From Somniosus microcephalus (lineage: Eukaryota), in assembly GCA_052327205.1 (NCBI GenBank), contig CM126220.1, positions 48,732,001 to 48,796,000 of the forward strand: DNA of 64,000 nucleotides, given 5' to 3'. Under the pieces are notes generated by a model, which did not search any database, had not been told where the DNA came from, and worked only from the letters and a program-made list of their open reading frames with translations. Below, in pieces: positions 1 through 64,000 of the stretch. Position 1 is the stretch's first letter. The number at the start of each line of letters is the position of its first letter. A program made the translations under genes and the position numbers.

Positions 1-57
1 AGAACACCACTGTATACTTCCCTCCAGTCTGAAAAACAACCGTTCACCACTACTCTC

Positions 58-775
58 CATTCACCTCCGTACAGCAGCACTCACCCTGGTGTGCTCTACA
101 GCGGAGTACTGCTCTCCGGCATGGCTATCAAGTCTGCATGTCAAATCTACTGATGTCCAGCTGAATTCTACTATGAGAATTATCACCGGTATGCTTTTAT
201 TGACATCAAAACCTTGGTTGCCCATGCTTGCAAACATCACACCACCACACCTACGCCGCAAATATGCAGTCTCCAGAGAATACAACTGCTACACCAGCAA
301 AGACATGCCAATCCAGGCCAACTTGGACAACCTACCACCAACCCGTCTCAAACCTAGAAGGCCAAATTTGAACTGTCGCCGAAGCCCTTCGGCGATCTCC
401 CCTCAGCCTTGATGACCGATGGCGAAATGCTTGGAAGAACTGCGACATATGGAATGGATTCCTTATAGAGGACCCCACAGTACAACCTGAAGGATCAAAC
501 CTTCCTCACAAACAGTGGACAACCATCAACTGCCTCAGAACTGGTCATGATAGATGCTGCCACCTTCTCCATAGATGGAAGATTAAACCATCCCCATCAT
601 GCGACTGTGGAGCTCCTAATCAGACCCTGGAGCACATGACTGAGCACTGCCCTCAGAGGAAATTTGCAGGCAGCCTACAAGATATCCACGCTGTTACACC
701 GGAAGCTTTGGCCTGGATATCCAACTTAGATATTGACATTTGATTTGTTTTGCTACTACCATGTGAAAGAAGTAG
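58..775 (+). mobile_element. 5'-truncated non-LTR retrotransposon, probably Vingi/Ingi-like (I group)
   Basis: AEYCSPAW...DVQLNSTMRIITG...PWLPMLANITPPHLRR and C-terminal CDCGAPNQTLEHMTEHCP zinc knuckle; perfect 12-bp TSD ACCACTACTCTC at 46-57 and 776-787. Confidence 0.75.
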
Positions 776-2329
776 ACCACTACTCTCTGCTTTCTGTCGC
801 TTAGCCAATTTTGTATCCATGCTCTCACTGTCTCTTTAATCCCATGGGCTTCAATTTTGCTAACAAGTCTATTACAGTATGTGGTACTTTGCCAAACGCC
901 TTTTGAAAGTCCATATACACATCAACCGCACTACCATCATCCACCCTTTCCATTACTTTATCAAAGAACTTGATTAAGTTAGTCAAACACAATTTGCGTT
1001 TAAAAAATCCATGCTGACTTTAATTTATTAGCCCACACTTGCCAAATGCCAATTAATTTTGTCCTGGATTATTGCCACTAAAACTTCCCCCACCACCAAC
1101 ATTAGGCTGACTGGCCTTCAGTTGTCGGGTTTATCCCTCACCCCCTTTTTAAACAGGGGTGTAGCATTTGCAATCCTCCAGTCCTCTGGCACCACCCCCA
1201 TATCCAAGGCAGATTGGAAGATTGTGCTCAGAGCCGCCACAATTTCCACCCTTACTTCCCTAGGTATGCTAGGATGCATCCCATCCGGACCGGGTGATTT
1301 TTCTAATTTGAGGACTGACAACCTTTTAAGTACCTCCTCTTTATCTATTTTTATCCTATCTAATATCGCTACTGCCTCCTCCTTTACTATTACATTGGCA
1401 AAATCCTCTTCTCCAGTGAAGACAGCTGCAAAGTACACATTTAGTACCTCACGTGTCTCCACAAGAAGATCTCCTTTTTGGTCCTAAATTGGCCCTACCC
1501 TTCCTCTGACTACCCTCTTACTATTTATTTGTTTATAAAAGACTTTTGGGTTCCCTTTTATGCCGTTAATCTATTCTCATGCTCTCTCTTCGCTCCTCTT
1601 TTATTCCCTATTTTAGATCTTCTCTGTCCTTTATATATTCAGCTTGGTTCTCTACTGTATTGTGAACCTTACAATTGTCATCAGCCTCCTTATCTGTCTC
1701 ATTTTAACCTCACTATCTTTAGTTATCCAGGAAGCTTTAGCTTTGGATATCCTTCCTTTCCCCTCATAGGAATGTGTCTACTCTGTACCCAAACCATCTC
1801 CTCTGTGAAGGCCTCCCATTGTTCAATTACTGTTTTGCCTACAAATTTTTGATTCCAATCCACCTGGGCCAGATTCCTCCAGTTAAATATTTTTATGCTT
1901 GATTTTACTTTGTCCTTTTCCATAACTATTCTAAAACTGATGATATTATGATCACTGTTCCCTAAATGCTCTCCCACGGAAACATGCTTCACCTAACCCA
2001 CTTCATTCCCCAGAACTAGATCCAGCACTGCTTCCTTCCTCATTGGGATGAAAGCACACTGATCAAGAAAGTTCTCTTATACACATTTCAGGAATTCTCC
2101 CCCCTCTTACACTGTTGCTATATATTAGGATATAATTGAAGTCCCCCCGTTATCACTACTCTGTAGTTCTTCCATCTTTCTTTAATTTACCTGCAAATTT
2201 GCTCCACTATCTCCTTCTCACTATTTGGTGGTCTATAGTATACACCCAGTAGCGTAACAGCTCCTCTCTTGTTCCTTAATTCTAATCAAATAGACTCTGT
2301 CTTTGGCCCCTCAACTACATCATCCCTCT

Positions 2330-2420
2330 GGGACTAGCTGAAGTGCTCTTGCAGAGAGCCGGCGCGGGCTTGACATGCCAAATGGCCTCCTTCTGTGCTG
2401 TAACCATTCTATGATTCTAT
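2330..2420 (+). mobile_element. CR1 3' tail fragment
   Basis: ...AAATGGCCTCCTTCTGTGCTGTAACCATTCTATGATTCTAT terminal repeat typical of CR1. Confidence 0.75.
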
Positions 2421-2523
2421 TTTTTATTCCTTCCTTTATTTTTGTCACTTTCTCATCTTTTGTTCACAATTTTAGATCAATACAGGAAGAGAAACTCCGT
2501 TTTCTCTGTTCTGTCCTCGGTAT

Positions 2524-2681
2524 TTTTGGACTCTAGAGGAATCAAGGGATATGGGGTTCAGGGAGGGGGTGGGGAATGTGGAGTTGAGGTCAAAGATCAG
2601 TCATGCTCTTATTGAATGGCGAAGCAGGCTCGAGGGGCCGTATGGCCTACTCCTGCTCCTAATTCTTATCTTCTTATGTTC
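2524..2681 (+). mobile_element. CR1/HER1-type 3' end fragment
   Basis: GAATCAAGGGATATGGG...GATCAGTCATG...GAATGGCGAAGCAGGCTCGAGGGGCCGTATGGCCTACTCCTGCTCCTA..TTCTTATGTTC. Confidence 0.8.
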
Positions 2682-3007
2682 GCTCCAGTGCTACAATAGT
2701 TTCTTTGATCAATGCTGCCACACCCTCTCCTTTTTTCCCTTTCCTATCTTTCCTGAATACGTTGTAGTCAGGAATATTAAGTTCCCAATCCTCCCCTTCT
2801 TTGAGCCTGTTCGCTGTTATTGCCACTATATCATAGTCCCAAGTGGCGAACTGTGCCTGTAGCTCACCAATCTTATTTACCACGCCCTGAACATTTATGT
2901 ACAAACCCATCTTAGACTGCTTCGCATTTGCCCCCATCTGATCCCACCAGTGCTATCATTTTGTCGTAACTAATAGTTGACTCTCATTAGTTCTCTGACT
3001 CTGGCAT

Positions 3008-3370
3008 TAAGAACATAAGAAATAGGAGCAGGAGCAGGCCAATTGGCCCCTCAAGCCTGCTCCGCCATTCAATGAGATCATGGCTGATCTTCTACCTCGT
3101 TTCCACTTTCCTGAAATATCCCCATATCCCTTGATTCCCTTAATATTCAAAAATCTATCAATCTCTGTCTTGAATATACTCAATGACTGAGCCTCCACAG
3201 CCCTCTGGGTAGAGAATTCCAAAGATTCACCACCCTCTGAATGAAGAAATTTCTTCTCATCTCAGTCCTAAATGGCCGACCCCTTATTCTGAGACTGTGA
3301 CCCCTGGTTCTAGACTCCCCAGCCAGGGGAAACATCCTCCCTGCATCTACCCTGTAAGAATTTTTGTATG
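3008..3370 (-). mobile_element. CR1/HER1-type LINE 3' end
   Basis: ESRTRGHSLRIRGRPFRTEMRRNFFIQRVVNLWNSLP plus TTCTTATG tail. Confidence 0.9.
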
Positions 3371-3439
3371 ACCCCACCCCTTGTTTTGGGGGCAGAATCT
3401 CAGGTGCCTTGGTTCTACTCTATCGAAATCTCTCCTAAA

Positions 3440-3605
3440 TATCTTTGACTCTCTCCTTTTCTTTACACCTTTAAAATCTTGTTAATACCCATCTGTCACC
3501 TCGGCTGACTATCCATATGTTCCTTTTTAATTGTTTCCCCTTTGTAAAACACTTTGGGATGTTTTTCTACATTAAAGGCACTATATAAATGCAAATTGTT
3601 GTTAT
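3440..3605 (+). mobile_element. Decayed L2-type 3' tail
   Basis: TGTAAAACACTTTGGGATGTTTT...AAAGGCACTATATAAATGCAAATTGTTGTT. Confidence 0.6.
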
Positions 3606-4302
3606 GTTGGATCTGGGACAATTTCAGATACATTTTATGTTATTGAACCACTTTGAAAGCTTATGCAAGACAATCTGCTCCATAACTTGCTTCCTCTGGA
3701 ATTTGCTCTCTTACTTTGCCTCTTTGCTGCAGGAGCTGTTTGCGATGAAATGCATGTTTGGAAGCAGCTGTTCCAATGCCACCTCAATTTATTTATTAGC
3801 ATCCAGATAAGGCTGTTAATGTTACAAAATCTGATTTTAATGATTAATGGTGAACCCTCAGAGAGATAGAGGTTTGTTGCAAGAAGCATGAATTATTCAT
3901 TTGATTTGCAATTTCTACAGCTGCTTGGGTTTAAGATGAAAGGTGAATAATCTATCTTGTAGTTGCACCTCTTGTTACACACTGAAAATTAGTACAACAT
4001 TCTTGCTTTATTTGTAGCTGTGGGCAATCATGCAATTGTGTGTGAGGGAAAGGGAGGGGGAACAGAACCAACCAGATCACTCATGGCTTTACATTTCTAA
4101 TGTCATCCTATTGTACTGCCTCATTGAGCTTTCATTAGATCAATGCATTAGTCGGCCCATATGTGAAATGCCTATGTGTTTTCTATAAAACGAAAAAAGT
4201 AGTTATCACATCATCAATATATATATAGATGGTGCATATACTACTTCTTTAGTATTATAGAAAGCACACAGGCGTTTCACTTATGTGCCTATGTAGATAA
4301 AC

Positions 4303-4314
4303 ATATATATATAT

Positions 4315-4346
<32 letters not shown>

Positions 4347-4358
4347 TACATATATATA
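4303..4358. repeat. (TA)n microsatellite
   Basis: Direct reading. Confidence 0.9.
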
Positions 4359-4614
4359 ATGATGATGCATAAACTACTTTGATATATTAAAGTCAACTCC
4401 AAAGTGCTGGAGCATACACTAAATAAAGTAACAACAATGATTTTTTTTCTTTTTGTGGGAGATATCTCCAGACTCCCCTAGAAAATAAATCCCGCCTTCA
4501 GAGCTTGCATCCCTCAAAAAATGTCTAAATCAGCCATGGGTTAAGCGTGAGTAAAGTGGTGTGACCATTGTTGAGCTGCAGACCTGTCATTAACTTCAGG
4601 GTGTACAACATGTT

Positions 4615-5315
4615 GGCCTAGAAATTCAGTGGGCTTTGCGCCCAGTTAAGGCCCAAAGAGGGCCTCTGTGCCAGTAGAGGAGGTTGCGCTGATATTGAGC
4701 TCAGCGGTAATGGCGGCGGTAGCCGGTAGCGCTGCGCCGGCACCGATGACGTCATCGGTGTGCGCAGTGCCCCGTTTCCGCCCCGATGCCGGCCCGACCC
4801 CCATATTCAGTTGCCGCCGCCTCCTCCGTGGCGGCCGCTACTAACATCCGGAGAACAGGGCCTTACTGCAGCCTTAGTGGGGCGCATAAAGGTGGAGGTG
4901 CGGCCGGCCGCTTTTTCGGCGGCCGCCTGCCCGCACCTCCTTCCCCGGCCTCCTCCACCACCCCCCCCACGGCATTGCCGGCTGCTTTCCGCGAGCCCGG
5001 CACTTCTCCGTGGTGCTGGGCTCATTTGCCGGCACAATCCAGCGGCGATCTCCCCGTTGCAGGCACCTCCACCTTAAGAGAAGGAGGAGGCCTGCAGTAC
5101 CGCAGCCTGCTGCACCGCATCGGGTGGCGCAGCGGCACCTAGAGCGCTGAAATTCAGTTTCAGCGCCCCAAGCGGGGGCGGGCACACCCTGGAACAGCGC
5201 CCGGTTCCGACTTGGGGTGCAAAAACTGAATATCTCACGGGCGCAACTGGCTCCGCGCGCAGCGCTAACTTTTGGGCGCAAGCCAGCTGGCGGGCCCAAA
5301 CTGAATTTCTAGGCC
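4615..5315 (+). mobile_element. Non-autonomous DNA transposon (MITE family A, 701 bp), PIF/Harbinger-like
   Basis: Perfect 16-bp TIR GGCCTAGAAATTCAGT / ACTGAATTTCTAGGCC; 3-bp TSD GTT; second copy inverted at 55971-56674. Confidence 0.85.
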
Positions 5316-6915
5316 GTTATATTTAGGCCTGACTTTGAGCTGCCAGCCTTTTGGAGCTGCTGACCAGCTTATGCTAGTTTTCCAGCTTGGTATGTCGGTG
5401 ACTAGCAGCTGTTTTTTAGTTACACAAAGCCTAGATGTTAAAGTGGAAAGGTGAGGTATGCTATGAAGTCGTGATAGACACATTAGAATAGTGCAGCTGC
5501 ATAATGCAATGTATTTGAGGCTAAATAATCCCATGCAGCAAATAATGAAGCCAAAAAATCCCCATGGACTCTCCAACAAACACAAATGTGCAATGGCTAT
5601 GTACATACCTGGAATATATAGATTAAAAACTTATATATGAAAATACTTGAGATGGCAAAAGTTATTCTTGTTTCTTCATAGAATGCATAAAGTAAATGCA
5701 CAGAAATTTTAAAAGTTTGTAAGTGATAGAGAAAGGATTACTAATCCGATATGGTTTAGATTTTAATGGCTGCCAAATAAACGAACAGCTGAATGGGAGT
5801 TACCTGCACCCAGTTTTCTGAAATGCTAACTTGTTCGCAGGAACAACAGAAAACCAGTCTCTCATGATGCATCAGGATTAATGCTCCTTTGCACACTTCT
5901 CAAACAGCCAACAAGTCATTTAAATTGCAGAATTGATAAAAAGTTGATTCTGCCAGCTGCAGAGTGCACAATTATCATGCAAAATGGCTCCAGAAAAATA
6001 GAGAAAATCCCGATTTATCCACAAGGCTCTGTATATAGTGAATTTTTTTTTATCGTCTGGCCAAAATTGGTTTGAGGATCTTCAAATATTCATTCATTAG
6101 ACTTATGTATAGAACCACTTACACGTCTAACTTGCGCTCTCTTCACAATTCCGCCTTTGAAACATAAAAATTTTAAATCTAATTAGCATGTTTTAATCTG
6201 GACTCAATTAATGCTAAAAATAACTTTTGAAAGCCTCCTAAACCAAATTATTTAGCAAGTCAAATTAGTAACATAAAGCTTGCTTCATTCAATTAATTAA
6301 TGGTGTAGATTATGTGCTTCGATTTTGCAATGACGGAAAAGTGACACTATCACCTCCACAATCAGATCCTGATCTGACTCCAGAATGGAGCTGTGTTAGA
6401 CTCCTGGAAGCAGCCTCACAACACTGGGGCTTAACACTGCATACAGTGTAACTCCAGTGGAGTGCTGAACTACTTTAAAAAGTACTCAGCGGTTCACTGG
6501 ACCTCCTCAGCATTTTATCAACCTACACAGAATAACGTGTAATATTTTGAGAGTGCAGATCCTCCTACCTGCACTCTCAAAATGTTTAAAATTGATCAGC
6601 ATTTGCAGCGCACTCACCTATGTCTGAGAGTTAGATTCACAACCAGGCAATATTAAATTAGGTACCCTGTGAATCAGTTCTGTAGCTGCAGGTCTCAAAC
6701 TGGTAGCTACAGTGTTGACAGAGCCTAAGGATACATTCTGTCTCAATACATGGCATTGTGCCAGCAGGAGTATGATTGTACTGTGAACATTTGCTTCACT
6801 GAGAGCTCACATACAGTAAAGGTTTCTCAACCAACCAAACCCTGCTGATCAAGTATGTACAAGGGATTATAATCCAATTTTAAAGTCACTTTAATTATGA
6901 GACAAAAATGCTAGG

Positions 6916-7076
6916 AGGGTAGATTTTGAATTTGCCGTCCAGGGGTAAAACTGGAATTGTGGCCTGTTATAGAATAAGTCGGATTTTCATGGAAACGAAA
7001 ATCGGGCGGTTTCTATAAGGGAGGTCGATCCTCAACACCAGCTTTACCCCCGGACTGCAAGTTGAAAATCTACCCC
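6916..7076. mobile_element. About 160-bp foldback MITE
   Basis: Arms AGGGTAGATTTTGAATTTGCCGTCCAGGGGTAAAACTGG and CCAGCTTTACCCCCGGACTGCAAGTTGAAAATCTACCCC are imperfect reverse complements; inner IRs TTATAGAA/TTCTATAA and GATTTTC/GAAAATC. Confidence 0.75.
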
Positions 7077-8124
7077 AAGGAGTCAAATTTTAAATCTGTT
7101 TGACAATTGGAGATCTGAAGCCTTTTACGTCATTATCTAACACTACATATAAATGAACCAAAACATCAATGTTCGAGTTAGCAATGGGTGAAATTCCATT
7201 TTATTTGCTTATGGGGAAATAGCGGAATGTAAGCTATCCATTTAAGAGTTGGTTTAACGTTCAATATAGAGCACTTGAAATGATGCTGTGCAAACACTAA
7301 TGTTTAACAAAGGCATTAACCTATTTATTTTAAATGGATTATAACTCTGTTAAAATAGCAGACAAAAGAATATCATATAAACAAGTTAAGTGTTCATACA
7401 TTAATATTCACACAGCATAATTTCAAGGCCATAGCTGCTTAAAAGTTGAAAGCTTTTTCTAAATTAACTCTACGGGAGCTTATTCTTCCAAATGTATATT
7501 GGTAATCAGTAAATGTAGAAATAAGCAATATATATGTGTTTCTTATAAAAGTGTGAAATTATAGCCAATGTTTGGTTAAATCAACTGTACCAGTGTTGTG
7601 TTCAAAGAATTTTAGTTCGTAAATCCAAACTATTTTCAACAAAGTTTCAAGTGCTTGGCGTGAAACATTTTCTGGTTTCTTTTTGCCAACAATTCATGTT
7701 GCATAAACTCTGCACTTAGGGTCGAAATAAATAATTATTAAATCCACGTATGCATCATTGAGTGAAAGGTCCTTTTCTTTCCTCCACCAGTAATATGTTA
7801 TCAGGTTCTCTTTGTGTTGTGTTTTTCTGTGTTGATTTTCAAGAAGGAAAATCATGATTTTTTTTGTTCTGACACTTAAGCACCCAAAATAGAAAGTTTC
7901 CTTCAGAGAACCTAAGTAAGTTGCATGCATATAATAATAAAATCTAATTTGGTGAATCATGTTATATGGTTTTGTTTCATAGATGCCAAAATAATCTGCT
8001 ATATGACAGCAGTGCATAATTAACCTTCATTTTACCACACTCAGTCTCCTCACCGGTGCTTTTGTAATGGTATGTTATATTAATTTAACTTTCTCAATTT
8101 TTTATTCAAAACCATAGTATGCAT

Positions 8125-8323
8125 AGTGTCCACAGGGAGTAGTTGAGGCGAACAGAATAGATGCATTTAAGGGGAGGCTAGATAAACAGATGAAGGAGAA
8201 GGGAATAGAGGGTTATGCTGAGAGAGTTAGATGAGGAAGGATGGGAGGAGGCTCGAGTGGAACATAAACGCCAGCGTGGACTGGTTGGACCGAATGGCCT
8301 GTATATTTTATGTAATTCTATGT
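8125..8323 (+). mobile_element. CR1 3' end fragment
   Basis: GTAGTTGAGGCG...GCATTTAAGGGGAGGCTAGATAAA...GACCGAATGGCCTGT...ATTCTATGTA. Confidence 0.75.
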
Positions 8324-8612
8324 ATGGTGTATGATACAAAATAAGATACTTTGGGGAAATATAGACTGCATTTTAGGTGAGTAAAAAGCATTTTCAGTTG
8401 GCTGTGAAGCTTTAAATCTCTGAATAAATAGTGGCTGAAAAATTGAAATATTGAGGGAAAATGAGGCATCGTTTGAAATAAAATGCAAAATGCTGTAACT
8501 GATATTTATCATGTTTGTCAATTTCAGTTTTTTAATGCAACTTTTTTTTTAGTTCTTTGCTCTCTTTTCTGGTCTCTCATCACCCCGTTCCTGCTCCCAA
8601 ACCTCTCCCAGT

Positions 8613-9306
8613 GGGATTGATTTTAACTCTTGAGCGGCTGACCAACTGGCAGTAGGCCTGTTGCGGCCGTAGTCGTTTACAGACCTGGGACTCATTTAAA
8701 TAGAATCGTGAGCTACGGGCATCAAATGAGTGTCCCAATGCAGCTCACCAGGTTCAGGCCAGTGGACAGGCGGCCTGGGGGCTGCCCTGCTGGCAGCAGG
8801 TTAAGTCCGAGGGAGGGTCATGATAGTGGAAAGGGTGCATGGGGTGGGGGGGGGAGCAGGTTGGCAGCAGGCCCAATTATTTTTGTGAGGCTCTAAGGAG
8901 CACACTTCCTAGCCCCTCTAAAGTGAATTAAAAACTTACCTTTTTGTGGCCTGTTTGGCTCTATCATAAGCATATGGATGAAGTCATGGGAGAGCCTGGG
9001 TGCAGCCGTGCACCTCTGTGCAGTGCTTATCAGTGTTTACAGCACCTCAATGCTGTAGAACAGACAGCAGAAATGTCAAGACCAGTTTGGACATGGCCCC
9101 TTTAAAGAAACCGGCTGATGACGCGTCCTCAAATGACATCATCAGACCCGCTTCCTATTAATTGGCCGGGAGCCTTGCAAGGCGTGCTTAACAAGCCCCA
9201 TTAACGTAAAATCACTTGGAGAGTGTGGGCTGCAGTAGGCAGAGGGCTGGGACTTCGACACCGACCCCAGCCGCCCGAACCTGCCTCGGTTGGCAAAATC
9301 ACAGCC
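8613..9306. mobile_element. Old MITE-like element (degenerate TIRs)
   Basis: Ends GGGATTGATTTT / AAAATCACAGCC (9/12 complementary), flanks AGT/AAT, GC-rich interior, motif AAACTTACCTTTTT shared with the 63407 element. Confidence 0.45.
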
Positions 9307-9734
9307 AATGTCTCTGGAATAGGCCACTGGTAGGTGTGTAAGAGGAGTGACTGCTAGTCCATTCCAATTCCTACTCCCGTCTCTTGATGATACAAAGCCT
9401 CCAAATGGCAACTTACATTAACGGACTGGCTAAAAGTGGGAATTCATGCTGTGCGGAGTGATAAAGCCATAACCTACTAAATGCTACCAAATTCTACTGT
9501 ACTTCAATACACTTTACAGGTGTATGAGCACCATGGTGGTTCAATGCATTGGAGGCACAACAAATTGTATTCTAGCAGTGGAACAACATCGTTTCAATCC
9601 CATTTCCTGAATTGCTGATCCTAATTTGCTGTTGTGGAATTGGTGTCAACTAAAGGCCAGGTATTGCCCAACAGGGAGAGTCCGCTTTTACAGAACAGGA
9701 CAAGTTGCCCATCTTTCAACCATAGCTGATCGAT

Positions 9735-9770
9735 GTTCTGACGAAGGGTCATCGACCTGAAACGTTAACT
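9735..9770 (+). ncRNA. Minimal type I hammerhead ribozyme motif
   Basis: GTT-CTGACGA-[AGGGTC ATC GACCT]-GAAA-CG-TT-AAC: intact core boxes, stem II, palindromic ACGT helix III, 3-bp stem I. Confidence 0.65.
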
Positions 9771-9836
9771 CTGTTTCTCTCTTCGCAGATGCTGCCTGAC
9801 CTGCTGAGTATTTCCAGCATTTTCTGTTTTTATTTC
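9735..9836 (+). mobile_element. Inverted Penelope pseudo-LTR copy
   Basis: Reverse complement of 9853-9950, tail-to-tail with a spacer of about 16 bp. Confidence 0.85.
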
Positions 9837-9852
9837 TAATATCTCCTATATA

Positions 9853-10440
9853 AGAACAGAAAACACTGTAAAAACTCAGCAGGCCAGGCAGCATCCGTGG
9901 AGAGAGAAACCGAGTTAACGTTTCAGGTCTGGGACACTTCATCAGAACTGGAAAAAAGCTGGAGATGTAACAGATATTAAGCAGGCGCAGAGACTGGGGG
10001 GGGGTGGAGGAAGGAATTGAAGGAACATACTGTGCTTTTGTAAGAGGCAGGAAAGATAAAATGTTGCAAATGGGAATGGCAAAGTCATACAGCATGAAAA
10101 ATGGAGGCAGGGGTTATAGTTTGAAATTGTTGAACTCAGTGTTGAGTCCGGCAGGCTGTAAAGTGCCTAATCGAAAGATGAGGTGCTGTTCCTCGAGCTT
10201 ACGTTGAGCTACATTGGAACAATGTAATAGGCCGAGGACAGAGAGATCAGAGTGGGAGTGAAGCGGTGAATTAAAGTGACAGGCGACCGGAAGCTCAGGG
10301 TTAACCTTACGGACTGAACGGAGGTGTTCCACAAAGCGGTCGCCCAATCTGCATTTGGTCTCCCCAATGTAAAGGAGACCGCATCGTGAGCAGCAAATAC
10401 AGTATATTAAATTGCAAGAAGAACAAGTAAATCGCTGTTT
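9853..10440 (-). mobile_element. Penelope-like element 3' portion (GIY-YIG endonuclease plus pLTR)
   Basis: FTCSSCNLIYCICCSRCGLLYIGETKCRLGDRFVEHLRSVRK...PVACHFNS...EQHLIFRLGTLQPAGLN. Confidence 0.9.
9913..9949 (-). ncRNA. Minimal type I hammerhead ribozyme motif
   Basis: AGTT-CTGATGA-[AGTGTC CCA GACCT]-GAAA-CG-TT-AACT on the minus strand; 4-bp stem I. Confidence 0.7.
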
Positions 10441-10444
10441 ATTT

Positions 10445-10567
10445 GTAATTTGCTCGAATATCTCCTATGTGGCTCGGTGTCAAATGTTGTTTGATAATAC
10501 TCCTGTGAAGCGCGTTGGGACGTTTTACATTACAGGCGCTATACAAATGCAAGTTGTTGTTGTTGTT
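10445..10567 (+). mobile_element. L2-type 3' tail
   Basis: CTCCTGTGAAGCGCGTTGGGACGTTTT...GGCGCTATACAAATGCAAG(TTG)n. Confidence 0.7.
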
Positions 10568-11822
10568 ACATGTTACCTGAGGCTGGGGCTTCTGCCGACT
10601 CAACTCTGAAGCAGCCACCAGGTGAAACGCGAGAGTGATTTGGAGACATCTCCTCCTCCATGTTCCTTCCTAGGTGCCCGACTCCGCTCAGTGATGGTAT
10701 CAGGTAATCATGAGGCTCTAACCCTTTGCACGATCACACTCCCATCCTACAGAGCAAAGCTTTTGGTGCTAACACGTTTAGGATTATAACTGAAAATAGT
10801 AATCACTCATTAAAAAGTCCCAATGTATATTATCCCCACTCATCGCGAGCAACGCCGAGGGCGATTCACTAGCTATAACTAAAATCAACAGAAAGGAGTG
10901 ACTTCAAATGTGCATCTGATCGGAGATTTGCTCTGTCAGTTAATGGCATCCACTTCTCTTGTATGCAGCCTTGTGATAGCTGGCTGCTATTCTGCATGAC
11001 GATTTTACATCAACATCGGTTAAATGGAGCATACGAAAGTCAGGTGATTATATTGTAATCTGGCAGCGAATCCATGAATCCAACCCTTTAAATGTATCGT
11101 GTAATCTGAGCATCTGAACACAGCTGTTTACACAAGATAAAGCACACACCAAAAAAAAGACTGGTGGTGGCGATGTTAAAAGATTTGTTATCGGGCGCGG
11201 TGCACTCAGCTGTCACTTCATGGTATGCGAACCGTTCATTCTTTGGGCGGCTCCAAGACAGTCAAGTTGAGGAGTTTGCACTGAGGTGCCTGTAATCCCT
11301 TTTTACCGATCAGTTATCGACCAGATCTCCAGTGCTGGAGCTCCACCCAGTGGAATGTATGCGAGTGTTCACAGAGCGCCAGCATACCTCGACATGCACT
11401 GAGAATGCACCGCCAGTCTTTGCAATGACATCGACGCCCCCCGCCAAAAAAAAAGCAAGGTCTAATTTGGCGGGTTGTTTTTTTTTGCTCTTCCTTTGTG
11501 CAATCCTAGCGGCCCGGACGATGGTGCGCCGCCCCCCCCCCCCCCCCCCCGCAACCCGGGCAATGTTTGGTGGCTGAGCCGAGCCTGGAGGTGTGGGTAC
11601 TTTCAAGCCCGGAGGCAACAATGTGTGTGATTGACAGCGCCGCCTCCAAACTGCTGCTGGCCCATCGCGACGCTGCAATGTGACCCCCTCGCCTTTGTTT
11701 CGAGGTGTGGAGAGGGTCAGTGCGACTGGACACCCCGGCGTCAGGCTTCAAGTGAACCGACACCACCACACACACACAAAAAAAAGCCTTGGCCGCTCTG
11801 GCCGAAACAAACTAATTAACAC

Positions 11823-11841
11823 CTTCCTATAGATGGCGCCT
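11823..11841 (+). promoter_or_regulatory. CTCF motif candidate (weaker)
   Basis: CTTCCTATAGATGGCGCCT has the AGATGGCGC core; same orientation as the 13036 site. Confidence 0.45.
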
Positions 11842-13035
11842 TACGCTTGATCGGCCGCAGTAAATCTGCCGCCCGCTCTTGTTGGGCTGAGTGACAAGAG
11901 TGGGTGTGAGGTGGACACCACATCGACATTTATTCACCACGCGTGGGCCTCAAAATTGATGATTATCACTGTGTGTGTGCTCGATTAGTAGGTTCGATTT
12001 CAAACACTTAATAGAGCTTTGCCGCATCGCATATTATTTAGATTCACGCTTGAGTAGAATTGTAGTTCAATTATCTTGTTTGGCAATTACTTCCTGTCGA
12101 ATGGATTTTATTTTTGGAAAATTGGGTTCAAATATTCTCGCACGCTGACGTTGTATTTACACGTCGAGAATTTATGTGCTTTAGATATAAATAATGATCG
12201 ACAGTTGTATTTGGTTGGAGTTCTTTAGGTGACTGCCACCAGGCGACCTGCAAGTGCCTCCGTTCAGAACAAGCGGTTTGCATTCGATATCCGAACGGAA
12301 GGTTTCTCAGCAGATTAGAATAACTAAAGATTGTCTTTACACGCGTTTACTGTTATATATAAATATGTAACTGAACAGCAACAGTACAGTGTGACGGTAA
12401 TGGCCCAATATCCTGACAGCGTCTATCTCAGGCATTTCAATCAATACCTCTCATTAGTTAAAGAAAAAGGGTCTTTCGGGAAATTAAATGGTTTCAATTC
12501 GCAGCATACCTTCTCTGTAACGTTCAGGAACTGTATATCGAGCCATCAAGCCACACAGCACACTGCCATATTTATTTGAGCTTCTCCAGACCATGAAGTG
12601 AAGATTTTCAAATATATGTATTGAATGTATTCTAAAGAATAACGCGTCCTTCGGCAATCTTTTTTCAATGAAGGCCATCGTTTCCAACATTGACATATAT
12701 TTCCAATCGTACATGTTAGTTTATAGATCAGTAGTATAGACAATTATAGTTTCTGGGAATAGGCAAAAAGCGATGTTGTATATTTTATAATTGACTTTAC
12801 GAATAATTCCCCTTGCAAACATCTGGTCAAATAAAGGGTGCAGAAACAATGCAATGATTATGTCCCACGTCTGACCAACCTCCCCCCCACCTCCCCCCGC
12901 AAAAAAAACCCCGCTACCTAATGAAATGATTCTCAATTACACAAGCAGACAGGCAAATCTGTAATGAATTTTACGCAGACTGGCCAAGAAGTGACCTTTA
13001 CACTCTGCCCGGGTCACTGGGATTATTGGGTGTGC

Positions 13036-13054
13036 TCGCCCCTAGATGGCGCTC
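13036..13054 (+). promoter_or_regulatory. CTCF motif candidate
   Basis: TCGCCCCTAGATGGCGCTC resembles the consensus TGGCCACCAGGGGGCGCTA. Confidence 0.6.
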
Positions 13055-13704
13055 AGTCACCAGGGAAAGCTTCCCGAGCACTCGCCGCTGCGGCGGACCT
13101 GCTGCTCCTGAAATCACAGATCAGATCAGCGGAGGCGCCAGGTGAGCGATACGCTATGATAATCCAAGTATATTGCACATTGTTTACCCTGATCCACGAG
13201 CGCTGCACTGGTTATTTATTAACCTCACCGTAAACAGGTCAGCCGACTTTCTTTCCACTTCACATTCTGCTTAAGAGTTTTTTTTAAATTATTATTAAAT
13301 AGCCCTGGCCACTTCAGAAATTTTCGTGGGCTGCCGTTTTGAAAGGAGGGTGATTTCTAAATGGGTTTCGTTAACCTGTTTCCTTAAACAGTCACAGGTT
13401 GCTATCGTTAATTGGTTTTCAAATGAAACCAATTGCGGCGTGGATTGCATATCATCATAAATAAGAAAACAGTCAACGCATAATACAGGCCAACTGCCCT
13501 TTGGCTTTACGGATTTCCCTTCTCTCCATGAAACTGACATGACATATGTTTGCATTTCCTTATATGACCACAACATTTTGATTGGTCCCTTCTTCCTTTT
13601 AAGTCAAACACAAACAACTTTGGATTTCCAGAAACATGGTATTGAGAATGTTGTGAAAGCCTTATGCTTCTGTTAGGCCAGAAATAAAATGCAGATTTGT
13701 TTTT

Positions 13705-14078
13705 GGGCAGCACGGTGGCATAGTGGTTAGCACTGTTGCCTCACAGCGCCAGGGACCCGGGTTCAAATCTGGCCTCGGGCGACTGTGTGGAGTTTGCACA
13801 TTCTCCCCGTGTTTGCGTGGGTTTGCTCCGGGTGCTCCAGTTTCCTCCCACAGTCCAAAGATGTGCGGGGTAGGTTGATTGGCTATGATTAAAAAAAAAT
13901 TGGCCCTTAGTGTTAGGGGGGATTAAATACGTGGGGTTACGGGGATAGGGCTTGGGTGGGATGGCTGTCGGTGTAGGGACCAGGTGCTAGGGTTTGTATG
14001 ATCAGCCATGACCTCGTTGAATGGCGGAGCAGGCTCGAAGGGCCGAATGGCCTGCTCCTAGTTTCTATGTTTTCCTAT
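13705..14078 (+). mobile_element. HE1-type V-SINE (tRNA head, V domain, CR1/HER1-derived tail)
   Basis: A box GGTGGCATAGTGG, B box GGTTCAAATC, V domain TGTGGAGTTTGCACATTCTCCCCGTGTTTGCGTGGGTTT...TTTCCTCCCACAGTCCAAAGA, tail shared with the CR1 3' ends in this window. Confidence 0.9.
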
Positions 14079-14444
14079 TTGACTTCCTATGGCTGTGTGA
14101 CAGGAGATTGAAAATGAACCCTCCGAGTACAGTAAGAGGTATTATGATCTGTTACTAATTCTGACCTCAAACCTAAAGTGCGAATTTTCATGACACGAAG
14201 CAATGGGGCCGCATGATTATTCTTGATAAACAGTGTTGCAGTTTACCTTTAAAAAAATACAGTATTCTCAGAAATAGAAATATCGCTTTAGTTTGCCCAA
14301 GGGTATTTCAGTGGGACAATCTGTTGGAGGTGGAGTGAATAGTCACTGCAAAAGAGGATGGAAATACAGTGACAACATGATGATCTTAAGGAGGCCTTGT
14401 AACGGTATCAAGTGAGCCTCGATTTTACTATTTACAGTAAATCA

Positions 14445-14696
14445 CTGATAGAGTGGAGAGGGAGGGCATTTAACACAGTGGGGAATGAGCTTATGTAACA
14501 CAGTGGGGAAGATATGTAACACAGTGGGATGGCATGTAACTCCGTGTAGAGAGGGAGGGTACATAACACAGTTCGAAGGGAGGCTATGTAACCCAGTGTG
14601 GGGGAGGGTATGTAACACGTTGCAGTGAGAGAGTATGTAACACAGTGTGGAGAGAGGCTATGTAACACAGTAGAGAGGGGGTGTAACACAGTGGGG
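14445..14696 (+). repeat. Degenerate part of the 25-bp minisatellite
   Basis: Repeated TGTAACACAGTGGGGA-like cores with variable spacing. Confidence 0.8.
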
Positions 14697-15152
14697 AAAG
14701 AAAAAAGACTTGCATTTATATAGCGCCTTTCATGACCACCGGACGTCCCAAAGCATTTTACAGCCAATAAAGTAGTCACTGTTGTAATAAAGGAAACGTG
14801 GCAGCCAATTTGCACACAGCATTTTTCCACAAACAGCAATGTGATGATGACCAAATAATCTGTTTTAGTGATGTTGATTGAGGGATAAATATTGGGTCAG
14901 GACACCGGGGATTAATTCCCCTGCTCTTCTTTGAAATAGTGCCATGGGATCTTTTACGTCCACCTGAGAGAGCAGACAGGGCCTCGGTTTAATGTCTCAT
15001 CCAAAAGATGGCACCTCCGACAGTGCAGCACTCCCTCAGCACTGCACTGGAGAGTCAGTCCAGATTATTCCGCTCAAATCCCTGGAGTGGGACTTGAACC
15101 CACAACCTTCTGACTCAGAGGTGAGAGTGCTACCCACTGAGCCACAACTGAC
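14697..15152 (-). mobile_element. Full-length SacSINE1-like DeuSINE
   Basis: tRNA head GTCAGTTGTGGCTCAGTGGGTAGC...GGTTCAAGTCCC, Deu-domain-like GGATGAGACATTAAACCGAGGCCC, L2-like tail AAAGGCGCTATATAAATGCAAGTCTTT. Confidence 0.85.
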
Positions 15153-15162
15153 AAAGTGAGGC

Positions 15163-16242
15163 TATGTAACACAGTGGGGAAGGTGTGTAAGACAGTGGGG
15201 AGGGTGGCTATGTAACACAGTGGGGAGGGAGGTGATGTAACACAGTGGGGAGGGAGGTGATGTAACACAGTGGGGAGGGAGGCGATGTAACACAGTGGGG
15301 TGGGAGGTGATGTAACACTGTGGGGAGGGAGGTGATGTAACACAGCGGGGAGGGAGGTGATTTAACACAGCGGGGAGGGAGGTGATGTAACACAGTGGGG
15401 AGGGAGGTGATTTAACACAGCGGGGAGGGAGGTGATGTAACACAGTGGGGAGGGAGGCGATGTAACACAGTGGGGAGGGAGGTGATGTAACACAGTTGGG
15501 AGGGAGCCGATGTAACACAGTGGGGAGGGAGGCTATGTAACACAGTGGGGAGGGAGGCTATGTAACACAGCGGGGAGGGAGGCGATGTAACACAGCGGGG
15601 AGGGAGGTGATGTAACACAGTGGGGAGGGAGGCGATATAACACAGTGGGGAGGGAGGTGATGTAACACAGTTGGGAGGGAGGTGATGTAACACAGTGGGG
15701 AGGGAGGCGATATAACACAGTGGGGAGGGAGGTGATGTAACACAGTGGGGAGGGAGGCTATGTAACACAGTGGGGAGGGAGGTGATGTAACACAGCGGGG
15801 AGGGAGGTGATGTAACACAGTGGGGAGGGAGGCGATATAACACAGTGGGGAGGGAGGCGATATAACACAGTGGGGAGGGAGGCGATATAACACAGCGGGG
15901 AGGGTGATGTAACACAGTTGGGAGGGAGCCGATGTAACACAGTGGGGAGGGAGGCTATGTAACACAGTGGGGAGGGAGGTGATGTAACACAGTGGGGAGG
16001 GAGACGATGTAACACAGTGGGGAGGGAGGCGATGTAACACAGTGGGGAGGGAGGTGATGTAACACAGTGGGGAGGGAGGTGATGTAACACAGTGGGGAGG
16101 GAGGCGATGTAACACAGTGGGGAGGGAGGCGATATAACACAGTGGGGAGGGAGGTGATGTAACACAGTGGGGAGGGAGGCGATATAACACAGTGGGGAGG
16201 GAGGCGATATAACACAGTGGGGAGGGAGACGATGTAACACAG
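15163..16242 (+). repeat. 25-bp minisatellite, about 42 units, TGTAACACAGTGGGGAGGGAGGTGA
   Basis: Direct reading; interspersed unit variants (GGTGA/GGCGA/GGCTA, TGTAA/TATAA/TTTAA, CAGTG/CAGCG). Confidence 0.97.
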
Positions 16243-16468
16243 CCGAGAGAAGGTATGCAACAAAGGCATCGCCTTCTATGGTGAGAATACCCTGCACCTT
16301 GGTGAAATTACTCGTGAGAAATTTCAAACCGAAAAAATATTGGCGAACATTAAAAGGGCATAATTGTCAAAAAAACACAATGACCTCGCCAAACTCATCT
16401 TCTGCCTACTCTGTGCAACAGACTGGAAATTTGATCGGAATAACTGGGACAAGAAACTTGGATAAAAA

Positions 16469-16567
16469 TTTATTGAAACTTTTTGAGAACTTCAAAGCGA
16501 AACAAAATAGTACAAGAAAACCAAGAACTTTCAACATTTTATAACACAAAATATACCTTCATTTATT
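16469..16567 (-). terminator. Candidate TBX3 polyadenylation signals (AATAAA at 16562-16567 and 16469-16474)
   Basis: Two minus-strand AATAAA hexamers, each followed by a GT/T-rich tract, 670-770 nt after the stop codon. Confidence 0.55.
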
Positions 16568-17236
16568 TTTTTTAACTCTCGGCACTTTCAAGCTGTAAGC
16601 ATAAAATTTCCATTCATTTTGACACATCAAAAAAAAAACCGAAAGCGTCTTCATTACTTTTCAAGCAACTGGTGAGCTCTTTTTTTTGTTACTCTAAACT
16701 GTAAAGACAGTAGCACTTTAACACTGAAACAATGGTAAAAGCTAAAAAATGGCACGTCTTGTACTCAGGTCTACAAAGGTTTTATTTGAATGTAGCAAGG
16801 TAACACATTGCTAGGTAAAATAGTGGTAACAATGCCGGCACTCTGGTTAATAAGGAGTTGTGTTGAAATGCGTATGACTAACGAACAAAGGCTTGGAGCC
16901 TTATATACAGAGGTATGTACAACAACAATAAATTAAAGTATAATTTCGAGTATTCTAATTTCAGTATATTTACACGTTATCAAATAATTACATAAATACT
17001 TTATAATAGTCTCCGTTTCTTTCTGTTATTGCATATATATGAAAAGCAGATTTGACATCTACAACCCAAACTACCAATGGTGCCCAGAAACCCCCATCTT
17101 CCACTTTTCGGCTACTTTTCATTGCTAAGTTGGGAAACTCGATATTATCAAGGCTCTACACTAGCATTTAAAAAAGAAACCAGACTAAACGTGTGTGACA
17201 TGCAAAGCCACCTGGCTTTCAGATGCCACCATCCTA

Positions 17237-17692
17237 TCACGGGGAACCGCTCCTGCTTGACCGATCTTGTTTGGTTTCTAGTCCACTGACCAGGCGCTGG
17301 ATGTTCTGGAGCTCGTTGGGCGTTTCTTTCTCTGAACACTGTTTGGGCGACAGGGAGATCGATCCCGAGGATAGAGTCGAGGACCTGCTGTTCACCTCAG
17401 AGTCCAGGCCTGCCGACACAGGACTGGCTGCCATGCTGTTCACCTTGGCCTCGCCTGGGGCGGACATGGACGGCACGGCGGTGGTCAGCAAGCTGCTACT
17501 GTCCATTCCGGGCACGGGGAACGTGTAAGGGCTATACCTCAAGCGAGGCCGGACTGCGCTGAGGAACGGATGGCGATGTATAGAGGAGGCGACAGATGAT
17601 GGTACTCCACTGGGCATGGAGGCCGCGGCAGCAGCGGCCATGTACGTGTAAGGATAGGGGAAAAGGCTACCAAAAGGTGACATCGCAAGACC
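17237..17692 (-). CDS. TBX3: TBX3 coding exon 7 (456 nt including stop)
   Basis: [25 protein letters not shown]...RPRLRYSPY...[25 protein letters not shown]; typical TBX3 C-terminal repression region; spliced CDS totals 2169 nt, 722 aa. Confidence 0.96.
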
Positions 17693-18461
17693 CTGTCAAT
17701 GTAACAAGAAAAGTTAGTTTATATTTTAACAACTAATGCTAAGTACCGATAGCAATGAATGGATCACACTGGATTCCCGCGCTTACCAATAAATGAATGT
17801 TACAGACAAGACACTGAAATAATATCTATTTCATGCAGTAGCTTGTGCAGCTTTACCAACATGAAACAAAAATTAAAGAATGAGACCCCAGGCACTGTAC
17901 AGCACTTAAAACTTCTATAAATGCACACGCTTATAGGTTGTTTCTAGCAACAAAAAAAGGACTGTCTGTAATTATATGTAAATATCTTCATTATTCTCCT
18001 ACACCGAACCACAGAGGTCGCTCAAAAAGACAGCCAGAAAAAAATATGAAATGTGACATAGAATGAAAGACATATGGGTGTGATTCCCCCCAGCTAGTTG
18101 GATTACTTTATCTTAATTAATCTATATTTTGCATTGTAAGTGAAAGTATTATTTTTCTTTTAAGGTAATATATCCTGTATCAATTTATCTGTCGTTTAAA
18201 ATCATTCTCATGGTATCTTTAGAAACGAAAGTCACAGATTTTATGTGTTCTTGTTTATACAAAAATCTCTCAATATTTTACAGGTTATTCCACAAGGCTG
18301 CCAATTGAATTTTGCTCTCCGATAGCAGTGTGCCTGGTTTCCAACATAAAAAGACTGACAAAAAGCAAGACCTGCATTTAAAATACATTTGTCATACACC
18401 TATCAAAAGATGTAACTTTATAGCTAAAGGATCAATTAAGACGAGGAGGTTGGGGCTTTAC

Positions 18462-19126
18462 CTGAGAGGCCAGGACATGTTGTTGGAGGTGAAACGGTAG
18501 ACCTGCCGATGATCCACTTGGTAGTCCCTGCTGTGACGAAACAAGGGCGTCCAGGCCGCCGATCCCGCCTGCGGAGGCCGACATGGAGGCCAGCAGGTGA
18601 CCCATACCTGCTGCCATATTTGGGAAGGCCCCACCCATCGCAAACTGGCTTGGGTGCAAGAGGAGGGGATGTCCTGCGCCCAGCGGGGTAAAGAAGTGCT
18701 GGCCAGATAAGTTATGAGAAAAGGCGAGGTTCTGTAAATGTCCGTGGTTCAGGTGTGAGATACCATCCGTCTGGACTGTTAGGGGCGAATAGGGCTCCTT
18801 GTTTAAAACACTACACTCATCCGCTTTCTGGTGATGGTCTCGAACTGGACTTTTGATCTCGGGGCCCTCGCCATTAACGGCTCTAGTGCTTGAGGAAGTG
18901 TTTGTCGGGCTCTGCTGCGAATCCGTCAAGCTCTTGTCAGTTCTCGAGCTTTCATGTTCCCTAATTCTGCTCACAGAGTCCGATGGGCGCGGATGAGATT
19001 TCGTGGAATTGCGCTCCTCCTTTCGCTCCTCGGTGGTTGCGGAGAATTTTCCTGAGCCATTCCCTTCCTGAATGGGGTCATCTTTACTGTCTATGTCGCT
19101 TTCTTCTTCGTCACTTTGCAGAGCAC
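18462..19126 (-). CDS. TBX3: TBX3 coding exon 6 (665 nt)
   Basis: GALQSDEEESD...YSPLTVQTD...HPLLLHPSQFAMGGAFPNMAAGMGHLLAS...LPFHLQQHVLASQ; acceptor TTTTCCAG, donor CAG|GTAAAG. Confidence 0.95.
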
Positions 19127-19666
19127 CTGGAAAACAGAAAATAAAAAAAGTAGAAGGACCAGCTAAAATATAGTGGCATTTTCCCAAACGACACGGTCAG
19201 TAACATTGCGCGCTCACTCCTGATATAAATCCGAATGCAAAGCCACAACACTGTTGAGTGCACAGGCAGTGGCAATTCAGGTGCGACGAATCCAAATTCT
19301 GTCTTTTTAGGGTTTTATTTCTGCACTTTTAAAAAAAAATCATGAAAAACTGCTGTTTTATTAAATACAATTTCACTGAATACGGAGATTAATAATTCTA
19401 AGTCTGTTTAAAACAATGAAACCCTACAAAATTCCAGTAGGCGGAGAAGGCTGGCAATAGATTTTCACGATCTAATTCTATTCTAGGAGATTTATTTGTA
19501 AGTAAAAGCGCTTGCTGCATCTTGTCCGGGGTTACTTCGGTTGTGAAGTGATAAGGATCTTCAACACAAACATACACCCAATTAATGTGCGAGAAAAACA
19601 CAAACTTAGTCGCGCCTTATAAAAAAAGAACAAACAAGCCCCTTGTGTAGGCAACAAAATAATAAC

Positions 19667-19830
19667 CTTTTAAGTTCGCAGTCCCTGGAGTGGAAACAGC
19701 GGGGGACGCGGACTGGCCGAAGCATTTGAAAGCGGGCTGCTCGCTGGATGAATCGTCCGATGTCCCATTTTCTTTCGAACCCTTCTGCTGTTCTTCGTAG
19801 ACTCGGAGCGATTGAATTGCCAACTGCTTT
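19667..19830 (-). CDS. TBX3: TBX3 coding exon 5 (164 nt)
   Basis: [54 protein letters not shown]; acceptor GGAACAG after a pyrimidine tract, donor G|GTTATT; phases consistent. Confidence 0.92.
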
Positions 19831-20244
19831 CTGTTCCAAGAAAAAAAGGGGGACAATGCCTTAAGATATTCGTTATCAAATAGGTGCCCATGTCGTTTCA
19901 GTTTCATTTCACCCGAGAAATCGAACACATTCTATTGGTGTTGGCTCATGAGGTGGTGTCTTGTGCAGCAATACTCTGTGGGAATGTCTTACGGCTAGAG
20001 AACGCCTTCGCATTTTCTAAAAATAAAACAGCGAAAAACACCAAGTGCAAAAACGTCAAACATAAGATGAAAGACACAAGTCTGTAGCAAAATGTAACAA
20101 GCACACGACAAGAAGCCCTCATTTTCTCTTTCTGGGTTACTGAGACGGTGACAGTTCTGTATCAGATTGTGGTTAAAATCATGAATATAACGAGGCCCAA
20201 CAGTCCACCGATTGACAAATAGACCAGAATTGAATCAATCTCAC

Positions 20245-20321
20245 CTTTTCTCTCTTCTCCCATTCCCCGTGTCACGAAAGCCTTTGGCAAATGGATTGTT
20301 GTCGATTTTTAACTGGGTTAT
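20245..20321 (-). CDS. TBX3: TBX3 coding exon 4 (77 nt, end of T-box and start of NLS)
   Basis: ITQLKIDNNPFAKGFRDTGNGRREK(R); acceptor CATCTAG, donor GTGAGA. Confidence 0.96.
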
Positions 20322-21873
20322 CTAGATGTAAAAATAACAGGTTTGATACTTTCCCGTAATACAATACAGCATCAACTACCGCCTTCATTAAAAATGCGCA
20401 GGCTCTTAAGAATGCTGCTGGAAGTTACAGGTGGAATGCAGAGACTAGACAGCAGCATTACTTTACCATTACATTATTGTTTCGGATTATTATTTAAAAG
20501 TAAATAAATGTAGAATTATGTTAAAGCCGCCACCGCATTATATACAGTCAATGGTAACGTTGTACCAATATTTTAATGGTACAGCCCATTGTATGTCTCC
20601 ACCTGGTCTGTGGCTCTAACATTTCCTGCATTTTAATTCTGCACTGGTCCCATTAAAGGCTGGGCCAACACTGAACACAGCCATGCTGTAAGATTATATC
20701 AGTGCGGAAACTATGGTCCTGAATTCAGTTTTAAGGCATTTAACGCGGTGTCTTTATTTTATTAAATGTGAAAATACAAGGAGCAAATCACATATCTGCC
20801 CTAAAGTAAAGCATGCTCGATTCATGATAAACCGCGTGTGAGCTAGCACAAGACAAGTAGGTACTTTATCAGTGAGATAGGGTGAAGCTAGTCTAGCGTC
20901 ACCATCGTAACTTGCCCTCTGTTGACAACAAGTCAACAGTAACTTTATTGTCACTTATCATCTTCATTTCAATAGGGTAGAGAATCTAACGAGATTGAAA
21001 TCATTGTCCTTTTAATAATGAACTGAAGATAATAACCCAGCAGTACACGAAACACAAATCCAGAAAAAAAATCAAGTCATGGACTCTGTTAAAGTTGCCT
21101 CATTTATCAAGTTAACACCCTTTTCGTTATCAGCTTTTATTCCCTCTGATTTGAAACTCCCCACAATCAACAGTGCGGCGATCAAGTATTATCAAGTCAC
21201 TACACACAGTGTACTTCACTGTAATTCTTATTAATAACGTTAGCTGACTAGCTAGAAGTGTGATGAGATGTTAAATACCAACAGAAGAGTTCCAAGTTCC
21301 TTAAAAACGATTTGGGTGAACTCATTAACATTAATTGTTCATCATCGCAGGCTTGATACCTGTACTGAGGACACTACAAATCTCTTTGACCTAAATTTCT
21401 ATCAGATTCATCCAAGAACATGCACTGCCTATAAACAGTGCGAAAAGTCTCATTTGTTTTTCAATGACTGTAATTTAATAACAGTTTAGAAATCTATTAA
21501 ATCCTATTACCTCGCAGTGCAAAATTGATCTGAACGCACGGCCCAGACAAACATATGCATATACAGGAGAGCGTTGTGTCTGCTTCCACACAACTCAAAC
21601 CATGCTAACACCGATATCACAAAACAAAGCATAAAATCTCAATCAGCCCCAGTCTGCGCAGAATATTCAACAAGCATTCTTGTGCATTTAATGAAACTCC
21701 GGTATCTAACATTGAAAATCGTATTGACCAGAATAAACAATTGGGATACAGACAAGAAAACAAAGTTTCACTAAGGCGTCGCGCTTTTATCTTTTTGGTA
21801 CAATAGCTACAACGTCTCACAAGGCAAATCGACATTCTATATAACAAGCAACACTGCCTTTCTGCACAAATTA

Positions 21874-22044
<171 letters not shown>

Positions 22045-23113
22045 CTAAAGAGAATAAATCAAACAATTACAATTCGCCCAAAGCGCATGGAACTGTACAA
22101 CATGCTGTGACTGCTCTGGATTCAGCCAGGCTGATCCTCGGTTCTGCTGCTGCCAAATTTAGTATAATATCGTTTTACTGATTAATCGCACACTGCTTGT
22201 TAATGGTTGATCAGCAATAATATAAACTAATAGACAGTCAAAAGGATTTTACAGGAGGGGACAGAGTTCAGCGGGAGTGTAAATCCGTCTTTCCACATGA
22301 ACAGCTGACGGCGGGGTAACCTTTGCATTATGGCCTCCCCCACTGTTTGGGGGACTTGCAAAAATAAAACTATGATTTAGAAATATATTATATATATCTA
22401 CATATATATATATAGATAGATATAGATATCTGTATCTCTCTATATAATATAATATATATATAAACCGCCACCATAATTCACAAACAATACTGACATGCAC
22501 TATAATAATTGGGAATGCTATGTGTTAAATACTAAGTGACTAGTATACAAGCATAAATAATTTCGACTTGTCTAGTGTACTGTTTTTTGAACGTCTCATT
22601 AAAATGCACTGACTCCGGAGCTACTGCTATCGTCATTGTTGTTACAGTGGCTGGATACTTTGTTTCTCTCCAGCGAGCATAATGCATTAATACATTGCAG
22701 ATTTGGCAAAGTATGTTAGTTTTAAAATATTTCGCACTACAGATCATTGTCCATTACTCAGATTTATAAACTGAAAATGGGGAGAGAAAGTTGGCATGTG
22801 ACTAAGCCTTATCACTTTTCAGTTCCATAGAAAATTGTCAAATATGATCCTAATGATTAAATACTTGCAATCCCAGATACCTAAAATGGCCGATCTACAC
22901 AATACCCCAGGTTATGAGCACACACATTCATGATATGCAGAAAAAATACAAAAAGCAAAACCCTGTAGAGCCCTCCATGCTACACAAGTAAGTGCGAAAA
23001 AAATGTAAACTCCGAATAGGGAAGATATTTTAGCATTTTACTGCTAAGTAAATACATATCACTCATCGGTTACGATTTGTTTTTAAATCACTCGACCAAA
23101 TTATTGAAGATTA

Positions 23114-23443
<330 letters not shown>

Positions 23444-24584
23444 TTAATCTGTCAATAATGTAATCCTCATGAAAGTAAAATAAAGAGTTAAGATTTCTAT
23501 AGTATTTTTGAGATTGGGGCCTTGACTCAGGTATTTACTACTGTGAAATATTTGAGACAACACATTTCAGTAATGCTATTTTATAAAACTATTGCAAAAC
23601 AGCAACCGAGTTCTTTAGATGCCTTGTCAAGTGTGTTTTAAAGTTTACATATACAAAATCCTGCTCTTTATAAATGGTGCAAGAAGAAGCTAGTGAGTAG
23701 ATTCTACCTGGGGATATAGATTTCAATATTTCTGGTATGACTGATATGTACATGATTAATACCCTGCCCAAGGTATGTGTGCGTTTTCTACCTGAGGAAG
23801 GCCGCGGCTGACTCAAAGTTTATGGTTTTATAATCACCAACAATTGGTGCCATAAAAAAACTGTGCGCGAGTTAAAATGTTCCCATCACAGGTGTCGTGG
23901 AAATACTCTACCATACCCTTTCCCCCAAAGATAAATTGCAATTCCCCCTTTGGAATCTACGTATTGGTTTGGAGCTTTAATCGTGCAATCGGTGCACATT
24001 ATTTACAAGGCGGCCGCTGGTTCATTACTGTTATTGCTCAGATCAAATGAATGGATAAATTAAACTTCGGCAAGTCAGATTCATCAACCGGCTCTCTGCA
24101 GATCACATGTGACCTTCCCCAGCACAAGCAAGAACCTATTTCAATTAATTTCATTAGCATTTATTAAAATTAAATATTTGTTCGAGGTTGTGCCCTTATT
24201 AGTCTGACGATCTGGATTGTCTCATCGCCTAAACAATGGTGCAGAATAAAGGGTTCGGAGACTATGACTATTCCAATAAATAAGTGACTTCATATATCGT
24301 AAAGCTAGCTGCCGAGACAAACTGTATCACCAAAATGGATCATTATGCAGGAAGCATTTTTTAGTCTAAGTGCTGTAAAAGCCCTTGGCAGATTACACCC
24401 AAATATAAATGACCGCTTTTCTCAATCAAATCTATTTTGCATGTTTTAAATCCTACATTGCACTAAAAATATATGATATTTTATCCTGTGTCACAACTAA
24501 CCACGGCTGGGTATTAAAATAACTCGTATGATCTCCAACCAGAGAGGCTGGCACTCGTCTCTTGGATGGAAAAATGCGCTGTAC

Positions 24585-24976
24585 CTTCCAGATTTGGTGA
24601 TAACCATTTCAGTGCCACGCTTGTGAAACTGATCCCACAAATCTTTCGCTTCGAGTATAACTTTTGGGTCGTCTTCCACTTCTTCTTCGGGCTCCAGAGT
24701 CTTAAGAGGCCTCAGATGCGAGGGCTGGTGGCCCATTGACGATAAAGCGATCCCAGCCTCCGCTGCGCCGACAAGCTGATCCATAATGGGCTTGCTAAGC
24801 GCGCCCGGGAGTGTTAGAGCAGCCGCGCCGGTCGGAGGCAGGGCGAGAGTCGGGAAGAAAGCAGGCTGATGTCCCAACACAGCACTCATCGCAAAGTCCG
24901 GTGCCCGGTGAGGTAAGAACGGATGATAAGCCATACTTGTCCCCGGAATCACTGGCTCTCTCATCAGTAAATTCAT
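24585..24976 (-). CDS. TBX3: T-box transcription factor TBX3, coding exon 1 (392 nt)
   Basis: [38 protein letters not shown]...[30 protein letters not shown] matches the TBX3 N-terminus and T-box start; donor AG|GTACAG at 24584. Confidence 0.97.
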
Positions 24977-25134
24977 CCACTCCCCAGATCTCTGTCGGAC
25001 GGTCGCTCACAAGCACATCATTATCATCATTATTTATTATTATTAATTTCTTCTTCACATAAACAGAAAGTAAGACTGGTTGGCGGTGGCAGAGCCGAGA
25101 CGCATCTCCCCAAACAGTCAACTCCGATCTTTCT

Positions 25135-25156
25135 GTATGTGTGTGTGTGTGTGTGT
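25135..25156. repeat. (GT)n microsatellite near the TBX3 5' end
   Basis: Direct reading. Confidence 0.85.
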
Positions 25157-25184
25157 AGTGTGCGTGTTGCGAATAGCTGAGCCC

Positions 25185-25400
25185 TGTTGATTGGCTATTT
25201 GACGCTTTCGGACCAATTGTGTGGCTCCATAGGCGTGGTTTTAACAAGTAAAGCCGGGGATAGATGAGTTATAAAAAGAAGGTGTCGGAAACTGTAACGT
25301 ACAGCCAGCATCACTACTTCAGCCGTGTGAATATGTCAACATCATTAGAGGGGGGGGTGGGTGGGTGGTGGGGAGCAGCCAATGGCAAGGCGCGGGGCCG
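25185..25400 (-). promoter_or_regulatory. Probable TBX3 proximal promoter (CCAAT boxes, CRE/AP-1-like half site) in a CpG-rich region
   Basis: ATTGG 25190-25194, TGACGC 25200-25205, CCAAT 25213-25217, GCCAAT near 25380; GC/CpG-rich 24600-26400; TSS not determinable. Confidence 0.6.
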
Positions 25401-25832
25401 CCTCAGGTGGCTTTACCCACCATCGACTACCAGGAAATCGGGCGAAGAATCATCTGTCTGTCCACAGGCAAGCCGGGGTCTCAGCCAAACGGCCCCTTCT
25501 GCCCCATTCTCGCCGTTATATGCAATCTCCGAAACATCACTCCTCCCTTCACACTAATCCGCCGCCGCCTTAAAATGTCAGTCTGGGCGATTAGCATTCA
25601 TTTTTATTCCTGCTGATTTTGTGTGTGTTTGTTCCCTTGTCTTGTCCTTTCCCCGGGCCCTTGCAGCAGATAGCGATCTCTGCACTTTAATTTGTTACCA
25701 AAAAAAAGGCAGAGCCGTGAGATGTCCAGCTTCTTAATTTTATTTTGTTGCTTGGCGATGCTTTCAACAAACCACCCCCCCCCCCCAAAAAAAAGCGCCT
25801 CATTTAACGAGGTGATTTAATTATCAGGACAT

Positions 25833-25848
25833 GGCGCCTAATGGGCTG
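25833..25848 (+). promoter_or_regulatory. Composite BMP-Smad response element candidate
   Basis: GGCGCC-taatg-GGCTG, i.e. Smad1/5 GC element with a CAGCC-type site at 5-bp spacing. Confidence 0.45.
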
Positions 25849-28800
25849 CTGCAGCTTCAAGTATAAGGACGCTGCTCTTCTCTCTCTCTGAAAGCCGCTG
25901 GGGGAAAAAAGTTAGAACTGAAAAGCAATCACATCGGCTAAATGCACGGAGATAGGAGCGGAACATCTAAAGTGATTAGCTCCTGTAACATTGCATTTTT
26001 GACGCACATGTTTAAGGGCGCTTGGCGCCAGGCTGCTGACGTCGAGTTGTAACTAGCGTCTCGTATCACTTTTCGTTTTTTTTTAAAACGAAAATATCGC
26101 CTCCCTGATCTGTGAGTATATCCTGGCGAGAAAGTCGCTCTGACCACCGCCAGTCTCCGGCGTTGTAGCTTGCGATCTAACGACGTTTCATTGTGCTTCC
26201 TGGGTTATTTCACTCTCTCTCTCTCTCTGGTGTTGTGAGCCCTTGGCTCCCTCCTTAAGCCGCGGATGCCAAAAGCACGGCGCTTTCCTGAGCTGTGTGG
26301 AGATTTGGAAGCCGTCAGATTCACTTCAAGGCGAGTTCCCTTGAACCTATGTGTGTACATTTTCTGTTTGACATCTAGACAAAGGGCGATCCCATTCAGA
26401 TCTGTGCTTTCTTTAAATAATAACCACCGGTTTAAACATTCCTTATAACAGTTTTTCTGCCAAAAAAAACCAGATGAGCGGATCGTGTTCAGATATAGTC
26501 TTTATAAAATAATAATCATATTCTATAGTATTGTGCTGAAAATGACTGTTGAATCAATACATATTTAGGAATTATGCGTTATAATGTAACGTTTTAAAAT
26601 GTTGCACTAACTTCCGCCAATTATGACTGACCTCCCAGGCTAAGCACCCTAGAGACTCGTATTATGAAGGGAGGGTGCACTAATCTCGGATCAAAAGCAG
26701 GAAGGTGCGAACTCTCTTTGTCTCTCCTCGCCCGGCTCATTCACCCTCCTGTGTGTGATAAATCTACACTGGCGCCAACTACGTATAGGATGATTAATTT
26801 GCAAGCAAACAAAAGGGAATTGATGGCTAGCCATCTTAGTTAAACATTCGCCAATACCGCAAGCTACTTGTTAGCCGTCAGAGCTTTAAAACCTAGTAAG
26901 TGCACTGATGTGAAAATTAAAATGGCTTTGAAAGCATTTACGCCAGCGCCGAGTCGCTCTGTAGTGCCTGTGCAACCAGACACCTCACTTCATTAGCCAT
27001 AAGCAGACAGAGCTATAGCCCCGAATGATACAGAGGTTTGTTGATTACTGTTTATCTGAAAGAGGCGGGCACGTTTACATTGGCAAGTTTCGTGTAAATA
27101 TTCTCTTAGTATGTGTGAGGTCCAGCTAGTGCCGATTACATGCTTATTCCTCCCGAAACTTTCAGCCCATTCGCGAGCCATTTCCAATTTAACCGAACGT
27201 GTTACTAAATACAGGTCTAAGTTTACACTGTGGTACCTACTTTATTCTGATGACGGCCAGTCGCAATTAAGTAACCTGTAGGTTTAATCTTTTATCAATA
27301 CATGTGTGATAGAATTCTTTGTAGTATGCGGATAATCCAAATATTAAAATATGAGTGGATTCACACACGTAAAATAATTCAGTTTAGGCATTATAGTATT
27401 TAGTGCAAATTCATATTAAACCGATCTGTCTGTCTAATAGATCTAATCAATATGTATGTGTGCGCCATATACTCTTGAAGTATCGGAAATCATGGTGCAA
27501 GGAAGCAAAACGATATAATCAACACATGTTTATACTGCATTGTGACAACTGTCGGTAATAATTTATCGTGGATATTCTCAGTTTCTTCTTTGAAAAACTA
27601 TATATTTAAACGCACATAGTTTATGTTCTGCAGGCAAGCAAAGGCAATAGCTGTAGCTGTTAGACTGCACATTGAAATAGTCTCTTGCCATATGAGAAAG
27701 TTGCAGTGCACGGATAGCAAAGAGCAGTTTGCACGCAACTCGGATTTGGCCTTCATCTTTGAACATCTTTATTGTTCCCCACTCCCAGTCCTATCTCACT
27801 TTCTATCTTCAGTCCATTCATCGCGTTGTCTTTTTCATACACTCGCTGCTCTTTTCACTATCCGTTACCATTTACTACAATGTTTCCTTTCCCCTTATCA
27901 ACATAGCTCCATTCATTGTGCTTATGACCACATCCTTCATGCAATCCCTTCTAAACATTTAATAGATTTTTAGAAATGGCCTTTTCCTATAACTAAATAT
28001 ACCGTAATCGCCTCCTCGTCATACCCAGCACTGTAAATATATCAGTCTGTGATAAAGTTCATGAACTTAATTTCTAACTTCTACAAGTAGTATCCTGCTC
28101 AGACTGATCATAAAAACAAAACAGGTAAACCAAGCTTGTGGTGTCAGCGCTGTTCTCTTGACGGCCACTTCAATTATTGATCAACTATTTTAGTGCCATA
28201 GGAAGAATTTTGTGCGGATTGTCAAAAGTTGTCTCCTTCCAGACTGCATTATTTTTAGGCTATAGACCGACATTGGCGCCAGTCGGTTTAGGCTGTTCAC
28301 AAACCGCCGCACGTTACATGTGATCATCCGTTTGTCAATTTTCATTTAGGAACATGTTTCTGGCAAAATAGCTAAGTAGCCTGTGGATAATGACCAACTT
28401 CCTTTTATCTAAGACTAACAGTCCTAATTACATTTTTAACCAAATAATGATTTGGACTTTGCGATGAGATGTCAGTCGAAAATATTTTTTCTTGTGGAAA
28501 TTAAACTAATTGGAGTTTCCGAGGGTAACTTATTCTAGGTAGCGAACTACTGTATCAATGCTTTCTTTGTGTGTTTTTGCTACAGAAACGCTATGCAAAG
28601 AATGGGCTGATACATTAAGAACTGCCGGCAACATTGTTGGTGATGCGTTTCTTGCAGATCGAGTATGACAAGCCCTACCACATTAAACTGCAAGGTGACT
28701 TTATCTCATTTTACCATCAAATTGTGTTTTATAGTCGCACCGGTCAGCTTGGGCTGAAGTTCTCAGATTGTTTTTTTGAAGGTAAGTGAGAGGAACACAC

Positions 28801-31800
28801 ACACACACACATATATATAATATAGTGAAATTACAACGTAACCCATTATTGCGATGATTTCGAGAATGTACATTCTGATATGATTGAGCGAATTAAAGAA
28901 AGCTTCCCTCATATACATTTTGCTGGGGTATTAGTGCTCATTTGCACTGACGCGAGCTCAAAGTACACGTGGCCTTGTAGACATTTGGCCTTTTAGAACT
29001 GACAGCAATTATTGGTGAGTTTTTACTAAGCAAATTTTAAGCAGATGTGATACAGGCTTTAGGCGATCAATAGATGTCTTTTTCGACGGGGGTGTTTAGA
29101 GGCATCTTTAACAGAAGGGCATAGTGAGTATAATAGGAGTGACTTATGTTTGCTGCCGATTTCTTACCAAGAATATGTGTGCTTCTTAAACTACCTGACT
29201 TAATATTATTCATTTTACATCAGTAAAGAGCGAACATGAACCTTTGCGAAATGCAATTACAGTTTTGTTTTCGGATCTGCATGCCTTCCAATTCCATTTT
29301 ACTGTGTATAGTTTGCATGCGATCATAGTTCTGCAAACTCTTTAAAGATTAGTTTTTCCCTGGCGTTCACCGCCGCTGACATTTGCAATTCTGCAGCTTC
29401 TCTCAAAAGCTTCAGCAATTATACATTACCAATGGTGTAATATTAATCTCCCCGTGACTAGTGCATGCCTGGAAATGTAAATAACCGATGTGCTCCCAGC
29501 AGACGCAAACACCCTCCAACCGTGTACAATGGCTGAATTGCCGTTTGTTCAAACTGCAATCTGCTTTATTTCATGTGTGTGTATATATAGAAAGCTCAAT
29601 TACTTATTTCTCCTCTTGGGATACCGGACATTCACGATTATGATATTTAACAATGCTGGCGTTGATGATAAACAAACAATCACCCATATCTAAATCTGGC
29701 CCATCTTCTATGTTGTAATGGGAGAGGAATTAGCAGCAACGCACCTACCGTGAGATACATTATCGATTTTCCCCTAACAATACAAGAAATAATAGTTTAA
29801 GCAAAGTTTGTTGAGGCATCAATGATCTTGCTCGTAGCTGAAATTTGTGGTATAATTCTATTACACACGTAGAACGCATATTTTATAAATGGATTAACCA
29901 TTGCCTCGCCTTCTATGATATTTTTAATTTTTAAGGAATTAAGCCCACTCTTATTCTCTTTCGAACATAGACAGTAAATGTCACGTCATCTTATAAACCT
30001 CTATCAACCTCGAGTTGAACAGTGTTATTAAGAGGCTCCCTGGCATTTCTACACACTGAAAAAACTTAAAGCGTGGCTGATTATGTGTTTGTAATTTCAA
30101 AATACATGTACTCCACTGATGGTGTTGTTCAATATTGAGATACAAGCTGCACGCCTGTAGTAAAAGCATGTTACCACTTGTGTTCTTTTTAGCAAACATT
30201 TCCTGCATATAAACTGTAATGAAGTGACGTTTGTTTAAGAAATGCATAGACATGGGCAATAGAGTTGAACCTGTAAATTTACTCTGATTTCATATAGATA
30301 CTTGTAAGGCAGCTTTGCAACCTTTTTGATTGGATATTATAGCAACATTGAAAGTGTCTGTCTATCTATCTATCTATTTACTATCTGCAGTATCCAGCCA
30401 TCCATATTTTTATTGTTGACATATGGGTAGGTCCTTTTCATATTTTCTCATATCCAAGCACTTTAGGAGATACAACGCTGATACCATTGTGACATCACAT
30501 GGCAATGGATTACTGTAATGCCCATTGGTGTAGTTGAGGGTGGCATTACCCTCTGGTTAATCGATGGGCAACAGTAAAACCAACAAACTATATAACTTAA
30601 GGTCTGTTTCTTTAAAACAGTCTGGCACATTCCTGCCCAATACTCTACCGTCCATCAATTAATAGTAATGTTTGTGTTTATGAAAGTACATGGATTATTT
30701 AACAGTTAGAAAATGCAGCAGGTATTAAATGGTTGATTTCAAGAGGAAAATATATGTTTATTTCATAAATTGTTTCAGAACAGTTTATTGTCCTATGATA
30801 GAAAAAAACAAACTTACTATCATCTACGATCATTTGAAGAAAAATAGGACCGAACATTTGTGTCTTATCTACTACTGCTGACTGTATTTTGTTTATTTGT
30901 TTAGATTAATATTGCCCTGCATTTAGGGTTTCGCCTATGCCAATTTGAATGGACAAGTAAATCCATTGATGCTTCACTGTGAATGTGCTGCTAATTCCTA
31001 TATTTTAAATCGAGTATTTAAGCGTGAATTTTGATATCTACAGGTTATTAAGAAACGCATAGTGCAATGTATGCTGTATGCATAGATAAATATATGTTTT
31101 AATATAAAAAATAACAACTTTTCAGAATACTAAAATATGAAATGTAGCTGTTTTCTGTTGTGCAACGTTTGATATTCATAATACTTCGGGTTTAATAAGT
31201 ACGTTTACTTTGGAACAAAATGCTTGGTAACTCATCATTGGACTGATCGAGTGAGAATTTAAAAACATCTTGTAGAGAGAGATTTGTTACTGAAATCGTA
31301 GTACTTAATATTTTGTTTAAATCCGTTCTGGCCGGAGGTAATGCTAGGGTGTATACCGAGATTAACTGTTTAGACAACTGAGGTAATTTTTATATGAATC
31401 TGATAGACACTTTGCGTTGTTTTGGGCTATTTTACCAAGCAGTGGAAAAGTTCAATGCACAAACTTCACCAATGCGACCAGAAATTGATATTAGAGATTA
31501 AAGCACATTTAAAAAAATCAGTAAATAACCAGAGGCCAAATGGTAAAAATCATATCTGATTGTTTAACTTTCGACACAACGCGTCTTTGTTCATTTAATA
31601 GGTACTGACGTTCACAACATGTTGCGGATCTTGCACTGAGCACTGAGCACGAGTACAGTGCATCATAATATTGCCCGTTGCTGACTGATATGCTGTTTGT
31701 CAGTTACCACAAATTGAAGTGAAATATACTCTTAACGTGGTTTGGAGTCTACCACGCAATGCAGCCCAGAATAATATGAAAGGCAGATCATAAATAAGGT

Positions 31801-34800
31801 GGTAATTCACGTGCTGTTGAAAACATTAAAGTAAATAAAGAAGAAGAATATACATGAACCTCTAGGAAAAGAACAACCGAATGTTTACGCAGCAAGTAAG
31901 CAATCAGGCGCTTCACTTAACAGGTGAAGGTAACATTTATGTACTTTTAGTGACCATTAGCTGCTGATACCCAGAACAAATTAGCTCGCGTGCTGAACAT
32001 ATTAACGCCATTTAAAAACGTTAGTAACTCCAATAGTGACCTACAGAAGCATCTGTACTGATACAGGTTCATTTTACTGGCAATGTAAAATGCGTTTAGA
32101 AGGGCGCAGTTACGAGTGATTCAGCTGCTATCAAAGGCAAATATTGTTGTAAGAAACAACCTCAGGTAATGGCCATATTTAAAGTGGCCTTTTTGTGGAA
32201 ATGTCACTTTAAATATTTACAAACCCGTTTCCATCACAAGACAGATTTAGAATATAGGAACGCTCTTTCTTTGCTTCCTTTTAAGTCACCGGCCAGCAAG
32301 TGCCGTTCTTGTAATCATTGCTTTGCGCAAATTGTGTAGAACAAGCAGATTGGTGCGTGCCACATTGTTTGCAGCAGGGTGTGTTGTTAGAATTTATTAA
32401 AGACAGATGATTCTCGCGTTTTTAAAACATACGGAAAAGATTTACAATTCAGTTAATTGCAATGTGCTTAGGTCCATCATCACGCCGCAGGTGTAAATAT
32501 AGGTCGTTTAGACGTATGACAGGTATAACAGCATTCTTCTCAAAGGTAGCAAATTCAGGTATATTACTGAAAAGCATCTCCGGTCGGTCGAATTTACACG
32601 ACCAGTTTTGTGTTAGTTGTTGTTAGAGATGACAAAAACATGCAAACGTCACATTAGGAAATGCTTAAGGTATTGTTGAAAGAAATGCAATTGTCAACCG
32701 GGAAGTCCTAGCATGATACATGTTTCAAATGTTGATACAAATATTATAAATAATGTTAATAGTTTGTCATATAGAAAATAATGGCAAAACAATACTAAAC
32801 TGGTTTGGATAGGTTGAGTACAAAAAAAGCCTTGTGCTTTAAGTTTCTTGTTGCAAATGTACATCTTCTCTCTTACTATAGCAGCACGAAAACGCCCTGT
32901 GGTACCTCTCTAGCCACCGTAGACCAAATTGCTCCCCTGAGAAATAACAGCCATCTATCGCTTGATGGCGCTGTCTTTGGGTTCCCTGCTTTTGCAACCC
33001 AAGATTTAACAGGGAATGGGCAAATTTACTTCTGCTGTTAAAGACTTTCTCTGACAAAAAAATCTAATCAGCGAAAAGTCGTACAACATGATATGCTATC
33101 TTTTTTTCTTTGACTATGGAATAATATTGTAATCTAAGTTTTTTAATCAATATGTCAATCACACTAGAACATATAAATCAGCCATCTCATCCAGCCACTG
33201 TCTCGCGTGTACTATTTGTGTCAAACATGCTGCACCTTCTACATTTTTCAGAGTCCATTTAATGCAAAAAGTTCATCCGAAGTTCACTTTCTCTGTTGTA
33301 GGTTCGCCCTTTGCCAGTGTGACCATAATTTTCATGGAGCGATTTAGTTGCACCGATGATATATGAACGTCAATCAAACTGATTAATTATATTTTTCAAC
33401 TGCTTCAATTGAAATGTTAAAAATAGAGGCTGGCAGCCTCAACACCTTAAAATTATAACATTTTAATTAAATCCTTGTCTGGATTTTGATAGTTTGGAAT
33501 TCTGTCCGGCGACAATTTCAAAGGAAAGTGTTAAATTTGGATATTGGTGGACTCCGGTTCTTTCCACTGATTAATGCGTTGGCCATTTCTTTACCCTGGT
33601 TTATTTTTTGGAGGGTCCGTTCTTTCTGGATAACAAGCAAAACTTATAGACTGACCTCTTTAATGGCATTTTCACCAGGTTAGCACCAATCAATTCAAAG
33701 GTCATACGGTTCGAAACTGAATTCAATATAGTCCGTAAAATCGATTTTATTATGTTTCACCTCAGCTTGATCAGTAAAAAGGAAAAGAAACAATTCATTT
33801 TTTTCTCATTTCAACTAGTGCTACATTGCTATTATTTTTATAACGTATATACCTCCTCATTATGCAGCCTGAAATAATCTTCAGATATAAATGATGTGGT
33901 TGTACATACAGTACGACGAGTGCAAACAGATCAGCTATCAATCCCTTGTTAATTAGAGTACTACACCTTATTCAAACCGAAGCTGGCTTCAAAGTGTACA
34001 TTTATGCAAATGAAACTCATTAGCATTTTGTGTTTGTAAGGCAAATCTAACATAAGTTATATTTTATACTTGCACGATCGTATCTAAATTATCCACGTGC
34101 TGGTTAGATTTTCTTGAAATGAGAATGGTTAGCCTACACCGGATATTATCCGAATGCCAAACTACTCGACAGCGCTGTGTTTTGACCTACCCTCCAAACA
34201 ACCACGACATCGCTTTAAACTTTGAGCCCAGACACGAATCCTATTATCAACGCTTCAAGTTAAAGACCAAGGCAGTAAAAAAAAAACTCCGCGGCCTTTT
34301 GCACGAAGAAGAAATGCCTTAATAAGATCAATATAGAGAGAAAGACAAAATCTTAACAAAGGTTCACTGGAAGTCTAACGACCTCTGACATACATTGCAA
34401 ATTAATTGGAGACTATATGAGAGAAGGTGGGATTCCAGTTAATTAGTCGAAAATGAATAAAATTGAACATTATATGATTTGTCTCCGAGTACCGCTTTGT
34501 TAGTGCGGATTTAGAGATCAGCTTTTGTACAGAACAAATTGGATGTGAGTAGCGTGGTGCACTGTTACACTGTCGTTTTGTGCCCTGGCGACAGCTTCAA
34601 TCCTGGGAAAAGGTAAAGGGATCTGGGCGATCACAGCCCTCATTATCTCATGTCTGAGCACATCTTTGGGAACAATTCATAATCAACATTGGCACCCACG
34701 GTGTTTGGACTCGTGGTTGTAGTTTTCTTTCAACACAAAGTACACCTTATTATAAAAAAAACTTTATTGCAGATAAAGTGCAATAAGAATTTTGCATTCC

Positions 34801-37800
34801 CACAAACCTCTACTTCATTTTTTTTAAAGAGCTTCTGATGTCTAGAACTTCAAAGAGACATTTCAATTATATTCCTATAGTGGACTTGTTACATACTTAG
34901 GAACTTTTACTGTCCTTATAAATGTGCGGTGTTTATCTCGGAGCCGTAATTAGACTCTTGTTTGTAATGCCATGCCGGCGAAGCTCTGAGGCAGCATTCC
35001 TTTCTCTATATTACAACAGACAATGGCAGGAGAAAATATGGTTGTGTTGTGTGAAGTTTCAAGATAAACAACACACGTGAGAGGGCCAGTTCCAGTCCGA
35101 CATCCAACGCGGTGCTGTTGTGGTGAGGGGGCTGGGGAGAGGGGTGGGGGGGGGGGGTGGGGGTCAGTGGGAAGGGGGAGAGAGAGGGGCAGGAATTCGG
35201 TCACACAAAAGGACACCGGTCTTCCCAACATCACCGACACTGATTAAGCCAGCAACAAATAACTATTGCTGATTTATGTGTTGATTTACCAAACATGGTG
35301 CTGACATTTGCACAACCCAGTTCTGGTTTAAAAGTTAGTTAGAAAAAATGCGAATAAAATAGGACACAAACACGCGGGGATTTTTAGACGTAAAACATGT
35401 GATTGCTTTAAAATCCAGTCAAAGCACATCGTTAACTAACGGAGAATCTGTAATAATGAGAATGATAAATACATACTATATTAGCGGCACATACCTTATA
35501 AATAAACTGTCCCAGACGATGGGACCGTAAAACAGCCCTGCAACATGGCATTATTGTGAGTTATTTTCTGTAACTAACTCTACCCATACATTGAATTGTC
35601 TTAAATGCTAGAAATTAAAATAAAAACTAGCAGTTTATAGCAGAATCTAAAGTTTAAACAAGATTTTTTTTCTAGAGTATTTAATACTTTTGGAGCCACT
35701 TGTTGGGTTCAAACCCAACAATAACATGGAAGCCTAAAGAAGTATTATAACCAATAAAATGTAATATATAAGCATTGAACTCTTTAATTGGCTCTTTAAT
35801 TCATTTCAGCTCGAAAATACAGTACTGTAAAAAAAAAGGAAAGTTGTTGACATGTTGGATGAATACCCTTAAAGGGTGTATTCATTCCTAACATTTAGAG
35901 TGTTAACTCTTTCAGTGTGGAATGTCAATGTATCAAAGCCCAGAAATGCTGGTTTCCCTCGCTGTGTTCTGCTTGTATGTGTGACCTATTCAAGGCCAAT
36001 AAAGAGCAACAAAAACAGCATCCCAAGTTTTTTTATTTTAAACTCTGAGGTGGGAATAGCTTTTTGTTGTTGTCCGGGAATATATCATTCTAGGCTAACC
36101 ACTAGTGGCCTGTTGCGCAACCGGTGTTGCAGGCAATATAACTGCAGCATTCAGCAATTTTGCCTTTAACACACTGGCAATAACTTCATTATCACCAAGC
36201 GGGGTGTTACATGTGATCAGCGTGTTAAAAAAATATACTTGATTTGCTCCAAGTAATAAATGAATTTAGCTTCAGGTAAGGACACGGGGTGGAAATGTGG
36301 AATGTCAGCGAGATTTACACCTGTCCTATGGCTTAAACTGACAGACCTATTGCCTACAGAGATGACCACTGGTGCCACTCTGTCTGGGACTCATCAGCCT
36401 TACTTTGTAACTTTAACTGGACGAGACGATCAAAACAACCCAATAACATACGTATCGTTTTATCACCAGAAACAACATCAGCGAAGTAAAGACAAATATT
36501 TATTTTTAAATACGTATCATAATTGCTGTGTTTTTTTGCTATAGATCTTGATTGCTGAAGGGGTGTAGCTAAACTATTATTGCCATAAAGAGGGAGTTTG
36601 CCCTGACAGCATCAATAGTGATCTATGTTAAAGCTACCCCAAACAAATAACCCAGCACAATCACCCAAAGGTCCCACCCAACGGACAGTTCAGTAAGAGA
36701 TATTAACCAGACGCCAAAGGAATCCCGTTCAACTGCAAACCCCTCTTTTCCAACTCGGCGCATCTGTTGTGCACGGCGAACACGTTTCCATTTCGCAAGG
36801 GCTGTTGCTATCCTATAGGGCTGTTGAAAACATTCATCACATTGGCCAAAGTGGAGCCAGGCCACTCAGCCACCGTATTCACACACAGGTAGCCTAATGA
36901 TTCCATTAGGCTAGACCAAACCGTTCTGGATCAGTAAGCGCATGACGGGCTAAAGAAGCTAATGTCCTACTGTCACCGTCATTTAAAGATTTCAGCAAAA
37001 CACCAGCTGACATCCCAGCACTGGCCGTCACTAGACATTCATGACTTGTCTGATGCCCAGCCAGAGTAGCATCATTCCACAAAGCGCCCTATATTTATCT
37101 GACTACACTTTTTGAAACATTTTCTTCAAATGCTGACTCAAATTCTTCTCGAATTTGCTTTTCCAGAATTATGAGCTAAATGGTTATTTTTGAAGTCATC
37201 GACCATTTTCATTTATCAATGAATGTTGTAGCATTTATTTTACATCTTCAAGATTTGAACCAATCATTTGAGAAATGCATCAAGAGCTTTCAGCTTCCTG
37301 GAAACTCATTTCAAAATATTTCATTGAAACTTCCACATTCATATCAAACTCACCGTTTAACACTCCCATTAGCAAAGCGCAACTTAAGCTAATTTGCGAT
37401 TTGGAGCTTTGCTGTGTTCAAGTTTTCATCCATACACATTTTAGAAATGTTGCTTCAGTTGTTTTGTAAGGCCACTGACAAAATACATGTATCTGTCTGT
37501 TGCTTCATTGCTAAATCATATTTATACTCGAACTAATGTATTACTACAACAGTTTATTTATTGTTTAATCAGGGCAGTTTATACAGAACAATCAGCTGTC
37601 TATTGGCTCATTGTAGGCCACCAAACAAAACTTTCACTCGGCTTTCAAGTAAAAACAGAAGCATAGTTTTGCTTTCAGCATGACGATTAATTCGGTTTAT
37701 GAATATATTAACGTCAAATTATTAATTCATTTATAAAATTTAGGTCACTCAACGTTTGGTGATGATGATTTCATCTTGAAGAAAACGCATAATTAAAAAG

Positions 37801-40800
37801 TATGACCCAATAGTCGTGAAAAGACAAAAAGCATAAAGCAAGTTTATTTAATATTAGTGATGGTATTTGTAAATCAGAACTCTTCCGAGAACTGTGTGGG
37901 ATTATCGCTGCGAACAATATAACTAGGCAGATATCATTTTGTGATTTATATCTACAATGTCTAACATATCCACGAAAAAGTGCGGTAAAACTTATTGTTC
38001 GACCACAAGAGAAAAGATATGTTGTTATTTACAATCCCGTGCCATTTTGACCAGGAAATTGCGCTCTTTTATGAATCCTTAATAGAATAAAGCTTGAATT
38101 GGCATTCAGTTGTTGTTATTTGGCATTTGCGTGAAACATATTCACTTTTGTAAGAGAAGTATACAAAAATATTTTCAGCATTATATTACATATTGATGCA
38201 ATAATTATCAATCTTACCAGAACCGTAAAATATGTTTTAAATCTAGGAACCCTGCACATCTGAAATAAATAATAAAGGAGATTGCGATGTCAAGTTTGGA
38301 TATCTTATTTGGCATAATGTACACGGAAGGACGGGTATTCAGCTTTAGTTTGCTACCCAGTCGGTACATCAAATGCAGCGTTTTTGAAATCTTCACAGCG
38401 GCAGCCAAGAATTCAGTCTTCAAACGTGTACAATGAGAAGCGAGATGTTAAAAATGTAAATGATAAAAGAAATTAAAAGTAAGTAACAACACATTACTGA
38501 CTGCCCAGCGTTTATGATTAATCCAAAGATGCTCAGGTAGCCTTGCAATGATGCAGCTTTGGTTTGCAAAGAATTGAAAACTTTTAGACTTACTGTTCCG
38601 CTGCAACAATAATTTACTGTTGTTTACACTTCAGCACCATTTTGACTGCTAAACATTCATTTCTAGCTTTTAACTATTTGCAATTTTTGAATTCTTTAAA
38701 GAAAAAGGACCCAGCAGTTAAAGCAGCTTTAACAGGACCCACAGTTGCTGCGGTCCGGATAAACTCTCTTCCTCTAGCAATAATGGATTTAATTACACCA
38801 CTCTCGCAATCAAGATCTATAACATAGAAAATGAGGAGAATGTCAAAGCACATTGAATATGATCACATTCGTGGCAATCTCCAAAAATATCCAGTCCGTT
38901 ACTAATCTCCTACTTTGCCCCTTAATAGCACGAATGATGTAACTGTCCAGCTGTTTCAGTCTGGGGTTTTTTTGGTCCAACATTTTGCATATTCCACTAT
39001 TTTTCCCAGAACAATGTGCCTTATATAATATATATATGTTTTCTGAATGTATATTTACCTGCAGGTTTTATACTACAAAGATTACACCTGTGTCTAGAAC
39101 ATAACTATTCAACTATCTGTGAAGTAAAATCTTGCAATATTTATTATATAAGCTTATAGACTTACTCCAAGACTACATAAAAGTTGCGTTAAACATTGTG
39201 TACATTTTCACAGTCAGTCTAAATCTGTTACGGCTGATAGCGCTCCAATTCCATGAATACATATTCAATCAATTTCGAAGTTTCTGTGTTTAAATTTGCA
39301 TTGCGATCAGAAAACGATTGATTGTTTGTGTGCCAAATAATGTGTAATATCTCATTCCTATCAAGAAAATAATCCCCACGTTAACATGTTGGCTCTTGTA
39401 GCAAATGCAGTGCTGGGTTCCAATGGAATATGCATATGTTCCAAATCATAAGGCTTATTAATCTGAAATAAAATATATTTCCAACGCATTAACTGACATC
39501 ATGCTTGTTAGTAAAGTCTCCCAGGCAGCTGGATGCAACATTAGAAAGTGTAAAAACGATGTTCTTTTTCCATTTTAGATCAAATGCTGTATTTTTGGCC
39601 AATTGTTTAACCCGCAAAACAGCATTAGGACACGACACGCTTCCACTCTTTCCAAATATTCAGTGTGTGTTCCTCCAAGTATTTTGAGAAGGGTAAAGGG
39701 TGTTTAGGTACAAAAATAGATGGCGGCTGATTCCGCATAAACGTTGCGTTAGTTGGCTCTACGTTATTTCAAAATTTCGGAACCTTTGTTACTTAAAAAA
39801 ACCCCCAGCAGCTTGTATTTTACATAGACATGTCTCTTTTAACGGGACGTCTCTTTTAACTGCTGTCCCGTCCCAGCCGCCCCCGGGAACTGAGGAGAGA
39901 CACTTGCTGGAGAGATAAGAGAAGCTCAGCGTGCAAGTGGACACACGCTTCACACTGTTCCACCAGATAAAGTGACTTTTGTTTTGGGGAATATGTGGGA
40001 GGGCTCAGTAAGGACACGAGTCTCCGCAGTTTGGAACATGATAAGGCAATTCCAAAGACAGAACAAATTAAAGTCCGACCGTTTAATCAAAAACCTATTA
40101 ACTAGCACAATGATTTCAGTGCCTTATATGAAAATCAAAGCTTAGGCGCACATATTTTTTTTTGTTCATAAATAACTCAGATGTGTAACGAGCACAACAG
40201 ATGAATAAAGCCTACACGTTATTGTGAGTGGTCATTGTTGTAGGGAAGCGTTGATTAGCGGGGTGCAAACATTTTCAAAATGTTGGTAATATTCAATCTG
40301 TACACATCTGTTTCACTGCCTTTAGTACAAGAAGACAAACGTCCTTCAGCTTTCACCAAAAATCTACCAATATCTGGAGAAAAGCCAGCGGGAAAACTCT
40401 AGTTTCACATTTCTACCAATAATTTATATTTCCTTTATCTTTCAGGGTTTTAAGCCTTCCACTTTGAGATCAGTTCGTAATTATAATACAATGATAATTG
40501 CTCGGTACATGCCACGTAAAGTTACATGCTAAATCTGCGTGCTGGGCACCGTCCCGGAATAGTCCAGGGGAGGCGGTCACATAACGTGTAAAGTATGCAG
40601 GTGACAACACTGAACCCCCACACTCAGTGTAAAAAATATCCCAAATGCAGTTACATTGAGGGCTGGAGCCACAGGTTCGGTATTGGTTTCCGCAAAGTAT
40701 TCAACTAGGATGTAAGTTAAACTAGGAAAATTATAAAAGGAAGTAAACCCTACACGGAGGGGAAAAAATACATTAGGGAATACAACTAAATGATAGAACG

Positions 40801-43398
40801 GAAAGGAAACAAAGAGAGCTCAGATTGGGAAGTGCTTTACTCAACGCGAATGTCACTGATTGAGAATACGCAGGCTAGTAACCGGCTGGCAAAGCAAAGC
40901 ATAATTCTGACCAGCACAGAGGAAGATCATCAAATTGGATTTGCTGTGGATTATGGCTGGGAGTAAAGTCGATGCTAAATTCATTTCAGCTTGTCAGTAT
41001 TTAGAGTCCCACCCCCCTCAAAGTATGTGCATCCACTAGAACTTAAGGAATACATAAGGGAGGCCCAGGAACATGAAAGGACGTGTCAGTTTATTCCGAG
41101 CGACAGCCCCATAAACGTTGCTTCCAATTGTAACTAACCAACAATCACCATGCTGGTTCCCCACGCAACATCAAGCTTTGACTTGCTAAAAAAATATATC
41201 GCTTTCGCGTGTAGGCAGCTGCTGGCTTCGGTTCCTGGTGCCATTCACCGCGCCATTCGAAGCAACAATTGGCAGCGACACGCACTGCAATTCACAGTTG
41301 GCTTTTGGGACACGAAAGTATCCCCTTTCTCGCCATGTACAGCGCCATATTTTTCAATTTCAGGCCTAATTTCTTGTATTCATAGCAGCAGCCAGGAAGC
41401 TCTCGGTAACAAGTTGTTGAAAAATCAGGAAAAATGTGACTCGGATCAGACATATTGCACATTCAAACACGAGACATTTGTATTATGTTGTAGATTTCAT
41501 GACCCCTCTATTCAGCTCGAAAGAAATAATACTTCATCCTTAACGCATAGCAAATTAGAAGATGTTATTTATTGCCAAGTATTTAAGTGTTTCACGAAGA
41601 AATAAACAACAATGTGACCCCTGGGGAGGTGGCTGACGTATTCCTATGTTTATGTGTCATGTGCCATAGGAAAAAACTTAAAACGACATATTTTCCTGCA
41701 TTTAATTCTGTGATATTTTAATACACTTTGATTAAGTAATCAGTTCGAGCTGCCATTTCAGAGTTCTGCTAACCATTCAAATCATTATTGAACCATACAC
41801 AGATTGCATGGTCTCAGCAGAGAAAACATAAGTTGGCTGACCTTCCTCACCCTCCCGTCGTCTCCCCCTTCCCCCTCCCTCTCACAAGACACACAGAGAG
41901 AGAGAGAGGCAGACTGGGAGACAGGGAGACAGACAGAGGGATAAACAGAGACACTCGGGGAGAAGGGGCTTTAACGAGTTTAGAAGTAGTGAAGTTGTCA
42001 ACGTGGAGCAGTTGCGAGCAGAAAATCCTGGCTCCGAACTGCCCCTGCTGCCCAATCAATTATTAACCAGCAAACTGGCTCCAATGTCCAATCTGTGCGA
42101 TTCCTCCATAGATTTCTGTGCCACTAGTATTGGGAAAGACGACCAGAAGCAACATCACATCCCATGCTGCCGACACAGCCAAATCGAGGGATCCGTTTTC
42201 ACTTCCCCAGATATATATAATAATAATCACAAGCCATGAAGATTCAACCTGAATTTTATGAAAGAGTTGTATATTAACAACTTTTTTTTAATGGAAAGCA
42301 ATGAGATGCAGTCGATGCTGTAATTTAAGAACGGGTGGTTTAGGGGTTATTATTACATTAAGCACGGTTGAAAGATGGAAACGTGCTGGCCATGGTTTTT
42401 TGCACTTGGGGGATTGACTTTGGCATTCGCTGTCATCTCACGCAAGCCTTCCGTGGGTGATCACTGCAAGGCATGGTCACGTCACATCATGGACATCTTG
42501 GCCAGTTGTCGGTTACACTGTCAGACTGGCGAACCCGATTATGAAAAGTTTATAACCGCTCCTGCAAATTGATCTCCGGATCGCAATTTTATGATTTGTT
42601 TCTCTAACAACTGGCGGTGCCTCATAAAACAAAAACCTCTGGGTTAATATTAATCATGCTCCAGTCATCGCGGATGGGAGTAGAATATCAGAGAGGTGAC
42701 CAACCATGCAATCAGATGCCACGATTACATTGATTAATTGGCTTCCATCTAGTTTTTCACGGAGCCAACTGTTGCAAAGTTCACTGATCAATAAGACCGC
42801 ATCTTTTAACAGGCGTGTACATTAGTGTGCCACATTTTCAAAGTCAATTCTGCACAATATCCTTTGTGCAAATTTAGACATCCTATTCGATTCTGATTGT
42901 GTCTCTGATATGTTATTTGCTGTGAATGTCGTTTCTGCTAACTATCAAAGACACGCGCGCCTTGACAACCTGGTTGTAATCGCCAGTACATCTATCGCTC
43001 TTTAATGTTTAAATAGAACATACGCAGACCCAAAACGGGATCCCAGAAAGCTGGCTGCAGTGCGCCAAGTGCATCCGTCGGTTCAGGTTAGCCCTACTAC
43101 TGCCTCAAGTAGCCTTCAGTTCATCAGTAAGGGTAACACTGGGGCAGTAGGGAAAACGTGGACTCGGGGTCACATCGGTCTCTTTTGATCATCCACGGCA
43201 GGGATGTGAAACAGAGGTCACACATTCTCATATCGAATGAGTTGTGGCCGACAACAGCAACTGTTGGAGTTTCCTAGTCATGCAATACCTTCCATCCCTC
43301 CTCCCACGTTCTTCACTGCCACTGTGTTCCCCCTGTGTCCGTCATGCTTTAGCAATATGACTGATGCGTATTTCTGTGAAACATGACGCTGTCTGCCC

Positions 43399-43440
43399 CG
43401 CAAACTTAGCAAAATTCGACGCAAACTTAGCAAAATTCGA
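43399..43440 (+). repeat. Perfect 21-bp tandem duplication
   Basis: CGCAAACTTAGCAAAATTCGA x2. Confidence 0.9.
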
Positions 43441-44582
43441 GTTGCTTCCAGCCACCAGGACTTTACGGTATCACTTTGTCGGGGGAGGGGAGACGGGGAT
43501 CATCACCATGAATGGCAAAAATGATTCTGTGTCTTTCTAATGTGATAAGTCAGGGCTCCAGCGTGTTGGCAGCAAACCGGATAGCCCCAATGTAACTTAG
43601 CGAGGCGCAGGGCGAGCCGCAGGGCAAGTCCTTGGAAGGCAGTTACTATTTGGATCTTTGCACACTTGCAAATTTCCACAAGCAACTAAACGTTAAAACA
43701 GAAGTTTCAGATTTCAATAACTACAAACCCACGAAGCGTCCTTCAATCAATAGTGTGTTGTACAATTGAACCAAATATTGCGCATTTATTTCATACAGTT
43801 CTGGTGACAGAACCATTATCCCATCATGAACACAAACAAACGGTGTAAGGATGTCTAAACACAACAATCATCTTGTCACCTTTCTCTAAGTAGTGATTCA
43901 CTGCTGTCAGATTTAGAAATTAATGTGGAAATCTTGCCTTGAAAATGCAACGAAAATATTAGCCCGAAATAGTGTTTTTCTCACCGTGGTACGAAAGATT
44001 GAGCATTGCTATGAGGAAAGAATTCCTCTGTCGTTCGGTGTAGGGACATGCTAAATGTGTTGAGCGAGAATTTCTTTGTTCGTAATTTCTAGCGAAATGA
44101 TAAGTGCCTTCTATTACTACTTCGCTAGAAGAAATACCGAACAGAGGAAATTCTCGCGAAAAATCTTCCTCTGTGGCTACACACAGCGACCGAGGAAATC
44201 ATCCCGACAGATGAACTCTGAACCGTAAAGTTTACAGATTTGGTAAAAGGTGGTTTAAATGTACACATCGAGGACATAAGGCTATAATCTGGAGTAAACC
44301 TGTAACAATAGTTACCCTTACAAACTCGCAATAAAAGATTACTGATTGTAAAAAGTGAAATATTTCAGGTATGGGGGTCAAAAGTTCATTTTTTCCGGAG
44401 TAACATTGTCGTCAGAAGTTGAATTTTGCAGGGGGTGGGGGTGGACGTGAGAGGGTTAGAAGGTTACTCGCTTGTACAAGATTGGAAGAAACTCATTGTC
44501 TTGTTCCTTCAAGGTTTGTTATCAGCAAGTAAATGTTTTGTGAAGTGCATTACAAATATTTTCATCGGAGATCATTCCTACT

Positions 44583-44822
44583 GTCAGCTGTGGCTCAGTT
44601 GGTTGTCGCTGGTATCCTGGAAAACATTTATCCCTCGACCAACAGACCAAAAGCAGATTATCTGGTCATTATTACATTGCTGTCTGTGGGAGCTTGCTGT
44701 GCGCAAATTGGCTGCCGCGTTTCCCACATTACAACAATGACTACACTCCAAAAAGTACTTCATTGGCTGTAAAGATGTCCGGTGGTCGTGAGAGGCGCTA
44801 TATAAATGCAAGTCTTTCTTTT
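44583..44822 (+). mobile_element. Internally deleted DeuSINE copy
   Basis: Head GTCAGCTGTGGCTCAGTTGG joined directly to the 3' half homologous to 14697-14905. Confidence 0.8.
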
Positions 44823-46805
44823 CCTTATCTCTCAGAGAAACACACAATTCACTGAAACTGCTCGCCCAAACCAGCAAAGGGCTGGTTATATTCGGGTTCA
44901 TTTCTTTGAACTTGAAAGTTGGCAATTCCAGTAGGTTTTGGTGGTTTGGGGTTCCGATGTAATCTAAAACAAAAGGCGACGTGCTAAAATGAATAATGAA
45001 CAGCGAGCATTATAAACCTTTAGAGCTAACAGAAACCACAATGGCAAACTAAAGGATTGGAAATAGAACGTTTAAGTACGTGCACCTGGAATCTGCTGTA
45101 AGCAAGTTTGCCATCCTATCTGCTTCTGGATATGCTCACCATTTACTGTAGATCCTGTGAACTGTCAGCATAGAAATACTTCTGATGTCGTTAGACTGTA
45201 GTGTGATTGAACACCTTACATTAGTGTACCTTAAATCTACATAAAATTCACCAAACGTTTACTCAAACATGCAGGGAGGAATTATACATGTAGTCTCAGT
45301 GCATTTAAATATACAGTATATTGTATATGCAAATGAGAAATAAATAATTGAATCCCGATTTGTTAATCGTTTGAATCGTAAAAATATGTCTATAAACTCT
45401 TTATAAAATCTACCAAATTTTAATATTTATATGACAGACCACTTAATTACTAAACTGCAACTATAACTAATTAAACGTGTTATTATACAACACTGATCCT
45501 TTGTTCGTGTGCGACAGGTGACTGGTATGTGCTGAACTGACCATATGCAATGTTCTATGTAATGAAACTGCACAAAACATGACATTATGTGACTGGATTT
45601 ATATTGTACAAGGACGTATTATACCAAATTCTATATAGTGCAATAGGAGCGAATTCCGCATGGGAAGTGTTTAATCTTGTACTCACATTTTTTTAAATGG
45701 TAGAAGAATACACATTTTTTATAATAGATGGTGGCGATGTAAGGACAAGACCAGCGGATGAATGTACTTCCCGAAAGTTGCTAGTTTATGTTTCTCTTTT
45801 TAATAAATTCTATGATGAAATAGTGAACGAGCAAGAACTTCACTACTCAAGTAAATAGCCACGTGTTTATATTATATTTTATAAATAAAGCCAAAACATT
45901 GAAGTGGGTCCGTTAGCACAAAACGCAATTAAAGGTTCTGCATCTGCACTTTTGTGTTGCAGGTTCTGTCGAATGGATTTATCGCAATAAGGTGCCTAGT
46001 TTATAATTGTGTCGGATCATTTAGACGGGACGGCTGTGTCTACATTACATATGCTGGCAAATGCCGCTTAATGTTCCTCATCATAAATGATTAATCCTTA
46101 GGCTATGTAACTCTGCATTGCTTTGTGACGCACCAGTTTCACATTATCATTATACTGTCCATTAACACGTCCATAAATCCTAAACTCAATTTGAAATATT
46201 GTTTCATACATTCTAAATATAAAACAAAACTACCGTGCCCATCAACATTACAAGAAATTGAATGTTTTGTCTATGTATTGACAATACTATGTAATTTGCC
46301 AACTGCTTGATTATAGGGAAATAAACGAACAGTTTCTAATATTGCTCCCCTAAAATTCACTGTCTTGCATTTTCCATTACTACTGTACTGTTTTCTAGGT
46401 TGCTGGTGCAGCACTCCACTCACTCACTCACACTGCCTGCTTTAGATTCTAGACATTTTAGCCAGGTATTCGACAGAAAAGTGTTAATTTTTCAGCAGCG
46501 TGGTCCTGGCTGGTCTTTATTTCTGACTGTATTTTAGCTGTATTCGTAATCTCTCGTATTTCCGAAATTTCCTGTCGATTTCTCTGACCCTATTTCTATT
46601 TTTAATGTTCTGTTTGCCACAGTCTCTTTTGTTATTCCCTATATTAATCTGGAGTGGGGTTTCGCGCCACCTGGATTCCAGAGTTCGGTACAGGTTATTG
46701 GGAGCTGTGTCTATGAGGACATTCTTGCTGCTCTCCACTGCCCTGGACAGTCAGTATCTAGTAGCAGCATCTACCGGTCATAATTAAGAATTACAATAGT
46801 TCAAC

Positions 46806-46907
46806 CGCATTTCCTACATTACAACAGTGACTACACTTCAAAAAGTGCTTAATTGGCTGTAAAGCGCTTTGGGACGTCCCGAGACCGCGAAAGGCGCTTT
46901 CTTTCTT
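46806..46907 (+). mobile_element. DeuSINE 3' fragment
   Basis: CATTACAACAGTGACTACACTTCAAAAAGT...GGCTGTAAAGCGCTTTGGGACGTCC. Confidence 0.8.
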
Positions 46908-47110
46908 AAAGTAGTCGAGGTGCGGTTATCTTGCACTGCCAATAATTCAGCAGTAGATAGAATAATGTCACACCGCGAGAGATGGAAGTGGCGAAAGAAA
47001 TGTCACCGATTTATACAGTAGGAAAAATAGATACCAGAAAACCGTCATAGACCCTTTAATGCTGGAGGACAAAAATATGTTACTTAAGGGGAACAACCAA
47101 CAGACGTTAT

Positions 47111-47370
47111 AAAAGCAAATACTGCGGATGCTGGAAATCTGAAATAAAAACAGAAAATACTGGAAACACTCAGCAGGTCAGGCAGCATCTGTAGAGAGAG
47201 AAACAGAGTTAACGTTTCAGGTCGATGATCTTTCGTCAGGATCAGTTTGACAGTGAGTGAACCTTATCCTCTAACGAAGGGTCATCGACCTGGAACGTTA
47301 ACTCTGTTCTTCTCTCTACAGATGCTGTCTGACCTGCTGAGTATTTCCAGCTTTTTCTGTTTTGATTACA
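47111..47370. mobile_element. Head-to-head pair of Penelope pLTRs with hammerhead-like motifs (47207-47239 minus, 47271-47303 plus)
   Basis: Both arms homologous to 9735-9836; minus motif keeps CTGACGA and GAAACGTTAAC, plus motif is mutated (CTAACGA, GGAA). Confidence 0.85.
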
Positions 47371-49814
47371 GACTCTACAATATTGGTTTCAGATTTTTTT
47401 ATGCACTTTAGAATTGGCCCGCTGATTTTGAACACATCGGTTATGTGTTAGAATTCACGGTTTTTCCCATGTTCAGTGTATTTTGACAAATTATGTACCT
47501 ATAGTTGACCCCACCTATCAGTACCGCAAATGTCCGACAGAGGATAAGGTGAGACATTCGCGTTAAGGTTAGTGGCAGGTCGCCTGCCCCTGTCGTACAC
47601 GTGTGCTGTCTACTTGGTTTTAGTGGCCAAGTCTCTGCGAACGAGCGGGTTCACTGACTGTCAAGCTGATCCTGACAAGCCCTGTCAGTGGTACCAGTAT
47701 GGCAGGAATGGTGGTCACGAGTCGAACAAGGCATCATCTGCGCCAAGCTAGATGGTACAGCATTACCAAAAAAATACAAGCAGCACTGCAGCTGCACAAC
47801 TTAAGTTTACTTGGCTGAAATACATATATATATATTATATCCACAATCAGAACCTTTCCCAAATAAATTTAAAGCCATTTCCTGACTGGGGAACGCCACC
47901 AACAGCAGTAAAAACTTATTCAAGAACAAAATGTTAACAATTACTTTGCACGGCATGTTGATGTATTCGAATTTAAAGATTACGTCCGCGCCAACAGTAT
48001 CATATTAAAATTGTCTTTGCATTCACAATCTCTGCAATTATTGTAGGCCTGGGAAAGAAAGGTGTGGCGGCTTGAGTTAACAATAAAGACGATGTTATCG
48101 CGCTCATTTTAAAACAGCAAGACCCGGAACATATATCGCATCCCTTACAAGCGACCTAACAAATAGAACAAAACTATCGTACAGGTAAGGGTGCAAGTAT
48201 GTAAACCTAAGCAAGTGAATGCAATCAGATAGAAACACAGGCAATCCCAAGAGTTATATTTTACAGCAGGTCAGTCAGTATCTGAATTGACAGAAAGACA
48301 GCGTTCCGGGTGTAACCCGTCCTATTTCGGAGACGCTTTTGCGGTTCACTTAAAAGTGAACGCTTCATTATTGGATTGTAAAGGCATTATTCTTCTAAAC
48401 CTATTACCTAATGGTGCCTTTGTAACTTGTTAAGTCAAGTTATTGACTTGCGAAATTCACTTAATGTGATTTGATATCGTACGACTTTCATTCTGTTTCC
48501 GAATGGTCGAAGTTGTTTGCACTTCGACGGATTCTATGGTTGTGCCGGTTTTGTTTCAGCAGTATTATTCCCCGTACCTGAAACCAGCCAAACGGCAGAT
48601 TTATTTCCAGAAAATACTAATTAGTTCAACTGAGGTGCGAAGATAGAGTGGAGTTATTCGCGATCCGCTTTTTAATTACATATGAACAATTGTTGATTGG
48701 AATAGATGTCCTTTCAGTATAGCAACCCATGGGTATTTTAAGCCCATGTTGATATTGGGGCTGATATAGTGGTTGTAAAAAAACATTCCTTGCCATCTAC
48801 TGAATAAAGTAAGAACAAGGACCGTGCTGGAATAACACGTGCCTGCCAGTTCTGCAAATTTAGGTCATAATCCATACCTATGCAAATACTCATTTGTACC
48901 GTTTTGCCATTAGCTAATCAACCGAATCGCTGAGTGTAAACATGTTACAGGCTGTGGGGCTATACGACAGGCAGTCTTCGGTATAACTTTATTAGAAATG
49001 CATTCTCTTGGTTCTTTAAATTAATCTGCCATAACGTTTCATCTCCTCAGTTACTGATTATTGAACAGAAAGGCACCTCTTCCGATTCGTTAAACAAGTC
49101 GATTCGTTTTGGTCTGGCGGATGGTTTGATTGTATTTGATACTAATCTTCGTTAGCAATTGCATTTTTATCCTCCCGATATTTTTTTTTTGTAACCCGGT
49201 CCAAGAATATTCTTCAATCTAGAAATAGTTTCCTGGCGCTTCGTTTTCTTCCTGGGGCAGACATTTCCTCGGGGATAATGTTGGGTATTGTTTCTCCCGA
49301 CTGCTATAAACTTACACGCCAAAGTGCAGCCTTTGATCACAAGCATATCTGTACCCGGGTCTGACAGTTAAAAAATGCAGACCTTTTTGGAGCTCATTTA
49401 ACTGCCGTCAATAAACTCTCAATAAGGTCATTCAAACTGAAAATACACTTTTTTTCTTGGGCTGGAGGCGGGCGCAAGGTCGCACCGAAGGTAACGTATC
49501 CGAGCTCAGGTATTTCTGAAACAAGATAATCATCAAAAGCGCCTATCTTTAATCGGCGTGAGGTCCATTGTCAGATAACGTGTGTGTTTAAAAAAATAAC
49601 ATTTTGCCTTTTTCTGGCGCTGCAACATTATGTTAAAACGATTAATCTCCTGAACAGGTGTGGAGATTCTTCTTCAAATTCAATTTTAATCCTAATCGAA
49701 AAGGTATCGAGCTAGAATATGACCACTAATAGAAGACAGAAATGACTTTAAGCATCAGTGGCTATTTAATGAATATGGGTTATTCTGCAGTCATTACTCT
49801 TTGCAAAACCCTGC

Positions 49815-50170
49815 ATGGCTGGGCCGCTCCCTATCGCTGTAAACTCCTCCAGCCCCACAACCCACCCCCTAGAACCTCCTTACTCTGACTCTGGTCTCCC
49901 CCTTTCCCTGGACGATTGGCGGCCTTGCCTTCAGCCACCTGGGTCCTATGCTGTGGAATTCCGTCCCCAGACCCCTCTGTCTCGTTACCTTTCTCCCTTC
50001 CTTTAAACTATCCTCAAACCCCACCTCTTTGGCCAAGCCAAAGGCCACGACTCCTGCATCCTCCTCCTTTGGCTCTGCGTTCATTTGATTTTTGGACTGG
50101 GCGTCTGTAAAGCGCCCCGGGATTTTTTCCCTACCTTAAAGGCTCTATATAAATGCACTTTGTTGCTTTA
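49815..50170 (+). mobile_element. L2-clade LINE 3' end
   Basis: GGLAFSHLGPMLWNSVP-like ORF end and tail TGTAAAGCGCC...AAAGGCTCTATATAAATGCA. Confidence 0.75.
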
Positions 50171-51032
50171 TTTGTTGCAAATGAACGAAGTGGGTCTATA
50201 ACCAATTTATATATATTCCTTTACAGCCTCAATTCCTGGCGCGCTGCATCGAATTCTGGGCCCAATTTAAATATCACGCCAAATATGTCTTTGTAAAATA
50301 TATTTGGCATGAGTGGGCACGCTTAGTGACAGCATTTGAAAAGTTAAGCTGCATTTATTCAGATAGCAGTAGAACAAACTATTGGTGTTTTAATTGTATC
50401 ATTTTAATTGTATTGACATTTTTTTTTACAGTGCTTGAAAGGCAAACAATGAGGCAATTTCGCTTTTACAAAGCTTTTATATTCTGGTATCGAGATTATG
50501 TTGTGTTATGTAGGACATTAGCCAACAACCCTTTAAAGTCAGTTACACAACGCAGTTTAGTTTCAGGTGCCAGGATTGTTAATAGATAAACGCCCCAAGC
50601 AACACAAACACACCACCATCCTTCCCCGTTTTTACTAACTGTCGCGAAGCTATTAATATAATACCGAGACCCAACTCAGCTCAAAACCACGTCCAGAATA
50701 TATCCCTCTGGTCAATTTATCGAATATGCACCGATCATAAATCTTTGCTTTCCGAGGCATTGGCAAGAAGCTTTTGCCACTCGAACGTTTCCCGTTGGAA
50801 CATCTCCTGAGCACAACATAATGCTGGCCGAACCTTTATTACCGGGTCTGTAGCAACGTGTCACTCCGAGCCTTAGTTATATTCAGAATAATGTGTTCCA
50901 CCTGTTTGCAGGGTCATCTATATATCATAGGTTAACTTAACCAACATTTTAGAACTTAAAAGTGTCCTGTCGTCTCTGACAATTGAACATCCAACCTAAG
51001 TTTCCTGGCGCTCTCAGACTGAATCAGTCATA

Positions 51033-51400
51033 AGGAGGCTGAGGGGAGACCTTATTGAGGTGTATAAAATTATGAGGGGCATAGATAAAGTCGATAGAAA
51101 GGACCTATTTTCCTTAGCAGAGGGGTCAAAAACCAGGGGGCACAGATTTAAAGTAATTGGTGGAAGGTTTAGAGGGGATTTGAGGGGAAATTTCTTCACC
51201 CAGAGGGTTGTGGGGGTCTGGAACTCACTGCCTGAAAGGGTGGTAGAGGCAGGAACCCTAACCACATTTAAAAAGTACTTGGATGTGCACTTGGGATGCT
51301 GTAACCTGCAGGGAAGCTGGGAAGTGGGATTAGGCTGGATAGCTCTTTGTTGGCCGGCGCGGACACGATGGGCCGAAATGGCCTCCTTCCGTGCTGATTC
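51033..51400 (+). mobile_element. CR1 LINE 3' end
   Basis: RLRGDLIEVYKIMRG...TRGHRFKVIGGRFRGDLRGNFFTQRVVGVWNSLP; closely similar to 61120-61480. Confidence 0.92.
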
Positions 51401-53264
51401 TACACCACTGCCTCCATGAATCGTGGGTTGGATCTGGAAAAGTACCAAGAATGTTCACATCATGGGACTTCCTGAGGTTATGCAATCAGCTTGGAATCAT
51501 GGATTTGAAATTCTTAACTATATTATATACATATATGTTAGACACATATATATATATATCAATTTTTAAATCTATGATTATACACACACACATATATATA
51601 AATTAAATATTCACTCTTTTTTGACTGGGTTCCGTATACAGGTTTGTTCGCGCACATTTAATATATGATAACCTTTTTAGTTTACAGCCGGTTAACAGTT
51701 CACGAATCTTGCAAAGGAGTCATGAACGACAATATTTTAATCAGAAATACCAAACGACAGGTACGAGCTGGTTTAATCAAAACTATTTGCTTAAACATAT
51801 GCATATCGAGAGATTTCCTAACCAAAAATATTACCGTTGTAAACTGAATGACTCTAGAATGTGCAGGCTGCGTGTAGTTTGCGCCTCACACCTTATATCA
51901 TTGACCAGGGATGGTCATTGCGAATTGTCTCCTGTCTGTACTCAATTCGCAGTAACAGACCGACTTTTTAATGAATGTTAGGAAAAAGAATTTTCATTGT
52001 TAATATCAATGTGGGTAATTAGCAATGGAACTAAAAATACACGAAGAGTTATCGTAAAGTTACATTAAAGTGATAAAATGATTTGTCAAAGCAGATTCTA
52101 CTGCTTTTCTTCAGCCACAAGACTGCAAAATACTCACCGAAATTATGTTTCTCAGCTCAAAACCGACTATAAGTGTTGTGAATATTTGAGTGCATGGTAT
52201 ATGATAAATATCTAATTGTGAGATCCAGGTAATGTGATCCCAAAACAAGAAAATAATGGAGTCCCATGTAGTTAAAACAAAACTTAACAGTCTCTGATCA
52301 TAGTTTATTCACAGCTTTTATTTACTCCTAAGTTGTGGAGATATTTACTACATGTCATGGGTGACCATGATATATTTTTTAAATAACTGTCTTGAGTCTC
52401 ACTTTCGAGTGAACTGGTTGATTCATGGAATATGAGATAATGCTGATGCTGTAAGCCAGATTGGTTTCATTTATTTTCCCGGGTCAGGTTTTGAACAAGT
52501 CTTAAGTTTTCACGATGTGTATCACGCTCATTTAAACCACCATCATTACATTTGTCAGATTTTCTCAGTTTAGAAAGATTCCACTTCCCGCTAGTTTCTG
52601 GATCCCCAAAAGCTGTGTTATTGGATGCCGTTTGCCAGGAAATATCCCCTCTCACAGTACAATGTCCCTCTGTCATTGGGAGATCACAGCAGCATCAGAA
52701 ATGTGGTATCCTGGATACAGTAGTGCTCTGAGAGGAAATCTCTTGAAAGGAACAAACGAGGTTGTGATTGGTGCTCATTCGAAATAGTTTAAATATTTTG
52801 ATATACGTGGCAAATAGAAAGCACAAACAAAAATGCGCATTGTTAGCATCAGAGAATAGACAGTGCGACTAACAGGAGACAAAAGATGGAGATGTCAGTG
52901 ATTCAGCTGTATGGTGCAGTGGCACAAGTTAGCTTCGACCACCAGCCAATGCCGCTGGACATTAGTCATTAGAAAAGCATTAAAAAAATTAATATGAGTT
53001 CCTGCGATGATTCAGTTGATAGTAAACTCGCCAGTGCAAGAGAAAACATCCAGGGATAAGTTCGGGTAATGTAACACTTGTGGATAAATATGCATATTTG
53101 GCTAGTAAGAAAATCTTCACCGAAATACATAGCCGTTGCCATAGTAACCCTTAACGTCAGGCCATTTTCATATTTGTTTCAAAAGGAATATCGGCCTTTT
53201 GCAGAAAAAGGGAGAAAAACAAATGAAGAAAAAAGTCGGAAACAAACGGGGATATGAAAACAAT

Positions 53265-53332
53265 GCAGGCCAGGTTTTTCCAGCGTTTTCTGTTGTTATT
53301 TCGGATTTCCAGCATCCGCAGTATTTTGCTAT
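53265..53332 (+). mobile_element. Penelope pLTR fragment
   Basis: TTCCAGCGTTTTCTGTTGTTATTTCGGATTTCCAGCATCCGCAGTATTTTGCT is homologous to the reverse complement of 47111-47165. Confidence 0.65.
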
Positions 53333-53649
53333 CATATGAAAACAAACATCGGCAGAAAGTCCAAGAGAAAGAGTAGAGGAGACATAGAAAAACTAATAGA
53401 TAGAAAAATAGAGAGTGGGAGATAAGCAGAGAGATTGTTACAGAAAGAGAAACAGTTAAAGAAAACTTTTCTCCAGGAGCTATGCTATGAGAGGTCAACA
53501 AGACTTACATTTATGAAAATAAGGAAAGTTCGGGGGTGGGAGTGGGGGGGGGGGGATCATTAGCTTATAGACGGGACATTCATTATTCTAATGTACAAAC
53601 TAATACGTTTAGGCTTGCATTTCTAAATGAAGAAGCCTCAAATCACTTC

Positions 53650-53732
53650 TGACCTATGTGCTTGCCTGAAGCGCCCTGGGACGTTTTACTACGTTAAAGG
53701 CGCTATATAAATGTAAGTTGCTGTTGTTGTTG
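53650..53732 (+). mobile_element. L2-type 3' tail
   Basis: TGAAGCGCCCTGGGACGTTTTACTACGTTAAAGGCGCTATATAAATGTAAG(TTG)n. Confidence 0.7.
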
Positions 53733-55970
53733 TAATTAACACCTGGTCATCCATTACTCTGTTATCATATTCAATATCTCAAAAAATACTGAACCATTGC
53801 TGCTACATCACTAACATCCTAAATCCATTGTTCTTCAGTAGAAATGCACATTATAAAAACAAACTTGTCACCTGGAACAGTCTTTTAATGAGGTCACGGA
53901 ACAAAACAACGGATGGTAAGGATGGATGAGCAACAAAGATGGTGGAAGAGGAAACTCAAGCAGAATGATTATTGGTCTCTCACTGAGCTATCCTATTTCT
54001 TTAAGTACCTTCTGAATTATTGCAAAATGAATAAAACAAACTCTCCCCTATCCAAAATCGTGAATGATTGGTATGATTATAGTGCTGCTTGGAATTCTCT
54101 GTTATAATTCAGCTACTTCCCCATACTTTTGCTTGTGGTCACCACAAAAGTCAGCTTTCACAGGCAATCCCACACTTTCTGTGAACTGAAATGGCCTGAT
54201 GCACCAAATATCTGGGTTAGCATTGCTTTAGAGCAAACAATGAACCCTTCTACTATTGGGTATGCATGAGCAATAATGTGACCTATCCATGTGTTCCATC
54301 TCTCTCTAGATTAATAGAAAACGCCATGCTACCAGCTCAGGCTATAAACTACAAAACTATATTTATTAAAAAAGTAAAATTATACAGAAACTAGAATAAA
54401 GCAGCAGATTAAAAAAAGTTCTTAATTATCATTGTTACTTTAAAACTTTTTTTTCTCAAATCAGCATAACAAAGATCTTTTGAGGTGTATTTTTAGTAAA
54501 CATACACTATTTTGCTCGCAGAGGTTTGTCTACCACAGCAACCTATACATGCAATGGAACCGTGTGTACAAAACTATGGAAAGTTTAACATATTTATTCC
54601 CAGATTCAGACAGTGTCTGGCTAAAGAACTGTCAATGTAAATTTAAAAAAAACAAGAGATGGCTCACATGTCAAGTTGATCAGCACAAATGCCTTGCATC
54701 TGCCTCAATCATGAGATGCTCATTCTGACACAGCAGGCATCTAGCTAGCCTTTGAAAAGTAAAGCTTATTTTAATGGTTCGGCCATTAGGGATACAACAG
54801 AATCTCTTCTCACTGTGGTAACCTTAAATATATTGTAACACATTACAAGCCTGAGGTGTCTGGTCTACCAATGTTGATGGATTGTTTCCAAAAATCTAAA
54901 AAAAAGAGGCAGATCAGGACCACATAACTGTCAAACCCAGGTTGTGTATTCTCTACTCACAACGACAACAGAAATCTTTCACAGAAGCACTCCTAAAAGT
55001 CATTCTTAAATGATTACAATATTAGGCATAGCTACAAATTTCTCTAAAAATATATAATGTGATCTGAAATAGGATGGATCATTTGATCCATTAAATCTGC
55101 ATTGCTTCTATAATTATTGCATGTCTATTATATGCATACCCAAACTCATGCACATGTAACCTGCAATGAACTCTCCTATAGATAGCAAGCACAACATACA
55201 GCTGAAACTGAAATTCATGCATTCAGTGAGTTGAAAATGCTTTCCATAGACTGTGGATTAACCCTCAGCCTCTGAATGTAAATAAATCCTTATACCCTTT
55301 GTTTTATATTTTTACAAGACATTTCACCTTCCTTTTATAAGACTGCTTCATGGAATAATATGATTGACTGATTTCTGATTTACAGTGGAAGTTCTTCCAT
55401 TACTCTATAAATGGAGAATACAATTGTCAATAAAAAGCATCAGAAATAAATTGTACTATGCACAGCACAAAACTAGACCAGAGCCAGATTTTTTCCGTCT
55501 TAACTTATGAAGATTATAAATCAACCTAATCCATTCGTTCAGAGTGGTCACACTGCAGGGGCAATGCTAGGGACTTTATCAAGAATAGTCAAGTATCAAA
55601 TAAGCCTATACATTACCGTTGGCGATATTAGCAGACACAGTCTTAATGCATTTGTATTCTTCTGCTCATTATTTTAAAGTAGGCATTAACCTGTTTATTT
55701 TAAAGAAGTTAATGCTTCTGTTATAATATTGGACAAAGCGCTGTTATACAAATATGCAAAGCATGTACACAAAGTTCACTAGTATCACTGTTACAAACTT
55801 TGGTTCTGCCTTAGGTATTGTCTGGGGGTGGTCTATTTCTGACACATTCTGTTGTCTTTATGAAGGAGACAATATACAGAGTGTCTGGGTTTGACACTAG
55901 CATGGTGGGGCGGGGGGGGCGTTGGCGGGGGGTGGTGGTAAGCAATCTTGTGATCGGAGCTGGATATTGT

Positions 55971-56674
55971 GGGCTAAAAATTCAGTTTGGGGCACCCAGC
56001 TCGCCTGGGCGCCGGAATTACCGCTGCGTGCTGAGCCACTTGCGCCATCGGGATATTCAGTTTCAGCGCCCCAAGTGGAAGCCGACCACTAAACAAGGGT
56101 TTCGGCGCCCCGCTTGGGGCGCTGAAACTGAATATCAGCGTGCAAAGTGCCGCAGTGCCACCCGCTGCGGCACGGCAGGCTGCGGTACTGCAGGCCTTCC
56201 TCCCACTGTTAAGGGGGAGGTGCCTGCAACAGCGCAATCCCCGCTCGCGAGTGCCGGCAAATGAGCCCGGCACCAAGGAGAAGTGCCGGGCTCTCGGGAA
56301 ACAGCCGGCAATGCTGCGGGGGCGGGGGGGGGTGGGGTGGGTGTAGGAGGCCGGGGTCGGAGGTGCGGGCAGGCAGCCGCCGAAAAACCAACCGGCCGCA
56401 CCTCCACCTTAACTCGCCCCACTACCGCCACAGGTAGGCCCCTGTGTACCAGTCGCTGTTTGCGGCCGGCGCGGAAGAGGCGGCTGCAACCTAATATCGC
56501 GATCAGGGCGGTAGCGGGGCGCTGCGCACACCGATGACATCATCGGTGGCGGCACAGCGCTACAGGCTAACGCCGCCATTAGCGCCCTGCTAAATATCGC
56601 GGTGGTTGTGGACAAAGGCGCAAAAGCCCTCTTTGGGCACAAACTGGTGGCGCAGGCCACTGAATTTCTAGGCC
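55971..56674 (-). mobile_element. MITE family A, second copy (704 bp), inverted relative to 4615-5315
   Basis: TIRs GGGCTAAAAATTCAGT / ACTGAATTTCTAGGCC; 3-bp TSD TGT; colinear homology with copy 1. Confidence 0.85.
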
Positions 56675-57946
56675 TGTGTCTTTCACACGTGCTCTCATGT
56701 GCACTTCTCCAATCTTTCAGTAGGCGGACTGTATATACTTTAGTGGGATGAGGCCAGGTATGAATCATTAAGCTGCTTTTCTTTACTTTTCAGACAGCAA
56801 GTGAACATTCAATTGCAACCTTAATCCAACTAATGTCATATCCCTCCTCAAGAACAAGGAAAATAACAAAAATACGACCCACTATTCCTGGTCAGCCTTT
56901 GAGTTTTGACCAGCTCTGGAAAAAGAGGGTTTTCTTTCATTAGACAAGATCTCCTTCCTCGCTTGGTGACTGACCATTCATGGGTCTCTTCTCTCCTTTC
57001 CTTCCCCTGAATTTATAGGAAGTGGAAGGCTGGTGCCTCTGGTCCCATTCAAGGATTCACCAGCAGGCCTGTTAACCAAACTGACTAGCCTCCTTCCCTA
57101 AAAGTATATTTTCAGATTGCTGGACATACACAAATAGATTATTGCCAATATAATTGGGAATGTGTACTAGGCCATCTGAGATGAGATAAAAAGATATTTA
57201 ATGTCCACAATCATTGTGGAAATTCTTTAATGCCTACATCATTAAAACTTCAAACCCCTCCCCCCACCCCAACCCCCCCCCCCCCCATTCCATCTCAGTG
57301 GCTTTAAAAACCAAACATAACTCACTCTCAAGTATTTCCATGAAAAAAATGATCAAAAATCAAAATCACATGGTATCTTCTGGGTTACAATCTCTGTGGA
57401 AAGGCAACGATTTGAGTGTGGGAAATTACATGTTTGTGACACTCTGTATGTTTATGTGCTTAGTAACAGCACTTTTTTTTGACAATAGTGGTGGCACCCT
57501 AAGTACTGGCACGAGAAATGTTTAAAGGAAAGATATCAGTACCAATGAGAACATTGTAATTGTCACAATATGTTATTACTAGGTATCTACATGCACTATG
57601 AATCACTTGTAGAATAGTCTTGTTTCAAAGATAAAAGGTGAGTGCTAAATTATATTTCAAAGAGAACCTAACAAATGTGGTTGACTCTTTTTATGACAAG
57701 AACCTTGTGAACTTTTCTCAAGGTATTAATTTTTTTCGTACTTAGCTTGCAGGACATTATTTATGACACATACTTTTAATTTATAATCATGCATTACAAA
57801 TATGCTTCTCTCCAAATTGACCTGGGATATCACACACAAAAGGTATAAGATAGTAAACAAAATAATAAGGTACATTTTCCAGTCAATTTTTACTTCTTAC
57901 CTTGTTGAGTACAGGGAAGTGAAGAATAGAAAAGTAATTATTTTCA

Positions 57947-58410
57947 GCAACAACAAAAACAATTTGCATTTATATAGCACCTTCAACATATGTAATTCTT
58001 CCTTATTCAGGTTAAGAATAATAACAACAACAACAACTTGCATTTATATAGCGCCTTTAACGTAGTAAAACATCCCAAGGTGCTTCACAGGAGTATTAAA
58101 AGACAAAAAATTTGACACTGAGCCACATAAGGAGAAATTAGGACAGGTGACCAAAAGCTTTAGGCAGGGGATTCCAGAGCTTAGGGCCTAGGCAACAGAA
58201 GGCATGGCCACCAATGGTTGAGCGATTATAATCAGGGATGTTAAAGAGGGCAGAATTGGAGGAGCACAGATATCTCGGGGGCTTGTGGGGCTGGAGGAGG
58301 TTACAGAGATAAGGAGGGGTGCAGCCATGGAGGGATTTGAAAATAAGGATGAGAATTTTGAAATTGAGGCGCTGCTTAACTGGGAGCCAACGTAGGTCAG
58401 CGAGCAGAGG
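57947..58410 (-). mobile_element. L2 3' end (58023-58410) plus a separate short tail fragment (57947-57990)
   Basis: (CAA)n-CTTGCATTTATATAGCGCCTTTAACGTAG... and GGATGAGAATTTTGAAATTGAGGCGCTGC, the L2 ORF end on the minus strand. Confidence 0.8.
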
Positions 58411-58584
58411 GAAAAGAAATAGAGTTGTTTGATTTAGAAGGAAGTATTTCCTACAGATTTAGAGCCCTGTTTACTATACAGTTTATTCCTAAATGAATCC
58501 AGTTTGGATTCAATTTGAGAGTTAATTAATTGCGTAAACCCCTCACAGCTTTAAAGCTATGGGCTTCATATGGGTGTGACATCA

Positions 58585-61513
58585 TTGTGTATAGTGCCAA
58601 CATGTTCCCGTAAAGGTCAAGGGTGGGACCAACAATTCCAGGGAACCCTGGATGTCAAAGGATATACAAGAATGGATTAGGAAAAAAAGGGAGGCTTTTG
58701 GCAGATAAAAAGGACTAAAAACAATGGAAGCCCTAGAGGAATATAGAAAGTGCAGGGGGGTACTTAAAAAAGAAATTAGGAGAGCGAAGAGGGAGCATGA
58801 AAAAACACTGGCGGGCAAAATAAAGGAAAATCCCAAGGTGTTTTAAAAGTATATTAATGGCAAGAGGATAACCAGGGAAAGAGTAGAGCCCATTAGGGAC
58901 CAAAGTGGCGATCTGTGTGTAGAGCCGGAAGATGTAGCTGAGGTTTTTATTTAATATTTTGCATCTGTGTTCACTATGGAGAAGGGCGATGTAGGCATAG
59001 AAATCAGGCAGGGGGATTGTGATATACTTGAACAAATTAGTATTGAGAGGGAGGAGGTGCTAGCAGTTTTAGTGGGCTTAAAAGTGGATAAATCCTCAGG
59101 CCCAGATGCGATGGGCTGGATTTTCATTGAGGAGGCGGGTAGGAGGCAGGACCACAACTTTTGGGGATGTAGTCCCGCCTCCATTGAGTTCTAGCCAACC
59201 CAAGTGATTTTGACTTGATTGAACTTGTTGAGCCCACCCAGCGGGCTCAGCAGGCCAATTAAGGGCCACCTGGCAACAGGTGATGTCACAGATTGATATT
59301 TCATCTATCAAGACCTTTTGACAGATGAAATATTAGCGTTTGACAGCTGTTTGAAGCTGTCAAACACTGACAATCTGTACTCCAGGTTAATTCCTTCCTC
59401 TCAGGATGATTTAGAGATTTCCCCCGAACAGAAAGCTGAATGCTGGAACTTTTGACAGCTCGCGGCCATTCTGCTTTCTGTACCGGTGAGATGAGGGACT
59501 CCCGAGACCTGAAGGAAGGAAGGCTGTAAAGGTAAGTACATGTAAGTAAAATTTCTTTAAACACTTTACACACATCAAACACACTTACCTCTGCACTCAT
59601 GCACCCATCACTCACCTGAACACCGGACATCTCGACCTCTCCAAGCCCTTCATCCTGACGGTCCGCCTTGCTAACTTGGTGTGGTTTGGAGCCATCGGGA
59701 ATCCCACATTTCACCAATGAAAATAGGGATTAGGCTAAAAACTGCATCTTAACTACCTGTTAACAGGCAGTTAATTGGCACTAATCTCCTTCCCGCCTTG
59801 GGGAGGCAGGTCCCAGTGCGGGTACCCGCCTCCTTTGATACTGGCATGGAGGCAGGTTGGGGGCGAAATGGGTTCGTGCCCCCCGATTTCAGGATTTTAA
59901 CCCCCCACATGCCTCCAATCCCGCCTCCACGGCCCAATGAAAATCCTGCCCGATGTATCCCAGGCTGCTGTGTGAGGCAAGGGAGGAGATTGCAGGGGCA
60001 CTGACACAAATTTTCAGAACCTCTCTGGCCACAGGGGAGGTGCCAGAGGACTGGAGGACAGCTAACGTAGTACCATTATTCAAGAAGGGTAGTAGGGATA
60101 AACGAGGGAATTACAGGCCAGTGAGCCTAACATCAGTGATAAGGAAATTATTGGAAAAAATTCTGAGGGACAGAATCTGTCTCCACTTGGAGAGGCAAGG
60201 ATTAATCAAGGATAGTCAGCATGGCTTTGTCAGGGGTAGATCATGTCTAACCAATTTGATTGAATTTTTTGAGGGGGTGACTAGGTGTGTGGATGAGGGT
60301 AGTGCAGTTGATGTAGTCTACATGGACTTCAGTAAGGCTTTTGACAAAGTCCCGCATGGGAGACTGGTCAAGAAGGTAAGAGCCCATGGGATCCAGGGCA
60401 ATTTGGGACATTGGATCCAAAATTGGCTTAGTGGCGGGAGACAGAGGGTGATGATTGAAGGTTGTTTTTGTGACTGGAAGCCTGTGTCCAGTGGTGTACC
60501 GCAGGGATCGGTGCTGGGTCCCTTGCTGTTTGTAGTAGTAGTGTACATTAATGATTTAGATATGAATGTAGGAGGTATGATCAGTAAGTTCGCAGATGAC
60601 ACAAAAATTGGTGGAGTGGTAAATAGTGAGGAGAGAAGCCTCAGGCTACAGAATGATATAGATGGGTTGGTCAGATGGGCAGAACAGTGGCAAATGGTAT
60701 TTAACCCTGAAAAGTGTGAGGTGATGCATTTTGGGAGGACTAACAAGGCAAGGGCATACACAATGAATGGTAGGACCCTAGGAAGGACAGAGGATCAGAG
60801 GGACCTTGGTGTGCATGTACATAGATCCCTGAAGACAGCAGGACAAGTAGATAAGGTGGTTAAAAAGGCATATGGGATACTTGCCTTCATTAGCCGAGGC
60901 ATAGAATATAAGAGCAGGGAGGTTATGATGGAGCTGTACAAAACGCTAGTTAGGCCACAGCTGGAATACTGTGTGCAGTTCTGGTCGCCACACTATAGGA
61001 AGGATGTGATTGCATTGGAGAGGGTGCAGAGGAGATTCACCAGGATGTTACCTGGGCTGGAGCGCTTCAGCTATGAAGAGAGACTGGACAGGCTGGGATT
61101 GTTTTCCTTAGAGCAGAGAAGGCTGAGGGGGGACCTGATTGAGGTGTACAAAATTATGAGGGGCATAGATAGGGTAGATAGAGGGGAACTTTTCCCCTTA
61201 GTAAAGGGGTCAATAACCAGGGGGCATAGTTTCAAGGTAAGGGGCAGGAGGTTTAGAGGGGATTTGAGGGAAAACTTTTTCACCCAGAGGGTGGTTGGAA
61301 TCTGGAACTCACTGCCCAAAAGGGTGGTAGAGGCAGGAACCCTCACAACATTCAAGAAGCATTTAGATGAACACTTGAAACATCATAGCATACAAGGCTA
61401 CGGACCAAGTGCTGGAAAATGGGATTAGAATAAACAGGGCTTGATGGCCGGCATGGACACGATGGGCCAAAGGGCCTCTTTTTGTGCTGTATAACTCTAT
61501 GACTCTATGACTA
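58585..61513 (+). mobile_element. 5'-truncated CR1 LINE; RT-containing ORF2 remnant open for 491 aa (59953-61428), split by a MITE
   Basis: QHGF, DFSKAFD, GVPQGSVLGP, KFADD motifs; CTATGACT tail; in-frame stop near 58844 and a frameshift in the 5' part. Confidence 0.95.
59113..59951. mobile_element. MITE family B (839 bp), PIF/Harbinger-like, nested in CR1 ORF2
   Basis: 17-bp TIR GGGCTGGATTTTCATTG / CAATGAAAATCCTGCCC (1 mismatch); TSD GAT; removing it restores CR1 GPDAMYPRLL. Confidence 0.92.
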
Positions 61514-61824
61514 AGTACACATCTAAGGTAACAGGAGGTTTTTGCTTTCAAACCTGCTATTATACTGGTGTCAATGCAATCTAATGTTGAGAGTGCTTAC
61601 TAAATGTCAGCAATATTAATGTAAGTGAGATTTCATTTACCATTCTAGCTGGCTGTAGGATGACTGAAGCATGGGTAAAACCTGTATGGTTGCAACTTTT
61701 AACCAAAACTTTTGTGGTACTGGAGGTCACCTTCCTTTTTCTTCTGGTTGGAAAAAATTGACTATCTTGCTAATTTTCCCCAAATAGTAGAAACTACATT
61801 GTTCGTAGAAGGCTGATAACCTTG

Positions 61825-62052
61825 AACCAAAACCAGAAAATGTTGGAAACACTGAGCAGGTCAGGCGGCATCCGTGGAGAGATCGGATCAGTTAACATTT
61901 TGTGAGTGGGTCCTTCTTCAGTATTGTAGTTCCAGTTTTGATGAAGGGTCCACATCTGAAATGTAACTGTTCTCACCACAGATGCTGTCTGACCTGCAAG
62001 GTTCTATCCAGCATTTTCTTTTTTTGTTTCAGATTTGCAGCATCTGCTTTTT
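61825..62052. mobile_element. Older head-to-head pair of Penelope pLTRs with degenerate hammerhead motifs
   Basis: Same architecture as 47111-47370; cores CTGAAGA..CAAAATGTTAAC (minus) and TTGATGA..GAAATGTAAC (plus). Confidence 0.75.
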
Positions 62053-63406
62053 GACTGATAAACTTGCATGTGCTTGAGTGCTTATATCCAGAATACTGTC
62101 ATCCCTTTGTAGTGGTCTGAGCAAGCAGTGTAACAGCATGCTTCCTATATACACAAGTACAGAAATTATGCATGTACTGGTCCAACACTGCCAACTTAGT
62201 GGCAGCATTACATATAACAACTGGCATGAGGTAAAAGAGAATGTCAATGTGTTGGCATTAGATCCCAATGTCTAATCCTTCCTAGATGTTTTAATGATTT
62301 GGCTTTAAGGTCTTTAATAGTACAGCGCAGACTGTACCCAGAGTGAGTCATGTTGGAATGATTCCAGAACCTGAGGTGACTACTAATGTGGAGACTAGGC
62401 ATCGCAAAGTAAAATAAGGGATTTGTCTCTCATTCTGACACCTTCCATAAACATGAGTGTAAGACTTCCATTAAGTTTTCTGTCTTTACCTGTGCGGCTA
62501 ACAATTAACATCTCCAAATTAAAGAGAATGGAAACCTGATTTCCTTACTTCATCTTTGCCATTTCTGTTTAATATTGCAAATGTATACTGTATTAGTACA
62601 AAGTACCATACTCATGGTATTTTAACTATCTAAAGTGGGTGCATCACATGCTTGCTTTTAATTTAGAATTAATTCCAAAATTTGTACAAATTTACGATAA
62701 CGACTTTTTTCAAGTTGAGAAACCATGACAAATATCTGACTTGAAATGTACAATTTGATTTTTTTTTTAAACCCAGCAGAAATCACAAATAGCCAGCTTT
62801 TATTTTCTAATGAAACTTATGACATTTAATGTATTACATAAAATGATGATGACAATTCCTGAACTAGAACTTATTTTGTGTGGTCTTATGGGAGTAAGTC
62901 AAATGGAACTATGTGCCCCAGCAGTTAAGTGCAACAAAATACTTAAGCATAAATGTCAATAATAATTAGATTGTCCAGCCTCTCCACTGACTTGACATTC
63001 TGACATTCTCTCTATAGCCCTAAGTTGAAGTGTTCAGTTTTATGAATTCAAAATAACGTTTGGCAGTAGGACTGAAAACAGATCACAATAATATTACAAG
63101 AGTCTCTGTGGGAATAAGAATATAAATATATGGAGCAGATGGGCTTTTCTCTAGTCAGATTCTTCATGGATCACTTGTTCGTTTCCCAGTTCTGGTTGAC
63201 ATCAATTTGGCATGTTTCAAGAAACTCTTTATAGTGAAAGATGAGATGAAATATGTATAACCAACACTCAAATGGTATAAATTTCAAATATACAAGCTCC
63301 AATCAATCTTTGCAGAAATACTCAAGAAACTAAATCTGTGTACCTTTGTCCTTTTAAGTTGATGAGTTCAAGAAGTAATACATGTATTTTTCATTCCTCT
63401 TTTAAT

Positions 63407-64000
63407 GGCCCGTATTTTCTGATCGGAGGCTTCCTGCGGCGGATGCCTCCAGTCTGGAAAAAAATCTACGCCCTTACCTGAGGGCTTCAGAGGTCTGGAC
63501 ATTTCCACTCCTAGGCCTCTCCAGGTCCGCGCGTGCAGAGGCCCAGGTATCCCAGGGGCGCAGGCGGTTCGCAAGCGTCCCTGGGATCACGGGACCATGG
63601 GGAACCAATGGAAGAAGGGAATCCCCCTTCATACTTTTGACAGGTCTCTCAGCTTAGACCCATCAAAAGTATGAATGGGGATAACTCAAAAAAAAATTAA
63701 AACATTAAATAAATTTGAAAATTAGTTAAAATTTCATTAAATTCAATATTTTAAACAAAATTTAATTTTTGAAAAAAGTAATTAAAGTTCTTTATGGGGC
63801 TAAAAATAAACTTACCTTTTTTAGAAGTATTTTTACAATTATAAATGAGTGAAACAATAATTATTTTTTTACTTTTTTAAACCCTTATGCTGGTAAAAGC
63901 AGGCCTTACGCATATGCTTTTACCAGGCGTAAGATTTCTGAGGGTTTTCAGCGGGCGGAGGTTCTGCAGAAAGCGGAACTCTCCCCCCGCAGAGGCCCTT
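63407..64000. mobile_element. Probable MITE running off the window end
   Basis: Starts GGCCCGTATTTT like the other MITE ends; abrupt GC rise; several internal hairpins; AAACTTACCTTTTT motif; second TIR not visible. Confidence 0.5.

Follow-up and report, generated by a model that had tools for sequence, protein, structure and literature searches.

What two hammerhead-like motifs, set in an inverted repeat, are doing in a shark genome is the question raised by this locus. The repeat lies in the 64-kb stretch of DNA analysed here (the window), where two arms of 99 nt each (9735-9833 and 9850-9948) are 85% complementary and flank a 16-nt spacer. CUGANGA, a hairpin, GAAA, CG, UU and AAC are present in both arms, referred to here as copies A and B. 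The initial annotation took them for two intact minimal hammerhead ribozymes, of a type that cleaves as dimers, within inverted terminal repeats of Penelope-like elements (PLEs). We hold, with high confidence, that both motifs, predicted ribozymes by their sequence, are inert passengers derived from the 3′ pseudo-LTR (pLTR) of a known type of PLE.

Anatomy of the two motifs

The hammerhead of copy A occupies 9735-9769 on the forward strand, with C3 at 9738; that of copy B occupies 9913-9949 on the reverse strand, with C3 at 9945. Both were delineated by motif search, a descriptor and folding, and the register of A follows that in the available text of PMC4209133. In A, stem I has 3 bp (9735-9737/9767-9769), CUGANGA (9738-9744) is followed by an unpaired A (9745), stem II consists of five contiguous pairs with a G-U closing pair (9746-9750/9754-9758), and GAAA (9759-9762) precedes CG, U16.1 (9765) and U17 (9766), the predicted cut being at 9766|9767. 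The family has a fourth stem I pair, which is missing from A through 5′ truncation at 9735. In B, stem I has 4 bp (9949-9946/9916-9913), CUGANGA lies at 9945-9939, the unpaired A at 9938, GAAA at 9924-9921 and the predicted cut at 9917|9916; stem II (9937-9933/9929-9925) contains a U-C mismatch at 9936/9926, its second pair (10.2-11.2). Cutting at a GUU site is slower than at GUC. The palindrome ACGU (the 15.1-16.1 segment) is found in A and B and in two further copies, C and D, of the seven that the window holds. A 4-bp intermolecular helix III can be drawn from it, and the proposal of a palindromic dimer helix III with a predicted cut after GUU agrees with this anatomy. GUU also figures among the active, permitted NUH sites in the available text of PMC3138052.

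The description of stem II in the initial annotation needs revision. It placed the differences between A and B in a bulge and a loop, such that pairing was kept. The published motif has an unpaired base after CUGANGA, here an A, and in that register the change in B becomes the U-C mismatch within the stem. For A, the published register is the more stable (-4.4 vs. -0.3 kcal/mol for the bulged one). For the stem II of B taken alone the order is reversed (+2.2 vs. -0.3 kcal/mol), and B may therefore keep a weak helix II. The pairing base, G, was found at 9936 in 813 of 839 reads of RNA run X21 and in 1437 of 1541 reads of run X22, and it makes up 99% of the contig depth in the DNA runs X2 and X4. 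Since 93-99% of family reads or depth differ from B here, its letter is a private or rare change and not covariation. The 10.1-11.1 pair is A-U in C and G-U in A, a one-sided change, and no two-sided stem change is present among the six motif-bearing copies in the window. On the side of the reads, the 40 family differences listed out of 330 carry no linkage. As to the motifs being intact, both are present and all 11 core positions are kept in A and B, as in C (they are changed in the window copies D, E and F). Yet A has lost its fourth stem I pair and B fails a strict descriptor. A is the only one of the six motif-bearing copies with both stems kept.

Could boxes as short as these have turned up by chance alone? 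In the 64-kb window, the loose pattern CTGANGA N8-38 GAAA shows no enrichment (6 matches vs. 5.49 expected; 55 of 100 shuffles reach 6), and no Rfam hammerhead family was found at the locus up to an E value of 5. Core columns are also no less variable than the rest among A-D (2/11 vs. 22/85; Fisher p 0.73, at low power), a null result that is expected because A-D are dead copies, in which selection would not be seen. Against these points stands the strict descriptor, custom-made for minimal hammerheads (stem I of at least 3 bp, stem II of at least 4 contiguous pairs), which has a single match in the window, copy A, and any match in only 1 of 100 first-order simulated windows. Counted from the core, stem II of copy B has one contiguous pair, and B is recovered only once the descriptor is relaxed to that number. 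Moreover, the motifs occupy the same position in a PLE pLTR as in the literature, and their extra unpaired base and palindrome lie outside the loose search. We thus regard chance as a nearly negligible explanation. The motifs are real, namely minimal type I hammerheads in PLE pLTRs, and to judge from their sequence they are predicted ribozymes.

Separate insertions of an elasmobranch Penelope family

Copy A is a solo 3′ pLTR end (9735-9836, +) of 102 nt, 5′-truncated inside stem I and ending at the tail-less end of the family; in loose ends of reads, family sequence extends before 9735 and, as the optional tail, after 9836. Element B (9850-10456, -) is a 5′-truncated PLE insertion of 607 nt, also ending in a pLTR without tail, and is made up of about 13-16 nt of filler, the C-terminus of an endonuclease, the 3′ region and the pLTR end. 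That each pLTR starts with stem I is therefore true of A only, as B runs some 500 nt further upstream into the endonuclease ORF fragment. A 12-bp target-site duplication surrounds B: its left copy (9838-9849, +) is identical at 12/12 positions to 10457-10468, the 12-mer occurs only these two times in the window, and its score was matched by 3 of 300 random site pairs. Nothing comparable was found when a duplication was sought around A, around A and B together, or around both plus the adjoining tail piece. This tail piece of another repeat (10457-10566, +), with a (TTG)n end, is abundant (8 further window matches at E 0.009 or better, and high read depth), and its extent also draws on the upstream context of a copy at 58139; B was inserted at its 5′ edge, and the right duplication is the first 12 nt of the piece. 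Presumably it is of L2-LINE type.

A and B are joined at their 3′ ends, tail-to-tail on opposite strands, and they differ at 15 of 96 positions, vs. 7 between A and C and 10 between A and D. Given this arrangement, these differences and a duplication around B alone, they are two insertions and not the inverted terminal repeats of one element. For the same reasons of orientation and duplication, we also rejected the idea that they represent the 5′ inverted pLTR of a single insertion. B is not old, as shown by an ORF fragment that is still open and a duplication without mismatch. The likely course of events would be that A was laid down as a 102-nt 5′-truncated end abutted by the tail piece, that B entered this piece a few bases from its edge, on the opposite strand and with duplication of 12 bp, and that both copies decayed thereafter. 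In other contigs (29 of X2 and 15 of X4), the short end of the pLTR (9835/9836) is joined on the opposite strand to 10564/10566. Such joints suggest an insertion bias for the (TTG)n microsatellite tail, or the reverse.

Five further copies (C-G) bring the number in the window to seven. C (47110-47239, -; tailed) and D (47270-47367, +; without tail) form a head-to-head pair. C has lost stem I and has a mismatch in stem II, D is changed at G5 and A13, and the repeat flanking the pair is weak (8/10, with a score of 4 that was reached by 28 of 300 random pairs). E (61825-61921, -; without tail) and F (61930-62054, +; tailed) are likewise head-to-head, with both cores decayed, and are enclosed by a 12-bp repeat matching at 11/12 positions and spanning 61813-62066. 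G (53264-53333, +) is a tail end only, without a hammerhead, and has a perfect flanking repeat (53252-53263 and 53334-53345, 12/12); it starts with about 11 nt resembling an inverted pLTR piece. Clean target duplications of about 12 bp are thus seen for B, G and the E/F pair, and the tail is present in C, F and G and absent from A, B, D and E. The short end is fixed, the tail beyond it is optional, and the head-to-head pairs combine a tailed with an untailed copy, all of which fits the published picture of PLEs. The available text of PMC8557442 describes insertions that are 5′-truncated, carry an inverted copy at their 5′ end and have an optional tail of 30-40 bp, and that of PMC11167929 explains the two 3′ ends of an anole element by two starts of reverse transcription. 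A weak 21-nt match (48264-48284) did not align with the family and was left out. The stretch 48264-48340 (-) is a more distant repeat with the downstream pLTR motif and a decayed hammerhead-like part (a GGAA box and a longer stem II region), and is probably another PLE family.

The nature of the parent element can be read from the C-terminal fragment of its ORF in B (10114-10443, -), which is open to the stop codon and was identified as a GIY-YIG endonuclease by Pfam, homologues and tblastn. The Pfam match on the fragment itself has an E value of 0.0013, below the curated cut-off, and tblastn with PLE proteins matches 10443-10105. Homologues of the endonuclease number 37 among 346 longer candidates; those named to species come from sharks, rays and skates and are 62-76% identical. 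GIY-YIG was found in 5/5 scanned homologues (above the cut-off in P0002 and P0030), and weak RVT_1 matches in two of these five (P0002 and P0017), the reverse transcriptase (RT) lying outside the truncated copy B. A CX2-5CxxC linker is visible in six aligned homologues, with a cysteine missing from one of them; the truncation of B lies downstream of this linker. Located between RT and endonuclease, this motif marks Neptune and Nematis (PMC8557442, available text). The family thus appears to be an abundant elasmobranch PLE with RT followed by a C-terminal GIY-YIG, Neptune-like by the linker motif of its relatives. The homologues and the published anatomy bear out the earlier assignment of the motifs to PLE pLTR ends with minimal type I hammerheads in an elasmobranch host.

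The endonuclease of this PLE also turns up in several ray and skate gene models whose names or domains have no relation to it (P0003, P0004, P0010 and P0012; kinase-domain, receptor-transporting protein, mucin), probably through mis-annotation or exonisation. In the metagenome scan, all 6 loci were GC-rich, lay outside the family and lacked an upstream hammerhead; viral contigs gave 0 family loci and no PLE relative, and an actinobacterial MAG gave one locus in the scan for further family copies. Within the window, a 495-codon open frame at 59941-61428 (+) matches RVT_1 at E 1.7e-32. It belongs to another retroelement, since it has no tblastn match to PLE proteins.

The window also holds a T-box gene with exons at 17237-25006 (-). 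The best PDB match of its exon is TBX3, TBX2 is not among the matches, and the gene is presumably TBX3 rather than TBX2. The distance given earlier, about 6.5 kb 3′ of TBX3, is somewhat short: the stop codon at 17237 lies 6.8 kb from the 5′ end of B and 7.3 kb from the motif pair. Just 3′ of the gene is a long low-complexity tandem array (15162-16366) with repetitive open frames on the minus strand.

Folding, transcripts and competing explanations

Read-through of the locus would give a hairpin of about 99 bp of great stability (-140.7 kcal/mol on the forward and -145.2 on the reverse strand; z -15.7 and -17.9). Any one transcript contains a single sense ribozyme, paired to the antisense of the other copy, so no dimer can form in cis, and for this reason the locus is most likely inert. 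Folded alone, A and B give hammerhead pair probabilities of 0.02 or less. For A:A, B:B and A:B alike, the active dimer is 15-23 kcal/mol less favorable than the cofold minimum (for A:A, -7.7 vs. -22.9 or -30.4 kcal/mol; for B:B, +4.7 vs. -11.4 and +3.5 vs. -20.3). Nearest-neighbor energies leave out the contacts made in the core and by stacking, and so under-rate the active fold. When A, B and C are folded, the GAAA box of each is engaged in another hairpin, with bases lying 3′ of stem I (9759-9777). Both sides of this hairpin are changed in D (47292-47311) and could still pair, a single case. From these models, the hairpin is possibly an off-state.

Transcripts were sought in two RNA-seq runs, X21 and X22, of which about 24% and 31% were read; a DNA contig of the organism is identical to 9400-9759. 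Family reads are plentiful (18,475 and 36,139 placed), nearly all of them less than 99% alike. On the unique flanks (9400-9707 and 10588-10700), depth was 0 in both runs. Over the ORF piece, the two runs lean to opposite strands. No pile-up of read starts or ends was seen anywhere in the two runs, the predicted cut site included, and fragmented RNA libraries are blind to many ribozyme ends. A pile of loose ends before 9786 was considered as a truncation hot spot and rejected, A having private changes at 9783 and 9785.

As to where the copies begin, five of the seven start at or just before C3 (A by 3 nt, C by 0, D by about 1, E by 0 and F by 8; positions 9735, 47239, 47270, 61921 and 61930); B starts in the ORF and G far downstream, and none of the seven starts at the cut site GUU|AAC. 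As A and B retain the whole core, their templates were uncleaved RNA. It is conceivable, if doubtful, that the hammerhead region and not the cut site fixes the start of short copies in this shark family. If so, a transcription start, a splice acceptor or a protein-bound fold would mass-produce hammerhead-headed copies of about 100-130 nt, these would be a SINE-like or retrozyme-seeding by-product, and thousands of copies would be at hand for testing the role of PLE hammerheads. Immediately upstream of the core, the family does have what looks like a branch point with a 3′ splice site (CTAAC, a T-run and CAG). A splice acceptor was nevertheless not supported: no splice-type joint at 9947 is among the joints listed (15 of 291), RNA loose ends before 9735 have the unspliced consensus, and the copy starts scatter from -8 to 0.

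How do other accounts of the locus fare against these observations? One account takes A and B for a working pair of intact ribozymes that belong to the terminal repeats of a single element and dimerize with each other. It draws on the 11 core positions and ACGU kept by both, on the passage of A through the strict descriptor and on the negative energy of the active A:A dimer. But lying on opposite strands, where each copy pairs to the antisense of the other, they could not dimerize in cis, and a dimer in trans would need both strands transcribed. The long hairpin competes with it, stem II of B is mismatched, the active dimers are far above the minimum and the target duplication encloses B only. 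The inverted pLTRs described in the available text of PMC8557442 are 5′ and head-to-head, whereas A and B are tail-to-tail. We consider this account highly improbable. We give hardly any credence to another, in which co-option has turned the two tail-to-tail copies, downstream of the T-box gene, into a dsRNA hairpin or a regulatory element. The hairpin is indeed very stable on both strands, read-through of the gene would reach B in sense at 6.8-7.3 kb beyond the stop codon, and Rfam miRNA models match it weakly. Such a match is what any long hairpin gives, however (MIR7504 at 47.9 vs. a gathering threshold of 83 bits), and the unique flanks have no RNA reads in 2/2 runs. Three inverted pairs of the family occur in 64 kb, and the relative X4 has no contig on the left flank.

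A further proposal concerns the family rather than the locus, and is compatible with the latter being inert. It holds that the family hammerhead is no longer a nuclease and serves as a protein-bound folded signal, as the 5′ boundary of the template, or as an overlap with the start of the next ORF. The copy starts near C3, with none at the cut site, agree with it, as do the lack of an RNA-end pile-up and the GAAA-box hairpin that A, B and C each show when folded to minimum energy. Furthermore, the frame from an in-core ATG or ACG is open for 31 codons in 4/4 copies read, and in the anole the PLE ORF begins inside its hammerhead (PMC11167929, available text). But 31 open codons arise by chance about once in five, three of the four copies have ACG, and the starts cannot exclude cutting, because copies bearing the core come from uncut RNA. 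The complete catalytic pattern is kept, and related motifs do cut, if weakly. On balance we find the proposal unlikely. We prefer the view that the motifs at this locus are inert passengers of a family whose active parent would most likely cut. In the parent, co-oriented hammerheads in a partial-tandem transcript would cleave after GUU as a dimer, with ACGU pairing with ACGU as helix III and the strands of stem I exchanged. To judge from published work on PLEs, such cleavage would be weak and probably aided by the protein of the element.

Relation to known hammerheads

Minimal hammerheads (min-HHRs) are known from the pLTRs of metazoan PLEs (Cervera and de la Pena, 2014, PMC4209133). The available text of that paper treats the base left unpaired between positions 9 and 10.1 as a fixed trait of the class, reports monomers to be inactive and dimers weak, and notes that the intron of Drosophila virilis Penelope ends at helix I. 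The shark motifs share with those described there the type I topology, CUGANGA and GAAA, the unpaired base, a short stem I, a palindromic 15.2-16.2 segment, the lack of a loop 3 and the location in a pLTR. Most copies in both cases are solo and truncated, and opposite-strand pairs lie about 100-700 bp apart. Stem I is about 4-5 bp in min-HHRs, 4 bp in B and 3 bp in A. Compared with the same text, the shark motifs differ in their elasmobranch host, in a stem II of 5 bp vs. 7-8, in a G-U closing pair vs. G10.1-C11.1 and in having U as residue 17. Dimer-cleaving PLE hammerheads are credited to Lunse et al. (2016/2017) in the available text of a review (PMC6765202), and that of PMC8557442 calls the function of PLE hammerheads unclear.

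The hammerhead of an anole PLE cuts only with protein, and in vitro the element can insert without this hammerhead (Frangieh et al., 2024, PMC11167929, available text). As described there, this element, Poseidon PAc of Anolis carolinensis, has in common with the shark family a pLTR hammerhead, two 3′ ends with an optional tail between them, AT-rich insertion, including beside its own pLTR, and no RNA-seq ends at the cut site. It differs in that the relatives of the shark family carry the CX2-5CxxC linker of Neptune and Nematis.

No paper found in the literature on hammerheads, ribozymes and Penelope in sharks, elasmobranchs and cartilaginous fish names the shark family, and shark terms are absent from the searchable supplement of PMC4209133. 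The kind of motif has been published since 2014, and the elasmobranch family joins a motif class already reported from fish, coelacanth, amphibians and reptiles. The locus itself matters little, both copies being damaged and mis-oriented. As the family is abundant, has clean duplications of about 12 bp and seems to start its short copies near the core, a shark genome would be good material for distinguishing cutting in vivo from another mark on the template.

In Xenopus, 8 of 9 dimers did not cut and one was active (Li, Clavereau and Pollet, 2026, bioRxiv 10.64898/2026.07.22.740005). The available text of this preprint also reports hammerhead tandem repeats in one chondrichthyan genome and PLEs in five vertebrate classes. 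Its non-LTR retrozymes share with the shark copies hammerhead units derived from a pLTR, but a retrozyme is defined there by two or more units in co-oriented tandem, each with its motif complete, and none exist at the A/B locus. The classification of A and B as a non-LTR retrozyme was rejected, as they are inverted and tail-to-tail. Elsewhere in the genomes, the 102-nt unit does occur head-to-tail (a joint of 9836 to 9735, in 7 contigs of X2 and 2 of X4), and these units, not the A/B locus, are candidates for working dimers or retrozymes.
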